In this document: in pieces, positions 1 through 64,000 of the stretch
Position numbering within the stretch: the stretch's first letter is position 1
Layout of the letters: each line of letters begins with the position of its first letter
From: Dehalococcoidia bacterium UBA1141
GTDB taxonomy: Bacteria; Chloroflexota; Dehalococcoidia; Lucifugimonadales; UBA3495
Assembly (NCBI GenBank): GCA_002311385.1
Contig: DCAE01000097.1
Coordinates: 2,403 to 66,402 of the forward strand
Reading direction: 5' to 3'
DNA: 64,000 nucleotides
Translations under genes and position numbers: made by a program
Notes under the pieces: model-generated
What the model was told of the DNA's origin: nothing
Seen by the model: only the letters and a program-made list of their open reading frames with translations
The model's database searches: none

Positions 1-496
1 CCGCCTGGTTAAGCTCACCCTTTGCATACAGCTTCAGCGGGGGTATTATCAGTCCTTCTTGGTATATCTCTGTGTTGTCGCAAGCGTTCCCACCGGCGAC
101 CCGGCCGCCAATGTCGGTCTGGTGACCGATGCAGCAACTCCAACCCATCAGCGTGTCGTTGACGAATATGGGCTTGAAGAGAAAAATATCCGGCAGGTGG
201 CTGGCACCTTCGTAAGGGTCGTTATTGGCGAAAACATCCCCCGGTTCCACATCGTCGCCAAAGGCGGTCATCACGCCTTCCAAGGCCGGAGCCATGGAAC
301 CGAGGTGAGGTGGAAGGGTGAGACCTTGTGCCACCTGCTGACCGTCGGCGGTAAACAGGGCGGTGGAAAAGTCCATGCCGTGTTTGATGACTGCCGAGCG
401 GGCGGTGCGCACCACGGTTAAAGCCATGGTGTCGGCGGCGCTCATCAGGGCGTTCTTAACGATCTCACGCGTCACCGGGTCGGTGGTTTGAACCAT
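1..496 (-). CDS. Hydantoinase B/oxoprolinase family protein (HyuB-like), 3' end cut by the window edge
   Basis: Absent from the ORF track because it runs off the window. Reverse translation from the ATG at 496-494 gives MVQTTDPVTREIVKNALMSAADTMALTVVRTARSAVIKHGMDFSTALF...NDPYEGASHLPD, a typical HyuB N-terminus. A GAGGGGA SD lies upstream, and the gene sits directly downstream of the hyuA-like gene. Confidence 0.85.
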   Translation of the reverse strand, partial: MVQTTDPVTREIVKNALMSAADTMALTVVRTARSAVIKHGMDFSTALFTADGQQVAQGLTLPPHLGSMAPALEGVMTAFGDDVEPGDVFANNDPYEGASHLPDIFLFKPIFVNDTLMGWSCCIGHQTDIGGRVAGGNACDNTEIYQEGLIIPPLKLYAKGELNQA

Positions 497-559
497 ATCT
501 TCCCCTCTTTTCGCATTTTCCGGTTCGTCTATTAGCTAGATGCGCGATAATCCAACCGG

Positions 560-2662
560 TCAGCGTTCCACGATTATATTCTGCCATTGGTCCACTGATG
601 CCGTCCATCCCGGAGGCACCACCGTGGTCGAATCGTATTCTTCGATAATCAACGGCCCGATGGTTCTGGAGTTTCCGTTGCTTGCGCCGTTGGCCACACC
701 GGCGCGGTCCACAACCTTTGTGTCGATCCAACCGTGTCTGGTTCCGAAATAAACCGGGCGTTGGTCTTGTTGATTCCGGTTCGGCAGCGTTGGGATTTCA
801 AGACGGTCAGGCACACGGGATACCAGAGAATGGCCCCTGGAGATTACCCGTAAATTTACCAACTGATAAGGTGCTTCCGTTCGGTATCCAAAGCTCTTTT
901 CGTGCTCTTCCGCATACGCTTCGCCCAAAGCTGCGATTGATTCCCGGGTGACCTTCCCTGCGGGCATCGAAACGGTCAACTCGGATACCTGACCTTCGTA
1001 TTTCATGTCAACTTGAGTAACAACTTCTTGGTTGGATTCATCGAACCCTTCCAGGCTTAGCTGGTTCCGCCCTTGCTCCCACAGACCTTCCAAAACGGCG
1101 GCCAAATCGGAAACATCAAGCTCGTCGAAGGTCTTGAAGTATGTTTGCACGAAGTGGTGCTCCGCATCGGCAACCAATAATCCAAAAGAACTGAACACTC
1201 CAGGGAAAGGCGGCACGACTATGCGAGTAATATCCAGCATCTCAGCCAATCCGGAGGCGTGAACCGGGCCGCCGCCACCGAAGGAAAATAAAACGAACCG
1301 TCTGGGGTCGCGGCCCCGTTCGCTGGACACAGCCCGTAGGGCCCTAGCCATGTTGGAGTTGACCAGCATGTGAATCCCATGGGCAGCTTCGATATCGGAG
1401 ATGCCTAGCGGCGCGGCCACGTTACGGGACACCGCTTCCTGGGCCAGTTCGCTGTCTAAGGGAAAATCGCCGCCCAAAAGGTGCTTGGGGTTCAGATACC
1501 CCAGCATCACATCGGAATCGGTGACGGTGGCTTCACGGCCTCCCAGTTGATAACAAGCTGGACCAGGAACAGCGCCTGCGCTCTGTGGGCCGACACGGAT
1601 GGAGCCGCTACTGTCCACCGAGGCAATACTGCCGCCGCCAGCGCCAACTTCAGCCAAGTCAATTGAAGGCACTCGCAAGATGTGACCGGAGCCCCTGAGC
1701 AGACGATGACCCACGCTGATTCCCCCGCCGACTTCATACTCGGGAGCTTGGAGAATCTCACCGTTTTCAATGATAGATGCTTTGGCTGTGGTGCCACCCA
1801 TGTCCAGTGTCATCAGGTTTCCCATGCCCAACCGGTTTCCCAGGTGGTAGGAGCCGACGACTCCGGCAGCAGGGCCGGACTCAATGCAATAAACGGGCTT
1901 TGCCATGGCTATGGCAGAGGTCGCCAAGCCTCCGTTGGACTGCATCACCGACAACGGAACCCCGATTCCCATCTCCTTTAGCCCGTTGGTCAAAAATGTT
2001 AGATAACGCTCAACCACGGGACGGACGTAGCAATTGATGACGGTGGTGCTGGTTCTCTCGTACTCTTTCATTTCCGGCAGAAGCTCGCAAGATAAGGTCA
2101 AGATAATCTCGGGCAGCTTTTCCCTGATAATCTTTCCGATATATTGCTCGTGCTCCGGGTTTGCGTAGGAATGCAGCAAGCAGACGGCTACCGATTCCAC
2201 GCCTGAATTGGCGATTTTCTCGACGGCCAAGTCAACATCGCCGGTTACCAAAGGCCGCAATACCTCGCCCCGGAAGTTCAACCGCTCCCTCACCTCGAGC
2301 CTCAGTTGCCGTTTAACCAGCGTTGGGGGTTTCTGATAGTAGAGGTCATACAATGTTGGGACCCGGTTGCGGCGCAACTCGAGGATATCCCGGAAACCCT
2401 CCGTGGTGATTAAAGCGGTGGCTGCCCCTTTTTGCTCAATAATGGCGTTGGTTGCCACAGTGAACCCATGGCTAACTTCGGATACCGAGCTTGGCGATAT
2501 GCCCAACTCCTCGATTCCGGCTTTGATGCCGTCCAATACCGCCCGGCTATAGTCGTCGGGCGTGCTGGCGACTTTCTTCGCGAGAACGGTGCCATCGCTT
2601 CCCAAGAAAACCACGTCGGTAAAAGTCCCACCGATGTCCGCTCCGACTCTGTATTCAGTCAT
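560..2662 (-). CDS. Hydantoinase/oxoprolinase A family protein (HyuA-like)
   Basis: 700-aa ORF. The N-terminus MTEYRVGADIGGTFTDVV is the sugar-kinase-fold motif of the hydantoinase A family. It is followed by the B-subunit gene. Confidence 0.9.
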   Translation of the reverse strand: MTEYRVGADIGGTFTDVVFLGSDGTVLAKKVASTPDDYSRAVLDGIKAGIEELGISPSSVSEVSHGFTVATNAIIEQKGAATALITTEGFRDILELRRNRVPTLYDLYYQKPPTLVKRQLRLEVRERLNFRGEVLRPLVTGDVDLAVEKIANSGVESVAVCLLHSYANPEHEQYIGKIIREKLPEIILTLSCELLPEMKEYERTSTTVINCYVRPVVERYLTFLTNGLKEMGIGVPLSVMQSNGGLATSAIAMAKPVYCIESGPAAGVVGSYHLGNRLGMGNLMTLDMGGTTAKASIIENGEILQAPEYEVGGGISVGHRLLRGSGHILRVPSIDLAEVGAGGGSIASVDSSGSIRVGPQSAGAVPGPACYQLGGREATVTDSDVMLGYLNPKHLLGGDFPLDSELAQEAVSRNVAAPLGISDIEAAHGIHMLVNSNMARALRAVSSERGRDPRRFVLFSFGGGGPVHASGLAEMLDITRIVVPPFPGVFSSFGLLVADAEHHFVQTYFKTFDELDVSDLAAVLEGLWEQGRNQLSLEGFDESNQEVVTQVDMKYEGQVSELTVSMPAGKVTRESIAALGEAYAEEHEKSFGYRTEAPYQLVNLRVISRGHSLVSRVPDRLEIPTLPNRNQQDQRPVYFGTRHGWIDTKVVDRAGVANGASNGNSRTIGPLIIEEYDSTTVVPPGWTASVDQWQNIIVER

Positions 2663-2808
2663 TCCACTCTCGAAATCGAATTATTCACGCAGATTTATCC
2701 GGGCATTATTGACGAGCATCATTGAATAGTAACGGGAATTGGAGGGATTATACCCACGGCCCGTATCGCGGGCAAGTCTTATTGGGTCGAGGGCGCATTA
2801 GAATAAGC

Positions 2809-2840
2809 AAAAAACATGCCGGTCGCGATGACCGGCATGT
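2809..2840 (-). terminator. Rho-independent terminator downstream of the DUF3179 lipoprotein gene
   Basis: Perfect 11-bp stem (acatgccggtc 2814-2824 / gaccggcatgt 2830-2840) with a 5-nt loop, followed on the minus strand by a T6 run (plus-strand A run 2809-2814). Confidence 0.75.
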
Positions 2841-2903
2841 GTATCAATCGTTCCACTCTAATCGGATTAAGGTTTACCGAGGGTACCGAGAACCCAAGGA
2901 TTA

Positions 2904-5354
2904 TCAATTGCCGCGATAGATTTCGGTGTCGGGATTGAATGCTCCCCAAGCAAACCAGAAGTGATCGCCGTGGGGGATTGGCGTCAGCGCGGACCCAGCC
3001 ATCGGGCCAGCAACCGACTTACCCAATATGTTCCAGGTGGAGCCTGTCTCGTTGTCGATAAAGGCATCGCCTTCGGAGCGGAATGCCAGCTTTTCTCCGT
3101 CGATAATAGCCTCAAATACACCCGACGCCCCAATCTCGTCTGACTCGCCAATGAGGAGCCCGTCCAGAGCAGACTTGGTCCCAAGTTTGAAGAATACCAC
3201 AACATCCGTTCCGCCCACCGAGTAATTCACGACCCTCTCTTGGTTGAGGATGGTGAACGAAAATGCTGCGGAACTATCGCCTATGAGGAAGGCGGACACT
3301 CGTTCTTTGGGTTGTAGTCTGCCGTCCAAATCACGAACGCTGGTATCGAATAGGAAGGGGGGTTGGTCTACGCGGTCATACCCTATGTAAGGGTTTTGAC
3401 CGTAAGGGCGGTCGAATCCCGTTTCCCTTGACAGAACCAATCCATCCGGGCGCACTTCCGCAAAATCAGCGAAGGAGATTATCGAAGCGGGCAGAAACTT
3501 TAAACGGCTGCCAGCTTGTTCCCCCACGATACCTTCGCCAGTAAATTGCTGCCACCAAGTCTCGGTCTGCCTGTCCCACATAATCAGGTCGCTGTTGCGC
3601 AGATTTCCCGACACCCCGAAGTCATGCACAACCCCGTTTAATGTCCTTTCAAAAGCCAAAGCCGAGTTGCAGAGGGGGCAGAACGTTACCAACACCGGTT
3701 CACCCCCGAGGGTGTCGTTCACGATTTCATGCCAGGTCAATATCTGTAGTGGATATGCTTTGGCTTCGCCGTTAATCTCCAAGGAGATAATGGGTTCTAA
3801 ATCCTTTATCCAATCGCCAGCCAAAACCGTCGTGGTGAACTTGGGATCGTCAATAGCCGGGATATTGTCACGGCTGGGGGTTCCCGCTCTGATTTCAGCG
3901 CAAGGCACCGTATGCAGGCTGAAATCGGTTTTCCACACCCGAGGATCAAATTGGGCTCGAGCCAGAGCTTGCTGCCAATCCGGATCGGGTTCAACTACGA
4001 TTTTAACCTTACCGCTAGCTCCACTATCATCACGAGTGGAAGACCCTCCGCGGGTAGACGACCTGGGGCCCGGAGTGCCTTTGGCATACATGACATTACC
4101 TCTGACACCAGGGCTGCTCTTGGCGGCGACATCGGCAAATGTTAGGTGCAAGACACCGTCATTATCGATGCCCATGGACACTTCCTGACCCCACGGATCT
4201 CCCTCGGAAGTGAAAGCTGTATCTATCAGCCATTGACTCCCGTCCCAGACCGCCACTTTGACCACGTCTTCGTCGGAATATGACAGGATGGGGTTATCAT
4301 CGGCGTCCAGTACTACAGGGCTGGTCTTCCTGGCTCCGAGAAATCCCGTGAACACGTTTTCCAGCTTGTCCACCCGTTGGATGTTCCATTGTGAGCCGTC
4401 CCAACGGGCGAGCTTGATATACCCGCTGGTATTGGTTTCAGGCTCGTAATAGCTGATGACAGGGTTGTCCTGGCTATCAATGATCAAAGACGCGTAGCGG
4501 CCCACATCGCCTTCGCTGTCAACCGTGGATACCGTCCAACCTGTCCCGTCATTTATAGCGTACTTCAAATCTGCCTCGCCGCCATCGAACCAAACCACGT
4601 GGGGACGATCTTGTGAATCCACGGCAATGAAACTGCCGAATTCATAGACCACCGGCCCACTGCCCACCTCTTCAACGTTCCAGTTTTGACCATCGAAAGT
4701 AGCGTATTCCACTCCCGACGTGCCGCCAAACTGGGATGGGTCTATGGAAACTACGTGGGGACGACCGGTGGAATCAATGGCTAAATTATTATCCCATCCG
4801 TCGTGACCGGCGTTCTGTATGTTCTCCACCTGCCACCCTCCGTCCACCAACACGGCATAGGCAGCGTCTTCGTTATCGTGATCGTGATAAGAGATTTGCG
4901 GCACGCCATCACTGCCGACTTGGATATCCATTGGCCCATAGAAATAGCCGGTGGAGATTGTAGTGATGTCCCAGGCGTCGCCACTTGGAACGGCGTATTT
5001 CACGAAGCCCGGCATCGCTTCTAGGATATAGGCGATATGGGGCACCCCGTTGGCATCTACCGCCAAAGACGGTTTAGCTCCGTTGGTGTCCAGTGTCTCT
5101 AGCTGCCAGGTATAGCCGGTGACGGTGCCTGTGTCTGCGTCTGAAGGTTCACCTCCGGTCGACGCTTCGGGCGCTTCTTCCGTCGGCGTCGATTCGGAAG
5201 ATGTAATCGTCGTACCAGGGGTATCAGTTGTCGCCGGGACCGAAGAAGGGGTGGACACGGAAGTGGCGGTAGAACTGCCTCCGCATGCGGCGAACAGGAA
5301 TACGCCAGCAATCAGCGCAATTCCCAATATCCAAAAACGTTTTATATTTACCAA
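2904..5354 (-). CDS. Lipoprotein: repeat (beta-propeller-like) N-terminal region fused to a C-terminal DUF3179 domain
   Basis: Signal peptide plus lipobox (IAGVFLFAAC-GG), then a Thr/Ser/Pro linker. About seven ~45-aa repeats follow (NGVPHIAY, DGVPQISY, TGRPHVVS, QDRPHVVW, QDNPVISY, DDNPILSY, DGVLHLTF). The C-terminus DNIPAIDDPKF...LVTFCPLCNSALAFER resembles DUF3179. Confidence 0.75.
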   Translation of the reverse strand: MVNIKRFWILGIALIAGVFLFAACGGSSTATSVSTPSSVPATTDTPGTTITSSESTPTEEAPEASTGGEPSDADTGTVTGYTWQLETLDTNGAKPSLAVDANGVPHIAYILEAMPGFVKYAVPSGDAWDITTISTGYFYGPMDIQVGSDGVPQISYHDHDNEDAAYAVLVDGGWQVENIQNAGHDGWDNNLAIDSTGRPHVVSIDPSQFGGTSGVEYATFDGQNWNVEEVGSGPVVYEFGSFIAVDSQDRPHVVWFDGGEADLKYAINDGTGWTVSTVDSEGDVGRYASLIIDSQDNPVISYYEPETNTSGYIKLARWDGSQWNIQRVDKLENVFTGFLGARKTSPVVLDADDNPILSYSDEDVVKVAVWDGSQWLIDTAFTSEGDPWGQEVSMGIDNDGVLHLTFADVAAKSSPGVRGNVMYAKGTPGPRSSTRGGSSTRDDSGASGKVKIVVEPDPDWQQALARAQFDPRVWKTDFSLHTVPCAEIRAGTPSRDNIPAIDDPKFTTTVLAGDWIKDLEPIISLEINGEAKAYPLQILTWHEIVNDTLGGEPVLVTFCPLCNSALAFERTLNGVVHDFGVSGNLRNSDLIMWDRQTETWWQQFTGEGIVGEQAGSRLKFLPASIISFADFAEVRPDGLVLSRETGFDRPYGQNPYIGYDRVDQPPFLFDTSVRDLDGRLQPKERVSAFLIGDSSAAFSFTILNQERVVNYSVGGTDVVVFFKLGTKSALDGLLIGESDEIGASGVFEAIIDGEKLAFRSEGDAFIDNETGSTWNILGKSVAGPMAGSALTPIPHGDHFWFAWGAFNPDTEIYRGN

Positions 5355-5574
5355 GGTTCCTTCCAGGTTTTTTAACCGATGTACCCATCAATCAGCGGCT
5401 TATGCGCTACCCCCAGGAACGCAAAATGCACACTTTGGGCGATCAACCAATATCACCGGGCAATATCGGTACGGATAACCACCTTACAATCTAAGATGCA
5501 TCGGCAACTGAAAGGTTGCAAACCAGGGAATTGTTGCGAGTTAGGCAGCCTGGAAGTCGAGTCTGACGCTATAA

Positions 5575-6809
5575 CTACGGTGTTGGACGCTCGGCAAGCG
5601 TCAACTCAGTGGTGCCCTTCAGCCCTCTCGGGTAAAAAACAACGGCAATAGTCTCACCGGGAGGGTGCTGCACCAGGAACTTGGACATCTGGCCCGTATT
5701 GGAGATGGGCTCACCACCCAATTCGACTATAACGTCTTCCGGGAGCAGCCCAGCAACGTCCGCAGGCATCCCGGCGCCGATTCGAACAATGACTATTCCC
5801 TCCGACACAGGAACGCCTACTCGGCCGGCCAAGGCCGGTGACAGGTTTATCGGAGATATACCGAGGAATCCTCGGTCTACGTATCCTCGGGCCTTCAGTT
5901 GCTCAACAACAAACTGGGCGTCGCCAATATTGATGGCGAAACCAATGCCCTAGCTGCCTCTAATCACCGCCGTATTAATCCCAATCACCTCCCCCAGGTT
6001 GTTGGACAATGGCCTACCGCTATTACCCGGGTTGATCGATGCGTCGTTCTGAATCAAATCAACCATCGTCGTTTGAGCGTCCACGGCTATCGACCGGCCC
6101 AAGGCGCTTATCACGCCTTTGCTCACCTTAGGCCCGCCCGGCAATCCCAGGGCATGACCGATGGCTATCACCTCTTGGCCCACTTAGAGGTCTGCCGATT
6201 TCCCCAACACCGCCGGTTGCAACCCTTCGGCATCGATCTTAATCACAGCGGTGTCGGTTCCAGCGTCTCCGCCAATCAATTCGGCGGGGAAGGTCTTTCC
6301 GTTGTTAAGCGTGACAGTGATGACTTGAGCATCCCTGATAACGTGATTGTTGGTGAGGATGAAACCCTCTTTGTCCAAAACGACCCCAGTTCCCACGCCC
6401 ATGCTGGGCACCGCTTGGTTAATTGCGCCCATAGCCGCAACTTCGGTCACGATTTGCACCACTGAGGGTTTAAGTTTCTTAACAACTTCGATTGTTGGGA
6501 GGCCACTTGTGGCGAGGCCGCTGACTAAGGGGACGGTGACCGTCGAGATAGACGCTGGGGCGGAATTTTCTATCGGCTCATCGCTCTTTGGCGGCTCGGT
6601 GCTTTCCGGTTGGGCGTTGCTATCCTCTGTAGCGGGAGGTATTGCAGTTTCGGTGGGAGTCGTTTGAGGAGCCACTCGGGTGGAAGTGGCAGACACCGTT
6701 GTATTCGGGGAAATTTCCGTAGCAGGCGTAACACTTTTGCCGCCGCACGCCGAAACGACTAAGACCAGAGCAACGGCACCAAGGGCTGAAATACAGACCG
6801 TCCAAGCAT
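5575..6809 (-). pseudogene. HtrA/DegP-like serine protease (trypsin-like domain + PDZ) interrupted by in-frame TAA and TAG, with an out-of-frame start
   Basis: Track ORFs 6184..6696, 5950..6183 and 5575..5832 are all in one frame. Read-through gives ...LGKSADL*VGQEVIAIGHALGL...NPGNSGRPL...INTAVIRGS*GIGFAINIG...PDZ. A lipobox-type signal (AWTVCISALGAVALVLVVSACGG) is in frame upstream, but the only ATG (6809-6807) is out of frame. Confidence 0.7.
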
Positions 6810-6955
6810 GGCTATTGCCTCTTTCCCAGTCCCGAATTAGCTTTCATCAACAACGGGAGCGGAAAACCGAAACTATTTACAGATACTCATACATTCTAAA
6901 TGTTGGGAATCTGTGAATACTAATCGCCGGGGCCGGTGAAGTCAGTGAAGCCGGG

Positions 6956-6987
6956 AAAAAAAGAGGCTGACCTGACGGTCAACCTCT
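6956..6987 (-). terminator. Rho-independent terminator downstream of tRNA-Ala
   Basis: The minus strand reads AGAGGTTGACC-GTCA-GGTCAGCCTCT followed by TTTTTTT (10/11-bp stem). Confidence 0.6.
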
Positions 6988-7051
6988 AAATAATTCGTCT
7001 ATTGAATCCACGCATTTTTTAATTCTGATTGTTTTGACCAAGTTGCGGATT

Positions 7052-7127
7052 TGGTGGAGCTGGTGGGGGTCGAACCCACTACCTCTTCAATGCCATTGAA
7101 GCGCTCTCCCAGTTGAGCTACAGCCCC
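7052..7127 (-). tRNA. tRNA-Ala (anticodon GGC), CCA encoded
   Basis: Hand-folded cloverleaf: acceptor GGGGCTG/CAGCTCC with the G3:U70 Ala identity pair, D stem GCTC/GAGC, anticodon stem CTTCA/TGAAG with loop AT-GGC-AT, T stem GTGGG/CCCAC with loop TTCGACC, and a 3' ACCA. Confidence 0.95.
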
Positions 7128-7225
7128 ACATCCAGGCGAAAAGCCTAGCTACCAATATAGCAATTCATGCGTAGCCTGGCAACCGTCATCCGTGCCGATT
7201 GCCGGGCTAAAAGGTCAAATCCTAT

Positions 7226-8149
7226 TTATGAGTTGCGATGAAATTTCACCACCCGACGGGTCCGGCCCCAGTCTCCGGGCATGACCACGTAAAGGTCTTT
7301 GTGGGAGTCCACCCAGATTCCGTGACAGGAGCGGTGCAGTTCGCTGCCCCATTGAGCCAGGAGCTCGCCGTCCAAAGTAAGGATGCTGACGAGACCACCA
7401 TTGTGTTCGGGAATATAAACCACATCATCGTCGTCTACGCAGAAAAGCGCAGGGCCGATTAGCTTAGTAGGCCAGGTGTTCAGGTGTTCGCCGTCTTGAT
7501 TGAAAACCTGCACTCGGTCGTTCTCCCGGTCAGCCACCAAGACCCGGCCTTGGCGGTCAATCCAGACCCCGTGGGGCAGGTTGAATTCACCATCGCCGGT
7601 TCCCGGCTCACCCCAAGACATGATGTGCTGGCCTTGGGCGTTGAACTTGTGGACCCTGGCGTTGGCATAGCCATCGGCAATGAATATGTCTCCGGCGGGA
7701 TTAAATGCGATACCGGCAGGCATGTTGAATGGCGGGCCACCGTGGGTCACGCTCTGGAAGGCGGTGGAAGACAGGTCGTCAGCGGCTACACCGGTGTCAG
7801 AGCGGAAGCCCTTGGTCCCGATGGTCATCAGAGGAGTGCCGTCATTGGTGAATTTCATTACTTGATGGTTGTTTCGATCCACCAGCCAGACATTGTCCTC
7901 CGGGTCAAGCAAAATAGCGTGGGCAAAAGCAATCAGACCAGCGCCCCATGAAGATAGATAGTTGCCCTCCCGGTCAAACACCACGATGGGGTGCTCCGGG
8001 TCTCGATTGAAGCAGTAGATTCGGTCTTGAGAGTCTCCCGCCACCGCCGCCGCCGGCATTTCCCACCCATCGGGCAGGTTCACCCAGTTTTCATCCAGCG
8101 TATAGGTGTATTTTCCCGAGCCAACAGTGTTTGCCGTAGTCACTTTCAA
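7226..8149 (-). CDS. NHL-repeat six-bladed beta-propeller protein (peptidyl-alpha-hydroxyglycine lyase-like fold)
   Basis: 307-aa ORF with repeated blades (PAGIAFNPAGDIFIADGYANARVHKF, PHGVWIDRQGRVLVADRENDRVQVF). The start may instead be the GTG at 8143, which has better SD spacing. Confidence 0.65.
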   Translation of the reverse strand: MKVTTANTVGSGKYTYTLDENWVNLPDGWEMPAAAVAGDSQDRIYCFNRDPEHPIVVFDREGNYLSSWGAGLIAFAHAILLDPEDNVWLVDRNNHQVMKFTNDGTPLMTIGTKGFRSDTGVAADDLSSTAFQSVTHGGPPFNMPAGIAFNPAGDIFIADGYANARVHKFNAQGQHIMSWGEPGTGDGEFNLPHGVWIDRQGRVLVADRENDRVQVFNQDGEHLNTWPTKLIGPALFCVDDDDVVYIPEHNGGLVSILTLDGELLAQWGSELHRSCHGIWVDSHKDLYVVMPGDWGRTRRVVKFHRNS

Positions 8150-8213
8150 TGCTCCTTTTCGGTCAAATAGTCAGGAGAATGGTTGCTCGTCCAATTAACC
8201 GGAATTCTTGCGA

Positions 8214-9107
8214 TTAGTAAGGCTTGATTCCCGGAGTTTTCACCCTGACGCTATAAAGGGAATCTCCGGGGGTGGTAAATATCGTCCGGAAATCCTCCCC
8301 TCCGAAGGCCAAGTTGCGTGGAGCTGTACCATTGCCAATCACCCCTAGCTTGTTGCCCTGGGGGTCGAAAACCCACACACCGGCGGGGCCCGTGCAATAT
8401 ACCCGGCCTTCCACGTCCACCTTCAAGCCGTCGGGAAGACCCTCGTCGGCAGACGACATGTCGGCGAAAATCCGGTTGTTGACCAGGGACCCGTCGGGGG
8501 CGACATCAAAGGCGCGAATCTTCATGTGGGCACACATCTCGCCCCGTTCTCTCTCGCCAAAGCATTCCTCGCTGACCCGGGTGATGGACACGTACATCAC
8601 CGACTCATCGGGGGAAAACGCAAGGCCATTTGGGTACTCGCAACCGTCTGTAGCCAGATGGAGCTCTCCGTCCGGGGCAATACGGAACACCCCTGCGAAA
8701 CCGTACTGACGGTCATTCGCTGGGACACGCAACGAGGGGTCGGTGAAGTAGATGCTTCTGTCAGACCGGCACACTACGTCGTTGGGCCTGTTCAGAAGTT
8801 TACCCTGATACCGGTCGGCGATGGTTGTGATTGTGCCGTCGGAGTTGGACCTGGTGACAGACCGGTGTTCTCCCTCGCACATGATTAGGTTGCCATCACG
8901 GTCGAAGGTGCAACCGTTTCCCTCGCCTGTATCTTCTCTGAGAACCGATATGCCGGCATTTGGGTCCCATTTCAGCAATCGGCCACCAAGGTCCACTAGT
9001 GTCAGGTAGCCGCCGGGGTGCCACAAGGGGCCTTCGGTGGCGCCCAGTCCGCTGGCAAGTAATGTGTGTTCTGGCGATTCCAAGATACTGGAGAGGTCGT
9101 CTGGCAT
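8214..9107 (-). CDS. SMP-30/gluconolactonase/LRE-family hydrolase
   Basis: Motifs EGPLWHP, RPNDVV, YPNGLAFSPDE, PDGLKVD. The start was moved to the ATG at 9107, which follows a GGAGG SD. Confidence 0.8.
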   Translation of the reverse strand: MPDDLSSILESPEHTLLASGLGATEGPLWHPGGYLTLVDLGGRLLKWDPNAGISVLREDTGEGNGCTFDRDGNLIMCEGEHRSVTRSNSDGTITTIADRYQGKLLNRPNDVVCRSDRSIYFTDPSLRVPANDRQYGFAGVFRIAPDGELHLATDGCEYPNGLAFSPDESVMYVSITRVSEECFGERERGEMCAHMKIRAFDVAPDGSLVNNRIFADMSSADEGLPDGLKVDVEGRVYCTGPAGVWVFDPQGNKLGVIGNGTAPRNLAFGGEDFRTIFTTPGDSLYSVRVKTPGIKPY

Positions 9108-9389
9108 GAGAGTCCTCCGGTAAATTATGAGAGGGGTTTTGAAGACCAACCACAGCTAATCAGGCACGACGGCTGGCGGGATTATAGCAGGATGGGTAAC
9201 CAGTGTATATTGCGCAGACCATCGGACAACAATTGTTTAAGTGACAATTGACCGCTTCGATTTAGTCCACTAGAATTCGGCAATTACTCGGGCATCGCTG
9301 GATTAAGGGGCGCTGTTTCGGTTTTTTGTTCAACTAGGTCTACGGTTAGCTCAGCAGGCAACAGAAAAATAACTAAAAGGTGGCCCATC

Positions 9390-9578
9390 ATGTCTGGTAT
9401 AGGCTCCGGATTCTCTCAACAGGAAATCCTCGTCCAGTTGACCAGTGAGGCGCAAAGACGCTGGGGTAATGACCGGGCGGAACAAATCAAGACATATCTG
9501 GAGAACACGGCCAAACAAATCTTCGAAACCGAAAACTCGCTTCCAGTACCCGAGATTGAACCGGGGTATTTCCAATAG
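9390..9578 (+). CDS. Small (62-aa) AtzG/GatC-like protein, possible amidase partner
   Basis: AAGGTGG SD 6 nt upstream. It lies 86 nt upstream of an amidase on the same strand. The helical sequence ends ...LPVPEIEPGYFQ, like the small DUF4089/AtzG-type partners of amidases. The opposite-strand ORF 9351..9641 is judged a shadow. Confidence 0.45.
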   Translation: MSGIGSGFSQQEILVQLTSEAQRRWGNDRAEQIKTYLENTAKQIFETENSLPVPEIEPGYFQ

Positions 9579-9664
9579 CCTTTTATATGCAACATGTTGA
9601 CGATGAGCCTGATTCACCATATTTGCGTCCGTATTCACCATATTTTGGTTAGAAAGGAGAGAAC

Positions 9665-11023
9665 ATGCCGGAGCCGTTCAGCCTAGGTGTGGCCGGAGCA
9701 GCAAAAGATATTAGAGACAAAGGTCTTTCTCCCGTAACCTTGGCGGAATCTTTATTGGACCGCATCGACACCTTGGACCCGGCGCTAAAAGCCTGGGTCA
9801 CCATTGACCGGGAAGAAGTGATTAGCACCGCCCACGAGTTGGAGCAAGAGCTAACTGAAAAGGGTCCCAGGGGACCTATTCACGGTGTGCCGGTGGGGCT
9901 AAAGGACATTTTTTACACCGAGGGAATGCTCACCGCCGCAGGGTCGCGGATTTACGCCGATTTCGTGCCTAAATACGATGCCACCACCGTCACCAAGATC
10001 AAGGAGGCCGGGGGAATCATACTTGGCAAGGCCGTGACCACAGAGTTCGCCATGGCCGACCCTTCGCCTTCTATAAACCCTTGGAACAAGACCCACACTC
10101 CGGGCGGGTCCAGCAGCGGATCGTCGGTGGCGGTGGCTGCCCGCATGTGCGCCGCAGCCTTGGGGTCTCAGACCGGTGGTTCCACCTGCCGCCCGGCGGC
10201 CTACAACGGCATCGTTGGATTGAAAGCGACCTACGGGCGCATCAGCCGCTACGGAGTGGTGCCGGTGAGTTGGTCGTTGGACACCGTGGGCATTCTTGTT
10301 CGAAACGTGGAAGACGCCGCTGTAATGCTTCAGGTATTGGCGGGATATGACGAGAAGGACCCTGGGTCCGCCAATGTGCCCGTCCCTGATTATCTGAAAG
10401 AAATGAGCGAACTGGACCGGCCACCAAGAATCGGCTTGATCAAAGAATATTACTCTGATAAATCCAGCGCAGAAATCTGGAGTCACACACAAGATGTGGC
10501 ACAGCAACTAGCCAAAGCCGGCGCTGATATCGTGGAGATTGGCCTACCCAAAAGCTTTGCCACAGCCCACGACTGCCAGAGAATCGTCAGCAACGTAGAG
10601 TGCGCCGCTTTCCATGAGCAGTGGCACCGGGAGCGTGCCGACGATTATGGAGCGAAGCTGCGGGCGAACATCGAAGTGGGTATGCTCATACCCGGCATAC
10701 GTTACGTTCAAGCCCAACGTCTGCGCCGGGAGTTCCGCCAAGACATGGTGGAGATGGTCAAACAGGTTGATGCCGTGATGACCCCCTCGGCGCCCACACC
10801 GGCCCCCCTTGGCCTGGAGAGCACCGGCGACCCGGCATTTCAGCAACCCTGGACCTCCAGCGGACTGCCCAGTATCGCCGTTCCTTCTGGGATTAACAGC
10901 GACGGGCTACCCTTGTCGGTTCAGTTTGGTGGCCTCCCTTTTGAAGAGGGGGCTCTGCTGGCAGCTGCAAAGTGGTGTGAAAACGCCTTGGGAGTAGAGT
11001 TGTCGCCGCCGGATTTTAGCTAG
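9665..11023 (+). CDS. Amidase-signature (GatA-like) amidase
   Basis: 452 aa with the signature GGSSSGSSVAVAA and flanking KD...TT...GS motifs; AAAGGAGAG SD. Confidence 0.9.
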   Translation: MPEPFSLGVAGAAKDIRDKGLSPVTLAESLLDRIDTLDPALKAWVTIDREEVISTAHELEQELTEKGPRGPIHGVPVGLKDIFYTEGMLTAAGSRIYADFVPKYDATTVTKIKEAGGIILGKAVTTEFAMADPSPSINPWNKTHTPGGSSSGSSVAVAARMCAAALGSQTGGSTCRPAAYNGIVGLKATYGRISRYGVVPVSWSLDTVGILVRNVEDAAVMLQVLAGYDEKDPGSANVPVPDYLKEMSELDRPPRIGLIKEYYSDKSSAEIWSHTQDVAQQLAKAGADIVEIGLPKSFATAHDCQRIVSNVECAAFHEQWHRERADDYGAKLRANIEVGMLIPGIRYVQAQRLRREFRQDMVEMVKQVDAVMTPSAPTPAPLGLESTGDPAFQQPWTSSGLPSIAVPSGINSDGLPLSVQFGGLPFEEGALLAAAKWCENALGVELSPPDFS

Positions 11024-11104
11024 ATTGGGATCATATTTTTCGCTGTCGTCCCAAACACTAGGGTCTGGCTAATAGGTTCTAGTATTAAAGGTGCGCCACG
11101 CCCG

Positions 11105-11137
11105 GATTCTTCGCCGCTGCGGCTGGCTCAGAATGAC
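11105..11137. repeat. REP-like palindromic element (GTCATTC...GAATC family)
   Basis: GATTCTTCGCCGCTGCGGCTGGCTCAGAATGAC. Related copies lie at 15331-15361 and 46119-46143. Confidence 0.45.
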
Positions 11138-11330
11138 AATAATAATGATTTGATTGGCTACTGAATATTTTCCACACCGACGACTTTCGATTTGTAAACG
11201 ATTGATAAACCATTTCAATCAGCCCCGCATCTAAATTGAGTGCGCTAAATGTGCAGAAATGATACAGAACTAAAACAATCTTGCACGCAGCCCGTAAGAC
11301 ATAGGGTGATGGGCTCTAGGTTTGGGGGAA

Positions 11331-12773
11331 ATGGCTAAATCTTCTTATGACTTGGTGGTTATTGGCGCAGGCTCGGCAGGATTGACCGCCGCTGAATTTA
11401 GTGCCCAACTTGGCCAGCGGGTTGCTCTAATCGAGAAGATCCGAATCGGCGGCGACTGTACGTGGAGCGGGTGCGTTCCCAGCAAAGCCTTGCTTAAAGC
11501 CGCCAAACTTGCTCATCAGATGCGGACATCTCAGCAATATGGGCTCGGCATGGGTGAGGCTAGAGTGGATTTCAGCGCCGTGATGGAGCGGGTTAGCGGC
11601 GTTGTGGACCAGGTTTATCAGGGAGAGACCCCTGAAGTTCTGCAAGGAAAGGGCATAGAAGTAATAGAGGGTAGCGCCCGATTTCTTGACTCAAAAACCC
11701 TTGCAATAGAGCCGCCCAACCCAAGCGAAGCCAGCTTCAACTTGACCGCACGACGTTTCATCATCGCCACTGGGGCAAAACCCTTTGTGCCGCCCATACC
11801 GGGTTTGGAAGAAGTTGACTACCTGACCTATGAAACGGTATGGGCATTGCGCGAATTGCCAGCCAGGCTAATCGTTGTGGGCGCCGGGCCCATTGGGTGC
11901 GAGTTGGCCCAGGCGTTTTGCCGCCTGGGTTCCAGTGTAATCTTGATCGAGGGAGCAGACCGAATCTTGCTCCAAGACGAGCCGGAAGTGGCCGAATTGC
12001 TGTCCCGTCAACTGACCCAAGAGGGTGTCGATCTGCGCCTGGGCTCAGCGGTACAGCGCGCTTGGCAAGGTGACGACGGTATTCATGTGGACTTGGGGGG
12101 CAGCGAGGTGGTGGGGGACGCTCTATTGATGTCGGTGGGCCGCTCAGCAAACGTCACCGGCCTGGGTTTGGACGAGGCTGGCGTGGCATACACTGCAAAG
12201 GGCATTCAGGTGAATAACCGTCTGCGCACCAGCCAGAAGCGCATCTTGGCCGCAGGCGATTGCGCCGGGGGTTTTCAATTCACCCACTATGCGGCTTGGC
12301 AAGGATTCATGGCAGTTCGCAACGCCCTCATGCCCGGCCTTTCCGTGAGGGCTGTCCTTGACCGCGTGCCTTGGACGACGTTTACCGACCCGGAAGTAGC
12401 CCACGTGGGCTACACCGAAAGCCAGGCCCGGGCCAAGCTAGGCAGTAGTGTGGTGGTGAGCACATTCCCCATGGAGCGGGTGGACCGGGCGATAACCGAG
12501 GGCGATACTTCGGGATTTATCAAGGTTATTCACCGCCCCAACGGGAAGATTCTCGGAGCCACTATCGTATCGGCCAGGGCCGGAGAAATGATTCACGAGT
12601 ATGCCCTGGCAATGGACAAAGGGCTCAGGATTCGGCACTTGGCGGAATCAATCCACGTATATCCAACCTATTCACTGGGCACCATGCAACTGGCCGCCCA
12701 AGTCAGAGTGAACCAAGTTATGGAAGGGACCACCGGGAAATTCCTGAAAGGCTTGACGAAGTTGGCGCGCTAG
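11331..12773 (+). CDS. FAD-dependent pyridine nucleotide-disulfide oxidoreductase (dihydrolipoamide dehydrogenase / mercuric reductase-like)
   Basis: YDLVVIGAGSAG FAD motif, redox-active GGDCTWSGCVPSK, a second GAGPIGCE Rossmann motif, and a C-terminal dimerisation domain with HVYPT. Confidence 0.85.
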   Translation: MAKSSYDLVVIGAGSAGLTAAEFSAQLGQRVALIEKIRIGGDCTWSGCVPSKALLKAAKLAHQMRTSQQYGLGMGEARVDFSAVMERVSGVVDQVYQGETPEVLQGKGIEVIEGSARFLDSKTLAIEPPNPSEASFNLTARRFIIATGAKPFVPPIPGLEEVDYLTYETVWALRELPARLIVVGAGPIGCELAQAFCRLGSSVILIEGADRILLQDEPEVAELLSRQLTQEGVDLRLGSAVQRAWQGDDGIHVDLGGSEVVGDALLMSVGRSANVTGLGLDEAGVAYTAKGIQVNNRLRTSQKRILAAGDCAGGFQFTHYAAWQGFMAVRNALMPGLSVRAVLDRVPWTTFTDPEVAHVGYTESQARAKLGSSVVVSTFPMERVDRAITEGDTSGFIKVIHRPNGKILGATIVSARAGEMIHEYALAMDKGLRIRHLAESIHVYPTYSLGTMQLAAQVRVNQVMEGTTGKFLKGLTKLAR

Positions 12774-12848
12774 ATTACCCGTGAATAAAAAGGAGGCGCA
12801 TGACTTAGTCGATTCGCCTCTTAAGTATGGGTAGCTGGGTGAAAACGG

Positions 12849-13799
12849 TCAGAAAACAGCGATGGGATTAACCGGTGAGCCGGTGGTGTTGTGCAGGCGC
12901 AGCGGGCCAATGGATACCATGAACTCCCACCGGTTGCGCTTCTTGCACTCTTCGGCGACCTCTTCCAAGTTGGCGTTGTCCAGGATCCAAATACCCATGG
13001 CCGTTATGGAAACTTGGTGAATGGGGCTGGGCACCTTTTCGTATTGGGGCGGGCTAACGTCGTTTCCGGTGTCCGAGCCAAGCATGGATATTCCGCGCTC
13101 GTAGAACAGGGGCAAGCAGCTTGCCTGACAAGCCGTGGAGCCTGCGGCTCGGTCCACCGGACCTTCCAGGTTACGCCGGCGCAACTGGCCGGTGCGCACC
13201 AGCAATATGTCCCCCTCCTCAACTTTGAAGCCACAACGTTCTTCGGCGGCCAGAATATCGTCAATCATCACCCCTTCACCGCGCTCCACCCAATCGATAC
13301 CCCGGATCATGGGTACGTCGACCAAAACGCCTCGGGCAATCATACCGTTTTTAGCCTCTTCCACCGAGCCGAAGGTGGCGCCCATGCTGGTGGAAACCAT
13401 ATGGGCGGGAAATCCATTATAGGTTTTCCCTTCCCAAAAGAAGTGGGAAAGGCTATCGACGTGGGTCACCGTGTAGCCGTGGAATATCATGCCGAAATAA
13501 TCCGTGGCCGCAGGAAAAGCGCGAGAACTGATTTTGTCTCCGCTGGCCCAGCCCTCTCCGCTCTCAACCATGAAGTGGACCGGTGGTGACGGAGCGTCGG
13601 CGCTGGGCTCAAAACTGACGGTGCGGGACATTGTAATTCTGAGACCATCCTCCACCAAGTCGATGGCCCGCTTGGTTACGGCGGGGGTAATCAAGTTGGG
13701 AGCGCCTAATTGGTCTTCAGCTCCCCAGCGGCCCCAGTTGGAGAATTTCTTGAAGTAGCTTAGTACTTCATCTTCCGAGGGAATGTTCGCCTGTGCCAT
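12849..13799 (-). CDS. Cyclase-family protein (arylformamidase/kynurenine formamidase-like)
   Basis: 316 aa with WGRWGAEDQLG, THVDSLSHF and a central barrel region typical of the putative-cyclase family. Confidence 0.75.
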   Translation of the reverse strand: MAQANIPSEDEVLSYFKKFSNWGRWGAEDQLGAPNLITPAVTKRAIDLVEDGLRITMSRTVSFEPSADAPSPPVHFMVESGEGWASGDKISSRAFPAATDYFGMIFHGYTVTHVDSLSHFFWEGKTYNGFPAHMVSTSMGATFGSVEEAKNGMIARGVLVDVPMIRGIDWVERGEGVMIDDILAAEERCGFKVEEGDILLVRTGQLRRRNLEGPVDRAAGSTACQASCLPLFYERGISMLGSDTGNDVSPPQYEKVPSPIHQVSITAMGIWILDNANLEEVAEECKKRNRWEFMVSIGPLRLHNTTGSPVNPIAVF

Positions 13800-13851
13800 T
13801 GAATTACTCCTTAGTGTTGTTTAGTGCCCTGTTGATTAGTGTCGGGGTTAA

Positions 13852-15204
13852 TCAGTCCACCGGGGGAAATAGATTCACATCCAAAATGCCCTCGCACCAG
13901 TGGGCGGCGGCCAATAATCCAGCTTCATTGTAGGGTTTGGCTATCAGCTGTATGCCGAAGGGCAATCCAGACTCGCCCAGCCCGGAAGGCATGGTGATAC
14001 AAGGCAGTCCGCAGGATGTCCAAGGGCCTTGAAACATAGTATTCCCTGTGTTGGTCACGTCGGGCAGAGACGGCGTGGGAGTTGAAGGTGTTAGCAAAAC
14101 GTCAGTCTTCTCCGACAACTGATGCATATCGTCGATGAATCGCAGCCTTCGTTCCAGCGCCCGTGAGTAGACTACCGGGTCGGTGGCCAGACCCCGGCCA
14201 ATCATCGCTCTTATGTTGGGTTGATAATCCTGGGCCTGCTTTTCGTACATGGGCTGGTGGAAAGCTGCCCCTTCCACCGCCATGATGACCTGCTGGTCCT
14301 CAATGGCCGTGTCGATGCTGTCAGGCACCGCGATTTCCTCAATCACAGCACCGGCATGGCCGAGTTGCTCCAGAACAGCATCGGTGTGCTTGCGAGTCTC
14401 ATCGCTGGCGTTGTCGAAAAAGAAGCGCCGCAGAACGCCAATGCGGGGCGCTCCCGGTGACTTCAAACCGGCAAGATAATCGGGAACCTCCCGGCGGGAG
14501 GATATAGGGTCATCTCCGTCAGGACCGGCCATGACCTGCAACATCAACGCAGCGTCTTCAACGCTTCTAGTCATCCAACCCACGGTGTCCAGGGACCAAC
14601 TCACCGGTATGACGCCGTGGCGGCTGACCCTTCCATAGGTTGGCTTTAGCCCCACCACGCCGTTGTAAGAGGCTGGCCTGAGCACCGAACCAACCGTTTG
14701 GGAACCCATGGCAGTCGGGCACATCCGGGACGCCACAGCAACCGCCGACCCGCTGCTGGAACCGCCTGGGGTATGGGCGGCGTTCCAGGGATTCAAGGTT
14801 GGCGGCGGGTCCATGCAAGCGAACTCGGTGGTCACTGTTTTACCCAGCATGATGGCCCCGGCGTTTTTCATCAAGGTCACAGTAGTGGCGTCGTATTCAG
14901 GGACATGATTGGCATATACCTTGGAGCAAGCGGTCGTGGGTATCCCGGCGGTAAAGTATATGTCCTTCAGGGCGATGGGCACCCCGTGAAGTGGGCCGAT
15001 GCTGGCGTTCCCTTCCAACTGCCTGAGTTTCTCCTGCGCATCCGATAATACCGAGTCCTTGTCCAAGTAGACCCAGGCATTTAGCTGCGGCTCAAGCTTC
15101 TCGATCCTCTCGAGAAGAGCCTGTACTAGGTCCACGGGGGACAACTGTCGCTCCCGTATCTGCCGGGCAATCTGGGCCACGCCTAATTCATGTAGCTGGG
15201 CCAT
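13852..15204 (-). CDS. Amidase-signature amidase
   Basis: GGSSSGSAVAVAS signature. The start was moved to the ATG at 15204, directly after a GGAGGAGAA SD. Confidence 0.9.
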   Translation of the reverse strand: MAQLHELGVAQIARQIRERQLSPVDLVQALLERIEKLEPQLNAWVYLDKDSVLSDAQEKLRQLEGNASIGPLHGVPIALKDIYFTAGIPTTACSKVYANHVPEYDATTVTLMKNAGAIMLGKTVTTEFACMDPPPTLNPWNAAHTPGGSSSGSAVAVASRMCPTAMGSQTVGSVLRPASYNGVVGLKPTYGRVSRHGVIPVSWSLDTVGWMTRSVEDAALMLQVMAGPDGDDPISSRREVPDYLAGLKSPGAPRIGVLRRFFFDNASDETRKHTDAVLEQLGHAGAVIEEIAVPDSIDTAIEDQQVIMAVEGAAFHQPMYEKQAQDYQPNIRAMIGRGLATDPVVYSRALERRLRFIDDMHQLSEKTDVLLTPSTPTPSLPDVTNTGNTMFQGPWTSCGLPCITMPSGLGESGLPFGIQLIAKPYNEAGLLAAAHWCEGILDVNLFPPVD

Positions 15205-15271
15205 TTCTCCTCCATTGTCGATGGTCGTACGCAAGTGTCTTCCGGCATGGCAACGCAATTTAAGCAAGGGG

Positions 15272-15361
15272 TCTCAGGCGTTGGTTATACCCCCTAACAT
15301 CGCAGAGCAGTGATTTTCAGCAACGCCTGAGATTCCTCTTCGCTGCGCTCATCGGAATGAC
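15272..15361. repeat. Intergenic 12-bp-stem hairpin joined to a REP-like element
   Basis: tctcaggcgttg (15272-15283) pairs with caacgcctgaga (15321-15332). It is followed by GATTCCTCTTCGCTGCGCTCATCGGAATGAC (15331-15361), related to the 11105 element. Confidence 0.5.
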
Positions 15362-15415
15362 AACGTGGCGGTTCATCGGATTGACATGGCTTGGTTATCA
15401 AGTGATGATTTTCCC

Positions 15416-16831
15416 TTATATCGGCGTCCTGCGGTTGTGCCAGTCCGTGGCTTGCTCAAAAGAGTGGGCCACTCGGAAAAGGGTTTCCTCGGTAAACGGT
15501 TTGCCTGCCAGTTGAAGGCCTATGGGCAGATTTCCGCTGGTGAAGCCGCAATTTATCGACATTGCTGGCAGGTTGGCCAGGTTGAATGGGGCCGTGAAGC
15601 TGCGCCTTCCGGCATAGCCTTCCAGCACTTCTTCCTTGCTGTTGATGCCCGCTTTGGCCGGAATCAGCGTTGCCGGGACTGACGATGTTGGCATAATCAA
15701 GACGTCGACCTGCTGGAGGACGGCCAGTATTTGCTGGCGCAACATGTCCCTTAGCCTTACCGCTTTCTGGTGGACTCGGGCGGGCACTATGGCCCCGGAC
15801 AGCAACCTGACCCTATTGTTGTGGTCGTACTCACCCAAGTGTTCCGCCATTGTTCGGGCGTGAGGAGCCTGGGCATCCACCATGATCACCGCCGACGAAA
15901 TAACTGCCGACTGGACAATCAATGGGATCGAGACGTCTTGGATTTCCGCACCCAACTCGCCCAGGACGGTGATGGCTCGCTGGACACCCTGCTTCACCTC
16001 CGGGTCCACGGCGTCGGTATCCACCCGTTCGGCTATAACCCCAACTTTCAGTCCTTGGATGCCGCCGTGTAGACCGGAGAGATAATCCGGGACCGGCACG
16101 TTCCACGTGTGAGGGTCCTTGGGGTCATAGCCAGCAATCGCCCCCAAGGTCATAGCGCAATCCGACACCGTGCGGGAGATTGGTCCGACAATGTCCATGG
16201 ACCAAGAAGCTCCCAATACTCCGTAGCGGCTGACCCTACCGTAACTTGGCCGAATGCCAGCCAGTCCGCAAAATGCCGCTGGACCCCGGATTGAACCCCC
16301 TGTGTCCTCGCCCAAAGATGTCGCACAAAGATGAGCCGCCGTGGCTGCTCCCGACCCGCTGCTGGAGGTTCCCGGGTTACGGGACAGGTCCCATGGATTT
16401 CTGGGCCGCCCGTATGGGTGATGAAAAGCGTCGCCCATGGCGTATTCGCTCATGTTCAACTTTCCCAGTACTATTGCACCGGCGTTTTTTAGCTTGGAAA
16501 CCACCGTTGAATCCTCATCCGGCACGAAGTCCTTTAGGATGGACGACCCTCCGGTGGTCAGTATTCCTTTAGTGTTGAACTGGTCTTTCACGCCCACGGG
16601 AATTCCGTGCATGGGGCCGCGGTAGTTGCCAGCGGCAATCTGATCTTCGGCGGAGCGGGCTTGGTCCAACGCCTCTTTCCGGCACACGGTGATATAGGAG
16701 TTGAGCTGGCTGTCCACTGCGTCGATACGGTCTAGATAGGCTTGTGTAGCCTCCACCGAGGAAACCTCGCGTGATTTAATCAGTCCAGCCAATTCGGTGG
16801 CGGTAAAGAAAGGGATCTCGCTTTTTTCCAT
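15416..16831 (-). CDS. Amidase-signature amidase
   Basis: 471 aa with a GTSSSGSGAATAA signature; third amidase paralog within 7 kb. Confidence 0.9.
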   Translation of the reverse strand: MEKSEIPFFTATELAGLIKSREVSSVEATQAYLDRIDAVDSQLNSYITVCRKEALDQARSAEDQIAAGNYRGPMHGIPVGVKDQFNTKGILTTGGSSILKDFVPDEDSTVVSKLKNAGAIVLGKLNMSEYAMGDAFHHPYGRPRNPWDLSRNPGTSSSGSGAATAAHLCATSLGEDTGGSIRGPAAFCGLAGIRPSYGRVSRYGVLGASWSMDIVGPISRTVSDCAMTLGAIAGYDPKDPHTWNVPVPDYLSGLHGGIQGLKVGVIAERVDTDAVDPEVKQGVQRAITVLGELGAEIQDVSIPLIVQSAVISSAVIMVDAQAPHARTMAEHLGEYDHNNRVRLLSGAIVPARVHQKAVRLRDMLRQQILAVLQQVDVLIMPTSSVPATLIPAKAGINSKEEVLEGYAGRRSFTAPFNLANLPAMSINCGFTSGNLPIGLQLAGKPFTEETLFRVAHSFEQATDWHNRRTPI

Positions 16832-16920
16832 CTGAACCTCGAAGGTCTCTTCAATTTCTCCCTGATTGCTCGATCAATCGGTCTTCCGGAACAGGTCATC
16901 AGCAGGCTAGGTTTGCGCGC

Positions 16921-16947
16921 GGCCATTTTGCACAGGGCCATTTTGCA
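16921..16947. promoter_or_regulatory. Direct repeat GGCCATTTTGCA x2 (15-bp period) in a divergent intergenic region
   Basis: Exact 12-mers at 16921-16932 and 16936-16947, between the amidase start (16831, minus) and glmU (17139, plus). A TGgTATAAT extended -10-like box lies at 17026-17034. Confidence 0.3.
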
Positions 16948-17138
16948 ATCGTAGTTGGGGCTTGTCAACGCCCTCGACAGCGGTCTAAATTCGCCTCCGG
17001 TGGGGCAACAAGCGACTTTAGCCGCTGGTATAATTCACGATTGATGGGTAGGAGACTGACCTGGAGTGCAGCAAATGGTTCCCGCCCAGATTACAGCGCC
17101 AAATAGTTAGCTTGGAATTTCTCCTGAGAGGTGTCCTG

Positions 17139-18524
17139 ATGAGTCAGTGGGCTGGAGTTGTGCTGGCGGCTGGCATGGGTGTCAGAATGAAATCGCGCCT
17201 TCCCAAAGTCCTTCATCCTGTCTGCGGCAAGGAGATGGTACGGTATCCCGTGGATTTGCTGCAGGGCTTGGGGGTGGAAAGGATATTGGTGGTTGTTTCG
17301 CCCACGAACAGGGTGGAAGTGGAGAAAGCCCTGGGAGACAAAGTTGAGTATGTTGAACAAGCGACTGCCAATGGCACCGGTGACGCTGTGTTGCAAACGG
17401 CAAATCGACTCATGGCAAATCGACTTAATGGAGCGGAAGACGATAATCCTGAACATCTCATCATTCTGGGCGCAGACTCACCCCTTTTGGAAGCCGAAAG
17501 TTTAAGTCGGCTTATGTCCACCCACTTGGAGAAGACCAGCAACATGACCATCTTGACCGGTGACTTTGATACCCCCGGTGATTTGGGACGGGTGCAAAGG
17601 AACGGCACCGGGCAGGTAATTGGCATAGTGGAAGCCGCCACCGGGGAAGGTCTAGAAGACTCGCCAGCGGAAATTAACGGCGGCGTTTACTGCTTCTCCG
17701 CCCCGTGGCTATGGGAACACTTGCCCCAAGTTGAGGCCAGCCCCGTGGGAGAGGTCTATCTCACCGCACTGGCCTCCATGAATTCAGAAGGCAACGCAAG
17801 CATAAACGCAGTAAAAATCGCCCGCGCCAATGACCTGCAAGGCGTGAACAACCGTGTCCAACTAGCCCAGGTTGAAGCCGAGCTTCGCCAGCGAATCAAC
17901 CAGCGATGGATGCTGGACGGCGTGACCATATTTGATCCCGCTTCGGTGTTTATCGACGCCGAGGTTACCATCGGCCAGGATGCGGTCATATTGCCCAACA
18001 CCATGCTTTTGGGCCGAACAACGGTGGGTGAGGAATCCGAAATCGGGCCCGGGTCCGTGCTTCGCGATTCATCAGTGGGCAACCGATGCCGTGTCACAAC
18101 GTCGGTGCTGGAAGATGCGGTCATGGAAGACGGGGCAAACATTGGCCCATTCAGTCACCTGCGCTCCGGAGCGTACTTGGAATCCGGTGTCCATATTGGC
18201 AACTTCGCCGAGATTAAAGAAAGCCGGCTGGCGGTTGGGTCTCTGATGGGGCATTTCGGTTACATAGGGGACGCTTCAATCGGAGCCAACGTAAACTTGG
18301 GCGCAGGCATGGTCACATGCAACTACGATGGCCGGGAGAAACACCGGACCAACATCGGAGCAGGTGTATTCATAGGCTGCGATACTATGCTGGTAGCGCC
18401 GGTCACAGTGGGCGACGACGCCGTAACCGGGGCCGGTTCCGTCATTACCGAAGATGTTCCGCAAGGTAGACTAGCTGTTGGTGTACCTGCTAGAATAGTT
18501 GTTAGGAAATCAGATAACACTTAG
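17139..18524 (+). CDS. glmU: Bifunctional UDP-N-acetylglucosamine pyrophosphorylase / glucosamine-1-phosphate N-acetyltransferase
   Basis: N-terminus GVVLAAGMGVRMKSRLPKVLHPVCGK, plus C-terminal left-handed beta-helix hexapeptide repeats. The start was chosen at the ATG 17139. Confidence 0.9.
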   Translation: MSQWAGVVLAAGMGVRMKSRLPKVLHPVCGKEMVRYPVDLLQGLGVERILVVVSPTNRVEVEKALGDKVEYVEQATANGTGDAVLQTANRLMANRLNGAEDDNPEHLIILGADSPLLEAESLSRLMSTHLEKTSNMTILTGDFDTPGDLGRVQRNGTGQVIGIVEAATGEGLEDSPAEINGGVYCFSAPWLWEHLPQVEASPVGEVYLTALASMNSEGNASINAVKIARANDLQGVNNRVQLAQVEAELRQRINQRWMLDGVTIFDPASVFIDAEVTIGQDAVILPNTMLLGRTTVGEESEIGPGSVLRDSSVGNRCRVTTSVLEDAVMEDGANIGPFSHLRSGAYLESGVHIGNFAEIKESRLAVGSLMGHFGYIGDASIGANVNLGAGMVTCNYDGREKHRTNIGAGVFIGCDTMLVAPVTVGDDAVTGAGSVITEDVPQGRLAVGVPARIVVRKSDNT

Positions 18525-18629
18525 GTAATCCGCCGAATCTATCTGATTAACGCCGGTAAATATACAGGCGTTAGATCCAATCCTTGACTAGGAGTACCAT
18601 TCAAGTTCCCCTCAGGGTCGTTCTCGTCC

Positions 18630-19871
18630 GTGAGGGTACTGATTTTGAGTACAGACGACTTACCATCAGCCTTAGTGCTCGTAGTGTCCCTCGTTCTCTT
18701 TGCTTGCCTCAGCTTAGCCCACCACTCTCTCCTCTCTAACAGCCTTCGCTCTGGGAATAGTTTCACCGGCAACAGACAAGTCGCCACTCAGATTAAAGCC
18801 CTAATACCCTGGTTCAAGTACGCTTGCGTGATTGCGGTCGCTGTTTCCGGATTGGTCTTACTGCAGAACAGTTGGACCGAGCGGTGGTGGCCCGCTTCTC
18901 TTCTGGCCTTTGGTGTGTTGATTTTTCTCGCTGCGTTGGACCGGGCCGCCGGTTGGACGACCGGACGCCGTTCGAGTCGGTTTAACCCTCTTCAAAGAGC
19001 CGTGGACGGACGTTCCCAGGTTAACGGTTCCGAAGGCAAAAACGGCTTCAACGGAAATGGGAATGGTCTTGAAGGGCCGCTATCCGTAGACGGAGCGTCG
19101 AATCGGCCGCAACCCGAAATCACCGAGGCCGAGCTCAGCAGTTTGAATCATCGAGACAGAGAGATACTACGGTCGATTCTACGTCTAGACGTCACCACGA
19201 CTAGGGAAATCATGACCCCCAGGTTGGATATGGTAGCCGTTGAGGGTGATTCAACCTTGGCTCAGGTTTCCGACGTGCTGGTATCCAGCGGGCACAGCAG
19301 ATTGCCCGTCTACGAAGAGACTATCGATCGGATTCTGGGCGTCCTTTACTCCAGAGATGTGCTGGAAGCATTGGCTACTAAGAACCGCGACGAGAATATA
19401 CAGGATTTAATCAGACCGGCATTCATCATTCCCGAGTCGAAGCGTTTAGACGACCTTCTGGAAGAGCTACAGGAGCGGGGCGTGCAACTGGCCGTCGTAG
19501 TGGACGAATATGGCGGCACGGAAGGACTCATTACCATGGAGGATGTGCTGGAAGAAATCGTCGGCGAAATCGAAGACGAGTTCTCACAGACCCGTGAATC
19601 TTTGATTGACCGTCTGCCCGACGGTGGCGTCTTGGTCGACGCCGGGATAACCACCGAGGATGTGGAGGAGATTTTCGGCACGCGAATCGAGACCACCGAC
19701 GTGGATACCGCTGGGGGGCTGGTTTATCACAACTTGGGCAAAATCCCTCAGACCGGCGATGTGGTTATCACCGATAATCTCCGAATCGAGGTGATTTCAA
19801 TCTTGGGTCGCCGGCTTCGCAAGCTTAAGATTAACCAGGTCGAACTCAACGGCAAGGAAGTTCAGGAATAG
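18630..19871 (+). CDS. CNNM/CorC-HlyC family membrane protein (TM region + CBS pair + CorC_HlyC domain)
   Basis: TTREIMTPRLDMVAVEGDSTL...SGHSRLPVY CBS pair and a C-terminal transporter-associated domain. The N-terminal TM segments are divergent, with a Gly/Asn-rich linker. GTG start. Confidence 0.75.
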   Translation: MRVLILSTDDLPSALVLVVSLVLFACLSLAHHSLLSNSLRSGNSFTGNRQVATQIKALIPWFKYACVIAVAVSGLVLLQNSWTERWWPASLLAFGVLIFLAALDRAAGWTTGRRSSRFNPLQRAVDGRSQVNGSEGKNGFNGNGNGLEGPLSVDGASNRPQPEITEAELSSLNHRDREILRSILRLDVTTTREIMTPRLDMVAVEGDSTLAQVSDVLVSSGHSRLPVYEETIDRILGVLYSRDVLEALATKNRDENIQDLIRPAFIIPESKRLDDLLEELQERGVQLAVVVDEYGGTEGLITMEDVLEEIVGEIEDEFSQTRESLIDRLPDGGVLVDAGITTEDVEEIFGTRIETTDVDTAGGLVYHNLGKIPQTGDVVITDNLRIEVISILGRRLRKLKINQVELNGKEVQE

Positions 19872-20213
19872 CCTCTCTCATAATTTTAGGTTCTTCTTGA
19901 TCTTATTTTCTTTTTTCTCACCACTCTAGCAGCGCCCATGTTCAGTCGCCGACACTGAAAGTACCCGTCCCTTAGGGAACCGGGTCATCATGCTATGGGA
20001 ATAGAGCCCGAAAAATGATATACTCTAATTTGGGAGTTTTGCGTCTAAAAACAACGTTTACCGGTTTTTCACGTTCCCAGCTTTGGTATTTGATAAAGCC
20101 TCAAATGACGTAAATCTTCTTGTGGACTCGGTTTTTACGGTGGTGGGCCAAGAGGGACTTATACAAAAGCATGAACCTGCACAACGACGCTGTGGGAAGG
20201 GGGGTTGCCTGAG

Positions 20214-22175
20214 ATGACTGTAGTAGACGACATCAAAGGCCGCCTGGACATCTTGGAAGTGATTTCTCAGCATGTGCCGTTGCAAAAATCGGGGCGGAGT
20301 TACAAGGCCAATTGTCCGTTCCATCAAGAGAAAACTCCGTCGTTCCACGTGTTCCCAGACCGCCAGACCTGGCGCTGTTTTGGGGCATGCGCCTCGGGTG
20401 GAGATGTTTTCTCTTTCGTTATGCGCGCCGAGAACCTGGAGTTCGGCGATGCCCTAAAAAGGTTGTCAGAACAATCCGGCGTCCCACTGCCCAGCAGAGA
20501 GGGCCGCTCCCGACAGCAAGGCCTTGTCGAGATAAATGAATCGGCTCGTGAATTCTTTCAAAAGCTGTTGGCCTCAAACCAAGGCACCGAGGCCCGAGAG
20601 TATCTGGACCGCAGGGGACTGTCAGAAAGCGCGGTAGAGTCCTTTGAATTGGGATTTAGCCCTCAGGACGGTGAGGCTCTCAAGAAACACTTGGTGGACA
20701 AGAAGCACACGGTGCAGGACATGGCGCAAGCTGGCCTGGTTCACGTCAATGAGAGCGGATGGGCCAGAGACCTATTCCGTGGACGCTTGATGTTTCCCAT
20801 CAGGAACAGCTCGGGTGAATTGACCGGTTTTGGTGGACGAGCGCTCAAAAACGCCACCCCCAAGTACCTGAACACTCCCCGGACTCCGGCATTCGACAAA
20901 GGCCGAATGTTGTACGGCCTTCACCTGGCGAAGAAGGAAGCCCACGATAAAGGCTTGGTGGTGGTGGAAGGCTACATGGATGTTATAGCCGCCCATCAGC
21001 ACGGGTATTCCAATGTGGTGGCGTCCATGGGCACGGCCTTAACCGAATATCAAGTGGACGCAATCCGTCGGCTCACCTCCAAGGTGACCATGGCCTTGGA
21101 CGCGGATGCCGCAGGCCAAGCCGCCACTTTGCGCAGCCTGGAATCTTCGTGGCGGGTTTTTCAAACCCAAGAAGCCGGACGCTCCAAAGGCACCACCCTT
21201 TACCAACAACAAGCGGTATTAGAGCTAAGAGTCGCCGTTCTCCCTGCGGGGAAGGACCCTGATGATTTGATTCGTGACTCTTCCGGTCAGTGGTCAGGCT
21301 TGATTGAAAACGCGACGCCGCTATTGGACTATCTATTGCCCACTTTGGCGGCTCAATTCGACACATCGACGCCCCAAGGAAAGACAAGATTGGTCGAGGC
21401 AATGTTCCCGTTGATAGCAGCGGTGCCCGAGGCAACTCAACAAGACCAATACTTCCAAGTGTTGGCGACCCATCTGGGCGTCACTCAAGAAACTCTTAGG
21501 GCGACGATTGGCCGGCCGGCTCCAATGCGCCAATCCAGGGGACCCAGGAACCGGTCTCAGTCAGGGTCACAGTCTCAAAGCCGCGGGGCGACGGCCTCTC
21601 CCTTCGCCAAGCTGGACCGGGACCCGATGGAAGATTATTGCTTGGCATTGCTACTACAAAACAGCAAGCTACAAAGTGAATTACAACAGGAGTTGGAAGC
21701 CATAAAACCCGAGCATTTCCAACGGTTGGAAAACCGGGAGATATTTAGCCAGCTAACGAGAGAAGGCAGCCCTGGTGGTATAAAACTCGAAGACCGTAGT
21801 GACAGTGAAATCAGGATTGAAAACGGAGATCGCGAGACAATACAGGCTGAATTACTCGCCTCGTCGGCTCCCGGCGCTCCGGTGGGCAATACCTGGCTTG
21901 ACCAAGAACTGAGTGAGCATCTGAGTGAGTTGGTCAGCAAACCCCTGCCGGTTATGGACCACCGCAGCCAACTGAGTGCTTTGAGGGATGTAATTCGCCG
22001 CATGGAGGAACGCCACCTCCGTGAGCTAAAAGCAGAAGAGGAGATTAGGTTTACCGAATCGCCATTGGACCTTCAAGAAGAAGGGCATCCGGGAATCTTG
22101 GAGATTAACGAACGGCTTCGTCAGAACCATAAACGACGCAGCTCGTTGGCCCAAGATGCGCCGATATTGCCTTAG
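20214..22175 (+). CDS. dnaG: DNA primase
   Basis: Zinc ribbon CPFHQEKTPSFHV...WRCFGC and a TOPRIM region (VVVEGYMDVIA, ALDADAAG). It lies upstream of rpoD, as in the conserved dnaG-rpoD unit. Confidence 0.9.
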   Translation: MTVVDDIKGRLDILEVISQHVPLQKSGRSYKANCPFHQEKTPSFHVFPDRQTWRCFGACASGGDVFSFVMRAENLEFGDALKRLSEQSGVPLPSREGRSRQQGLVEINESAREFFQKLLASNQGTEAREYLDRRGLSESAVESFELGFSPQDGEALKKHLVDKKHTVQDMAQAGLVHVNESGWARDLFRGRLMFPIRNSSGELTGFGGRALKNATPKYLNTPRTPAFDKGRMLYGLHLAKKEAHDKGLVVVEGYMDVIAAHQHGYSNVVASMGTALTEYQVDAIRRLTSKVTMALDADAAGQAATLRSLESSWRVFQTQEAGRSKGTTLYQQQAVLELRVAVLPAGKDPDDLIRDSSGQWSGLIENATPLLDYLLPTLAAQFDTSTPQGKTRLVEAMFPLIAAVPEATQQDQYFQVLATHLGVTQETLRATIGRPAPMRQSRGPRNRSQSGSQSQSRGATASPFAKLDRDPMEDYCLALLLQNSKLQSELQQELEAIKPEHFQRLENREIFSQLTREGSPGGIKLEDRSDSEIRIENGDRETIQAELLASSAPGAPVGNTWLDQELSEHLSELVSKPLPVMDHRSQLSALRDVIRRMEERHLRELKAEEEIRFTESPLDLQEEGHPGILEINERLRQNHKRRSSLAQDAPILP

Positions 22176-22252
22176 TCATCATCCGGCACATGCCGATTAG
22201 CAAGAACAGAATTGGTTTACCACCTAAAACAGCACGAAGAGGTTAAAAACAC

Positions 22253-23830
22253 ATGGTAAGACGCAGCAATCGAACCGAGCTAAATCCGGAAGATTTCGTC
22301 GACAACAACGAGGACAACGAAGGTCCGGACAAGCTGATGGAGATAATCCGCGGCGTTAACGATGGCGGAGACGATGAATCATTGGCCGAGTCCAACGGTG
22401 TCACCAGACCGTCTACTGACGTAACCGTAGAACAGGCCGAAGACCAATGGGACGATACCACTGGGGAAGAAAAGACCACCGAAACACCCGCCGGAGCCAC
22501 GGAAGATACCGACAACGACGAACCGGATTGGGAACCCGAGACTGAATCCATGGAAGTGCTCGACGACCCAGTGCGGATGTACCTGCGGGAGATCGGACGA
22601 GTTCGGCTGCTCACCTCGATTGACGAGCGGACATTGGCCCGAAAGATTGAGGGCGGCAAGCACTTGAAAGGTATTCAGAAAGAATTCAGCGACGTGGAGA
22701 ATCGCCAACCAAAGTCGTGGGAAGTCACCTTGGCGCTGTTCCGGCGGATGGTGGGATTTTCACCTTTGGTGGAATCCTTGGGAAAACAACTGGGATTGCC
22801 CGGCAGCCTGACTCTGTCCCAAGTAACCGACCACACCAAATTGCGCTCTGCCATCGACGCGGAGGTTTCCTTGGACCTGCTGGCCGCCGTGGGGGAGACT
22901 TTGGATGATGCGCCTGAGAACGTATACAAGCAGGTAATCAACCTGTCCCTCAGTAGCTGGCTACTTCCGCCCGATGCAATTGATGTGCTGGAGGATTGCA
23001 CCCTGGATGAACTGGACTCGACCCTGAACCAGGGCCGGTGCGGCGAAGACCTACAGCAGTTGGAACCCCTATTCCGGGCCTATTTCCGTCGCATTGACGC
23101 TGAAGCCGGACGGGCTCAGGCCCGGCTGACCGAGGCCAACTTGAGATTGGTAGTCAGCGTAGCCAAGAAGTACATCGGCCGAGGCATGGCCTTGTTGGAT
23201 ATGATTCAAGAAGGAAACATCGGCCTGATTCGCGCCGTGGAAAAATTCGACTACCGCAAGGGCTATAAGTTCAGCACCTATGCCACTTGGTGGATTCGAC
23301 AAGCCATCACCAGGGCCATCGCGGATCAAGCTCGCACCATCCGTATTCCGGTGCACATGGTGGAGACCATCAACAAGCTGATGCGCCAACACCGAAGACT
23401 GCTACAGGAGTACGGTCGTGAGCCGACGGCTGAGGAAATCGGCTTGGCCATGGAGATTGGCCCCGAGAAAGTAGAAGAAATTCTTAAGATTTCCCAAGAG
23501 CCCGTATCCTTGGAGACGCCAATCGGCGAGGAAGAGGATTCCCACTTGGGAGACTTCATCGAAGACCGGAACGCCCAAGCCCCGGCAGACGCAGCCTCGT
23601 TCCAGCTTTTGAAGGAACAGGTCGACGAAGTGCTTCACACCCTCACTGACCGGGAGGCCAGGGTACTTCAACTCCGCTTTGGCCTAGAAGATGGCCGAAG
23701 TCGGACGCTGGAAGAGGTGGGCCGGGAGTTTGGCGTCACCAGAGAGCGTATTCGGCAGATTGAGGCCAAAGCGCTCCGCAAGTTGCGCCACCCAACACGC
23801 TCGCGCAAGCTAAAGGACTTCTTGGATTAA
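22253..23830 (+). CDS. rpoD: Primary RNA polymerase sigma factor (sigma-70 family)
   Basis: Acidic N-terminal region; region 1.2 [11 protein letters not shown]; region 2 [14 protein letters not shown]...[34 protein letters not shown]; region 4 [27 protein letters not shown]. Confidence 0.93.
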
Positions 23831-24011
23831 AAACTTGGCATAAGAACGGTGCGGTGCTGCCAGCCAAATGATGACGAGCAGCACCTGAAATCTAGCCTGC
23901 TTGCCACCGACGCCTGGGGACTAAACTCCTCATTCAGGGCTTCGGAATTCATTGTTTCTGGCGAATAGCTGGTGCTAAACTAGCCCTGAAACCAAATAGG
24001 GAGGGGTATAC

Positions 24012-24224
24012 GTGGGAGAGCAGGCGCATCCTAAATGTTTAAAGTGCGAGATTGGCCAATTGGTTCCGTTATCCGATTACGGAGGACAAGGCGCAGCTGT
24101 CCATTACAAGGCCTGGGTTTGCATTAACCCTGATTGCGGGTTCAACCTTAAAATCCGAAATGGCGATATCTACTTGAACGAGCCCATAACTCCAGGTGGG
24201 ATGAACACCCCCAGGGCACGCTAA
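24012..24224 (+). CDS. Small zinc-ribbon protein (hypothetical)
   Basis: 70 aa with a GTG start after a GGGAGGGG SD, and two Cys pairs (CLKC ... CINPDC). Confidence 0.45.
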   Translation: MGEQAHPKCLKCEIGQLVPLSDYGGQGAAVHYKAWVCINPDCGFNLKIRNGDIYLNEPITPGGMNTPRAR

Positions 24225-24473
24225 TCCGGTGAGTTGTCCCCGCCGTTGGCCTCTTGGGATTATTCCTAGATCATAAACCATCCTATTTGTCATCCGGGTT
24301 AACGGCCGTCTCGATACCAGCCTCATAATTTATCCTCTTGTCTCCTGAATGGTGGGTGGTGAAAGTGGGGTTCGGGATTATTCACAGAAGTCAATTCCCA
24401 TCAGTTCTCCCTGTTATTTTCTATTCGTTGGGGAGCGCCGGCAATCAGCCGGTGATTTTGGGAAGGAGGTGAG

Positions 24474-25400
24474 ATGGAAGCTGGATATGATTACCTACTA
24501 CGTCCCGGTCGACTGCGGCACAGACTGTTTAAATATTTCGGAATTATCATATTTGTTTTTGGTGCCATACTGCTGGCCTCCGGTGGAGCTTATTACGGAT
24601 ATGCGGCCAATGCCCGGGCTGACTTGGACAACCTTAACGTCACCCTTCCCAGCGCCGTAACCGGCGAAAGCAAATCCCAGGCAACCGGGGTTGGTCTGGA
24701 AAGTAGCGGTCCTTCGATCGAATTATCTGAAGACTTGGACACGCCCAGACTATCTGTGTCGGCCAAGGTGCTGCCCGGGATGTCCATGCTAGCAATCAAC
24801 ACCAACCAGCTGTATCCCGGCGAAGCCTTGAGCGCTGGGTCTTGGAGCAACCCATGGTCTTATGAGCCCTTGGCCTACCAGACCCGGTTGTTGCTTGAAG
24901 GCTTTACACCCATAGAACCCGGCTCCGTGGCTCCCGCTGGAGCCCTTGATGCCGCCACCCGGCTTATCATGCCCTCTATCGGCATTGACTCCAACATCAC
25001 CGAGCTGCAGATACTGAATCTGGGGGAAAGCCGAGCCTATGAAACACCTGACAGTGTTGTTGGGCACATACCGGAAACCGCAAACGCAGGTGAAGCCGGG
25101 AGTTCTTGGTTCTTCGGGCATACGGAGAGCTTAACAATGGGGGAAGGCTCCGTCTTCTTCAATCTGCGTCTGGTGCCAACTAAACTGCGTAATGACGAAG
25201 ACGTATACATCATCACGGAGACTGGAGAGACCCGGTATCTGTACTTGGTCACATCATCCCAAGTGGTGCATCAAGACGACATGGCTCTCTACGAAACCGG
25301 CCAGTCAACCATCCACTTGGTATCGTGTGTCCCGCGCTTGGTATACGACCACCGTTTGATAGTAACAGGCGAGTTGGTAGCCCAGAAAACCGAGTCCTGA
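24474..25400 (+). CDS. Sortase-family transpeptidase with N-terminal TM anchor
   Basis: Strong GGAAGGAGG SD, a TM segment, a catalytic-type FGHTE His region, the IHLVSCVP Cys motif (TLxTC-like) and a downstream Arg. Confidence 0.7.
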   Translation: MEAGYDYLLRPGRLRHRLFKYFGIIIFVFGAILLASGGAYYGYAANARADLDNLNVTLPSAVTGESKSQATGVGLESSGPSIELSEDLDTPRLSVSAKVLPGMSMLAINTNQLYPGEALSAGSWSNPWSYEPLAYQTRLLLEGFTPIEPGSVAPAGALDAATRLIMPSIGIDSNITELQILNLGESRAYETPDSVVGHIPETANAGEAGSSWFFGHTESLTMGEGSVFFNLRLVPTKLRNDEDVYIITETGETRYLYLVTSSQVVHQDDMALYETGQSTIHLVSCVPRLVYDHRLIVTGELVAQKTES

Positions 25401-25421
25401 GTATCGCTCAACTGTGAAGAC

Positions 25422-25456
25422 GAAGAGGCGGGTTCAAGTACCCGCCTCTTTTTTTG
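25422..25456 (+). terminator. Rho-independent terminator after the sortase gene
   Basis: GAAGAGGCGGG-TTCAAGTA-CCCGCCTCTT followed by TTTTTT. Confidence 0.8.
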
Positions 25457-25474
25457 TCGTTCTTACCGGCCGTG

Positions 25475-26287
25475 CTAGGAAACCTTAAGCTGACTGGCCA
25501 CGTCTCTTTTTTGCTGCACTGTTTCCGCCAACCGGTCGGTTACCACGCCATCCAGCCGAGCATCGGCCATAGCCGCCATGTCGCAGTTAAAATCCGTGTC
25601 CCAGGCCAGTACCCGTTGTCCGCGGCTGCGAAACTTGCGGTGCAGTTCGGGACTGCAAGTGTCGTTGGCCGGGTCATACCATTGGGCCTGCGCCAATGGA
25701 CTCAACCACCTGGACCTAATAGGATACGGGTGCCTCTTGGACCAAATATATCCCCTGGAAATGCGGGGCTCCTTTTTTCTCAGCTGATAAAGGGCCACAG
25801 GGTTGAAGCTGGCAACCAGCGTGCTATCCCAACGCTGATGGCGGCTGATGGTTTCGGCAACCAGATGGGCAATCAGCTTCATGCCGCTTATGATTACTTT
25901 CATTTCCACGTTGATTAAGAAACCATTGGGCAGCGACTCGAACACCTCGTCCAATGTGGGCGCCACCTGACCTTTGAACGCCGGGTCGAACCAGGAACCG
26001 ACGTCCAGAGACCGTACGTGGGCAAAAGTTGCTGCATTCACTCGACCGGCGCCGTTGCTGGTGCGGTCCAAACGGTGATCGTGGAACACCACCAGTTGGC
26101 GGTCCGAAGTCAATCTAACGTCCAGTTCCAGGCCATCGGCCCCGGCGGACAAAGCGTTGGTAAAGGCTGGCAGAGTGTTTTCCGGTGCCGTGGCTACATC
26201 GCCGCGATGAGCAATCACCAAAGGCAAGAGTAAGGAACCGGCTTCTATGTCCCAAGATTGGGGAGTGTCTATCGGGGTTGAACTCAC
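25475..26287 (-). CDS. Glycerophosphodiester phosphodiesterase family protein
   Basis: VIAHRGDVATAPENTLPAF and ELDVRLTSD motifs of the GDPD family. Confidence 0.85.
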   Translation of the reverse strand: MSSTPIDTPQSWDIEAGSLLLPLVIAHRGDVATAPENTLPAFTNALSAGADGLELDVRLTSDRQLVVFHDHRLDRTSNGAGRVNAATFAHVRSLDVGSWFDPAFKGQVAPTLDEVFESLPNGFLINVEMKVIISGMKLIAHLVAETISRHQRWDSTLVASFNPVALYQLRKKEPRISRGYIWSKRHPYPIRSRWLSPLAQAQWYDPANDTCSPELHRKFRSRGQRVLAWDTDFNCDMAAMADARLDGVVTDRLAETVQQKRDVASQLKVS

Positions 26288-26540
26288 AATCTAATCCGTA
26301 AATATAGTAAATGTGCTTTTTTACAGATTCCTGAGCTTAAAGACTGAGCATGGAAGTGTGAACCGCCAGGCACAACTCAGTTAACTACCGAGTTAGACAA
26401 GTGTCAACACGACGCCCTGGAACACCCTTCACCAGCGGTATACGAGTAGAATAGAGCGGTTCTGCCGGATACACGCATCCGCGCCCCTTAGATTTTCTCC
26501 ACCTGCCCTCGGCAATGATTGCCCCCGGAGGCGACACCAT

Positions 26541-27821
26541 TTGAACCCCAGGCCCACCAACCGCGGCCCGATTCTCTCCATTCTGCAAATCAGGCAGTTC
26601 AGGATGCTTTGGTATGTGGGGAGCTTGTCCGAGATGGCTCGTTGGATGGAGTTGCTGGTCCTCAGTTGGCTGGTGCTCCAAACCACCGACTCTGCTTTTC
26701 AGTTAGGACTGGTTCTGGTATTCAACAACGTGCCGAGGCCATTATTTTCCCTTTTCACCGGTTGGATAGCCGACCGTTTCAGCCGCCACCTAATGCTTAT
26801 CGTTGCTCAGAGCACAAACGTGCTCACGGCTGGCGGATTAACGGCGCTGCTTTTTCTGGATGTGATTCTGCCTTGGCATGTTTTCCTCGCCGCATTCATC
26901 TTAGGGGTTAGCCGGTCGCTGGAGGATCCGGCCAGGCGCACCGCTCTATTGGACGCCGTTGGTGAGGGGCGTTTGGTAAATGCCATGTCCTTGGAGGTAA
27001 TCAGTAGCACCGCTGGGAAGGTTGTTGGGCCTTTGATTGGTGGAATAATAATCGATACCCTCGGATTCTCCGGCTCTTACTCGATTTTGCTGAGCATACA
27101 CGCAGTCAATCTGGTGTTGTTGGCAACCCAGGTAAGAATCCCCAACGTGGTACCGAGTTCCGCGGCCGAGCCAATCTGGAAGGGCTTGGGTAGCACAGTA
27201 AGATACGCTCTTCATAGCCCGGTTTTATTGGGGCTTTTCTACGTTACCGTAATCATGAATGCCACAGCTTTCCCGGTACGGCAATTTATTCCGGTGATAG
27301 GCCGGGACGAATTGCACGTTGGCGCAACAATGGTAGGAATCCTGTTGGCCTCAGAAGGCATAGGTCAATTGGCTGGCGCAGGAATGATGGCCGCCACCCG
27401 GGACCTTCGCTACTTGGGCAGGGTTTTTGTTCTTGGTTCTATAAGTGTCCTCATCATGGCGCTACTGTTCTCTTGGTCTCCTTGGTACGCAATGGCCCTC
27501 ATTGTCCTCGCCATTGGAGGCGTGGGCCAAGCGGGGTTCAGTACCATGCAAAGCACCATCACCATGCTGGCTGCGCCTCCGGAGATGCGGGGAAGGATGA
27601 TGGGATTGCTCAGCGTTTGCATCGGGGCCGGAACGCCCCTGGGCACCCTGGAAATGGGCGCCATAGCCACAATAAGCGCCCAGTGGGCGATTTCCGGTAA
27701 CGTGCTGGCAGGCCTGGCTCTGGTTCTACCTATCATGCTCTTATCGCCACTGGCAACCAGACCCGTGATAGCGGCGTCCAAGATTTCTATCCCAGAACCC
27801 GGACCCATTAGCACAGGTTGA
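26541..27821 (+). CDS. MFS transporter
   Basis: 426 aa and about 12 predicted TM segments. The N-terminus FRMLWYVGSLSEMARWME resembles the second MFS gene at 51350..52654. TTG start after GGAGG. Confidence 0.85.
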   Translation: MNPRPTNRGPILSILQIRQFRMLWYVGSLSEMARWMELLVLSWLVLQTTDSAFQLGLVLVFNNVPRPLFSLFTGWIADRFSRHLMLIVAQSTNVLTAGGLTALLFLDVILPWHVFLAAFILGVSRSLEDPARRTALLDAVGEGRLVNAMSLEVISSTAGKVVGPLIGGIIIDTLGFSGSYSILLSIHAVNLVLLATQVRIPNVVPSSAAEPIWKGLGSTVRYALHSPVLLGLFYVTVIMNATAFPVRQFIPVIGRDELHVGATMVGILLASEGIGQLAGAGMMAATRDLRYLGRVFVLGSISVLIMALLFSWSPWYAMALIVLAIGGVGQAGFSTMQSTITMLAAPPEMRGRMMGLLSVCIGAGTPLGTLEMGAIATISAQWAISGNVLAGLALVLPIMLLSPLATRPVIAASKISIPEPGPISTG

Positions 27822-27916
27822 TTGGGAGATATCTTGTGCCTGGCAACCAGAAGCGTTATATTCTGCATGCGTGCCAACTTGCCGGACGCAGGCGTTGGGA
27901 CAAAGCAGGAGGACAC

Positions 27917-28486
27917 ATGCCTCGAATTGTCGACTGGCCAGCTCGGATGCGGGAAGTGGCAGAGTTTGTCGGTCTCGGTGAAGCAGAGTTGGCTGTGATT
28001 CAATCAACCTCGCCGGTGATTTTGGAACACGGCGAGAACTTGACCGCCGCTGTTTACGACCACTTTTTGAAGTTTGACGATTCACGAAGGTTTTTCCTGG
28101 GGGAAGACGGCGACGTTGACGAGCCCAAATTAGAGCGGCGTAAACATAGTCTGCTGCGCTGGCTGAGGGGCTCACTGGACTTCAAGTTGGACATGGATTA
28201 CCCGATCCGAGTGCTGGCTACGGGAATCGTCCACAGCCACCCTCCTTCCCATAGAGCCCATCTGGGTTCTATCCCCAGCCGCTACATGATTGCCACGATT
28301 TCCTTCATGCAGACGGCCCTCAGTGATATTTTCCACCAGGAAATCGAAGACCCGGCGGAAGCCAATCAAGCCTCGGTAGCTTGGAGCAAGCTGCTTATGG
28401 TCCAACTTGACATCTTGCTGGCGGGATACATGAACGATACGCCAACAGAAGCCGAGAACCTGGCCGGTCAAGAAGCGGCTTCATAA
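27917..28486 (+). CDS. Single-domain protoglobin / globin-coupled-sensor-type globin
   Basis: AGGAGGA SD before the ATG 27917. LGEAELAVIQSTSPVILEHGENLTAAVYDHFLKFDDSRRFF, KLERRKHSLLRWL and a later H...G.IP.RY segment resemble the protoglobin family. No output domain is present. Confidence 0.65.
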   Translation: MPRIVDWPARMREVAEFVGLGEAELAVIQSTSPVILEHGENLTAAVYDHFLKFDDSRRFFLGEDGDVDEPKLERRKHSLLRWLRGSLDFKLDMDYPIRVLATGIVHSHPPSHRAHLGSIPSRYMIATISFMQTALSDIFHQEIEDPAEANQASVAWSKLLMVQLDILLAGYMNDTPTEAENLAGQEAAS

Positions 28487-28544
28487 CCTTCTTACGAGTT
28501 AAACCAGCATCAGATATTCGGTAAATATAATCCGGGAGTAGAAA

Positions 28545-28973
28545 ATGGCCAAAGTATTGGTTATTCAAGGCGCAGGGATGAACATGAGGGGCAAATCCCA
28601 GGTGGAGATATTTGGGACAGCAACCCTCGACGAAATGAACGAGCAGATTCTGGCTTACGCCGAAGGGTTGGGGATTGAAGTGGAGTTGTTCCACTCGAAC
28701 ATCGAAGGGGAAGTGGTTAACGCAATTTACGACGCCCATGAACGGGGATTCGACGCTGCTTTAATAAATCCCGCAGGATATACCACTGGGACCGGGCCGT
28801 TGCGCGGCGCGATATCCCAGGTGGGCTACCCGGTAATAGAGGTCCACGCATCCAACCCGACCGCCAGGGGAACCGTATCCAACGTGCTACCCGTCTGCAA
28901 GGGTTCGGTTTACGGATTTGGGGTCTACGGCTACAAGCTGGCCTTGGAGGCAGTGCAACACATCAGCAGCTAA
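28545..28973 (+). CDS. aroQ: Type II 3-dehydroquinate dehydratase
   Basis: 142 aa with VLVIQGAGMNMRG...FHSNIEGEVVNAIY...INPAGYT...EVHASN, matching the AroQ pattern. Confidence 0.85.
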   Translation: MAKVLVIQGAGMNMRGKSQVEIFGTATLDEMNEQILAYAEGLGIEVELFHSNIEGEVVNAIYDAHERGFDAALINPAGYTTGTGPLRGAISQVGYPVIEVHASNPTARGTVSNVLPVCKGSVYGFGVYGYKLALEAVQHISS

Positions 28974-28993
28974 GGGCTTAGATTTAGGGCGTG

Positions 28994-29185
28994 CTACTCA
29001 CACCGCAAGCAACGCCTTTTACCGAACACATCGTCGTGTACATCGGGGTTGCTAATAAGATAGTCCACGACGGCACGGAAGGTCTTACTTTCGTCGACTA
29101 TATTGTATTTTTCCTTTGCGCTGCGAATGAAAGCCATCTGGTCTGGTTGCAAGCCAATCTCGTATACCTCTTTTTCTCCCGCCAT
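28994..29185 (-). CDS. Hypothetical 63-aa protein
   Basis: AGGAG SD 6 nt upstream of the ATG; no recognisable motif. The opposite-strand ORF 28991..29191 is judged a shadow. Confidence 0.5.
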   Translation of the reverse strand: MAGEKEVYEIGLQPDQMAFIRSAKEKYNIVDESKTFRAVVDYLISNPDVHDDVFGKRRCLRCE

Positions 29186-29282
29186 GTTTAACTCCTATAA
29201 ATTTCACCGACCGGTCGCCCGGCCGGAAGCATTTTACGCATTCCATCATCTGGAAACTTGATCTGGTCACCAGCCCAAAGCC

Positions 29283-30383
29283 CTAGAGACAGGCTTCTCG
29301 TACCGCCTGGGAGATTGCCGACAACCTGGGCGTGTTTGAGTGCTCGGCTCTGAACCCATTGGTGATGTATCCAACCGCCAGTCCCAAGTCTGGGTCGGCC
29401 CATCCCACCGAAGTCCCAGCGCCAGCATGACCGAAGGTGCGATCCGTGATGCTTTCGGGTGCTCCCATCCGTTCATCCGCCAGGGAAAGCCCCAAAGAGC
29501 GGCGAACTGGCCGTTCCAAGGTGTGGTCCATACCTTCCACCTGAAGCTTGGTCACTTCTGCGACGGTGTCTTCGCTGAGGACTCTAGCCCCGTCCAAGTA
29601 ACCGCCCCCAATCATCATTGCGTAGAATCGGGCAAGGTCCCGAGCTGTGGCTATGCCGCCACCGGCTGGTTGAACCGCCAAGTGCACTTCGGGCTTGTTG
29701 TAGGTGGTCACCATGGTCATGCGGTCGCAATCTTCCATGGCATGTTCTTTGGACACCCGGCTCTCCAGTTCCGCAGGTAGACCAACATAGGTGTCGTTCA
29801 TGCCCAGTGGCCCGGTAATCTCTTCTTGAAAGAATTGCCGGAAGGGTCTGCCGTCGATGCGCTGAACCAACTCGGCGATTACCCACCCAAAATTGCGCGG
29901 ATGGTAAGCAATAAGTTTTCCGGGCTCGAAGATGGGTCTGACCTTCTCTAAGGTGCTGATAACGTAGTCCCAATCATGCCACTTGTCCCAGGTCAACTCG
30001 CTGGGAGTGTCGGGAAAGCCGCCTTGGTGGGTCAGGATGTGGCGTATGGTAATTTGCTCTTTTCCGTTTTGAGCGAATTCGGGCCAGTGGCCTGAAACCA
30101 AATCGTCCCAGCCCAGCGTGCCACGCTCCCACAAGATGTATAGACAGGCGGCGGCCAAGGGTTTGGTCGAAGAATAAAGGACGAACATGGTGTCTGATTC
30201 CACTGGTTTCGCCGCTTGTTGGTCAGCTAAACCACCGTGTAAATCCAGTACCTGTTGGCCGTGGCGGTAGACCGCAAGGGCAGCCCCTGGATGGATCCCG
30301 GTTTCTATTTGATTATGAAACAGCGCCTCGACCTGCTGGAGCGCCTTCGGGTCCATCTGTACCGTGTTTGCTGCCACCACCAT
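29283..30383 (-). CDS. Serine hydrolase (beta-lactamase / class C esterase family)
   Basis: S-x-x-K motif (YSSTKPL), a downstream Y-x-N-like region and the HAGAGTS (KTG-like) box. Confidence 0.85.
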   Translation of the reverse strand: MVVAANTVQMDPKALQQVEALFHNQIETGIHPGAALAVYRHGQQVLDLHGGLADQQAAKPVESDTMFVLYSSTKPLAAACLYILWERGTLGWDDLVSGHWPEFAQNGKEQITIRHILTHQGGFPDTPSELTWDKWHDWDYVISTLEKVRPIFEPGKLIAYHPRNFGWVIAELVQRIDGRPFRQFFQEEITGPLGMNDTYVGLPAELESRVSKEHAMEDCDRMTMVTTYNKPEVHLAVQPAGGGIATARDLARFYAMMIGGGYLDGARVLSEDTVAEVTKLQVEGMDHTLERPVRRSLGLSLADERMGAPESITDRTFGHAGAGTSVGWADPDLGLAVGYITNGFRAEHSNTPRLSAISQAVREACL

Positions 30384-30549
30384 AAATTATCTCCTATTTC
30401 GTATCGTTGTCGACGGATTTGGGCCTGACCGGCCAACGGCCTATTTTTAAACTTAGTCAATGGATTTCCAGGTATTCTCGTGCCCGAGCGATGGTTATGT
30501 AAAGTATGTTAACCGACCGATATCGGCCAGTATTCTATTCTATTCAGTC

Positions 30550-31707
30550 CTATTCATAGGGCTGCAATTCAATCTCGTGAAGCGCTGGAATCACTTCGCG
30601 GCCCAATAGTTCTATTGAACGCATCACGTTCTTGTGGGGGATGTCTCCGTCACTTCCAATCAAGATTAGGTAGCCTGGGCTAAGCTGCTCAATTGTGGCG
30701 GTCAACTTCCTAGTCACGGTCTCCGGACTGCCAACCACGATTGCGTTCAACTCCTGTAGCTTCTCATAAGTCATGGGCGGACCGCCTCCGCCACCTGCCC
30801 TCCGGGCCATCATAGTACTCGCCACCCGCGACTGGTAACCCGGCGGGTCTGTGTGCTCCACAGGGCCCCTCATACGGTGGCTCTGCGTCCAAAGAAACTT
30901 ACGGCCCAATTCTTGGGCTTCTTCGTCGGTATCCGCTACCAATGCTCTCATCTGATAGCCAAAGTGCTCCGGTCCCGGCTTGAACCCCACCTGATGAGCG
31001 GTATCGATGTAAATCTTCTTCAGTTCGGTGGTCAACTCAATCAAGGCACCCAAGTTGATGTAGGTGTACCGGTGCTCGGCGGCCCAGACCACGCTCTCGG
31101 GGCTGGAACCTCCAGGAAACCACACCCTTGGATGGGGTTTTTGCATGGGAAGCACCCAGGGGTTCACCGCCCGGTATTGATAATACTTGCCTTCAAACCT
31201 GAATGGTCCAGGGGTGGTCCAGCACTTGATAATCAGGTCATGGGCCTCTTCGAACCTTTCCCTGTTTTGGGTCGGGTCCATCCCAGCCATCAGGGTTTCC
31301 ACAGCGCCGCCACGGACGAAACCCGATATCAACCGTCCTCCCGAGTAGCAATCCAGCATGGCCAATTCCTCGGCCATCCTTATGGGGTCGTTTATAGGAA
31401 TGATATTCCCTAAGATGGCTATCTGGGCTCGGCTGGTTACCTTGCTTATGACTGCGGCATCAATATTGGCGGAAGGCTTCATGTTCCAGTACGAGGCATG
31501 GTGCTCATTGGTCATGATGCCGTCTAGCCCCACTTCGTCGGCCCAGGCATACAATTCGTGGTATTGGTTGTACAGCACATGAGCCTTTTCGGGATCGAAG
31601 AACGTGTTGGGGAAATCCAACCGGCCTGAAGGGTAGCCATTCAAGTCTTCATCGGTCACATGGGAATAGGGCTGCTGCGAGTGAAAGAACACTTGTACCT
31701 GGTCCAT
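30550..31707 (-). CDS. LLM-class (luciferase-like) flavin-dependent oxidoreductase
   Basis: TIM-barrel LLM pattern (MTNEHH, LDCYSGGRLISGFVRG). The start was moved to the ATG 31707 after GGAGGG. Confidence 0.85.
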   Translation of the reverse strand: MDQVQVFFHSQQPYSHVTDEDLNGYPSGRLDFPNTFFDPEKAHVLYNQYHELYAWADEVGLDGIMTNEHHASYWNMKPSANIDAAVISKVTSRAQIAILGNIIPINDPIRMAEELAMLDCYSGGRLISGFVRGGAVETLMAGMDPTQNRERFEEAHDLIIKCWTTPGPFRFEGKYYQYRAVNPWVLPMQKPHPRVWFPGGSSPESVVWAAEHRYTYINLGALIELTTELKKIYIDTAHQVGFKPGPEHFGYQMRALVADTDEEAQELGRKFLWTQSHRMRGPVEHTDPPGYQSRVASTMMARRAGGGGGPPMTYEKLQELNAIVVGSPETVTRKLTATIEQLSPGYLILIGSDGDIPHKNVMRSIELLGREVIPALHEIELQPYE

Positions 31708-31806
31708 ACTAGCCCTCCATTTATAATCCCGAGAATCAGTTCCAACTTGCGGGCCATTGTTTCTGGCCCACATGAATAATACATATTGGCGTTGACCGTT
31801 GCCGGT

Positions 31807-32547
31807 TTAGATTACAGCCTTATTCTGATTTACCGTGGACTCGATGGCTTGCTCCCATTCGTCTACGTCCATGAAATGTGGTCCGGCTCCACCGTGATAA
31901 GAAACCTTGCCATCTGCGCCCACCACGTACAACCGCACCGGCGCCGCTCCGTAGGCCTCGTCGATAACGTTGTCCATTTCCTCAATCAAAGTGGGAATGG
32001 ACATTTTCATCTCCAAAGTACAGGTATTGGCCACTTGGTCCCGTTCCTCGAAAGATTGATGTTGCCTGAAGAGAACGGAATCTTCCAAGTTGCTGTCCAC
32101 CTGCCAACCGTCGGTGGGGTGGGCCTCCCGAACGTAAACCAAGAAGAACTCCACTTGGTCCCCGAAGCGGTTATAAATTTCTTCCATGTGCCCCACCTGG
32201 GCGCGGTAGGGGGGTCAAGTGTAACTGCCGAACACCAAGGCCACTGGCTTCTTTCCTCTGAAGCTGGACAATTCAACCTGTTCACCGGTGCCCATCCTCC
32301 GCAGTTTGAAATTGGGCGGAACCTCTCCCTCATTCGGACCCATGTCGTTCCTGCGCATCACCGCGTCAAGCCGTGTCTGAAGCTCTGCGGAGCAGTCGTT
32401 TTTACGCTCCGCCAATATGTCTTGCTTGGATCTTGCGCCGCCGGAGGACTTGGCTTCGGATTTAATCTCTTGCATAATCTGGCCAAAGTCAGCCCTGACG
32501 TCATTGCTCATGGTGCTCATGACTTTGTCTCTCTCGATCTTGTCCAT
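31807..32547 (-). CDS. Iodothyronine deiodinase-like thioredoxin-fold protein with in-frame TGA (predicted selenocysteine) at 32217-32215
   Basis: Track ORFs 32215..32547 and 31807..32196 are in frame with only the TGA between them. Read-through gives KPVALVFGSYT-[TGA]-PPYRAQ...VREAHPTDGWQ, matching the deiodinase active-site FGS.TUPPF and EAHPSDGW motifs. Confidence 0.8.
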
Positions 32548-32611
32548 CCTGCTGGCTCCTATCCAATCGATTTCCGACGCGATTGTCCCCAGTGTTAGCT
32601 AGTAAGTTTGG

Positions 32612-33373
32612 TTAATCTATCTCTATGCCGATGGGGCAATGGTCCGACCCCATCACATCAGCCAAAATAAAGCCGGTCTTGAGGCGAGGAACAAAACCCT
32701 CGTTGACGAAGAAATAGTCGATCCTCCAGCCCACATTCCGGTCCCTGGCTCTGGTAATCATGTCCCAGTAGGTATACTGGTCTGGCTCTTGATTGAACAG
32801 GCGAAGGGTATCCACGTACCCGTGTTCCAAGAGCTTGTCAATCCAGGCCCGCTCTATCGGCAGGAAGCCCGAAGTACCTTCGTTAGCTTTGGACCGGGCC
32901 AGATCAATCTCTTTGTGGGCGGTGTTCACGTCCCCGCATATAACTACGTGCTTTCCACTGTTCTTGATTCCATCGGCATAATCCAGAAAGTCGTCGTAGA
33001 AATCCATTTTGTATTGTAGACGCTCGGCGGAGGACTTTCCGTTTGGGAAGTAAACATTTAGCAACACGAATTCACCGTAGTCCACCGCCAAGACCCTCCC
33101 TTCTTTAGAGAAGGATTCGGCTGGAAAGGACGACGTCACCTGTTCCGGCTTGGCCTTGGTGAATACCGCAACACCGCTATACCCTTTCTTTTCGGCGGAA
33201 ATGAAGTACGAGGTGTAGCCAGGGATTTCTTTCAGGGCGTCCGGCAGTTGGTCCTCAGATGCTTTAGTTTCTTGGACGCACATGATATCTGGGCTTTCTT
33301 GGTCCAGCCACTCGAGGAACCCCTTTTTGTGAGCGGCCCTGATGCCGTTGACGTTCCAGGATATGATTCGCAT
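32612..33373 (-). CDS. xth: Exodeoxyribonuclease III
   Basis: [26 protein letters not shown] and the C-terminal SDHCPI motif. Confidence 0.9.
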
Positions 33374-33650
33374 GCGATTCACCTGTATTCATCAGAGTTT
33401 AACGCCTGAAAATTAACGCATGAATTTTAGCTCCGAAAGGTTCGGGGCTTAATCTGCCATTGCGACAATGAGCGTGGGGTTGAAGTGTGGCAGAGTGGGA
33501 GATTCAGGCCGTAGAATACCAGGCATCATACTTTATTCGCAACCTAACGGGCATGGTTGCTAGCCAATTTTAGATTTAGAACGCTGTGCTGTCCACCGTG
33601 GTGGCCAGACATGTTGGAGAAAAGGGTTATCCGAATGTTCGCATGTCGGG

Positions 33651-33686
33651 TAAACAACAAACAAACAGCCCGGTTTAAGAGCTGTT
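33651..33686 (-). terminator. Possible terminator after the LuxR-family gene
   Basis: The minus strand reads AACAGC-loop-GCTGTT followed by the T-rich TGTTTGTTGTTT. The stem is short (6 bp). Confidence 0.4.
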
Positions 33687-33731
33687 CAATAAATCTTGTC
33701 GAAACTAACCAAGGCCCTTACCCCTAGCACC

Positions 33732-34523
33732 CTAACCACGCGGCTGCCGGGTTTGACGCCGGCAGCCGTAATTAGGACCGTTATAAACCCTTCGCAGCAT
33801 GCCTGTGGCCTTCAGGTAGACCAACGCTGATCCGACGCGGGCGTCCTTGCCCTCGCCTAAGTGCATCTTGGCGTAGATGCTGCTGACCTGCCGCTCCACC
33901 GCCTGGGTGTCCCGGGACAGCACACCTGCTATGGTCTCGTTTCTGTAACCCCTGGACACCCAATGGAGAACCTCCAATGCCCTGGGGGATAGCTCACGAA
34001 GCATACCGCTCTGGGAATCCCCGTTCTTGATTAGCTCTTCCATGATTGTCGGGTCCACAATCATTCGACCTTCCGCCACCGAAGAGATTGCGTGGGTCAG
34101 TTGATCGATGGTATCTATGGTGTGTTTGAGCAGATAGGCTCTGCCGAATGAAACGTCTCTGGAATATTCTCTAAGAGCTTTGATTCCCTTGGCGTCGTAG
34201 AAAGCAAACAGCAGTACGATTGCCAAATCCGGGCAGGCGTCTCGCAGAAATTCGAGGATTTCAACGGTGGATGGGCGTAATGCCTTAACTCCGAGCCCCA
34301 TTACCTTGGGACACACATCTTTGGTAGCTTGAATAAGGGCTTCGCTACTGGTGTCCGATGAGCTGCCTAGCAGGTTGACGCCCTCATGATTTTCGAAGAA
34401 TGATTTGAAAGCGTGAAGCAGTATTTGCTGCTCCTCAGCCAAGAAGACAGTTACTCCGGTGGATTTGGGCGAATCGGTGACCGTGGTTGCAGCCCCGACG
34501 TTTGGGTCGCTTTCAATAGCCAC
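33732..34523 (-). CDS. LuxR/NarL-family transcriptional regulator with a degenerate receiver domain
   Basis: C-terminal HTH LSPRALEVLHWVSRGYRNETIAGVLSRDTQAVERQVSSIYAKM. The N-terminal REC-like fold has the acidic pocket and acceptor position replaced (FLAEEQ..., VMGLGV). The start is uncertain (GTG, no SD). Confidence 0.8.
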   Translation of the reverse strand: MAIESDPNVGAATTVTDSPKSTGVTVFLAEEQQILLHAFKSFFENHEGVNLLGSSSDTSSEALIQATKDVCPKVMGLGVKALRPSTVEILEFLRDACPDLAIVLLFAFYDAKGIKALREYSRDVSFGRAYLLKHTIDTIDQLTHAISSVAEGRMIVDPTIMEELIKNGDSQSGMLRELSPRALEVLHWVSRGYRNETIAGVLSRDTQAVERQVSSIYAKMHLGEGKDARVGSALVYLKATGMLRRVYNGPNYGCRRQTRQPRG

Positions 34524-34795
34524 AATGGTCTTTGCAGGGGCTCATTAGATGGTTGATGAGAATCCACGTTGCCTGAAATTCCATCTTCCAATTTCAGCGG
34601 AACTGCCGTGCCCCCAGTCGCTTCCATAAGAGAGATAACTTTGGCCAAGTGTTCGTCTCCCAGACCCAGCTTCCCCAAGTAGCTGGTCAAGTCCGACATC
34701 ATCTGGATCTTGGAACTTCCTTCCGGCTCAACGCCGTTCTCAGTGGTCCTATCCGATAGTTCCAATCCCTTTGGCTCTGCAATGATATTACTCAT
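34451..34795 (-). CDS. Hypothetical protein overlapping the regulator start (doubtful)
   Basis: 114-aa ORF in a different frame from the regulator, overlapping it by 73 nt. It has only a weak SD and no motif. It could be a separate small gene or the 5' part of a frameshifted regulator. Confidence 0.3.
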   Translation of the reverse strand: MSNIIAEPKGLELSDRTTENGVEPEGSSKIQMMSDLTSYLGKLGLGDEHLAKVISLMEATGGTAVPLKLEDGISGNVDSHQPSNEPLQRPLWLLKATQTSGLQPRSPIRPNPPE

Positions 34796-34910
34796 TTAGT
34801 ACTTTCCCCATCCCCGTTTCTTGCTCTGTTTTCCCGGTAGGTCGACCCGATTCCGGGCCTTCGTTATGTTCGTCTCGTCGGCTTTGATTATGGTTGCTGC
34901 TCTCTTTGGT

Positions 34911-34985
34911 TAAATCACCCCTCAAGGTGATTTGGCGGGTGATAAATTGCTTAATCATTAGGGATTAGCTCCAAGTAGTGACGAT
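34911..34985. repeat. Copy 1 of a ~75-bp intergenic repeat, containing the 22-bp palindrome AAATCACC-N6-GGTGATTT (34912-34933)
   Basis: It shares AAATCAC...GCGGGTGA...TAGGGATTAGCTCCAA with copy 2 at 35219-35295. Confidence 0.55.
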
Positions 34986-35218
34986 GGAGACGAGTCCGCC
35001 GCTGGCGCTCTTTCCAGCCCAAAATTTTGGTTGGCTAGCCGTATCGGAGCATGGCAACGGGAGTTCAACTCGCTCTTGTCCACATGAACGTCGCCCGTAA
35101 AAGTTTTCCCTTGGTTTGCTGCCACGTACTTGCCTCTGCTCCCATTGCCTTATGAACGATTGGCTGCTCTTTTCTTGTCTGCTAATTGACTTTTAGTATT
35201 GGATTTGACTCGTTCTTT

Positions 35219-35295
35219 GAAATCACTCAACCGAGGGGTTCGACGGGTGAATTTATTGATAGCTCAATAGGATTAGCTCGAATGGAGTAGCTAAC
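35219..35295. repeat. Copy 2 of the ~75-bp intergenic repeat
   Basis: GAAATCAC...GACGGGTGA...ATAGGATTAGCTCGAA, with roughly two-thirds of positions matching copy 1 by eye. It is followed by the perfect hairpin CAATGAGGG-GAAT-CCCTCATTG (35307-35328). Confidence 0.5.
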
Positions 35296-35420
35296 AAAGA
35301 ATGGGCAATGAGGGGAATCCCTCATTGAATTGGGGGATGCCATATTGTCACTGAGGTGTCGGGCCGACAAGGGGATACAGCTGGAAGTTTGCAGGGCAAG
35401 ACGGTTATGAAGTGGAGGGC

Positions 35421-35475
35421 AAAAAAAGATCAGGAACCGACTCTGTGGTCCAGGTCACTGGAGCCGGTTCCTGAT
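35421..35475 (-). terminator. Rho-independent terminator of the 66-aa gene
   Basis: 11-bp stem ATCAGGAACCG (35429-35439) / CGGTTCCTGAT (35465-35475) with further inner pairing. On the minus strand it is followed by CTTTTTTTG. Confidence 0.7.
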
Positions 35476-35524
35476 TAGAGATAAATAGTGCTGATTGGGA
35501 CCAACTAGGGCAAAACCAATCGCA

Positions 35525-35725
35525 TTAGGCGATTGAAAGGGAATTCATCCATCTTTCGGCTTCCGCAAGGCAGAGATTTGCCTTGTCCAAGTCGCCAGAC
35601 TTCAGGTGAGCGCGGGCCGCATCAGCCAGGATTAGCGATAGGCCGGTGCGAAGCGCTTGGTCGTTGCCATTGCTGTATTGACCCTGTCCATCCAGTGGGG
35701 CAATCATGGTGTTTGTTGCTTCCAT
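35525..35725 (-). CDS. Hypothetical 66-aa protein
   Basis: Strong AAGGAGGAAAAATG SD-start context, its own terminator about 50 nt downstream, and an AT-rich putative promoter region upstream. No recognisable motif. Confidence 0.6.
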   Translation of the reverse strand: MEATNTMIAPLDGQGQYSNGNDQALRTGLSLILADAARAHLKSGDLDKANLCLAEAERWMNSLSIA

Positions 35726-36005
35726 TTTTCCTCCTTTTACCTATTTGCTTGGGATTCTGCATAAGATAGGAATAGGAGACACCAACCTGGACCCGGTGTT
35801 TCCTATGTTAAACAAGTCAAATACCGACCAACAAAATTAACCTTTTTACTATTTTTACTATATTTTATGTTAATTTAATTAGATAGCATAACGATTCTGA
35901 AGAAATATCTTCGGTTATTCTCTAGAATATACAAAAATAGCAACGTATATCGTCAAGTAATATTGGTTGATTTATTATACGTATTTGAATTTGCGCTGAA
36001 TTTCT

Positions 36006-36090
36006 CTCTTGGCATGATTGCAGCGATGTACCGATTGAGAGGACTCTGCTGGGGCCGGTAACTTGATTGGCCCTGCACCGATGCCAAGAG
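36006..36090 (+). other. Candidate structured RNA element (10-bp closing stem enclosing two hairpins) upstream of the PEPCK-like gene
   Basis: CTCTTGGCAT (36006-36015) is perfectly complementary to ATGCCAAGAG (36081-36090). Inside it are CAGC...GCTG and GGGCC-N12-GGCCC. A short hairpin plus TTTTTT run follows at about 36107-36124. Strand not established. Confidence 0.3.
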
Positions 36091-36399
36091 TGGATTTCTA
36101 TCCTCCATCAACAGTGGTTTTTTACGTCCTTGTGTCCTGAAAATAGTCCCTCTGATTAGCCAAATTACACGTGAAAACACTTTACTTGGCTTCTGCAACG
36201 ATGTAGCATGTGTTCGGCCACAGCGGCATCAGACTTCCGGGAACATTGCGCACAACATTATCGGATATCAACAAAACCGGCCCAACTCAACTAGTCAAGA
36301 ATCGCTCCTCCTTTAAAGGGTATAAAACCAACACAGTTCAAGGCTTTTTCGGGAGTGGAGAGCAAATCACACTGTGGGAATTACCGCGGAGACAACAAT

Positions 36400-38688
36400 A
36401 TGACCCGACAGAATCAAGAGGCACGCTCCCCATTAGCGGGACCTGCCATAAACAAGTCCTTTGAAAAGGAACTGAACCAACTGGTAGCCCTGGCTCGAAA
36501 AGGGCACCAACCAGGCAGCCAATATTTGAATCCCTCCGATGATTGGCTAATCGAGCGTATGCCTATCCTGCAAGACATTCCCGCAGAAAAACGTGAGGAG
36601 TTGTTAAGGGAAGCCGAGCATATTAACGCCCAAGCCGCAGAAGACAATGAAGCCGGGCGCGCGGCCCAACGGGCTTGGCCGGAAGTCGTTGTTCGCCTGG
36701 ACAGCGGGGGCCTCGCCTTCTTCAGCCAGTTGGGGGTCGTCCGTCGCCCTGACCTGACCCAGTATTTCATCGACGGTTTTGACGCCAATCGCGACGCTCT
36801 GGCATTCAGCGAAGAGAATCAGGCATTGTTCGCCGAGGTGTTCAGCTATATCAACAAAGCGTTGACGACGCATCTGGATGCTGGCGATACTGTAATTCAG
36901 ACCGACCGGCAAGTGGGAGACGCTCCCGGCCGTTCCTTCCACGCACGCCAGATGCTCTTCGGCGCCCGTTACCTCCAAATCCCAATCATGTGGCGTCAAT
37001 TGACCTTCGATCTGCCCGAGAGTGACCACAGAAATTCCCCGGATATATTGGAAGTATCCATACCGAATTGGATGAATGATTTGGGCCTGCCTGACGAACT
37101 GAAAACCCGAATCAACGCCTCCGGCATCACCCAGTTGGTCTTTAAGGCACCCACCAAAGGCCTGTCCCTCCACTTGGGCTTCGATTACGTAGGCGAGCAC
37201 AAGATGGGACCGTTGTCTGTGGCAATGTTCCTGGTTAAGCAGGCAAAGGGAGTGGCGATTCAGGCGGCTCTGAGCATGGCCAGGGTAAAAACGCTGGAAG
37301 GCAAACTCAAAAACACCGCCCTATTAACGGTGGGGCCGTCGCTGCACGGCAAAAGCACCCTGACAATAATGATTGAATTGGCCAATAGCGAATTGGAAAA
37401 GAGCTTGAAGCTGACCACCGACCCCCAAGAGGGAATCTATCCCATGAACGATGACATCGTGCTGTTACAGCCTTTGAAAGAGCCGATTAAGACCGATATT
37501 GACGGTAAACAGGTCACGATTTCTTACGGGATCGACGGCACCGAGAACAACTTTTACGCTATGCCTTTTGGCCTGAACCAGGAGGAGGACCCGATAACCT
37601 TTGAGGCGGTGCGGGGCACTGCCCAAGCTCCCAATACCCAAGAGGCACTGGAGAACGTTCCAATAGTCTTGGACAACTCCACCCCCAATTTCCTGTCCAA
37701 TCCCGTGCGCAACATGCGGGTTACTCTTTCCCGATCCCGCCTTGTTGCCAGGAAGGGCGCACAACACCTGATAGAAAACATCACCAACGGGCGAGAGTCC
37801 AATTCGGTGCATGTGCCCATGGAGAACACCGATAGGGTGTTTTGGCAAGCGGTAATGCGCCAAAATACCATCATCCCCCCTCTTCGAAAGCTCACGCTAA
37901 AGCAATATATCCGCGTTCTCATGTACGGCGAAGCGGTCCAAATGGGAGCGGCGATTGGAGCCATAGGAAGGCCATACGTTGAGTATTTCTCGGATCCGTT
38001 CATTATTGGACTGGAAGACGAAAACGCCAACCTGATGTACCGGATTCTCGACAGGATGGAGACCGAGGGTCTACCCTTGGAGTACTACGTTTTCAATACT
38101 GGCGGAGTAGGGGCGGACACCAATGACGAGGCCAGTGGCCAGAAGTACCGGAAGATTCCTCGAGACCTAACTCTGATGCTGCAAGAGGCATTGCTCCGGG
38201 AAGCAGTCAAATTTGAGTACGACCCGATATTAGGATCCGAAATTGCGGTGGCCATCGTGGACCATGGCGGGACTGAGGTCACCGACTTGAGAAACGATTG
38301 GTTGGCCAAGAACATATATGGAGCATCCGAGTATGCCAACCGAATGACCGGAATCAGCCAGCGGCGATATTACAGTCGAAACGCCGAAGATAAAGCCGGG
38401 ATTCTACGCTATACCAAAGTGTACGATGAGGTTTACGACCTGTCTGACATCCCGGCTCCAACTGATGAGCGAGAACTGGCCTGGCTGATGTCCTTCTACT
38501 GGAATGTCGACCAAGCCTACAACAGCCTGTCCGATCTGACTGAGCACCTTCAACAAGGCAGACGTCCCCAGGACAGGACATTGGCCGACTTGCAAGCCAT
38601 GTACGCCGCCGGAGTGGGCCGTGGTCTGGCGCTTAGCGCGGATTCTCAAGGGCTGCTATTGACCCTGGGACTGAAAACCGCCGGCTAA
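36400..38688 (+). CDS. Divergent phosphoenolpyruvate carboxykinase (ATP)-family protein, extended (~760 aa)
   Basis: Colinear matches to PckA motifs: FDYVGEHKMGPLS, the P-loop GPSLHGKST, MNDDIVLL, ENNFYAMPFGL, ALENV, RNMRVTLSR, VFNTGGVG. The start was chosen at the ATG 36400 after GGAGA. Confidence 0.7.
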   Translation: MTRQNQEARSPLAGPAINKSFEKELNQLVALARKGHQPGSQYLNPSDDWLIERMPILQDIPAEKREELLREAEHINAQAAEDNEAGRAAQRAWPEVVVRLDSGGLAFFSQLGVVRRPDLTQYFIDGFDANRDALAFSEENQALFAEVFSYINKALTTHLDAGDTVIQTDRQVGDAPGRSFHARQMLFGARYLQIPIMWRQLTFDLPESDHRNSPDILEVSIPNWMNDLGLPDELKTRINASGITQLVFKAPTKGLSLHLGFDYVGEHKMGPLSVAMFLVKQAKGVAIQAALSMARVKTLEGKLKNTALLTVGPSLHGKSTLTIMIELANSELEKSLKLTTDPQEGIYPMNDDIVLLQPLKEPIKTDIDGKQVTISYGIDGTENNFYAMPFGLNQEEDPITFEAVRGTAQAPNTQEALENVPIVLDNSTPNFLSNPVRNMRVTLSRSRLVARKGAQHLIENITNGRESNSVHVPMENTDRVFWQAVMRQNTIIPPLRKLTLKQYIRVLMYGEAVQMGAAIGAIGRPYVEYFSDPFIIGLEDENANLMYRILDRMETEGLPLEYYVFNTGGVGADTNDEASGQKYRKIPRDLTLMLQEALLREAVKFEYDPILGSEIAVAIVDHGGTEVTDLRNDWLAKNIYGASEYANRMTGISQRRYYSRNAEDKAGILRYTKVYDEVYDLSDIPAPTDERELAWLMSFYWNVDQAYNSLSDLTEHLQQGRRPQDRTLADLQAMYAAGVGRGLALSADSQGLLLTLGLKTAG

Positions 38689-39269
38689 GATCTGAAGTGA
38701 AGCGTCTTCCGGTTGCCCAATTTATGGAGTCCTTTAATACCGGAGGAGCCAGCTGATATAAGCTCCTCTGTGTTTGTCCTAATTGAGCGTCCTAACCCAC
38801 GGGTATCCGAGGTTGAATAAGCTCTGCTTTTCATCCAATCTTCGTGGGACGGCACCTCTTCACCGACCACATACAGGAAGTAGTAGCAGCCCATGTCTCC
38901 CATGAACTTGAATTGTTTCCTCAGGTCTTTAATCGTGGCCGGGAAGTCGGCGTGGGAGCGCAGATAGGAGCGAAACCCACCATGTTCCTCGTCCAGTTCA
39001 ATGAGTTTTCGCGCGTTGCCGACGATTGCTTCAATTTTTCTCCGGTTGCGAATCACCCTTTTGTCCCCAACCAAGGTCTCGATGTCATCGGGACCGAAGG
39101 CCGCCACTGTTTCTATATCGAAGTCGTGGAAAGCCTCTCGAATCCCCGGCCACTTGGATTCCACCACTCGCCAGGAAATACCGGATTGGAAAACCGCCTT
39201 GGTCAATATTCCCAGGTAATCACCCAATGACTGGGGGATAATCTGATCCGGCGCCGTTAACTCTGGCAT
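38685..39269 (-). CDS. tag: DNA-3-methyladenine glycosylase I-like protein
   Basis: VFQSGISWRVVESKWPGIREAFHDFDIETVA...VIRNRRKIEAIVGNAR matches the Tag family core. Its stop overlaps the convergent PEPCK-like stop by 4 nt. Confidence 0.75.
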   Translation of the reverse strand: MPELTAPDQIIPQSLGDYLGILTKAVFQSGISWRVVESKWPGIREAFHDFDIETVAAFGPDDIETLVGDKRVIRNRRKIEAIVGNARKLIELDEEHGGFRSYLRSHADFPATIKDLRKQFKFMGDMGCYYFLYVVGEEVPSHEDWMKSRAYSTSDTRGLGRSIRTNTEELISAGSSGIKGLHKLGNRKTLHFRS

Positions 39270-39311
39270 AGGGAGGCCTCACAAAGTTGGATAGTCTAGA
39301 TTTGGGGCTGG

Positions 39312-40079
39312 CTATTTCACCGCAATCAAGAATAGCCGTCTGAATGGCAATAGGGTGCTTCCATCGGCCCGGCGAACGTAAGCTTTACTTATAGCTTCCC
39401 GGTAGGATTGCAGAAACGCTTCTTTGTCCCCGTCATTCAGCAATGCCAGAAGAGGACCCAAGATACTCCCCTTGGTCCATTCCACCACCGGATCGTCGCC
39501 TTGAAGCACGTGTAGGTAGGTGATTTCCCAGAAGTCCAAACGGGTGGCGTGGGGGCTAAGAATGTCGTAGTAAGCGGAGAAATCCAACACCGGGTGCTCT
39601 CGCAATTCCGGTTCCAAGACCTCCCGCCAAGGTCCGGCTCGGGCCGTTTTGGCGATTAGCTCATGGGTGGGCGCTGAAAAATTCTGGGGCATCTGGACAG
39701 CAAGCACTCCGCCGGGGTTCAAACCAGTCATCAACCGGGGAAACAATTCATCGTGGTCATCTAGCCAATGCAGTGCGGCGTTGGAATATAGAAGGTCGGC
39801 GGGGATTTTGGGGTTCCAGCCGTTCAGGTTCTGTTGCTGCCAGGTCACCTCCGCGTCCAATGCGCTGGCTCTTTCCAACATTGTCTCTGAGGAGTCGATG
39901 CCGGTGACCGTGGCGCCGGGCCAGCGCTCCTTGAGAAAGGACGTAACTATGCCGGTGCCGCATCCCAAGTCATAGATTATCGACGGGTCTTCCAATGGTA
40001 TGCGAGCAAGCAGGTCCAAAGCCGGCTGCAACCGCTCGTTGCCAAATCGCAGGTATTGTGTGGGATTCCAAGTACTCAT
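39312..40079 (-). CDS. tam: Trans-aconitate 2-methyltransferase-like SAM-dependent methyltransferase
   Basis: MSTWNPTQYLRFGNERLQPALDLLARIP...DLGCGTG closely parallels the Tam N-terminus. The start was moved to the ATG 40079. Confidence 0.8.
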   Translation of the reverse strand: MSTWNPTQYLRFGNERLQPALDLLARIPLEDPSIIYDLGCGTGIVTSFLKERWPGATVTGIDSSETMLERASALDAEVTWQQQNLNGWNPKIPADLLYSNAALHWLDDHDELFPRLMTGLNPGGVLAVQMPQNFSAPTHELIAKTARAGPWREVLEPELREHPVLDFSAYYDILSPHATRLDFWEITYLHVLQGDDPVVEWTKGSILGPLLALLNDGDKEAFLQSYREAISKAYVRRADGSTLLPFRRLFLIAVK

Positions 40080-40312
40080 ACATAAATCCTGTGTGTGAAT
40101 TCTATAAATATCCCGGTGTTTGACCTGGAATATCAGCCTATTGGCGTGGTGTGTTAGACTCTTCGCCAACTGGTGATTCTACTCACCGAGTCAATCAGAT
40201 ACGCCGACTGAACCCATATAATATACGCACCGTGCCTTGTTAGGTAAACCATGTGAACGACGCCAGTACCATGTACCAGGACCGTGTGCCAGAACCAATT
40301 AAAGGAGGATTC

Positions 40313-41116
40313 ATGGAGACAGTACGCCTGTTGGAAGAGCACGAGTTTCCTCAAGAACTCCAGAAATACTTCGAGGGGACCAAAACCTGGTTCGGCATAG
40401 ACTATCTTCCCAAGATGAGCAAGGTCATCTCCTATGCCCCGGAGTTCGCCAGTACCCACGGGCGTTGCAGCCGCCGGGCGATGGTGGACGGAGACCTGAC
40501 GCGAGCGCAGAAGGAGATGATTGCTGTTGCGGTCAGCGCCGTCAACGCATGTGAATATTGAACCGTAGCTCATACCACAGCCGGGAAGCTTGTGGGTTAT
40601 GGAGACGACGCATACTGGTATGAAGCCGCCTACGTCTATGGTGTTACCAACGGCATAAACGCAGTTGCCGACGGACTGCGACTACCTCTGGAGAATTCGG
40701 ACACACCAGCCAGAAAGCCCCTGATCATGCCCATCGAGTTCGAAGAGGCCTCCGATAGAGTGAAGGACACCTACTCGGACATCATGACCTTTTATCAGTC
40801 CGAGCAAATCCCTGCGATTTTCAAAACCCTGGCCCACGACGATGGATATTTGAAAGATTATTGGGGAGCGGTACGATTCGTGTTCAGCGATGGCAGGTTG
40901 GACCGTTTGACCAAAGAGACTCTCGCCTTTACTGCATCAATGGCGGCCAAGTCGGACTACGGCGTGGACTTTCATTTGACCGAAGCCCGGCGTCTCGGAC
41001 TCAGCGAGAAGGGTGTCATGGAAGCGGTGCAGGTGGTCCAACTATTTAGTTGCTACACCAAGATGGCGGATGGCCTTCAACTCAGCCCTGATTTCGACCC
41101 CATGGGCGTCACTTAG
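40313..41116 (+). CDS. Two-domain AhpD/carboxymuconolactone-decarboxylase-family protein with in-frame TGA (predicted selenocysteine) at 40559-40561
   Basis: Track ORFs 40253..40561 and 40592..41116 are in frame with only the TGA between them. Read-through gives AVSAVNACEY-[TGA]-TVAHT, the AhpD core motif S..N.C.YC...H with the second Cys at the TGA. An AAAGGAGGA SD precedes the ATG 40313. Confidence 0.8.
40571..40601 (+). promoter_or_regulatory. Candidate bacterial SECIS hairpin downstream of the TGA
   Basis: CATA-CCACAG-[CCGGGAAG]-CTTGTGG-(GT)-TATG: about 10 bp of bulged stem starting 10 nt after the TGA. The G-rich apical loop lies about 22 nt from the U of UGA. Confidence 0.45.
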
Positions 41117-41137
41117 GGACCTTTTCCACCGCAGAGG

Positions 41138-41183
41138 CGCAGAGAACGCAGAGATTTTCAGATTTCTCTCTGCGTTCTCTGCG
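41138..41183. terminator. 17-bp perfect hairpin between convergent genes (putative bidirectional terminator / REP-like)
   Basis: CGCAGAGAACGCAGAGA (41138-41154) pairs with TCTCTGCGTTCTCTGCG (41167-41183), with a 12-nt loop. There is no U tract. Confidence 0.5.
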
Positions 41184-41212
41184 GTGATAACGCCGTATTC
41201 CGCTTACCTGGG

Positions 41213-42484
41213 TCAATGGTCAAGCGACATTAGCTCGTCCCACCGGTGGTAGAAGCGCCGGTGGTTGCTTTCGCTCATAGCGTAATCGCTGGCCCAGCCG
41301 CCTAGCGCCGAATCAAAATGGTCGTGACCCAGTCCCATCTGGTTGTTCAAATCCACTCGCTTGGCCATAAAACCCTTGCTGGTGCCAGTGCATTCTTGCC
41401 AGTTGTCCATGTCGTCTTGCTCGAATGTGCCAGCCGGACTGTGGGCCCGAACGGACGCCAGCCTGATGGCTTCTTTTACTTCCGGGGGAGCGTCCCTGTC
41501 CACGTAGCTAAAGGCCCAAATCTCAATCTGTCCAGGACCTTTGGGATGCAAAACCCGAAATTGCTGGGCGATAGTGCGAATCATCCCGAAGTTGGGGAAA
41601 ACAGTGCCAACAATAGGGTTGGCCAATTCCCAACGTTTGCCTAAGCGATGTTTCGCTTCCTCCCGAACGGAATCTTCATAACCTTTGATTTGAGGCACTG
41701 CAGCCTCGGAAAACTCACCCGCGCCCCGAGATATCAAGCAGTGCCCATTACCCGGAGAGATTATCTGTCCCTGCAAGCCGGAACCCCGCTGCTGCCGGTT
41801 GCGGGACTCGGAAGTGGTGCCAGTCTTAAGGGCGGACAGGTGGCTCCATGCCACATGATAGGAATCACCGGCGAAGTTCTCGGCGGGAAATTTCCAATTT
41901 GCGGGCACCACCGACTTGTGAACCCAGCCAATCACCTCAACACCGCCTTCCCGGCGTCCGAAAAAGGCATCCAAGTACCAGGTCATCTCGCCTAGATATT
42001 CCCGCAACGGAGGCGCATCCGCATCGAAGGTGGCGAAAAACAGGCCATTGTAGCTGTCCAGTTGAGCCACCCGAGAAAGGCCCCATTTACCCAATTCCAA
42101 TTTTTCGTAGTATGCGTCTTTCAGGTTGGGCACCGCTACCAGGCTGCCGTCGTTGCTATAAGCCCAACCATGGTAGGAGCAGGTAAACGAACTGGCATTG
42201 CCAGAGTCTGCCCGGCATAGGCGGTTTCCTCGGTGGCTGCAGATATTTAGAAAGGCGTTTACCTTGCCTCTCCTGTCACGCACAACCAAGACCGGGTCTT
42301 CTCCCATGTAGGTGGTGAAGAAGTCTCCAGGTTTGGGGATTTGAGATTCATGGCAAAGGAACAACCAGCACCGGGCAAAGATTCGCTCTAATTCCTGCTG
42401 GTATATGTCATTCTCGACGAATATTCGCCGGGACACCAGGCCGTTTTCGGTATCCACCAACCCCTTGGTATCCATCGCCATCAC
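41213..42484 (-). CDS. Rieske (2Fe-2S) aromatic ring-hydroxylating oxygenase, alpha subunit
   Basis: Rieske motif CSHRGNRLC...CSYHGW and a catalytic domain with a DSYHV..SH iron-ligand region. Paralog of 57796..59058. Confidence 0.9.
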
Positions 42485-42746
42485 TCACCCCCTGTACTCC
42501 AGAGAATCGAGAATTCGACGCCGTATTTGCCTTGGCGAATGTATAGCACGGTGGAACTTGAGGGTCAAGCGGAATCAGGAAACAGTCAGCGGAACATTCA
42601 CGTTTTCGTCATTTCGTCCCAAAGTAGAACCAAACATTGTGCGGTTGGTCGTGGACAAAGGCTGTGCCCGCGGGTAACATTGCCCATTATCCTTCCAAGA
42701 CTGGATAAACGCCTAAATTCGAATCAATAACCTGTGAGGATTTAAC

Positions 42747-43613
42747 ATGGCGCATATCAAACAAACCATCGGCAACGTAGAAATATTTGTTATACACGAC
42801 GCCGAGATTGCTCTACCCGTTACTCGGTCTTTCCCCGACGTTCCAGTGGAAGCCTGGGCTCCATATCAAGAGCGGTTCCCCGAAGCTTTCTCTGGCGCCG
42901 ACAGCATGCGCGTCCACTTTGAGTGCTACCTGGTACGCTCTCAGGGGCAAACAATACTGGTGGATACGGGCCTGGGTTCGTCCAATACCAATCCAGGCAC
43001 TGTCATCAACGTGGGGGGAGGCACTGAAGGGGAACTGTTGAGCCACCTCCAATCCGCCGGTTTTCAGGCCAGCGATATAGATACTGTGTTCCTGACCCAC
43101 CTCCACCCGGACCATGTGGGTTGGAATGTGACTAGGAGCGACGCAGGCGAGTCGGTGACCTTTCCAAAGGCTCGCTACGTGGGAAATCAGGCCGACTGGG
43201 ACGCTTTCGACACACCCAAAGACTCAGAGGTCTTTGGTTACGATTGGTGGGCCGACACAATGACACCACTGAAAAGACTCGGAGTACTCGAACTGGTCAC
43301 CGGCGAGACTCAATTGACCAGCGAAATCACCGCCATACCCACCCCGGGCCATACGCCGGGCTCCATGAGTCTGGCCATAACATCCGCAGGCGAGAAAGCA
43401 TTTATCATGGGAGATGTGTTCCACGGCCCGGCCCAAGTCACCGAGTCGGACTGGGTGTTCCACTACGATGTGGACCCTGACTTGGCCGTGCAAACCAGAA
43501 ACCGGATGCTAGACCGGATAGAAGCAGAAAACGCAGCCATGGCCGTCTGCCATCACAGCGGTTTTGGTCGGGTAATTCGGGTGGAGGGCCGCCGCTATTG
43601 GCAGGCTATGTGA
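42747..43613 (+). CDS. MBL-fold metallo-hydrolase (lactonase-like)
   Basis: THLHPDHVGW (HxHxDH) motif, plus later TPGHTPG and CHH ligands. Confidence 0.85.
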   Translation: MAHIKQTIGNVEIFVIHDAEIALPVTRSFPDVPVEAWAPYQERFPEAFSGADSMRVHFECYLVRSQGQTILVDTGLGSSNTNPGTVINVGGGTEGELLSHLQSAGFQASDIDTVFLTHLHPDHVGWNVTRSDAGESVTFPKARYVGNQADWDAFDTPKDSEVFGYDWWADTMTPLKRLGVLELVTGETQLTSEITAIPTPGHTPGSMSLAITSAGEKAFIMGDVFHGPAQVTESDWVFHYDVDPDLAVQTRNRMLDRIEAENAAMAVCHHSGFGRVIRVEGRRYWQAM

Positions 43614-43636
43614 CCTACACCGTGAATGCTAGTCCA

Positions 43637-44650
43637 TTAAAGTTTATGGATGGCGGGGATGACTTCCTGGCCCGTAAAGTCGATATACTCCAGAACCTCG
43701 GATTGGGGCATATCGGGATAGAATAGCCGGATCATCACGTCGGTGAAGCCCATCTGTTTGTACTCGTTAATCTGCCGTATGCACTCATCGGGCGTGCCGA
43801 TCAAAAATGTGTCGTCCATCAAAGACTCATGGTCTCCCGTGACTTTTCTGGTCAGCACCTCGTCGGTTCCTCCCAGGCCGTGCTGGGCATAGACTTCGTA
43901 TTTCTTAACCACGCCTCCTTTGGCTTTGGCTAGCGCTTTCTCATGGGTGGGGGCGCAGAAATACTCCCGGACGATAACCATGTCCTCGGGTATGGGCTTT
44001 CCGCTCTTTTCCAAGGCTCGATGGTAGACGTCAATCTGGTGGCGTATGGTCGCCTTGGATTGAGCAGGCCCAACATATAGTATGTCGCCCTCGCGGCCCA
44101 CGCGCCGCACCGCCGGGTCGCTCATTGCCGCTTGCCAGACCTTCGGGTAAGGCTTCTGATAGGGCCTGGCGGTGGGCCGAGCATTGGTCACTTGGAAGTG
44201 CTCACCATGATGAGTTACTTCGTCTTCGGTCCAAAGTCGCCGCATCAGGCGCAAAGCTTCGGTGATCCGAGATCCGCGATGGGCCATGCTGGTTCCCATG
44301 GCTTCGAATTCCTCGGGCCGGTAACCCAGCCCGACGCCCAGGATAAACCGTCCTTCACAGATGTGGTCGAGGGTGGCGACTTGCTCCGCAACATCCACCG
44401 GGTTCAACAACGGGAGCAGCAACACCGATGTTGCTAGTTTCATGTTTCCCGGCTCTGCCGCCAACCGAGCCAAGATAGGCCAGGGCTGGAAATGCTGAAA
44501 AGGATCTATCAGCAAGTGGTGACCCCAGCAAAAAGCATCGAATCCTGCATCAGCGGCGGCTCGGAACTGGCCCAGATGGTCTTGCCACTGCTGTTGGAGG
44601 TCCAACGTCTCTCGCAAGACGACGTGCCCTACGTGGTAACCTACGCGCAA
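43637..44650 (-). CDS. LLM-class flavin/F420-dependent oxidoreductase
   Basis: 337 aa with the LLM pattern (LDHICEGRFILGVGLGYRPEEFEA). TTG start after GGAGG. Confidence 0.85.
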   Translation of the reverse strand: MRVGYHVGHVVLRETLDLQQQWQDHLGQFRAAADAGFDAFCWGHHLLIDPFQHFQPWPILARLAAEPGNMKLATSVLLLPLLNPVDVAEQVATLDHICEGRFILGVGLGYRPEEFEAMGTSMAHRGSRITEALRLMRRLWTEDEVTHHGEHFQVTNARPTARPYQKPYPKVWQAAMSDPAVRRVGREGDILYVGPAQSKATIRHQIDVYHRALEKSGKPIPEDMVIVREYFCAPTHEKALAKAKGGVVKKYEVYAQHGLGGTDEVLTRKVTGDHESLMDDTFLIGTPDECIRQINEYKQMGFTDVMIRLFYPDMPQSEVLEYIDFTGQEVIPAIHKL

Positions 44651-44712
44651 TTGTGAGCCTCCATTTATAGTTTGGTTTGATTCAAGTGAATAGCGCAGCT
44701 CATTACCTGGTT

Positions 44713-45951
44713 CTATGCCTTGCTGCGCTCCTCAAACTCGGCTCGGGCCGCCGCCAGTAGTTCGGGATTTTCCAAGAAGTCACACGCGGTTAACGATAGT
44801 GATTTGGCGACGGCAATGGCATTGGAGAAGGCCAGCTCGGTGGTAGCGGTCTCGCTCATTTCCCTGGAGTGGGAAGCCACCGGATGGTCACTCACCGCAT
44901 ACCTCAACTCAAAGGACGGCATCACCTGGCTGACATTGCCAAAATCGGTGGATGCCGCGCTGCCCTGTCGGCCAGGATAGGGCTCGTCCAACGGGATGCC
45001 GATCGCCAATGCGTTGGCCCTAAGGGTGTTTGCCACCACGGAGTTGGGTCGCACGTTTTCGTAGAAGGGATAGAATTCTTCTATCTCCAGCCGCGCCCCG
45101 GCCATGGCTGCGGCGCCTTCCGCCGCACTCCGAACTTTGCCTACCACAACATCGCTCAAGTAGTTTCTGTCCCGGCAGCGGAGCATGAAATTGGCGGCGG
45201 CATACTCCGGCACCACGTTTGGAGCTTTCCCGCCATCGGTGATTATCCCGTGTATGCGAACATCCTCCCGCAGGTGCTGGCGAAGGGCGTCGATGCCGGT
45301 GAACAGGTGAATAACCGCATTCAGGGCATTGATTCCTGCCTCGGGGGCGGCGGCGGCGTGCGCTGCTTTGCCGTGGAAGATGTAGCGGTAGCCAACCATG
45401 GCCAGGCTCCAGCTTTCGGTTAAGGGTATCTCGGTGGGAATCACCGTGCGGTTTGACGACGGATGGGAGGAAAGGGTTAGGTCCACGTCTTCAAAAACGC
45501 CTGCGTCCAGCATGCGAATCTTCCCGCCACCGCCCTCTTCGGCAGGCGTCCCGATGACCATCACCCGACCGTGAAGGGACTTCAGGTTTGCTAGCACGCC
45601 CAAGCCAGCCCCCATGCCAGCCATAGCAATCAGGTTATGGCCACAACCATGGCCTATCTCGGGCAGGGCGTCGTATTCAGCAAGGATTGCCACAGTTGGC
45701 CCTGAGCCAGCTCCTCCGTTCATAGTGGCACGAAACGCAGTCTCTACCCCACCAACGCCCCTTTCCACTTTCATGCCGTGCCGTTCCAATGCGTCAGCCA
45801 ATACCTTTGCCGCATGGTGCTCTTGATAGTTGAGCTCCGGATGGGCGTGTATATCCAACGAGATATCTACCAACTCGGAGCGTGCGGCATCAATCGATTC
45901 GTTGGCCACCGAAAAAAGCGATTCTTTGGATGGAGCATTATCTATAGCCAT
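44713..45951 (-). CDS. M20-family amidohydrolase/metallopeptidase (AbgB/HipO-like)
   Basis: IHAHPELNYQEHH, EYDALPEIGHGCGHNLIA and GTPAEEGGGGK motifs. The start was moved to the ATG 45951. Confidence 0.85.
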   Translation of the reverse strand: MAIDNAPSKESLFSVANESIDAARSELVDISLDIHAHPELNYQEHHAAKVLADALERHGMKVERGVGGVETAFRATMNGGAGSGPTVAILAEYDALPEIGHGCGHNLIAMAGMGAGLGVLANLKSLHGRVMVIGTPAEEGGGGKIRMLDAGVFEDVDLTLSSHPSSNRTVIPTEIPLTESWSLAMVGYRYIFHGKAAHAAAAPEAGINALNAVIHLFTGIDALRQHLREDVRIHGIITDGGKAPNVVPEYAAANFMLRCRDRNYLSDVVVGKVRSAAEGAAAMAGARLEIEEFYPFYENVRPNSVVANTLRANALAIGIPLDEPYPGRQGSAASTDFGNVSQVMPSFELRYAVSDHPVASHSREMSETATTELAFSNAIAVAKSLSLTACDFLENPELLAAARAEFEERSKA

Positions 45952-46117
45952 AACAACCTCTCTATTCACCTTGCTTGTGAGTCACTTACTTTGTGAGTTT
46001 ATATTGCGGAATCATATCTACCGGAGCTTAATGGACTATCAGTATACCGAAACCACGTCGCCAACCAAACACCTTTATGCAAATATCACGTCTATCAGCG
46101 GTCGTGAAATACTGATC

Positions 46118-46192
46118 CGTCATTCCGGCGAAGGCCGGAATCCAGAAAGGTCTCATATCAACAAGTTCCAGGGCACCGGCCTTCGCCGGTGA
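46118..46192. repeat. REP-like element: two GC hairpins (GTCATTCCGGCGAAGGCCGGAATC type)
   Basis: ATTCCGGC-GAAG-GCCGGAAT (46122-46141) and CACCGGC-CTTC-GCCGGTG (46174-46191). The first matches the GTCATTC...GAATC family. Confidence 0.5.
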
Positions 46193-46351
46193 GACTGAAT
46201 GCTTTTCATTTCCCTCGGTAAGATAAATTTACAGCGCTATTTAACTCGATGTTAGAATAGCCCACAGGTTCCGGCCACCCGTATAGTCTCAGCTTTAATC
46301 AGAGGTCGGAAACTCTCGAATTAATCACAAAAAATTAACCGGAGAATCAAT

Positions 46352-47086
46352 ATGGCTCAAGGCCCCAAACTAGAAGCATTGCCCGAAGACTGGACCAGAG
46401 CGCTGGCCGTGGTGGCTCACCCGGACGACTTGGAATACGGCGCATCCGGCGCTATTGCCCGGTGGACCGCCCAAGGAAAGGAGGTCATTTATCTCATAGT
46501 CACCAAAGGAGAAGCCGGGATTGACAGCCTGCCGCCGGAAGAGACTGGTCCTATACGGGTTCAAGAAGAACGAAACAGCGCCAGGGTGGTTGGGGTCGAA
46601 ACCGTGGAATTCTTAGCCCACCAAGACGGCGTGATTGAAGGGGGATTGCCCCTCAGGCAAGACATCACATTGGCCATCAGGCGGCATCGTCCCGATGTGG
46701 TGATAACGATGAGTTATGAAGATGGCCCAAGAGGCCCTTCATCGGCGGACCACCGAGCGGTGGGTCTGGCAGTGGTGGACGCTGCCAGAGACGCAGGCAA
46801 CCGTTGGGTTTTTACCGACCAACTAACAGGGCAAATTTCTGGAGGTCTAGAACCTTGGAACGGCGTACAAATGCTCTGCCTGACCAACGTCAGCAATCCG
46901 ACCCACGGAGTAGATGTCACCGGCTACATGGACAAAGCGGTGGCTTCATTAATGGAACACCGGGTGTATCTAAGTAACCTGAGCCGACAGGAGGACCCCA
47001 GCGACATGCTGCGCTCTCAAGCCGAAGAGCGGGGCAAGCTCGTGGGGTGTAAATACGCCGTGGTCTTTCAGGTTATGAATATGTGA
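46352..47086 (+). CDS. PIG-L/LmbE-family deacetylase
   Basis: The VVAHPDDLEYG motif and a downstream HxDH-type region. Confidence 0.85.
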   Translation: MAQGPKLEALPEDWTRALAVVAHPDDLEYGASGAIARWTAQGKEVIYLIVTKGEAGIDSLPPEETGPIRVQEERNSARVVGVETVEFLAHQDGVIEGGLPLRQDITLAIRRHRPDVVITMSYEDGPRGPSSADHRAVGLAVVDAARDAGNRWVFTDQLTGQISGGLEPWNGVQMLCLTNVSNPTHGVDVTGYMDKAVASLMEHRVYLSNLSRQEDPSDMLRSQAEERGKLVGCKYAVVFQVMNM

Positions 47087-47098
47087 TTTTCGTGCCTT

Positions 47099-48643
47099 TT
47101 ATTTGCCTTCGCTGATCCAGTTGGCCACCCGCTCCCCAATCATTACGGTTGTGGCATTAGTATTAGCGCGAATGACATCCGGCATAATCGAGGCGTCGGC
47201 TACCCTCAGCCCTTCCACTCCCCTGACCCGGCCATGTTGGTCTACCACAGCCATGGCGTCGGAATCCGGGCCCATCTTGCAGGTGCCTGAAATGTGATGG
47301 GAGGTGCCGACGTTGCGGTTAAGCCAGGCGTCCAAGGCGTCATCGGAGGCCAAGTCCGCTTCGGTGGGGTTAACACAGTCCAAGATGATGTCCTTGAAAG
47401 ACGGGTGCTCGGCCATGCGTAAAACCAGCCTGATGGCCTTTCGCATCCGCTCTCGGTCCAGCGGTTCCATCAGATAGTTGTAATCCAGATAGGGTTGCAC
47501 GCTGGGGTCATTGGCGGTCAAGAGCAGTTCCCCGGAACCCAATGCAAGTTGCAGACTGGCGCTAAAGCCGATGTAATTCTCGTCGTCGTCAATCTGCACC
47601 TGAGCAGGCCGGTGTTCGCTGGTCATTAGCATGGGGCTAATCTGCATGTCGTTTCGGACGGTGGAACCCTCTACGGTGTAGCGCAGGCCCACTTGGATCA
47701 CAGGGGCTTGGACCTCCGGACGGTCTCCGGTGGCGCGGAACAGCACCGCCGCCGATGGATGGTCCCTCAAGTTTTGGCCGACGCCTGGCGATTCGTGGAC
47801 CAGCTCGATTCCCATAGATTTCAGGTGATCCGCAGGGCCGACACCTGATAACATCAATAGCTGGGGAGAACCGATAGCCCCGCTACACAGCACAATCTGT
47901 TCGCCTTCCACGGTGAACCTTTCTCCACCGCTTTCCGCTTCCACGCCCACAGCTTTCTTGCCTTCAAACAGTATGCGCCGGGCCATCACATCGCCCTTGA
48001 TGGTCAAATTCAGACGGTGACGGGCCGGGTCCAGGTAGGCGATGGCCATGCTGATGCGAACGCCGTCGATTGTGTTCCTGGCCCTTGGAGAAACACCCGT
48101 GGACTCGGGATGGTTCTGGTCCTCGTCGGCGGCAAATCCCTCGGCTAGGCAGGCTTGCTCAAAGGACAATGCGTAGGGAAGCCACTCGTTGCGTGGATAG
48201 CGACGCACTGGGACCGGCCCGGTGGAGCCGTGGAAGTCCCCGCTGAAATCCAGGTCTGTTTCCATCTTGTTGAAATAGGGTAAGACGTCGGTAAATGCCC
48301 ATTCGTCGTTTCCCACCGCTGCCCAACCGTCGTAGTCCTCAGGTATGCCCCGGAACAGCACCTGGCCGTTCACAGCGCTGGATCCTCCGGTGGCCTTTCC
48401 CCGGGGAATGGTCAATTCGGTTTGGTCGGCGGTTACCCGCGCCACGTAGTCCCAGCTATGAGGACCGTAAGCGGAAAGCCAAACGTTGTTGCCCATCTTC
48501 AAGTCTTCGGGCAGCTGCTCGAATACCGGGAAGTCGGGGCCGGCTTCCAGTAACAAGACGGAGCGGTTTGGGTCTTCCGACAAGCGTCCCGCCATCGTGC
48601 AACCGGCTGAGCCTCCACCAACGATTATCACGTCGTATTTCAT
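47099..48643 (-). CDS. GMC-family FAD oxidoreductase (choline dehydrogenase-like)
   Basis: YDVIIVGGGSAGC N-terminus, GKATGGSSAVNG, and the C-terminal HHISGTCKMG / DASIMP motifs. Confidence 0.9.
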   Translation of the reverse strand: MKYDVIIVGGGSAGCTMAGRLSEDPNRSVLLLEAGPDFPVFEQLPEDLKMGNNVWLSAYGPHSWDYVARVTADQTELTIPRGKATGGSSAVNGQVLFRGIPEDYDGWAAVGNDEWAFTDVLPYFNKMETDLDFSGDFHGSTGPVPVRRYPRNEWLPYALSFEQACLAEGFAADEDQNHPESTGVSPRARNTIDGVRISMAIAYLDPARHRLNLTIKGDVMARRILFEGKKAVGVEAESGGERFTVEGEQIVLCSGAIGSPQLLMLSGVGPADHLKSMGIELVHESPGVGQNLRDHPSAAVLFRATGDRPEVQAPVIQVGLRYTVEGSTVRNDMQISPMLMTSEHRPAQVQIDDDENYIGFSASLQLALGSGELLLTANDPSVQPYLDYNYLMEPLDRERMRKAIRLVLRMAEHPSFKDIILDCVNPTEADLASDDALDAWLNRNVGTSHHISGTCKMGPDSDAMAVVDQHGRVRGVEGLRVADASIMPDVIRANTNATTVMIGERVANWISEGK

Positions 48644-48766
48644 TGCAATTTCTCCTCACTAAACTCAATCAGCCTAAACATTTAGCCTAAAAATTATGGG
48701 ATGTGTTGGTGCATATTACAGCCCTCACTGGGTTGCGGCAACACGCCATGAATCCATTAATAACTT

Positions 48767-49804
48767 CTAAACCCGTTCTCTGGCCATGCGGGCGCCCTCA
48801 ACCATTGCGGCAAGCTTAGCTCTGGCCACCGGCCCAGCGAGTGTAACCAGGCCGCAATCTGGGGCGGCTTGAATCATTTCAGGTGGATGGTGCCGGGCAG
48901 CGGCGAGTAGTCTATCGGCAATGTGTTCCGGTGATTCCACCCCTTCATTGCCGTTGTCTATGCAGCCAAACAGGACGGTCTTAGATGGGCAATTAGTCAA
49001 CAAGGCAGGGTCTAAGCCGGGCGCTTCAAACTCCAAAGCCAGTTGATCCACCTTGGATTTTTCCAACTCGGCGAGAATGGCCGGGTAACTGGGCTTTATT
49101 GGGCGTTCCAACCCGGCGATGGGGTAGCTGTAGCACACGTGCACCGCTGTTTGAGCGTTTAATCCTTCCAGGCATCGGTCCAAGGCTTCTATTCCCCAAT
49201 CCGCGACTTTCTCCGGATAGCGGCTAAACACCGGCTCGTCAAACTGGATGACCGCTGGTCCCAGCATGTCCAGGGCACGTGCTTCTTCGTTGATTGCCTC
49301 GGCAATCGCCATGGCGAACGTCCGCTCGTTGCCGTAGAAGGCATCAGCCACAGAGTCCACCACCGTCATTGGACCCGGTAACGTGATTTTTACCGGCACA
49401 GCCGCATGGCTCATCAAGAAACGCAGGTGATCATCCAGAATAGGTCCTTTGCGGCGCACCGGTCCGGTGCAACGGCCCACCACTGCCAAACGTCGGCCAT
49501 CCCGTATCCATTTTTCACCCAATGTCTCGTAATCCATGCCTTCAAGACGGGTGGTTATGTAGGTCATGTACGATTTGCGACGCTGCTCCCCGTCGCTGAT
49601 TATGTCAATCCCTGCGCGTTCTTGGTCGCGAATGACAAGCCGCGTGGCATCATCCTGAGCTTCAGCCAATTCCGGGCCTTGAAGAGCCCAATCCCCGCCA
49701 TGTCCGTGATGGTCGGTTTCGCCGGAATCAAATGAAACCTGGGAATAGAGCCATGGAGGTTTGGGCATGGAGCCAACCACGGTGGTCAAAAACGGTTCGG
49801 CCAT
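48767..49804 (-). CDS. Cobalamin-independent methionine synthase (MetE C-terminal domain)-like protein
   Basis: TTVVGSMPKP N-terminus, a VHVCYSY zinc-ligand region and C-terminal PDCGL. The start was moved to the ATG 49804 after GGAGG. Confidence 0.75.
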   Translation of the reverse strand: MAEPFLTTVVGSMPKPPWLYSQVSFDSGETDHHGHGGDWALQGPELAEAQDDATRLVIRDQERAGIDIISDGEQRRKSYMTYITTRLEGMDYETLGEKWIRDGRRLAVVGRCTGPVRRKGPILDDHLRFLMSHAAVPVKITLPGPMTVVDSVADAFYGNERTFAMAIAEAINEEARALDMLGPAVIQFDEPVFSRYPEKVADWGIEALDRCLEGLNAQTAVHVCYSYPIAGLERPIKPSYPAILAELEKSKVDQLALEFEAPGLDPALLTNCPSKTVLFGCIDNGNEGVESPEHIADRLLAAARHHPPEMIQAAPDCGLVTLAGPVARAKLAAMVEGARMARERV

Positions 49805-49995
49805 GGGAGTGTCCTCCATGGGCGTTTCTTCCGTATAAGAGCAGTGGTGCCGGATGCGTGAGTTTATAGGAGTGTCGCACCGGGGTCAACGAGGGGAATT
49901 GCTTGACGGCACATTGTTGCTTGACGGCGCTTTCCGGCGATGCTATACACGACTCAAAGCTAGAAAAGGTATCCAAGAAAACCGAAGGAGCGTCC

Positions 49996-51270
49996 ATGAC
50001 CGGGCAATCAGTCAACTCCGGTGACATCATCAAGCAACCCTTGCCTTTGGAGGGAATCAGAGTGGTTGACGCCACCCACATCGTGGCGGGCCCATTCTGC
50101 TCCATGATTCTCGCCGACATGGGCGCCGAGGTAATCAAGATCGAACGTCCTGGAACCGGCGACTTGTCCAGAGGCCGGGGGCCGTTCATCAAAGCCAAAG
50201 CGGGGGATGACTCAGAAAGAGGCAAGCAAGTAAGTTCCCGGTTTCTAGCGGTAAATCGAAACAAGAAAAGCGTGACATTGGACCTGCGGAACGATACCTG
50301 CAAATCCGTGTTTGAAGAATTGGTCAGCAAGTCTGACGTACTCATCGACAACTGGGGGCCCGGGGCGCTACGCCGGCTGGGTCTGGGATACGAACACCTC
50401 AAGGAAATAAACCCTGGCCTCGTGTACGCCAGTATCACCGGCTATGGCGACCCCGACGGATTGGGTCAGGGCCCTTACTCCCAGTGGCCGGCAAACAATA
50501 TGAGCATCCAAGGCATGGCCGGTTGGATGGACATTACCGGTGAGCCCGACCGTCCACCGCAGAGCGTCGGCGACAATATAGGCGATTCCGTCCCCGGTGT
50601 GTGGACAGCCCTGGGCATAGTGCTCGCCTTGGAGTCACGCCGAAAAACCGGTTTGGGCCAGCACGTGGACATGGCCATGTACGAGTGTATGGTTTCCCAT
50701 GTTTACAGCAGCATAAATTCCTACCGTGCCACCGGAGAGTCTCCAACACGCTCTTGGGAGCGTCTGGCCACCGCTGGTCTGACCTTTAAGGCCAAGGACG
50801 GCTACGTGGTGATGGCTGGCATAAAGACTGAGGAAAGGATGCGGGCATTATGGCAACTAACCGGGCGAGAAGACCTGCTCCAAGACCCTCGATACTTGGG
50901 TCAAGGGGCTGGCGGGGATTTTTACTTCCAAAAGGTGATTCCCGCCATCGAGGGATGGTCTCAGACGTTGAGCCGACACGAAGTGACGGAGTCGTTAACC
51001 AAGATTGGTTTTTCCATGGGAGTGTCCCAGACTATCTCCGACCTGGCGGACTGTCCTCATTTGGAAGCGCGAGGGATGTACGCAGAAACAGGGGACACCA
51101 TGGATGGAGTTTTCCGCACGCTCAAGGCCCCCATCCGTTTAACCGGTTGCGTGGAACCGCCCGCCCAGACACCTCCCCGGCTGGGGGAGCACAACCAAAC
51201 CATCCTGTGCGGCATCGGTGGCCTTTCGTTAGAAACCTTGGCTGCATTGGAGACGCAAGGCGTAATCTGA
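49996..51270 (+). CDS. Family III CoA-transferase (CaiB/BaiF type)
   Basis: LEGIRVVDATHIVAGPFCSMILADMGAEVIKIERP and the later DNWGPG motif. The start was chosen at the ATG 49996 after GAAGGAG. Confidence 0.88.
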   Translation: MTGQSVNSGDIIKQPLPLEGIRVVDATHIVAGPFCSMILADMGAEVIKIERPGTGDLSRGRGPFIKAKAGDDSERGKQVSSRFLAVNRNKKSVTLDLRNDTCKSVFEELVSKSDVLIDNWGPGALRRLGLGYEHLKEINPGLVYASITGYGDPDGLGQGPYSQWPANNMSIQGMAGWMDITGEPDRPPQSVGDNIGDSVPGVWTALGIVLALESRRKTGLGQHVDMAMYECMVSHVYSSINSYRATGESPTRSWERLATAGLTFKAKDGYVVMAGIKTEERMRALWQLTGREDLLQDPRYLGQGAGGDFYFQKVIPAIEGWSQTLSRHEVTESLTKIGFSMGVSQTISDLADCPHLEARGMYAETGDTMDGVFRTLKAPIRLTGCVEPPAQTPPRLGEHNQTILCGIGGLSLETLAALETQGVI

Positions 51271-51314
51271 CCGGGGAGACATTGGCTGCATTAGAGACGC
51301 AAGGCGTAATCTGA
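51238..51314 (+). repeat. 33-bp direct repeat (1 mismatch, 44-bp period) duplicating the last codons and stop of the CoA-transferase gene
   Basis: ttggctgcattggagacgcaaggcgtaatctga at 51238-51270, and ttggctgcattAgagacgcaaggcgtaatctga at 51282-51314. Confidence 0.85.
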
Positions 51315-51349
51315 TCGGGTGTGTTCTGGCCGTTTTAGAAAAACGGTGA

Positions 51350-52654
51350 TTAACCGGAGGATTGCTCCTTTGACGCCTCTCCCACGCCCAACTCGGCTCC
51401 GACGTCTTCTTGGGGGGAGGTTACCTGCCTGTGAAATAATGGCGTCATTATGATTACGGGAATCAGTAGTAATATCCCCAGTAGCGCACTGATGCCCACG
51501 GCAATCTGTGCGCTGAGAAAATCCGCAACTGCACCCACTGCCAATCCGCCCAAAGCAGCTACACCGATGCACTGGCCCAAAACACCCAAAGAACTCCCTC
51601 GCATGGCTTGCGAAGAAGCAATCAATATTATGGTGCTTTGCATTGTGCTAAAACCGGCGCTACCAAAACCCAACAGCAACAACAAGACAAACGAAACCAC
51701 ATACCACGGAGAAAAGGCAAATAGGAATAAGCTGAGCAACTGTAAGCAAATTCCTAATATGAAAATACGACCGTGAAACCTAATATTTTGCCTTGATGCG
51801 ATGATTAGCGCGGAAACGAAGCTACCAATGGCCTGGGCCGAGATCAATAGTCCCGTCAACCCGGCCCCAACCCGCAAATGGTCGCGTGCTACCACCGGAA
51901 ACAGCGCCTCAACGCTAAAGGCCAGGGCGTTCATGATTAGGGTAATCATGAGCACCGCACGGATAACCGGGCTATCCCAGGAATAGCGGATTCCAGAGGC
52001 CAAGTTTCTTAAGACCGAGGCAGAGCGCGACGCCTGAACCGGTATGCGAGACTTAACCAAGGCTATGGATACAAAGGCGAGGGAGTAGCCGATTAACAAG
52101 ACTACGTAGGCTCCGGTGAATCCGCTGAACTGGACCAGCAAACCAGCGGTCAATGGGCCGAGAAACCTGCCGATGGTCGAGTTGATTGTCTCCAAAGACA
52201 TTGCATTCGAGATTAGCCGAATTCCGACGATGTCGAAAATGAATGACCTCCTGGAGGGAAACTCCAGGACGAACATCCATCCCATACCCAATGATGCAAC
52301 GAGCAAGTGCCAAGGCTCTATGTCCCCGGTTGCTACTAAGACTAGGATTACGGCTGTGATGACAACGGAGAAAGTGCGAGAGACCATCATCACGAACCAC
52401 CGGTTCACCCGGTCGGCAATAATCCCCGATACCATTGCGAATACCAACATTGGCATCCAGCGCATCACGAAAAGCAGGGCAACCTGCCAAGCAGAGTCGG
52501 TTAGTTCGAGAATCAATAGGCTAACCACCACTGCGTCCATCCAGCGGCTCGTGTTGTCCAAGCCTCCGCCATACCATAGGAAACGAAAATCCCTGTCTTT
52601 TAGGGCGCCTCCCACAAATTGCAATGTTCTACGATTCGCGTTGGCTTCAGACAT
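51350..52654 (-). CDS. MFS transporter (paralog of 26541..27821)
   Basis: 434 aa and about 12 TM segments. FRFLWYGGGLDNTSRWMD parallels the other MFS N-terminus. Confidence 0.85.
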   Translation of the reverse strand: MSEANANRRTLQFVGGALKDRDFRFLWYGGGLDNTSRWMDAVVVSLLILELTDSAWQVALLFVMRWMPMLVFAMVSGIIADRVNRWFVMMVSRTFSVVITAVILVLVATGDIEPWHLLVASLGMGWMFVLEFPSRRSFIFDIVGIRLISNAMSLETINSTIGRFLGPLTAGLLVQFSGFTGAYVVLLIGYSLAFVSIALVKSRIPVQASRSASVLRNLASGIRYSWDSPVIRAVLMITLIMNALAFSVEALFPVVARDHLRVGAGLTGLLISAQAIGSFVSALIIASRQNIRFHGRIFILGICLQLLSLFLFAFSPWYVVSFVLLLLLGFGSAGFSTMQSTIILIASSQAMRGSSLGVLGQCIGVAALGGLAVGAVADFLSAQIAVGISALLGILLLIPVIIMTPLFHRQVTSPQEDVGAELGVGEASKEQSSG

Positions 52655-52910
52655 AAATCAAATAGAAATCCAATTTTCGGCTATTGGGTTGTCTGTGTTG
52701 ACACAACCTGGAATGCCGATATTACCAATAAAATAAGCTTGTCCGCATTTAACTACAAGCTGGAAAGAACTCTTTGTGGCGCACAGAACTGATTGCGGCG
52801 TATATAGATGTCAGGTGACCAATCACAGCGCTGTCGAAACGTGCTCTTGCGAGTAAAGCCAACTAGGAAACCCGGCAAATTATCCCGGCCGGTTTTTGGC
52901 CTGAAAATCT

Positions 52911-53540
52911 CTAATCTGCGTGTTGCAGGAATGGGCTGTCGGCCAAATCCGTGCAATTGGCCAAACCGTGTCCAAAATAGTCATCACGGTCTTTATCCAA
53001 CTCAATCATGACACCCAACTCATCTCCCCCATACATCAGATCGTTTGGGTCATCGTTTACGTGGCCTTTGGGCAGGTTCGATGATTGCCCAAGGTAATTG
53101 GGCGCACATGGGGAAACTGCGCCCAAGGCATGAAAAACCTCGTGGAGCATGATGGTGTCCTGACTCAAGCAATGATTCGGTTCGGGGTCGTCATGTCTCT
53201 CAAAAAATGTGGAACTGAACTTTACTCCGTCTCTATCGGACTGAGACCCGCAGATGGGGTTAAGGTCACCGGCTCTTCCGGCAAAGGGAACCCAGGCAGC
53301 ATAGATTTTTTTCGGGTCGTCGAGACCGGCTTCCATCAATCCTTCCATGAGTGGCGCAGATGTCACTACTGCCTGGCTAATCTGTGTCAGGCTAGCTTTC
53401 AACCGCACAAAGGTGATGTCCAAGACTCCATCTATGGAGTCGAACCTGAGCCCTTCCACAGGAGACCTTTCCCGGAGGCATGATTGCATACTGGCGGCAA
53501 TGCTCTCTATTGTTCCGTTGATATCCCATTTTTCGTCCAA
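52911..53540 (-). CDS. HExxH zinc-metalloprotease-like domain protein (probably the 3' part of a frameshifted gene)
   Basis: MLHEVFHALG (HExxHxxG) motif. The only start is a TTG inside the 14-bp duplication, and the ORF overlaps the upstream ORF by 34 nt. Confidence 0.55.
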   Translation of the reverse strand: MDEKWDINGTIESIAASMQSCLRERSPVEGLRFDSIDGVLDITFVRLKASLTQISQAVVTSAPLMEGLMEAGLDDPKKIYAAWVPFAGRAGDLNPICGSQSDRDGVKFSSTFFERHDDPEPNHCLSQDTIMLHEVFHALGAVSPCAPNYLGQSSNLPKGHVNDDPNDLMYGGDELGVMIELDKDRDDYFGHGLANCTDLADSPFLQHAD

Positions 53541-54532
53541 GCCATCAGGTCCAAGCCATCAGAAGGAAGTACATAAACCAGGTGGACCAGATTTTCCCCC
53601 TCTTCGGGCTGATCAACTTGGTCAAATAGGGTCCGGTCCCTGGTGGTGGGAAACTCCACTTCTAAGGATAACGAATTATTCCCCTCATCCACCTCCAGCA
53701 CCGAGTTGGCGCCATCTATGGTCCAATCGACCTGATGCTTGCCCGGCATCAATGGGCCTTCCGTGACGACGATTTTCCAAAATGGCACGGCTGCTATCAC
53801 GAATGCGCCCGGCTGCGGTTCTGTGCCTCCAGTTTGATTGATATATGCCTGACTTAGGCTGAGTCCATTGACGGTGAATCGGGTAGACCCTCCCCAAGAT
53901 GCAGCCGCTGCGCCTCCTGAATTAGTTACGCTATATGCCATGTAATAACCTCCGTCCGGAGGAGGTGGGATGATTCCATAAATCAGATCGGTACCGCCAA
54001 ACACCACCGGTTGGTCCCAGGATAAATCTTCCGGCAGATGGGGCTCTAAATCGGGCAATCGGAATGATAGGAATTGCCGCGTTGAGAAAGAGTTGCTCCC
54101 TTCGTTGGATTCTTTAACTGTGTTTTGGGGGTCGATGATCAGTTCCAAGTCGTGGCGGCTGTTTATCAGGCTGGCGGGATTTGTTAATACTTTCAGCCGC
54201 ACCCGTTGTGTCTTTATCTTGCCAGGGGCGGTAACCGGCTTATACCACTCAGCCACCTGTTCCCCGTCGATAAGCAACACAATGGTGTACTCTTCCGCCA
54301 TTGCGTTTCCTTGGTTGGTCCATGCAATCTTGAAGGACAGGGATTCTTGGTCGGACATGATGGGACCGGGCCATCCATCAGGGACGTGAGGAGATAGTTC
54401 GGCCATCGGCACAGGGGAAGCGCTGCCCGTATTCGTGCTGGAGCATCCCAGGAATACAGCGCATAACAAGGTTAGGATGAACACTAGTAATCCGAAGGTG
54501 GCCTTGCTTCGCAATCTCATGTGAACCAACAC
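53507..54532 (-). CDS. Lipoprotein with CARDB-like repeats (probably the 5' part of a frameshifted gene)
   Basis: Signal plus lipobox (LCAVFLGC-SS). Ig-like repeats end in E(S/G)NE/DEGNN-type motifs (KESNEGSNS, VDEGNNS) typical of CARDB domains. Confidence 0.6.
   Translation of the reverse strand: MLVHMRLRSKATFGLLVFILTLLCAVFLGCSSTNTGSASPVPMAELSPHVPDGWPGPIMSDQESLSFKIAWTNQGNAMAEEYTIVLLIDGEQVAEWYKPVTAPGKIKTQRVRLKVLTNPASLINSRHDLELIIDPQNTVKESNEGSNSFSTRQFLSFRLPDLEPHLPEDLSWDQPVVFGGTDLIYGIIPPPPDGGYYMAYSVTNSGGAAAASWGGSTRFTVNGLSLSQAYINQTGGTEPQPGAFVIAAVPFWKIVVTEGPLMPGKHQVDWTIDGANSVLEVDEGNNSLSLEVEFPTTRDRTLFDQVDQPEEGENLVHLVYVLPSDGLDLMAWTKNGISTEQ
53535..53562. repeat. Perfect 14-bp tandem duplication (gtccaagccatcag x2) at the junction of the two ORFs
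   Basis: Read directly: 53535-53548 is identical to 53549-53562. The 14-bp length shifts the reading frame. Confidence 0.95.
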
Positions 54533-54610
54533 CGCAGCGCCTATGTTGGTGAATCGGCAAGGTTAGGCCCCGATACGGCCCATAGTCAAAAACACTTGAT
54601 CTGGCTGCTT

Positions 54611-55573
54611 TCAGCAGCTCCGTGCCCGGGGCAATACCTCTTTGGCGCAGCGCTCCAACTGCCCGCTTTGGTCTGGCCCACCGAAGCGAATCACCATAGT
54701 CTGAGCGCCCGCCGCAATGAACTCCTTGATCCAGTCGGCGCACCGTTGGGGACTGCCGGAGCATATGCTTTGGCTACGGGCCATAGCCTCATAGGGAGCA
54801 CCGTAGTAGCCTTCGATGAACTCACGCATTTCCCTGTCGGCTTGGGCTTCATCATCGTTGATATTCAAGGTGGTGTAGACACAGCGGTGCAGCTTTTCAG
54901 CGTCGGCGCCGGTCTCCTTGGCAAGTTCTTGGATCCGATCCCAGCCTTCGGTGAATACCTGAGCCGAAGCCGGGTTGGGAAACCAACCGTCCCCGATGCG
55001 CAGCATCCTTAGTCTAGCAGCATCCACGGTGCCCGCCATCCACAGAGGCACTCCCCCTTGTTGCGCTGGCTTGAGCCCCAATCTCACTTGGTCAAGTTGA
55101 AAATGGCGACCGGAATGCGTCACCTCGGGCTCCGTCCAAAGTCGCCGCAACAGGGTCACACCCTCTTCAAATATGCTGACTCGGTGGGCGAAGGACACTC
55201 CACAAGCAGAAAACTCCTTCTCAATGGCCGCTGATTTAGAGGCGATTCCGATTCCCAATATGATGCGGCCTTGGGACATCATGTCCAAGTTGGCCACTTC
55301 GTTGGCTAGCACCACCGGATTGCGGAGAGCCGGCAGCAGAACCGCCGTGCCCAATTTAACCCGCTTGGTGCGGGACGCAATGGTCGCCAGGGTGCTTAAG
55401 GCTTCCAACCTAGGGCGGGCGAGAATGCTGTCGCCCACCCAGACCGAGTCAAAAGATAATGCTTCGGCTCGTTCGGCCAGCGTGATTACCTGTTCAAAGT
55501 CGGGTTTTTCCTGGGCCATCACAATCTCCCTAGTGGGGAGCAAATAGCCAAAGGAAACGCCATTCTGTGCCAT
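54611..55573 (-). CDS. LLM-class flavin/F420-dependent oxidoreductase
   Basis: 320 aa with FDSVWVGDS and LDMMSQGRIILGIGIA LLM patterns. Confidence 0.85.
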   Translation of the reverse strand: MAQNGVSFGYLLPTREIVMAQEKPDFEQVITLAERAEALSFDSVWVGDSILARPRLEALSTLATIASRTKRVKLGTAVLLPALRNPVVLANEVANLDMMSQGRIILGIGIASKSAAIEKEFSACGVSFAHRVSIFEEGVTLLRRLWTEPEVTHSGRHFQLDQVRLGLKPAQQGGVPLWMAGTVDAARLRMLRIGDGWFPNPASAQVFTEGWDRIQELAKETGADAEKLHRCVYTTLNINDDEAQADREMREFIEGYYGAPYEAMARSQSICSGSPQRCADWIKEFIAAGAQTMVIRFGGPDQSGQLERCAKEVLPRARSC

Positions 55574-55586
55574 TGTGAAACCTCAA

Positions 55587-56369
55587 CTAAGCTACTTGAA
55601 ACGTTATCAGTAGGGCGAAAAACACTGCCCACGTGAGGGCATAGGGAAGGATGAACCGTCTTCTTTTTTCTAGCCATTCTGGAAATACGGGAACAGTCGC
55701 ACTGAATTTAGCGTGTTTTCTCACAATGAAGGTCTTGTAAAATTCCACGGTCATTCGCTCTGCGCCGATGCAAGCGAAGAGAAGAAGGGAATAATCGGTG
55801 GTGAAGATTGAAAAAATCAGGCCCCAGGCGGCACCCACGTACGGGCTGCGCAAAAACTTTGTCGGCTCAAATCCCTCTATGAAAGCATCCTTCCAGGCAC
55901 CGCAAATCGCGATGCCCAACCCCCCTACGGTTCCCCAGATCAGACCCACCAATACCCGCGGCAAGTCAATCTCAAAGAGGTAAGGCAGGTAGAACCAAAA
56001 GAAAGCCAAACCGATGTAAATTGCGCCCATACCCCAGCGACGCAGTTTGCTATGGACGGTGGTTCCCAGCCATTGGAATGTTTGGATAATGTGGTATTTA
56101 TCCTGGTTTTCCTGCCTGATGAATGTTTTCAAAGACTCGGTATACAGGCGCTCAAAGGCCATCACGAAGAGAAAGAAAAGCCCCGGGTTGGGGCTGTGAA
56201 TGCCGTTTAGCTTTAGAAATTGGTACAGCAGCATCCCTAAGATTAGCCCTGCAACCATGCTCCTCAAAAATTTCCCAATCTTGAATTCCTCATGGGGGGT
56301 GTCCTTGTATGCACCCCATGAGGATGAGTGCAGACCGCCAAAAAGTCCCACGATGCCATATGCCAGCAA
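55587..56369 (-). CDS. Integral membrane protein, internally duplicated (hypothetical)
   Basis: 260 aa and about 8 TM segments. The two halves share WGAYKDTPHEEFKIGKFLRS / CGAWKDAFIEGFEPTKFLRS. TTG start after GAGGG. Confidence 0.6.
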   Translation of the reverse strand: MLAYGIVGLFGGLHSSSWGAYKDTPHEEFKIGKFLRSMVAGLILGMLLYQFLKLNGIHSPNPGLFFLFVMAFERLYTESLKTFIRQENQDKYHIIQTFQWLGTTVHSKLRRWGMGAIYIGLAFFWFYLPYLFEIDLPRVLVGLIWGTVGGLGIAICGAWKDAFIEGFEPTKFLRSPYVGAAWGLIFSIFTTDYSLLLFACIGAERMTVEFYKTFIVRKHAKFSATVPVFPEWLEKRRRFILPYALTWAVFFALLITFQVA

Positions 56370-56946
56370 TTGTCGCCCTCGTTACAGTGTCGGTTTGGGA
56401 ATAAACTGAGCCGAATGCGAGTATGAGCCTACTGTGAGTATGAACCCACTGTGAAATGGGAACCGGATTCTTACAAATCCAATTCCCGTATTTATTCTAT
56501 GGAAATGGGCTCCGAAACGTGGCTGCGTCAACTGGAGATCGGCCTGGACCAGTCCCCAGATATCTGTTCTCAGAAATCTATTTAACGTATCTATCAACGA
56601 AAACCTAGGCCAGTGTACAACATCATCAGGCCAGAGAGCCACGTAGGTCAATATTCCTCAACTTTAGGGAGGCGAGATCCTTTGGGTGTACCTGTAGCTC
56701 TAGAGCAAATGGACGGGGAGACCTTTTTCGGCAACTCGATGCGGTCGTTTTTAATCTTCACCATTTCGCTCCGAGAAGCGGACGGTTCGTATTTTGCCAA
56801 CTGTATTCCGAGGCTGGCGCCGGTGTCCAACTCACGAATCCATGGGGTTAATCTTTAACGCATGAGGTGTAATATGGTACCCATCAAATAGCCCGGGTAT
56901 TGGAATAAAGATAATCACTATCTCAAATCTAAGAGGGAGGAATATC

Positions 56947-57699
56947 ATGCGCTTGGAAGGCAAGGTCGCGCTGATAAGCGGCGGCGCTAGGGGCATGGGT
57001 GCCGCTGAGGCCAAGCTGTTCGCCCAAGAAGGAGCTAAAGTCGCCATCGGGGATATCCTGGATGACGAAGGCAGGAAAACTGAGGCTGAGATTAACGAGT
57101 CTGGCGGGGATTGCATTTTCGTGCATTTAGACGTGACCAACGAGTCCGATTGGAAAGACGCTGTATCTGCCGCTGTCTCCCAGTTCGGCAAGCTGGATAT
57201 TCTGGTTAATAACGCTGGCGTGTTGCTCCGAGGCAAATTGGAGGAAACCTCTTCTCAGGACTGGGATTTCGTGATGGGAGTGAACGCAAAAGGCACCTTT
57301 CTGGGCACGAAGGCCGCCATTCCCGAGATGAGGAAGGCCGGAGGCGGCTCCATCGTAAACATCTCGTCAATGTCGGGCATGGTCGGCCAAGGAAACATTC
57401 AACCGGTATACAATGCGTCCAAGGGAGCGATTCGAATCTTCACCAAGTCCGCCGCCGTTCAGTATGCTGTTGAAAATATCAGAGTCAACTCAGTTCATCC
57501 AGGCGCAGTGGATACCCCCATGACCATGGATAATTGGAGCGATCCGGCAGCCAAACAGAAGACCATCGAACATATACCCTTGGGAAGGACCGCTCAACCC
57601 GAAGACGTCGCATATGGGGTGCTCTATCTGGCGTCGGATGGGTCTTCATTCGTCACCGGTAGCGAGTTGGTAATTGACGGCGGTACCATCGCCCAATAA
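56947..57699 (+). CDS. SDR-family oxidoreductase
   Basis: ALISGGARGMG (TGxxxGxG), NNAG and the YNASKGA (YxxxK) motifs. Strong GAGGGAGGA SD. Confidence 0.9.
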   Translation: MRLEGKVALISGGARGMGAAEAKLFAQEGAKVAIGDILDDEGRKTEAEINESGGDCIFVHLDVTNESDWKDAVSAAVSQFGKLDILVNNAGVLLRGKLEETSSQDWDFVMGVNAKGTFLGTKAAIPEMRKAGGGSIVNISSMSGMVGQGNIQPVYNASKGAIRIFTKSAAVQYAVENIRVNSVHPGAVDTPMTMDNWSDPAAKQKTIEHIPLGRTAQPEDVAYGVLYLASDGSSFVTGSELVIDGGTIAQ

Positions 57700-57749
57700 T
57701 CTCGCGCCCAATAATCACACGCCCAATAACTCGACACCCAAGAATCATT
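57690..57749 (+). repeat. Degenerate 15-bp tandem repeat x4, starting in the last codons of the SDR gene
   Basis: cgcccaataatctcg / cgcccaataatcaca / cgcccaataactcga / cacccaagaatcatt. The first unit contains the SDR stop codon. Confidence 0.8.
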
Positions 57750-57795
57750 AACCCCACATTTGTAGTCAACCAATCCAAGCTCGGGAGTATTAATA

Positions 57796-59058
57796 TTGAA
57801 TACAAAAAGCTTGATTGATTCCGAAAACGGCCTAATTGACCGGCGGATTTACGTAGAGCAAGACATCTACCAGCAGGAGTTGGAGCGAATTTTTGCCCGC
57901 TGCTGGCTGTTTCTCTGCCACGAGACTCAGATACCCGAGCCCGGAGATTTCTTTACAACATATATGGGCGAGGACCCGGTGTTGGTGGCCCGAGATACCA
58001 AAGGCAAAGTAAACGCCTTCCTGAATGTCTGCCGCCACCGGGGCAATCGTTTGTGCAGGGCTGAATCCGGGAACGCATCGGCCTTCATTTGCTCCTATCA
58101 CGGTTGGGCCTACGGGAACGATGGTGGCTTGCAGGCGGTGCCGAGTCTGAAAGACGGCTATCGTGAACAGCTGGACACCAAGGAATGGGGCTTGTTTCCA
58201 GTTGCCCAGATAGACAGCTTTTGCGGGTTGTATTTCGCCACATTCGATGCTTCCGCACCCCCGTTGCTTGACTACTTAGGCGAGATGGCCTGGTATATCA
58301 GGTCGGTATTCGACCGGCGCGAGGGTGGTGTGGAGATTATTGGCGGCATGCATAAGTGGATTATTCCGTGCAATTGGAAATTTCCTGCGGACAATTTCAT
58401 CGGCGATAGCTACCACGTGCCTTGGACCCACCTTTCGTCAATCAAGTCAGGATTCGCTGGAACGTTCCGATTGGGTCAAGGCACAGACGGCGTTCCGGTT
58501 ACTACGGGCAATGGCCATGGAGTTCTTACGGCCAATCCCTTGGCCTCTATACGACCGCCGATGCCCGAGATACTAGCATATGAGGAGCAGACCCTGGCCG
58601 AGACACAAAAGCGTCTGGGACCGAAGGCCAGTTTGCTCCAGACAACCGTGGGCACCGTCTTTCCCAGTTTTTCCATGCTCAGGGCCAATGCCAACAGTTT
58701 TAGGGTATGGCATCCATTGGGCCCGGACAAAACCCTGGTCTGGGAAGGCACTTTTGTGGACAAAGCGGCTCCTCCCGAAGTCAAAGAAGCATACCGATTG
58801 ATTGCCGTACAGGGCACCGGTCCATCCGGCACATTCGAGCAAGATGACATGGATAACTGGCAAGAATGCACCGTCACAGCCAAGGGTGTAGTCTCTCGCC
58901 GCTATCCGATGAACCTCCAGATGGGCTTGGGTCACCAGCAGTATAAAGAGGAGCTGGATTCTTGGGCCAGCGGGTTTAAGTTCAGCGAAGATAACCAAAG
59001 GGAATTCTACAAGCGTTGGTCCGAAGTGATGGACGCTGCCGATTGGAACGAACTATAA
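57796..59058 (+). CDS. Rieske (2Fe-2S) aromatic ring-hydroxylating oxygenase, alpha subunit (paralog of 41213..42484)
   Basis: CRHRGNRLC...CSYHGW Rieske motif. The N-terminal ~110 aa are nearly colinear with the other copy. TTG start after GGGAG. Confidence 0.9.
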
Positions 59059-59110
59059 GTGAACGTATCAAACGACCCCAAAATAATCTTGAGAACCAGA
59101 GGCACATGTA

Positions 59111-60175
59111 GTGGGAAATGAACTAGCAGGTAAGATACAAACGGTGTTGGGTCCCATCGAACCGGGAAATCTGGGCATCACACTGACCCATGAGCATCTG
59201 TTGGTAGACCTTACGGTCGCTCACGGACCGCCCATAAGCGCCAGTGACATCGGGTTCTACCGCGAACCGGTTTCCCAAGAAACCTTGGGACGAATACGCT
59301 ATTACGGCGCCCAAAACGAAGACAATGCCCAGTTATTTGACGTCTCAACCGCCATTGACGAAGTAAATTCGTACAAGGAACACGGTGGAACGACACTGGT
59401 AGACGCAACCAGTGTTGGCATCGCCAGAGACCCGCTAGGACTGTTCCGAATCTCCAACGCAACCGGCGTAAATGTAATCATGGGCGCCTCCTATTACGTA
59501 GCAGACGCTCATCCCTCGGATATGGACCGCTTGACCGAGGATGACATCGTTGACCATATTGTTCGCGATATCACTGAAGGGGCTGATGGAACTAGCGTAA
59601 AGTCAGGCGTCATCGGAGAGATTGGTTGTAGTTGGCCCTTGGCCGTAAACGAGCGCAAGGTTTTGAGAGCCTCGGCACGGGCTCAGAGGATTACCGGCGC
59701 GCCAATCCTGATTCACCCCGGTAGGGAGGAGACTTCGCCGCTGCAGATAATCGAAGTGCTCGCTGAAGCCGGGGCGGACCTGAGCCGGACCATCATGGGG
59801 CACCTGGACCGCACCGTGTTCCTACGCAGCACACTTACCAAGATTGCCGAGGCCGGATGCTACATGGAGTGGGACCTTTTCGGCACGGAAAGCTCTTTCT
59901 ATCCACTAAACGTGGATATCGACATGCCCAGCGACGCAAAGCGAATGGACGATATTGCTTGGATATCTTCGGAAGGATACGGTCGCAAAATCTTGGTCGC
60001 CCATGATATCTGCGCCAAGCACCGCCTGGAAAAGTACGGTGGCCACGGATACTATTACATCTTGCGTCACATCGTGCCTCGAATGCGAAAGAGGGGAGTT
60101 AGCGGCGAGGCCATAGACGATGTCCTGGTCAACAACCCTAGAGAATCCCTGACGTTCGTACAAGCTCAAATATAG
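59111..60175 (+). CDS. Phosphotriesterase-related (PTE/Php family) amidohydrolase-fold hydrolase
   Basis: GITLTHEHLLVDL, GVIGEIG, ILIHPG and VAHDI motifs are colinear with the Php/PTE family. Confidence 0.85.
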   Translation: MGNELAGKIQTVLGPIEPGNLGITLTHEHLLVDLTVAHGPPISASDIGFYREPVSQETLGRIRYYGAQNEDNAQLFDVSTAIDEVNSYKEHGGTTLVDATSVGIARDPLGLFRISNATGVNVIMGASYYVADAHPSDMDRLTEDDIVDHIVRDITEGADGTSVKSGVIGEIGCSWPLAVNERKVLRASARAQRITGAPILIHPGREETSPLQIIEVLAEAGADLSRTIMGHLDRTVFLRSTLTKIAEAGCYMEWDLFGTESSFYPLNVDIDMPSDAKRMDDIAWISSEGYGRKILVAHDICAKHRLEKYGGHGYYYILRHIVPRMRKRGVSGEAIDDVLVNNPRESLTFVQAQI

Positions 60176-60526
60176 AGCCGTCTCCACTTGTTTCACTGCG
60201 GTTTCAAAATTTCATGCCATTGTCCGGAGGCGAAATGCCCGAGATTGATACCCACGATTGGGACGGATTTGTCAAAGCCAGGAACGAGTTAGAGGCCGCC
60301 AACGGATATCACCTGATGCAATTCGACAAATAAACCTCATCCTCAACCCCGCTACGCAGCGGCCAACCGATTTCTATTACCACCGGCGACGCCAAAGCTG
60401 AAATTGAGGACGCAGAGGAGCGGTTGGCTACAGCTCAGGAGAAGATGCGCCGTGCCCAAGAGCGCGTCCGCTAAGCGAGTGTCAAACACTTTGAGAATGT
60501 CTCCCATCAGTAAACGGTGACAACGT

Positions 60527-61327
60527 TTGTGGAACACAAGCGGTACTTTCTACAGATATACGAGTATTGCCAACACCAAAGGATCAGCAACCACCCCGAT
60601 GGTTTTCGTCCACGGCGTTGGTCTCGACCATGAGAGCTGGGAGTACGTCCTCGCCGACTTCGATGGCCGGGCAACCCTGGTATATGACATGCTGGGGCAC
60701 GGACAAACCAAACAAACACTCCAAGAGCAAAACTTTGAGCCATTTAAGAATCAACTGGATGTATTGATTCGAGAGCTTAAATTGCCCCAAGTGGTGCTAG
60801 TAGGTTTTTCCTTGGGCGGACTGGTGGCTGCGCACTATGCCGAATCTCAACCTCAGAGCGTCAAATCGCTTGTGCTGATCAGTACCGCATACCAGAGAAC
60901 CAATGCCGAACAGCAGGCAATCGCCAAGAGGTTGCAGCAAGCCAAGGATGGTGAGTGGGACGGGTTAAGCGCCGCTGCCTTGGATAGATGGTTCAGCCCC
61001 GAGTTTCTGGACGCGAACCCCGAAGTACGGCGAAAAATCTCGCTACGGCTGCAAGAGAACAGACCGGACGACTTTCTGGCTTCTTATGAGTTGCTCGCCA
61101 ACTCGGACCGGCACCCATTGGATTATCCGTCAATCACAATGCCCACCCTAATCTTGACCGGTGATGAGGACGTTGGCTCGACGCCGCAAATGGCAAGAGG
61201 AATGGAACGAGTCATTCCCAACGCACGCTGCGAAATCATCAGCAAGGCGAAGCATTTCTGCATAATTGAGAATCATGGCGCGATTAGTGCAAGCATCAAA
61301 CGTTTTCTGGAAGAAGCGCCAGCCTAA
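60527..61327 (+). CDS. Alpha/beta-fold hydrolase (3-oxoadipate enol-lactonase-like)
   Basis: MVFVHGVGLDHESW, the nucleophile elbow GFSLGG, and a C-terminal AKHFCIIENH catalytic His region. Confidence 0.85.
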   Translation: MWNTSGTFYRYTSIANTKGSATTPMVFVHGVGLDHESWEYVLADFDGRATLVYDMLGHGQTKQTLQEQNFEPFKNQLDVLIRELKLPQVVLVGFSLGGLVAAHYAESQPQSVKSLVLISTAYQRTNAEQQAIAKRLQQAKDGEWDGLSAAALDRWFSPEFLDANPEVRRKISLRLQENRPDDFLASYELLANSDRHPLDYPSITMPTLILTGDEDVGSTPQMARGMERVIPNARCEIISKAKHFCIIENHGAISASIKRFLEEAPA

Positions 61328-61376
61328 GCGTTGGATTCGGGGGCTCTGAGCAAATTTTCTCGCACAGGAGTACAAT

Positions 61377-61691
61377 GTGTGGATGGTGGAATTAAAAACA
61401 TGGCTACAGGATCAAGGACTGAGCGTAAAAGACCTTGCTAACCAGTTGGGAGCTCCCCGCACGACCGTAGAGGATTGGGTATACCGAGGAGCGATGCCGT
61501 CTCCGGGGAATGCCGAAAAGCTACATGAGTTCATATCTAGTAATTGCGCTCATCATTGGGTAATTGCCCGGGCAAACGGCCCATTGAGTGAGGGTGAGTG
61601 CCAGAGATGCGGTGAGACGAGGGAGTTCACCAACTCTGCCGAGCCATCTTCGTTGTGGACAACCAGCCATAAAGCGAAAACCGAAAGCTGA
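61377..61691 (+). CDS. Small HTH-domain protein with a C-terminal Cys/His cluster (hypothetical)
   Basis: LSVKDLANQLGAPRTTVEDWVYRG HTH-like segment, then CAHH...CQRCG. AGGAG SD before the GTG. Confidence 0.5.
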   Translation: MWMVELKTWLQDQGLSVKDLANQLGAPRTTVEDWVYRGAMPSPGNAEKLHEFISSNCAHHWVIARANGPLSEGECQRCGETREFTNSAEPSSLWTTSHKAKTES

Positions 61692-61722
61692 TGCAGGCTT
61701 CGTTCCCAGCCAGTCATACGGC

Positions 61723-63465
61723 CTAGGGGTAGTTGGGCGGCTCCAGCAACATGAACTCACTCAAATAAAGTGTCTTGCCGCTGGCAATCAGTTCCAAGCC
61801 CTCGAAGGCATAGCTAAGAAGCGCCGCAGGGTTGTCTGAACCTAGGCCCAATATTGCGTTTGCCCACCCCGAGGGGAGCGAAACTGGTGATTGGGAATAT
61901 TGGCGTTCCGGCCGCACCTCACGATATGGTGCCCGGGGGTTCAAACCGGCCAACTCTTTGGCTTTGGCAAGCCCTTCCTCTAACCCGCCAAGTTCGTCTA
62001 CCAACCCGTTTTCCAACGCTTGACTGCCGGTCCACACGCGGCCACCGCTCACAGCTTCCGCAGCTTCTCGGGTGATATTTCGGCTGGTGGTGACGCGATC
62101 CAGGAAAACTTCATAGACACGTTCGATGCTTTCCCGGATTATTTGCCTCTCTTCATCGTTGAACGGCTCTTCCGTGTTTTGGAACCCTGCGTTCGCCCCA
62201 CGGGTCAACGCCTCTCTCCGAAATAGCAATTTATCCAGTAAACCGGCGGTGATGACTTTGCCGGTCAAAACACCGATCGAACCGGTGATGGTGCCCGGTT
62301 GGGCCGAAATCCACTGACCGGGAGTGCAAACATAGTAGCCGCCCGATGCGGCAACCGGCCCCATAACCGCAACCAGCGGCTTCTTGTCCGCAACTTTTTG
62401 CAACGCCGCAGCCATCGCCTCGGAGGCTGACGCCGATCCGCCGCCTGAATTAACATACAGCACCACCGCTGCGGCTCTTCTGTCCTTCAACGCCCTCCGT
62501 GCTTGCTGCACCACGGTTAGATCCCCGGCCCGGGGATTGAAAATCAGGGGCATAGGCAGCGGAGACTTGCCGGGGGGCTGTTGACTCCAACCGTCAACGA
62601 TATTTCCCTCAACCCGAATCACTGCCACGTAACGCCCAACCCGATTGGGCGGTGGGCGCCGTACCTTATTTCGGACTTCATCCCAGGTTGCCAATCGCGC
62701 CGGCTTCTCATCCGCGCCCAGATATGCTGGAAGGTCCTCTTCGCTAATCAGTCTGTCCACCACGCCAGCACTCAATGCTTTCAGGTCCGTGTATGGAGCG
62801 CCATCCACCAAGGCATTGGCGCCGTCATCATCCAAGCCTCTTCCGGTAGACACGGCCTGGATAAAATCAGCGTGATACGCATCAAGCAACCAGTTAGTCA
62901 TCTCCCGCATCTCGTCAGACATGCTGGAACGCATAAGAGGGTCTGCCGCAGTTTTGTATGGGCTTATCTGGATGAAGTCAGCTTTAATGCCGATTCGATC
63001 CAAGGCGTCGAACAAGAAAACGAAATTCGCGTGGAGGCCCAAGGGAGCCGCTTCTCCGCCGTTTTGCAGTAGAATCTCATCGGCCGCAGTCGCAACGTAA
63101 TACCTGCCGTTGTCATAGCCTGTAGACCAAGTGACCACCCTTTTCCCCGATGAACGCAACTGAGATATAAATCCCCGCAGGGTCTGAATTTGGGCCGCGG
63201 GCATCTGGAGGCTTCGTAGATGCAGTACAATACCCTTTATTCGCGGGTCCAGTTGCAGAGCCCGGAACTGCTCACCAAGTTCTTGAAGGCTGATTCTGGG
63301 ACCTGGAAAAAGTCTCCTTTGCAAGAAACCTGCCCTTTGACTGCGCATTTCAGGGTATGGCCCCTCCAAGGTGAAGATGACAAATTCCGGCGGCTTCCCC
63401 AGACGCCTCCGGAGATTGCCCAATAGCCAAAAGAAGTAACGGATTGCTAAAATTACACGACCCAA
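61723..63465 (-). CDS. sppA: Signal peptide peptidase SppA, 67K (two S49 domains) type
   Basis: 580 aa with an N-terminal TM segment and two tandem S49 domains. The second has VNSGGGSASASE and GPVAASGGYY (Ser nucleophile). Confidence 0.88.
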   Translation of the reverse strand: MGRVILAIRYFFWLLGNLRRRLGKPPEFVIFTLEGPYPEMRSQRAGFLQRRLFPGPRISLQELGEQFRALQLDPRIKGIVLHLRSLQMPAAQIQTLRGFISQLRSSGKRVVTWSTGYDNGRYYVATAADEILLQNGGEAAPLGLHANFVFLFDALDRIGIKADFIQISPYKTAADPLMRSSMSDEMREMTNWLLDAYHADFIQAVSTGRGLDDDGANALVDGAPYTDLKALSAGVVDRLISEEDLPAYLGADEKPARLATWDEVRNKVRRPPPNRVGRYVAVIRVEGNIVDGWSQQPPGKSPLPMPLIFNPRAGDLTVVQQARRALKDRRAAAVVLYVNSGGGSASASEAMAAALQKVADKKPLVAVMGPVAASGGYYVCTPGQWISAQPGTITGSIGVLTGKVITAGLLDKLLFRREALTRGANAGFQNTEEPFNDEERQIIRESIERVYEVFLDRVTTSRNITREAAEAVSGGRVWTGSQALENGLVDELGGLEEGLAKAKELAGLNPRAPYREVRPERQYSQSPVSLPSGWANAILGLGSDNPAALLSYAFEGLELIASGKTLYLSEFMLLEPPNYP

Positions 63466-63474
63466 AATAGGTTA

Positions 63475-63513
63475 ACTCCTACTGGTGACTCCTACTGATG
63501 ACTCCTACTGATG
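63475..63513. repeat. 13-bp tandem repeat x3 containing the SD sequence upstream of sppA
   Basis: actcctactgGtg / actcctactgatg / actcctactgatg. Each unit reads CATCAGTAGGAGT on the coding (minus) strand, so each carries AGGAG. Confidence 0.85.
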
Positions 63514-63554
63514 ATTTTATATTGAGGCGCTGCATCCAACGTCGAAGGCGAATA

Positions 63555-64000
63555 TTAGGGCGGCTTGATTAATCGGGGACGTTCGTTGGGCACATCCCGC
63601 AAGCTGTCCAAGTCCATGTCAGGCAATTCCGTAGCAAGAAATTGCTTCACGCTGTTGGCTAATCCACTGTAATCAGGAAACCAAGCACGAAGGCGAGCCC
63701 GCCATGCCGTTATTCCACCGCTGGCGTGGAGCTCAAAGACCGATTCTCGACCGTCCAATGCCGAGGAGACCTGGTCCCAAGCGAGCTGCAAAAGCGCGGC
63801 CCGCTGGAGGGCGGTATAACCTCCACCGCCGTAGGACTCTTCCAGTTCCCTGGCCATATCGGGATCCTCAAAGTCTGTATCGGCAGGCGCGTTCACCAAG
63901 GACGACCCTGGGAGGTCACGCAGTATCTCCGACATGCGCTGACGGTTCTTGAAGATGTTTATTGCCGCCGACGCCAGGTGGGTCTGCTCCGGCACGGCAT
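63555..64000 (-). CDS. C-terminal part of a 4-hydroxyphenylacetate 3-hydroxylase (HpaB)-family flavin monooxygenase, 5' end outside the window
   Basis: The frame is open to the window edge. RAALLQLAWDQVSSALDGRESVFELHASGG resembles the HpaB C-terminal domain pattern (LAWD...FGGR..LYE). Confidence 0.5.
   Translation of the reverse strand, partial: AVPEQTHLASAAINIFKNRQRMSEILRDLPGSSLVNAPADTDFEDPDMARELEESYGGGGYTALQRAALLQLAWDQVSSALDGRESVFELHASGGITAWRARLRAWFPDYSGLANSVKQFLATELPDMDLDSLRDVPNERPRLIKPP

Follow-up and report, generated by a model that had tools for sequence, protein, structure and literature searches.

Positions 31,807 to 32,547 on the minus strand of the analysed DNA, a stretch of 64,000 nucleotides (64 kb) referred to here as the window, very probably constitute one gene that encodes a soluble prokaryotic deiodinase-like selenoprotein of about 27 kDa in a marine SAR202-type genome (Dehalococcoidia, Chloroflexota). 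The data support a thioredoxin-fold gene of the deiodinase family in which the catalytic residue, encoded by TGA, is selenocysteine (Sec). The protein is not a membrane deiodinase of the animal type and belongs to a family that has been known since 2005. New are the SAR202 host, the corrected position of the SECIS element, the linkage to selA-selB, the conserved Cys176, and segregating alleles that shift the frame or weaken the SECIS element.

Read on the minus strand, positions 31807-32547 form a single frame of 246 codons, and the TGA at 32217-32215 is its sole interruption. The preliminary description of this DNA had proposed that the minus-strand ORFs 32215..32547 and 31807..32196 share one frame and are parted by this TGA only. 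This was borne out and the translation was exactly as quoted there: read-through of the gene gives ...KKPVALVFGSYT*PPYRAQVGHMEEIYNRFGDQVEFFLVYVREAHPTDGWQ..., 246 residues in total, and the sequence around the TGA reads KKPVALVFGSYT*PPYRAQVGHMEEIY...VYVREAHPTDGWQ. The gene comprises the following elements:

31807..32547, minus strand: complete deiodinase-like selenoprotein gene, with ATG at 32547, Sec codon 111 and the stop codon TAA at 31809-31807
32556..32560, minus strand: Shine-Dalgarno-like AGGAG, 8 nt upstream of the ATG, read from the sequence
32215..32217, minus strand: UGA codon 111, read as Sec, in the motif FGSYT-U-PPY (TGA in 80/80 loci, TGC in the homologs L103 and L104)

When the joined protein, with Cys put in place of the stop, was compared with Pfam, the profile PF00837 (T4_deiodinase) matched with 105.8 bits (cut-off 27, E = 2.8e-30). 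The match was a single domain that covered residues 60-236 and profile positions 62-234 of 237 and crossed the TGA; the two fragments did not fall into unrelated families but are the halves of one PF00837 domain. The closest solved structures were the catalytic domains of mouse Dio3 (4TR3, E = 4.8e-23) and mouse Dio2 (9H48, E = 2.2e-20), which confirmed both the family identity and the deiodinase-type active site at the TGA that had been suggested before. The NCBIfam model NF038285 ('deiodinase family protein') stayed below its cut-off (189 bits versus 250), with a match limited to the C-terminal half of its 347 positions. The proteins covered by this model are longer and are probably the EF-hand-containing forms found among the homologs.

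Relatives were collected by scanning bacterial genomes, one for each species; at least 595 matched, and 80 loci were fetched. Most of these stem from SAR202/Dehalococcoidia MAGs, and the others are of deltaproteobacterial/Myxococcales-type, Binatia, Planctomycetota, alpha- and betaproteobacterial, Armatimonadota, Acidobacteriota, Gaiellaceae or Entotheonella origin. In all 80 loci the homologous codon is TGA, in frame with an upstream FGSYT and a downstream PPFR, and the orthologs thus do not stop at this point. A protein search revealed Cys at the site in the full-length homologs P0001 (56% identical, FGSYTCPPF) and P0015, and the DNA of the Cys homologs L103 and L104 has a TGC codon there, which provides the comparison with Cys-bearing orthologs that the preliminary description had called for. 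A database protein listed with Trp at this position is actually encoded by TGA at the DNA level, and its hairpin has 7/7 pairs. Not only the window but also 21 independent contigs of its species have TGA at this codon, which excludes a misread TGC or TGT. Global reassignment of TGA was rejected because TGA terminates 11 of 44 ordinary genes in the window.

The protein search returned dozens of C-terminal fragments of 126-138 residues and a few full-length Cys proteins, the pattern expected of a selenoprotein missed by gene callers. The gene is in fact misannotated systematically, as a 110-residue 'hypothetical' protein plus a C-terminal 'T4_deiodinase' fragment of 126-136 residues in every database record. 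This affects a family that reaches across at least 595 species-level genomes, in which SAR202, a dominant deep-ocean bacterial group, is heavily represented.

For the RNA element behind the TGA, nucleotides were numbered with the U of the UGA as nt 1. Three features overlap in this region:

32188..32204, minus strand: family-conserved bacterial SECIS stem-loop, nt 14-30 (GCGCCC-AGGUG-GGGCAC in the window, with a C15·A29 mismatch)
32191..32211, minus strand: hairpin of the preliminary description, nt 7-27, stem 7-13/21-27 (CCCUACC/GCGCCCA/GGUGGGG)
32189..32189, minus strand: G-to-A change that turns Arg120 (CGC) into His120 (CAC) and breaks pair 15-29 of the conserved stem

In 59 sequences, which were chosen by eye for the register nt 14-20/24-30, the conserved stem was 92.4% paired, with double changes in 5/7 pairs and 63 compensatory cells. 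None of 500 shuffles reached this level, and stems slid by 1-3 nt were only 24-53% paired. The loop of 3-5 nt begins with G (GGU, GGC, GUC, AGGUC). An unbiased scan of all 83 sequences placed the loop start of the best hairpin at nt 20-21 in 48 cases and at nt 24 in 15 cases; these 15 sequences use a second register with the stem 18-23/29-34 and the loop CGUGC. The window was alone among the 83 sequences in having the loop start at nt 14. Some of the covariation couples synonymous third positions of Arg and Ala codons with amino acid changes encoded in the opposite arm (Arg/His, Gly/Glu), and protein constraint alone is an unlikely source of this coupling. The published bSECIS model demands a loop of 3-9 nt, G in the first two loop positions, a spacing of 16-37 nt and an MFE of -7.5 kcal/mol or lower (PMC13188914). 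At the family level the element agrees with this model, having a 7-bp stem, the loop GGU/GGC/GUC and a spacing of 17 nt (PMC13188914). The DNAs of the Cys homologs served as a control without SECIS, with n = 2 only; one lacked the hairpin and one kept 6/7 pairs.

The hairpin at 32211-32191, tentatively considered as the SECIS element in the preliminary description, does exist and is the predicted MFE hairpin, but it was rejected as SECIS, and the conserved element overlaps it at 32204-32188. In the relatives its stem is 56% paired, which equals the shuffle mean, it shows no compensatory change, and its spacing is 10 nt versus the 16-37 nt of the model. It is a lineage-specific competing structure and not the conserved SECIS. 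On folding of the RNA after the UGA its energy was no better than that of shuffled sequences (z = 0.07 and 0.85), and single-sequence folding was uninformative as evidence for a SECIS element.

The SECIS of the window's own allele is marginal. It keeps 5/7 of the conserved pairs, as a 4-bp core plus the C·A mismatch, and just passes the limits of the model with -7.6 kcal/mol (threshold -7.5) and a spacing of 16 nt (minimum 16). The competing hairpin has -12.2 kcal/mol and is predicted to dominate, with P = 0.86 in the predicted ensemble versus 0.01 for the conserved stem. For the CGC allele, by contrast, the ensemble is predicted to consist to 90% of the conserved stem at -13.0 kcal/mol. When a UGA codon occupies the A site, approximately nt 4-13 lie in the mRNA channel inside the ribosome. 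In this state the 5' arm of the competing hairpin would be buried and the hairpin therefore could not form, so that only the stem of nt 14-30 would be available, at the channel entrance. SelB·GTP·Sec-tRNA(Sec) would bind the stem-loop starting 10 nt past the UGA codon and insert Sec at UGA-111, after which the ribosome would proceed into the C-terminal 135 residues. We infer this decoding scheme from the family pattern.

F106, S108, T110, U111, P112, P113, R115, Y138, E141, A142, H143, P144, R169 and R205 are conserved in at least 79 of the 80 loci. R205 is the counterpart of Arg275 of Dio3, which has been proposed to act as a clamp on the substrate carboxylate. In Dio2, a proton relay is formed by Ser127, Thr129, Tyr157, Glu160, His162 and His182 (PMC11592359). 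The counterparts S108, T110, Y138, E141, H143 and H163 are all present in the window's protein, the first five in at least 79 of the 80 loci and H163 as His in 41 of them, including this clade. The deiodinase-specific insertion with its EAHPxDGW edge is present as well. A potential partner of the Sec residue lies downstream:

32020..32022, minus strand: Cys176 codon, candidate resolving cysteine (Cys in 76/80 loci, one position off in the remaining 4)

For the Cys homolog P0001 (56% identical), AlphaFold gave a model (pLDDT 89.3) that came nearest to Dio2 (9H48, target-normalised TM 0.82) and Dio3 (4TR3, 0.75) among PDB entries, with ResA/TlpA-type oxidoreductases and the 1-Cys peroxiredoxin AhpE as the next structural neighbours. 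The N-terminal residues 1-70 of the window's protein are highly charged and contain no hydrophobic segment, and residues 1-67 of the P0001 model form four soluble helices without a membrane anchor.

In the reaction that we propose, Sec111 would be positioned at the N-terminal end of helix alpha1 in a thioredoxin/peroxiredoxin-like fold, ringed by S108, T110, Y138, E141, H143 and H163. Its selenolate would attack an electrophilic atom to give an Se-X intermediate, which Cys176 would resolve to a selenenyl-sulfide, and a thioredoxin-type reductant would recycle the enzyme. It is such a peroxiredoxin-like Sec111/Cys176 cycle that we infer for this protein. The oxidising substrate might be an aryl halide, the reaction then being a reductive dehalogenation of halogenated phenolic compounds. 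This assignment, based on residue conservation and weak synteny, is a tentative one in which we place somewhat less than even confidence. A hydroperoxide is possible too, if to a slightly lesser degree, and we favour the aryl halide because the Dio-specific substrate and proton-relay residues are kept and the Prx motif is not. Some other substrate takes the smaller share that is left of our estimate. A literature search revealed no assays of bacterial deiodinase-like members.

The same grade of possibility applies to the view that the selenoprotein is a peroxiredoxin-like peroxidase or a thiol-disulfide oxidoreductase and not a dehalogenase, a generic redox role having been proposed by Zhang et al. 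2005 (PMC1088965). The joined protein also matches AhpC-TSA (PF00578, E = 9.5e-8) and Redoxin, matches that are weaker than that to PF00837 but real, the structural neighbours behind Dio2 and Dio3 are of the ResA/TlpA type and AhpE, the conserved Cys176 is compatible with a 2-Cys cycle, and AhpD-like CxxU genes occur in the vicinity, about 8 kb away in the window and closer in some related loci (see below). However, the PF00578 score is barely above the cut-off (32.5 bits versus 26) and the peroxidatic signature PxxxTxxC is absent, as LVFGSYTU has no Pro at -7 and carries Ser at -3. Moreover, features by which deiodinases differ from peroxiredoxins, namely the Dio insertion with its EAHPxDGW edge and the counterparts of His202 and Arg275, are kept in at least 79 of the 80 loci.

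The context of the gene hints weakly at haloaromatic catabolism. As noted in the preliminary description, it sits among catabolic oxidoreductases: luciferase-like monooxygenases, Rieske oxygenases, a GMC oxidoreductase and amidases were all found in the window. A luciferase-like monooxygenase gene and a beta-lactamase-family gene lie downstream. Rieske and luciferase-like genes adjoin both the Cys homolog L103 and the window's gene, and in 12 SAR202 loci the called gene closest by belongs to the dienelactone hydrolase family (YghX). Among the related loci compared, no neighbour gene was shared across phyla. A more far-reaching proposal is that bacterial deiodinase-like selenoproteins, including this one, might be cytoplasmic cobalamin-independent reductive dehalogenases which would strip I or Br from halogenated phenolics (marine DOM, sponge metabolites) via the Sec/Cys176 cycle and deliver the products to neighbouring oxygenases and hydrolases. 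We regard this proposal as doubtful. If the protein were a selenium-dependent dehalogenase, the family would tie the selenium cycle of the sea to the halogen cycle and would reveal the ancestral function of the thyroid-hormone deiodinases.

Prokaryotic deiodinase-like proteins were first described from the Sargasso Sea in 2005, in Sec and Cys forms and with bacterial SECIS elements (Zhang, Fomenko and Gladyshev, PMC1088965). The GOS survey contained 22 Sec and 21 Cys deiodinase-like sequences (PMC2398784), and the family is listed in reviews (PMC9312934, PMC13188914). The window's gene shares with this family the homology to PF00837, the in-frame UGA aligned with the Cys of homologs, a bacterial-type SECIS directly downstream with G in a small apical loop, the marine bacterial origin and a presumed redox function. 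It differs in its SAR202/Dehalococcoidia host, a lineage not named in the family papers and for which our literature search found no report of a deiodinase; otherwise nothing essential differs. Relative to the family as described, this copy has a helical N-terminal extension of 70 residues. The reviews give 'UxxC' as the family motif, whereas this clade has U-P-P-F/Y and a partner Cys located 65 residues downstream.

With animal Dio1-3 the protein has in common the FGS-x-T-U-PPF active site, the Dio-specific insertion flanked by EAHPxDGW and QH, the proton-relay residues, the equivalent of Arg275 and the Trx/Prx-like fold. Unlike these enzymes, it has no N-terminal membrane anchor, in the place of which the homolog model shows four soluble helices. 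Cys168 of Dio3 is replaced by Tyr, and the distal Cys, C176, differs in position from that of Dio3, C239. Sec insertion would depend on a bacterial SECIS within the coding region, in contrast to the eukaryotic SECIS in the 3'-UTR of animal Dio genes, and the window's protein would not be expected to act on thyroid hormones. The SECIS itself follows the bacterial consensus (bSECISearch model; prototype E. coli fdhF) in being a coding-region stem-loop just past the UGA with an upper stem of 6-7 bp, a loop of 3-5 nt starting with G-G/U and a UGA-loop distance of 16-17 nt. The window's allele departs from the consensus by the internal C·A mismatch, by a spacing, stem length and energy that lie at the lower bounds of the model, and by the competing hairpin, which in free RNA has the higher predicted stability. 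Peroxiredoxins and TlpA/ResA-type oxidoreductases are similar in overall fold, in the nucleophile's place at the N-terminal end of helix alpha1 and in the possible resolving Cys; in contrast to them, the window's protein has neither PxxxTxxC nor CxxC and carries the Dio-specific insertion with its conserved residues.

The gene is polymorphic in the population. Among 21 independent metagenome contigs of the same species, which are about 99% identical, three haplotypes were found that differ at codon 120 and in a C run:

32209..32214, minus strand: run of six C (two Pro codons) right after the UGA, polymorphic, with a 5-C allele that shifts the frame

The haplotype with 6 C and CGC is in frame and has a perfect conserved stem; it is present on 7 contigs, one of them (L085) with an additional G-to-T change at nt 14. 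The window's type, with 6 C and CAC, is in frame and occurs on 3 further contigs, and the frameshifted haplotype with 5 C and CGC occurs on 11. The latter was found on at least three SNP backgrounds, which implies that it either arose repeatedly by slippage in the C run or was spread by recombination. An assembly error was judged unlikely in view of the 11 independent assemblies, the different assemblers and the at least three SNP backgrounds. Through the CAC change the conserved stem loses stability (-7.6 instead of -13.0 kcal/mol). Slippage in the C6 run after the UGA might conceivably switch expression off and on in the deep-sea population.

Further lesions were present in other copies. In a sister species (L041, seen also as L002), 2 nt are deleted and 1 nt is inserted, which marks the copy as probably a recent pseudogene. 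The protein P0063 is a doubly shifted version in which the catalytic strand is destroyed, and P0062, P0067 and P0068 show changes at invariant sites (EAHP to EVHP/EVHL, IDEAYG to IYEAYG). The gene thus appears to be dispensable or decaying in part of this SAR202 sub-lineage, while the copy in the window is intact. One might go further and take the window's copy itself as in frame but poorly expressed or non-functional, a young pseudogene or a dispensable gene of a decaying sub-lineage. For this the 11 frameshifted contigs, the altered proteins, the two frame disruptions in the sister species and the weakened stem of the CAC allele could be cited, as could a clear pseudogene elsewhere in the window, an HtrA-like protease gene whose in-frame stops are TAA and TAG and therefore indicate a pseudogene and not a change of the code. 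We nevertheless consider it unlikely, as the frame of the window's copy is intact across 246 codons with all family-invariant catalytic residues present, its ribosome-binding site is good and its SECIS passes the published thresholds, if barely. Also the in-frame alleles were recovered from more places: P0055 is found in 47 collection blocks and was read on 22 contigs, whereas the 5-C form P0059 counts 17 contigs.

Pfam annotation of 40 ORFs of the 64-kb window yielded no selA, selB or selD, and Rfam and ARAGORN detected tRNA-Ala only and no tRNA-Sec in the window; a tRNA scan of 20 related loci likewise found no tRNA-Sec. In five alphaproteobacterial genomes, selA followed by selB is located 22-34 nt downstream of the deiodinase-like gene (SelA: TIGR00474, 592 bits versus a cut-off of 268; SelB: TIGR00475, 376 bits versus 242). 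In the Dehalococcoidia locus L014, a neighbour resembling SelA turned out to be a DgaE-family lyase and not SelA, and it does not directly attest Sec machinery in Chloroflexota. Indirect support for the use of Sec comes from a 2006 census reporting selenoproteins in Chloroflexi genomes (PMC1794560) and from sponge-symbiont genome bins of various phyla that are enriched in SelA and SelB (PMC5649159). The reading of the TGA as an ordinary stop, as TGC/TGT misread in sequencing or as a sense codon by reassignment (Trp/Gly), with no Sec involved, agrees with the splitting of the gene at the TGA by gene callers in every database record and with a window devoid of Sec machinery, but it is extremely improbable and already close to refuted by the TGA in the window, in the 21 contigs of the same species and in 80/80 loci of other species, by the conservation of the protein on both flanks in one frame, by the compensatory covariation in the downstream stem, by the adjacent selA-selB genes in five genomes and by the 11 of 44 normal window genes that end in TGA.

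Sec decoding in this organism is very likely, although not proven, because two TGA genes of two known selenoprotein families lie 8 kb apart in the window and the SECIS is maintained across SAR202. The second of these genes is the following:

40313-41116, plus strand: second TGA gene, AhpD-like CxxU, with the TGA at 40559-40561

Its read-through translation, ...EMIAVAVSAVNACEY-U-TVAH..., contains the core E-x11-C-x-x-C-x3-H with Sec at the second Cys (E-x11-C-x-x-U-x3-H). It was matched by TIGR00778 across the TGA (E = 4e-16) and by TIGR01926, and weakly by an AhpD-related '(seleno)protein' model. Two selenoprotein genes are thereby added to the annotation of this organism; a new mechanism is not revealed by them. 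The TGA of the AhpD-like gene is identical in four contigs of the same species, and CxxU genes are located within 3 kb of the deiodinase-like gene in the related loci L049, L063 and L080.

Directly 3' of its Sec codon, the deiodinase-like selenoprotein gene carries a run of six C residues whose length varies naturally, as seen from the window together with loci L001 and L083-L102. This run and two homologs are located as follows.

Window 32209-32214, minus strand: polymorphic C6 run directly 3' of the deiodinase-like Sec codon.
L041 3001-3740: deiodinase-like gene of the sister species (Dehalococcoidia chromosome OY761986.2; population shared with L002).
L103 1501-2208: Cys (TGC) homolog, 75 nt downstream of a gene for a Rieske ring-hydroxylating oxygenase and a luciferase-like gene.

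The six-C, in-frame allele is present in the window and 10 contigs, and a five-C frameshift allele occurs in 11 independent contigs on at least three SNP backgrounds. The polymorphism could have originated by recurrent slippage or by recombination, and it may represent either an on/off switch or a sign of gene loss. In L041, the nearest other species (75% identical), the gene is split across three frames because its N-terminal extension has lost 2 nt and the 3' arm of its SECIS stem has gained 1 nt. It looks like a recent pseudogene, because protein-level conservation persists in its C-terminal domain.

The Cys homolog of L103 retains six of the seven SECIS stem pairs, which suggests that Sec was converted to Cys recently. 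Many longer homologs (about 400-430 aa; e.g., P0026, P0029-P0031, P0034 and P0035) have N-terminal EF-hand calcium-binding domains fused to the deiodinase-like domain. Among the fusions inspected at the sequence or DNA level, P0029 (locus L104) has an active-site Cys (TGC).

In five loci from Rhodospirillales/Pseudomonadota MAGs (L052, L055, L059, L066, L074), selA and, after it, selB directly follow the deiodinase-like selenoprotein gene; all are encoded on one strand, and 22-34 nt separate each gene from the next. This arrangement is an apparent operon uniting a selenoprotein gene with the Sec-insertion machinery. The Dehalococcoidia chromosome OZ240228.1 (L049) harbors a tandem pair of deiodinase-like TGA genes, with the TGAs at 3160 and 3929. 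The two genes differ very little in their active-site and SECIS regions, and an AhpD-like CxxU gene lies close to the pair on the opposite strand.

Three further features were located in the window itself.

40313-41116, plus strand: probable AhpD-like selenoprotein gene with two CMD domains, TGA at 40559-40561.
About 5575-6696, minus strand: gene for an HtrA-like trypsin-family protease with two in-frame nonsense codons.
34524-36354: 1.8-kb stretch without any ORF of 150 aa or more.

The AhpD-like gene is probably the second selenoprotein gene of the window. Read-through of its TGA yields NACEY-U-TVAH, corresponding to the AhpD core E-x11-C-x-x-C-x3-H with Sec replacing the second Cys, and the TIGR00778 match (E = 4e-16) covers the Sec site. 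Downstream of the UGA, nt 5-44 form a long hairpin (-16.2 kcal/mol, z = -0.97). Four same-species contigs carry the identical TGA, and gene callers break the gene there into pieces of 82 aa and 174 aa.

The nonsense codons of the HtrA-like gene, TAA at 6186-6184 (SADL*VGQEV) and TAG at 5952-5950 (IRGS*GIGFAI), both fall at normally conserved positions, and the gene is probably a pseudogene. The ORF-poor stretch has a lower G+C content than the whole window (about 0.50 versus 0.54), and the sole ORF called in its counterpart in relatives comprises 66 aa.

Follow-up and report, generated by a model that had tools for sequence, protein, structure and literature searches.

An in-frame TGA lies within the AhpD/CMD-family gene found at positions 40313–41116 (+ strand) of the window, i.e., the whole 64-kb stretch of DNA analysed here, which raises the question of whether this codon ends a polypeptide or is decoded as selenocysteine (Sec) inside a longer one. 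The reading put forward here, and held with high confidence, is that 40313–41116 encodes one 267-residue protein of the AhpD/CMD superfamily, with the UGA at codon 83 decoded as selenocysteine.

Reading frame and catalytic signature

The open reading frame (ORF) listing of this locus gives two entries, 40253..40561 and 40592..41116, both in one frame. Translation of 40313–41116 yields 267 codons followed by a stop (TAG, 41114–41116), and the sole internal stop is the TGA at 40559–40561, in the context IAVAVSAVNACEY*TVAHTTAGK. This bears out what the preliminary description had stated, namely two same-frame ORFs with no other stop between them. A Shine-Dalgarno sequence, AAGGAGG (40302..40308, +), can be read from the sequence 4 nt 5' of the ATG at 40313, and the METVRLL stretch that begins at this ATG also opens the orthologs.

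The profile search that had been proposed on the joined protein gives 71.7 bits with Pfam CMD (PF02627; cut-off 23), as two stretches, the first of which (residues 51–94) runs across the TGA. The TIGR00778 model (ahpD_dom) is also matched, with 58.3 bits for a cut-off of 27.8. The score obtained with TIGR01926, “peroxidase-related enzyme”, is 59.7 bits over residues 4–90 only, below its cut-off of 81.8, and the gene is therefore not placed in this subfamily, whose model a 2026 AEM review cites for its “AhpD-like protein” selenoproteins. Three further models give local matches at the level of the motif only: NF041238, the AhpD_rel_CFYUT (seleno)protein (40.4 bits, cut-off 175), NF041047, the GSU3128 family (12.9 bits, cut-off 110), and NF041537, the ArsM/AhpD selenoprotein (36.3 bits, cut-off 510).

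The AhpD signature E-x11-C-x2-C-x3-H can be read directly as E68-x11-C80-x2-U83-x3-H87, with Sec replacing the second Cys, which is where the preliminary description had located the TGA; conservation at these four positions extends to 81 orthologs. The first signature residue, Glu68 (codon 40514..40516, +), is found in 81/81 sequences of the ortholog codon alignment, as are Cys80 (TGT, 40550..40552, +), which opens the CxxU redox pair, and the last residue, His87 (40571..40573, +). A match to Mycobacterium tuberculosis AhpD (1gu9/1knc; query 61–115 to chain 111–164, E = 0.003) brings Cys80 opposite Cys130 and the predicted selenocysteine codon U83 (40559..40561, +) opposite Cys133, a pairing obtained by arithmetic from the coordinate ranges.

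A second, degenerate AhpD/CMD repeat occupies 40850..41077 (+; residues ~180–255) and reads E202-x11-S214-x2-G217-x3-H221. The C-terminal fragment alone scores 35.7 bits with Pfam CMD, and alignment of the second repeat to the AhpD core 2ouw sets S214 and G217 opposite the two Cys. None of E202, S214, G217, and H221 varies among 20 sequences. The earlier picture of a joined 267-residue product with two CMD domains, the second devoid of the Cys pair, is thus upheld by the two Pfam stretches and by S214/G217. A DehI-type, haloacid dehalogenase-like nature of the C-terminal half was also considered and rejected, since the alignment to the AhpD core is better and the likeness to DehI is at the superfamily level only.

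Could the TGA nonetheless be a genuine stop, leaving either a pseudogene or two separate polypeptides of 82 and ~174 residues, the latter starting at GTG 40592? Public annotation looks like this: sampled gene calls give 82 residues plus 149–189 residues in loci L087–L092, and most database “proteins” of the family are such fragments. TGA is moreover an ordinary stop elsewhere in the window. Such a stop would however split the catalytic signature, since His87 lies 3' of the TGA and a product ending there is therefore deprived of it. Protein-level conservation also holds for residues 84–93, which separate the TGA from the supposed restart. The restart codon itself is not conserved, codon 94 being GTG only in the clade of the window and CAA/CAG in 76/81 sequences, and the gene callers choose varying starts, with fragments of 149–213 residues. 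Finally, the GGGAAG of the loop described below lies 3 nt from GTG 40592, too near for a ribosome-binding site.

Conservation of the TGA and of the downstream hairpin

By tblastn, matches were found in 80 metagenome loci, nearly all of them spanning residues 1 to ~263. Dehalococcoidia, Tectomicrobia, NC10, Rokubacteria, and Nitrospinota are among the source names of relatives. TGA is present at codon 83 in 80 of the 82 orthologous loci from other assemblies, at 54–99% identity and in several phyla; the other two have TTA (L013) and an in-frame stop, the codon of which was not read out. No Cys codon occurs at site 83 among the 82 orthologous loci, and no Cys-containing ortholog turned up among the 120 listed matches of 390. 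Since 80 independent loci from different phyla keep this same TGA, with a frame that is intact to either side of it and proteins conserved at 54–99%, a genuine stop appears very unlikely, and decoding as Sec is retained.

The same survey bears on the possibility that TGC or TGT was misread or misassembled as TGA in the window, for which a single-base difference would suffice. TGA is nevertheless found again in a 99.6%-identical contig (L007) and in a Dehalococcoidia chromosome (L001); a further 78 independent assemblies carry it as well, and in none of these does TGC or TGT occur. An error can thus be discounted almost entirely; the preliminary description had named it as a possible refutation, and the TGA in 80 independent assemblies disposes of it.

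Homologs with Cys do align across the junction, as had been asked of them. Cys stands opposite U83 in the aligned PDB chains 2ouw, 2pfx, and 6k40, all AhpD cores, and in the homologs P0156, P0168, P0174, and P0176; these Cys homologs are more distant, mostly single-domain proteins outside the two-domain orthologous group. A few relatives carry other residues at this site: TGG (Trp) in P0122 and P0150, which are short and appear error-ridden or affected by deletions, and Gly in P0144. The sole “full-length” database homolog, P0052, was considered as a possible Cys form and rejected, being a frameshift-like call, Arg-rich and garbled across the junction. Homologs ending at or near the TGA had been listed as an objection as well. 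Many clusters, at most 50% identical to one another, do contain relatives of the 82-residue N-terminal piece whose last residue is precisely residue 82, but in 82 loci the underlying DNA continues as an open, conserved frame. The public “proteins” that stop at the TGA are gene-caller truncations.

The core SECIS-like hairpin extends over 40575..40595 (+), as CCACAGC, a CGGGAA loop (40582–40587), and GC-(bulged U, 40590)-UGUGG, with 7 bp. It is embedded in an extended minimum free energy (MFE) hairpin at 40563..40602 (+; −16.2 kcal/mol), with a lower and an apical stem, the lower one without ortholog support. A hairpin had been described at 40571–40601 with its loop about 22 nt from the UGA, and both folds agree with it, the loop beginning 20 nt after the UGA. 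The published limits for bacterial SECIS elements are a loop of 3–9 nt, a stem of 4–16 bp, a spacing of 16–37 nt, and an MFE ≤ −7.5, and the model also asks for a G at the first or second position of the loop (PMC13188914). The core hairpin falls within all of them, with its 6-nt loop, a G at position 2 followed by another G, 7 bp, 20 nt, and −8.6 kcal/mol for the fold of 40574–40597. The optional N1-G-[G/U]-N-N2 sub-pattern with paired N1 and N2 is not matched by the CGGGAA loop. Within the 64-kb window, the SECIS core motif has a single occurrence.

The part of the earlier proposal concerning SECIS geometry therefore stands, whereas the folding energy by itself is not significant. Shuffle z-scores are modest, from −1.4 to −2.3 over 24–48 nt (−2.3 for the 48-nt stretch), and over the 67 nt that follow the UGA the fold is no better than that of shuffled sequence (z = −0.58), so the RNA argument rests on conservation and not on thermodynamics.

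This conservation is marked. Over the whole gene, in 81 sequences, synonymous variation is essentially absent only at the hairpin codons 89–93, with codon entropies of 0, 0, 0, 0, and 0.23 bits, as compared with a four-fold column mean of 1.28 bits. Codons 89–91 are the only ones with zero entropy among 39 conserved four-fold-degenerate columns, and so is codon 92 among 44 two-fold columns, while codon 93 has the lowest entropy of the six-fold columns. Codon 89 is GCA in 78/78 sequences, GCA being the rarest Ala codon elsewhere. In 60 distinct orthologs, the equivalent stem–loop, GCAGC-CGGGAA-GCUGC, shows 98.3% pairing, and sliding the partner columns lowers this to 1–53%; in the clade of the window, a single lineage, the stem is CCACAGC/GC-U-UGUGG and pairing is kept. 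The SECIS core GCAGCCGGGAAGCUGC is nucleotide-invariant across the phyla of the orthologs, of which there are at least five. RNAalifold gives 0 compensatory pairs, the five core pairs being essentially invariant and thus carrying no covariation information. As judged from the aligned orthologs, the hairpin RNA is under selection, and the synonymous change uniquely suppressed at its codons answers the earlier demand that it be kept in orthologous loci.

Two related proposals were rejected. Conservation of the lower stem (columns 7–14 with 41–48) did not hold, with 70.6% pairing and an observed score reached by 133/500 shuffles. An internal ribosome-binding site as the source of the synonymous constraint was dismissed on the same two grounds as the restart, i.e., CAA/CAG at codon 94 in 76/81 sequences and a spacing of only 3 nt.

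Genetic code and selenocysteine use in the organism

UGA might also be read through without Sec, by near-cognate insertion of Trp or Cys or because a reassigned code has turned UGA into a sense codon. The TGG codons of P0122 and P0150 and the lack of Sec machinery among the 19 ORFs scanned in the window would go in this direction. TGA however ends 11 of the 40 well-supported main ORFs of the window; it is therefore an ordinary stop elsewhere and the code is standard, in line with the preliminary description. The site is the redox-active Cys of a CxxC motif, the chemistry of which would be abolished by Trp, and the condition of the two TGG sequences has been noted above. The SECIS-type hairpin at the canonical distance, with its RNA-level selection, a second thioredoxin-fold gene of the window with a TGA at the position of its active-site Cys, and the cataloguing of a syntenic relative as a Sec user all speak against this possibility too, which is highly improbable.

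This second TGA-interrupted gene, of the deiodinase-like type, lies on the minus strand (31807–32547), ~8 kb from the AhpD-like gene. T4_deiodinase matches it across its own TGA (2.8e-30), and its Cys homologs have FGSYTCPPF opposite FGSYT-TGA-PPY. In the genome scan, the syntenic Dehalococcoidia chromosome OY761986.2 (L001) came first, with ~75–77% nucleotide identity. The corresponding genome is listed in BSepDB with 46 selenoprotein genes, the entry criterion of this database being the presence of at least two of SelA, SelB, and SelD. The two interrupted genes, 8 kb apart, thus mark the organism as a selenocysteine user, and its Dehalococcoidia relative has one of the selenoprotein-richest genomes among the bacteria catalogued.

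As to the machinery, a Pfam scan of 19 of the ~40 ORFs of the 64-kb window, either flanking or large, retrieved no selA, selB, or selD; the matches were amidases, dnaG, a sigma-70 factor, a GlmU-like gene, a Rieske oxygenase, and others. No tRNA-Sec was detected in the window, the only tRNA being a tRNA-Ala, and Rfam gave no other match. The explanation offered earlier, a context-dependent Sec codon, is supported by the conserved UGA, the Cys homologs, the constraint on the hairpin, and the second selenoprotein gene nearby.

Proposed function and comparison with known systems

By analogy with the standard bacterial mechanism, the hairpin within the coding sequence would act as a SECIS element. 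SelB loaded with Sec-tRNA(Sec) would bind to it, and Sec would be delivered to the ribosome instead of termination. Sec83 would then take the place of the second Cys of the E-x11-C-x2-C-x3-H signature and should form a selenenylsulfide/selenol-thiol redox couple with Cys80, with Glu68 and His87 as a putative proton relay. A protein with such a couple and relay would most likely be a thiol/selenol oxidoreductase, for instance a hydroperoxide or disulfide reductase. Sec insertion and SelB binding are likewise inferred, as is the substrate. The C-terminal repeat is probably a structural pseudo-dimer partner.

Gene neighbours shared between the window and five other contigs were looked for and none was found, so that no partner for function emerges. 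The neighbours comprise a Rieske oxygenase, CoA-transferases with a dienelactone hydrolase, an enoyl-CoA hydratase, a mer operon, and an ECF sigma factor; the mer operon adjoins one NC10 locus, and others lie among aromatic or CoA-transferase catabolic genes. In the window, a perfect 17-bp inverted repeat (41138..41183, no strand assigned) separates the convergent AhpD-like (+) and Rieske oxygenase (−) genes. Its arm sequence occurs at a single place in the window, and the 96-nt intergenic region that contains it (41117–41212) folds with −40.9 kcal/mol (z = −4.77). Having no T-run, it escaped the terminator scan, and it is probably a shared transcription terminator.

The practical value of these observations lies in the correction of gene calls. 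The locus had been expected to be mis-annotated as two fragments, and five public gene-call sets, NCBI, ENA, and JGI included, indeed split the gene into an 82-residue stub and a “CMD family protein” of 149–189 residues. Hundreds of database entries of this family are fragments lacking part of the active site. A more speculative proposal, which we regard as rather doubtful, is that the two-domain form constitutes an obligately selenocysteine-dependent subfamily, combining an active CxxU repeat with a degenerate E..S..G..H repeat. If this were true, Cys could not replace Sec in the chemistry, and the substrate may therefore differ from that of classical AhpD. The lack of Cys orthologs and the invariant core could also mean that Sec-using bacteria of soils and sediments have passed the gene on together with its SECIS element by horizontal transfer. 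The near-total lack of Cys forms, together with the invariant SECIS, provides a modest lead as to where Sec is indispensable and where merely advantageous.

The family itself is well known. AhpD-like and CMD domain-containing CxxU selenoproteins were described in the Sargasso Sea selenoproteome in 2005 (PMC1088965), then in the GOS selenoproteome in 2008, as “AhpD-like 1” (COG2128) and “AhpD-like 2” (pfam02627) (PMC2398784), and both the 2026 AEM review and BSepDB include AhpD-like/CMD-like selenoproteins. The preliminary description was thus right to consider AhpD-like Sec proteins as known, the selenoprotein family dating from 2005 (PMC1088965, PMC2398784). The protein described here shares with them the PF02627 domain, the CxxU motif with Sec in second position, a SECIS directly downstream within the coding sequence, widespread Cys homologs, and routine mis-annotation of the genes as truncated. 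It differs from them by its two repeats in 267 residues, the active one N-terminal and the degenerate one (S214/G217) C-terminal, and by scores below the cut-offs of TIGR01926, NF041238, and NF041047. The finding is well supported. Since family, motif, and decoding mechanism are all established, it will not surprise a specialist: it adds a further member to the family and amounts mainly to an annotation fix.

M. tuberculosis AhpD (PDB 1KNC, 1GU9, 1ME5) has the same E-x11-C-x2-C-x3-H signature, although the similarity is marginal at the E-value given above and Cys133 is replaced by Sec in the present protein. We take both proteins to have two helical repeats per chain with the redox motif in one only, and Cys133, the equivalent of U83, to be the nucleophile of the mycobacterial enzyme. 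The motif-bearing repeat is N-terminal here, whereas the motif belongs to the C-terminal part of M. tuberculosis AhpD (residues 130–137 of 177), and neither AhpC nor a lipoamide-system partner is encoded among the ORFs scanned near the gene. The closest solved structures are the AhpD core 2OUW and the “peroxidase-related” proteins 2PFX, 2OYO, 2PRR, and 6K40, which are CxxC single-domain proteins with Cys instead of Sec and mostly uncharacterised functions. The single 138-residue domain of 2ouw aligns to residues 1–128 across the TGA, with NSCSYCAHSH opposite NACEY-U-TVAH, and it also aligns to the second repeat.

At the RNA level, the bulged U of the hairpin presumably recalls the E. coli fdhF element. 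Compared with the consensus bacterial SECIS (bSECISearch), of which fdhF is the prototype, the predicted element lies within all four numerical limits; it departs from this consensus by the N1/N2 pairing sub-pattern, which is not fitted, and by a core that is unusually nucleotide-invariant across phyla.

Reading frame and active-site architecture

The AhpD-like gene (window 40313-41116, plus strand) comprises 267 codons and a terminal TAG, and its translation contains a sole internal stop, the TGA at 40559-40561 (codon 83), lying between QKEMIAVAVSAVNACEY and TVAHTTAGKL. The two fragments noted in the preliminary description, ORFs 40253..40561 and 40592..41116, are both found in the mechanical ORF list and share this frame. 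ATG 40313 is the true start, since AAGGAGG lies upstream of it (40302-40308) and the N-terminus METVRLL is common to the orthologs and the window protein. The gene is preceded by a 143-bp intergenic region and appears to be monocistronic.

A profile search with the joined, Cys-substituted protein gave 71.7 bits (cut-off 23) against Pfam CMD (carboxymuconolactone decarboxylase family, PF02627), in two stretches, the first of which (residues 51-94) crosses codon 83, in line with the family proposed initially. The TIGR00778 AhpD core-domain model scores 58.3 for the same protein, for a cut-off of 27.8. The residues E68-x11-C80-x2-[TGA]83-x3-H87 reproduce the exact AhpD signature E-x11-C-x2-C-x3-H, with the TGA replacing the second Cys. 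The PDB AhpD-core protein 2ouw aligns with query residues 1-128, NSCSYCAHSH facing NACEY-U-TVAH, where U83 is the predicted selenocysteine (Sec), and the alignments of 2pfx and 6k40 cross the TGA in the same way. Mycobacterium tuberculosis AhpD (1gu9/1knc, E = 0.003) is aligned over chain residues 111-164 with query 61-115; coordinate arithmetic from these ranges sets C80 opposite Cys130 and U83 opposite Cys133.

The redox site is located in the N-terminal repeat. The C-terminal half alone also matches CMD (35.7 bits) and is, judging from its sequence, a degenerate repeat, E202-x11-S214-x2-G217-x3-H221, because its alignment to 2ouw puts SMAAKSDYGVDFH opposite STANSCSYCAHSH. These four residues are invariant in 20/20 sequences, and S214 and G217 occupy the Cys positions in that alignment, which agrees with the second CMD domain having been described as devoid of the Cys pair. 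A similarity of this half to DehI-type (R)-2-haloacid dehalogenases was weaker than that to 2ouw, at the superfamily level, and was not retained.

Sec takes the place of the nucleophile in most selenoenzymes. U83 and C80 would form a selenol/thiol redox couple, with the relay residues E68 and H87 retained, and since Cys133 is the attacking residue in M. tuberculosis AhpD, Sec would replace the nucleophile at U83. The function would most likely be hydroperoxide or disulfide reduction.

Conservation of the TGA and of the downstream hairpin

A protein search retrieved 390 homologs, of which 120 were listed. With few exceptions the listed proteins have lengths of 150-200 aa and match the query over its C-terminal ~65% alone, the footprint expected where a conserved TGA makes gene callers stop. 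Only one of them is 'full-length', P0052, and it was discarded as a frameshift-type call, its sequence being rich in Arg and garbled across the junction. When the exact 82-aa N-terminal fragment was run exhaustively with phmmer against 1.84 billion representatives, many clusters, mutually <=50% identical, proved to stop exactly at residue 82 and are thus truncations. Cys forms running through the site were also recovered (P0156 NGCDYCTSAH, P0168 NNCSYCIDAH, P0176 NGCEYCINSH, P0174 NGCHYCLSAH), so that these proteins, together with 2ouw, 2pfx and 6k40, carry Cys across the junction. In a few close relatives that read through, the position is occupied by Trp (P0122, P0150) or by Gly (P0144), and these sequences look error-ridden or degraded. 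No Cys form was found in the two-domain orthologous group, among 82 loci and the 120 listed of the 390 homologs. Two-repeat relatives with a reversed domain order, the degenerate repeat being N-terminal, were observed in the representative library (P0135, P0164); the called C-terminus of their second repeat, ...SAVNACEY or ...NACFY, suggests proteins cut short at a Sec codon, with the active repeat in second place.

Ortholog DNA was obtained from two scans, one of species-representative genomes and one of metagenomes. The first yielded L001 (a Dehalococcoidia chromosome, 91% aa identity) and L002 (a Tectomicrobia MAG, 72%), the second a further 80 orthologous loci (54-99% identity). TGA is present at aligned codon 83 in 80 of the 82 loci, TGC or TGT in none (0/82); one locus (L046) has an in-frame stop whose codon was not read out and another (L013) has TTA. 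The TGA is kept in contig L007, of 99.6% nucleotide identity to the window, and three much more divergent single-domain AhpD genes (L003, L005, L006) likewise read C-x-Y-TGA. An assembly error and a pseudogene are both ruled out by this conservation over 80/82 loci. A reassigned genetic code is excluded as well, since TGA terminates 11 of the 40 main ORFs of the window (TAG 16, TAA 13) and is indeed a normal stop elsewhere, as first described. The TTA (Leu) of L013 (positions 1747-1749, metagenome contig Ga0126383_10078265) is the only one among the orthologs; L012, from a sibling sample, has the same sequence over the junction region compared, yet keeps TGA. This TTA reflects a sequencing error or else a natural variant that has lost Sec.

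Concerning a SECIS, the RNA hairpin directing Sec insertion, folding thermodynamics is weak evidence and conservation strong evidence. The 67 nt following the UGA fold at -16.5 kcal/mol (z = -0.58), a 48-nt stretch has z = -2.3, and the 24-nt hairpin core reaches -8.6 kcal/mol (z = -1.4). The apical hairpin GCAGC-CGGGAA-GCUGC is found in all orthologs at nt +19 to +34 (numbering from the U of UGA). Its variant in the window clade (window, L001, L007), CCACAGC-CGGGAA-GC(U)UGUGG at window 40575-40595, has 7 bp, a bulged U (40590) and the loop at 40582-40587.

Synonymous variation was measured by aligning 81 unique coding sequences by codon and computing, for each column, the entropy of the codons that specify the majority amino acid. 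Zero entropy is restricted to codons 89, 90 and 91 among the 39 conserved four-fold-degenerate columns (mean 1.28 bits) and to codon 92 among the 44 two-fold ones; codon 93 is the lowest of the 28 six-fold columns (0.23 bits). Codon 89 is GCA in 78/78 sequences, despite GCA being the rarest Ala codon elsewhere (104, versus 1049 GCC and 925 GCG). Of all stretches of the gene, only the hairpin codons GCA GCC GGG AAG CTG have lost synonymous change, and selection on them therefore acts on RNA rather than protein. The apical stem is 98.3% paired, and shifting the 3' partners by 1-3 columns lowers this to 1-53%. This pairing and the near or complete loss of synonymous change over codons 89-93 establish that the hairpin is conserved at orthologous loci. 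The ortholog alignment contains no compensatory covariation in the hairpin core, because the core pairs are invariant, and a candidate lower stem was no better than shuffles.

The four numerical limits of a published bacterial SECIS model are satisfied (PMC13188914): an apical loop of 6 nt (model 3-9), an upper stem of 7 bp (4-16), a UGA-to-loop spacing of 20 nt (16-37) and an MFE of -8.6 kcal/mol (-7.5 or lower). The G required among the first two loop positions is at position 2, followed by another G (PMC13188914). An optional sub-pattern with pairing loop positions N1 and N2 is not matched. The nucleotide invariance of the SECIS core across phyla is a mildly unusual point.

Genomic surroundings and probable selenocysteine decoding

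No conserved neighbouring genes were found across the window and the loci compared. The window gene is flanked by a Rieske oxygenase and a SAM methyltransferase; the Tectomicrobia MAG has CoA-transferases and a dienelactone hydrolase, another contig an enoyl-CoA hydratase, and an ECF sigma factor is the neighbour elsewhere. In the NC10 MAG JACPGW010000120.1 (L091, 1-8549), a mercury-resistance cluster (MerA-like reductase, MerT, MerE, MerF, MerB, MerR, redoxin) is found immediately upstream of the ortholog, an adjacency that may be coincidental as it is absent from the other loci. A perfect 17-bp inverted repeat (CGCAGAGAACGCAGAGA, loop, complement; 41138-41183) separates the AhpD-like gene from the convergent Rieske oxygenase gene; its arm is unique in the window, and the 96-nt intergenic stretch around it folds at -40.9 kcal/mol (z = -4.8). 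The repeat is probably a bidirectional terminator common to both genes, which the terminator scan missed because it has no T-run. With the L001 and L007 flanks, blastn gave an extra match at window ~57797-58935 (67-79% identity, opposite strand), which indicates that ORF 57796..59058 is a second Rieske-type oxygenase gene, paralogous to 41213-42484. Three paralogous amidase-family genes (Pfam Amidase, E-values 1e-97 to 1e-119) are grouped within 7 kb, at 9665-11023 (plus), 13852-15267 (minus) and 15416-16831 (minus), near a Rieske oxygenase, a luciferase-like monooxygenase, a phosphotriesterase and a metallo-beta-lactamase-fold gene. This part of a Dehalococcoidia-like chromosome is rich in catabolic functions and also contains dnaG and a sigma-70 gene.

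A tRNA-Sec was not found in the window, where tRNA-Ala is the only Rfam match, nor were SelA, SelB or SelD among the 19 flanking or large window ORFs searched with Pfam. Two independent proxies for Sec decoding help here. One is a second TGA-interrupted gene, detected by searching the whole window for same-frame ORF pairs parted by one TGA: a thioredoxin-fold, deiodinase-like gene of 246 aa at 31807-32547 (minus strand; TGA 32215-32217). Pfam T4_deiodinase spans its TGA (2.8e-30, 105.8 bits), with the hallmark FGSYT-U-PPY; among its homologs, the close ones are post-TGA fragments of ~136 aa, and two full-length ones, P0187 and P0201, read FGSYTCPPF at the TGA position. In its best hairpin, CCCUACC-GCGCCCA-GGUGGGG, the loop begins as close as 10 nt to the UGA; the 60-nt stretch folds with z = 0.07, making the hairpin at most a candidate SECIS. 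A 270-aa opposite-strand ORF overlapping this gene (31786..32598) is probably spurious. The other proxy is the Dehalococcoidia chromosome OY761986.2, whose 91% ortholog lies in a region syntenic with the window (~75-77% nucleotide identity). It belongs to isolate '10f4566d-ab44-49ae-b774-fc9f760c6436', for which BSepDB, where Sec-using species are those with at least two of SelA, SelB and SelD, records 46 selenoprotein genes, within the ten highest listed genomes (PMC13326102).

Relation to known AhpD-like selenoproteins

The initial observation is confirmed. The TGA conservation, the Cys homologs and the RNA-level selection support the initial interpretation of an AhpD-like selenoprotein with Sec at the second CxxC position, and it is very probable, from these sequence comparisons, that this UGA is a Sec codon and that the AhpD/CMD-family selenoprotein is functional. 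The anticipated mis-annotation is real: all of the five public gene-call sets inspected (5/5) split the gene into 82 aa and 149-189 aa. The value of the analysis lies in correcting this annotation and in flagging the organism as a selenocysteine user.

The family is not new, as had been stated. A 2005 Sargasso Sea study already described CxxU selenoproteins of the AhpD-like (27 sequences) and CMD-domain (4 sequences) kinds (PMC1088965). 'AhpD-like 1' (COG2128, 299 sequences) and 'AhpD-like 2' (pfam02627, 70 sequences, enriched in non-marine samples) are among the larger GOS selenoprotein families (PMC2398784), and these families are relisted in a 2026 review (PMC13188914) and in BSepDB (PMC13326102). 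The apparent lack of Cys orthologs in the two-repeat subgroup is, besides the invariant SECIS core, the only mildly unusual point. Like the known AhpD-like/CMD selenoproteins, the window gene passes PF02627 and TIGR00778, but its protein falls below every cut-off of the curated subfamily models TIGR01926, NF041238, NF041047 and NF041537, and it thus looks like an uncurated two-repeat subgroup of AhpD-like selenoproteins.
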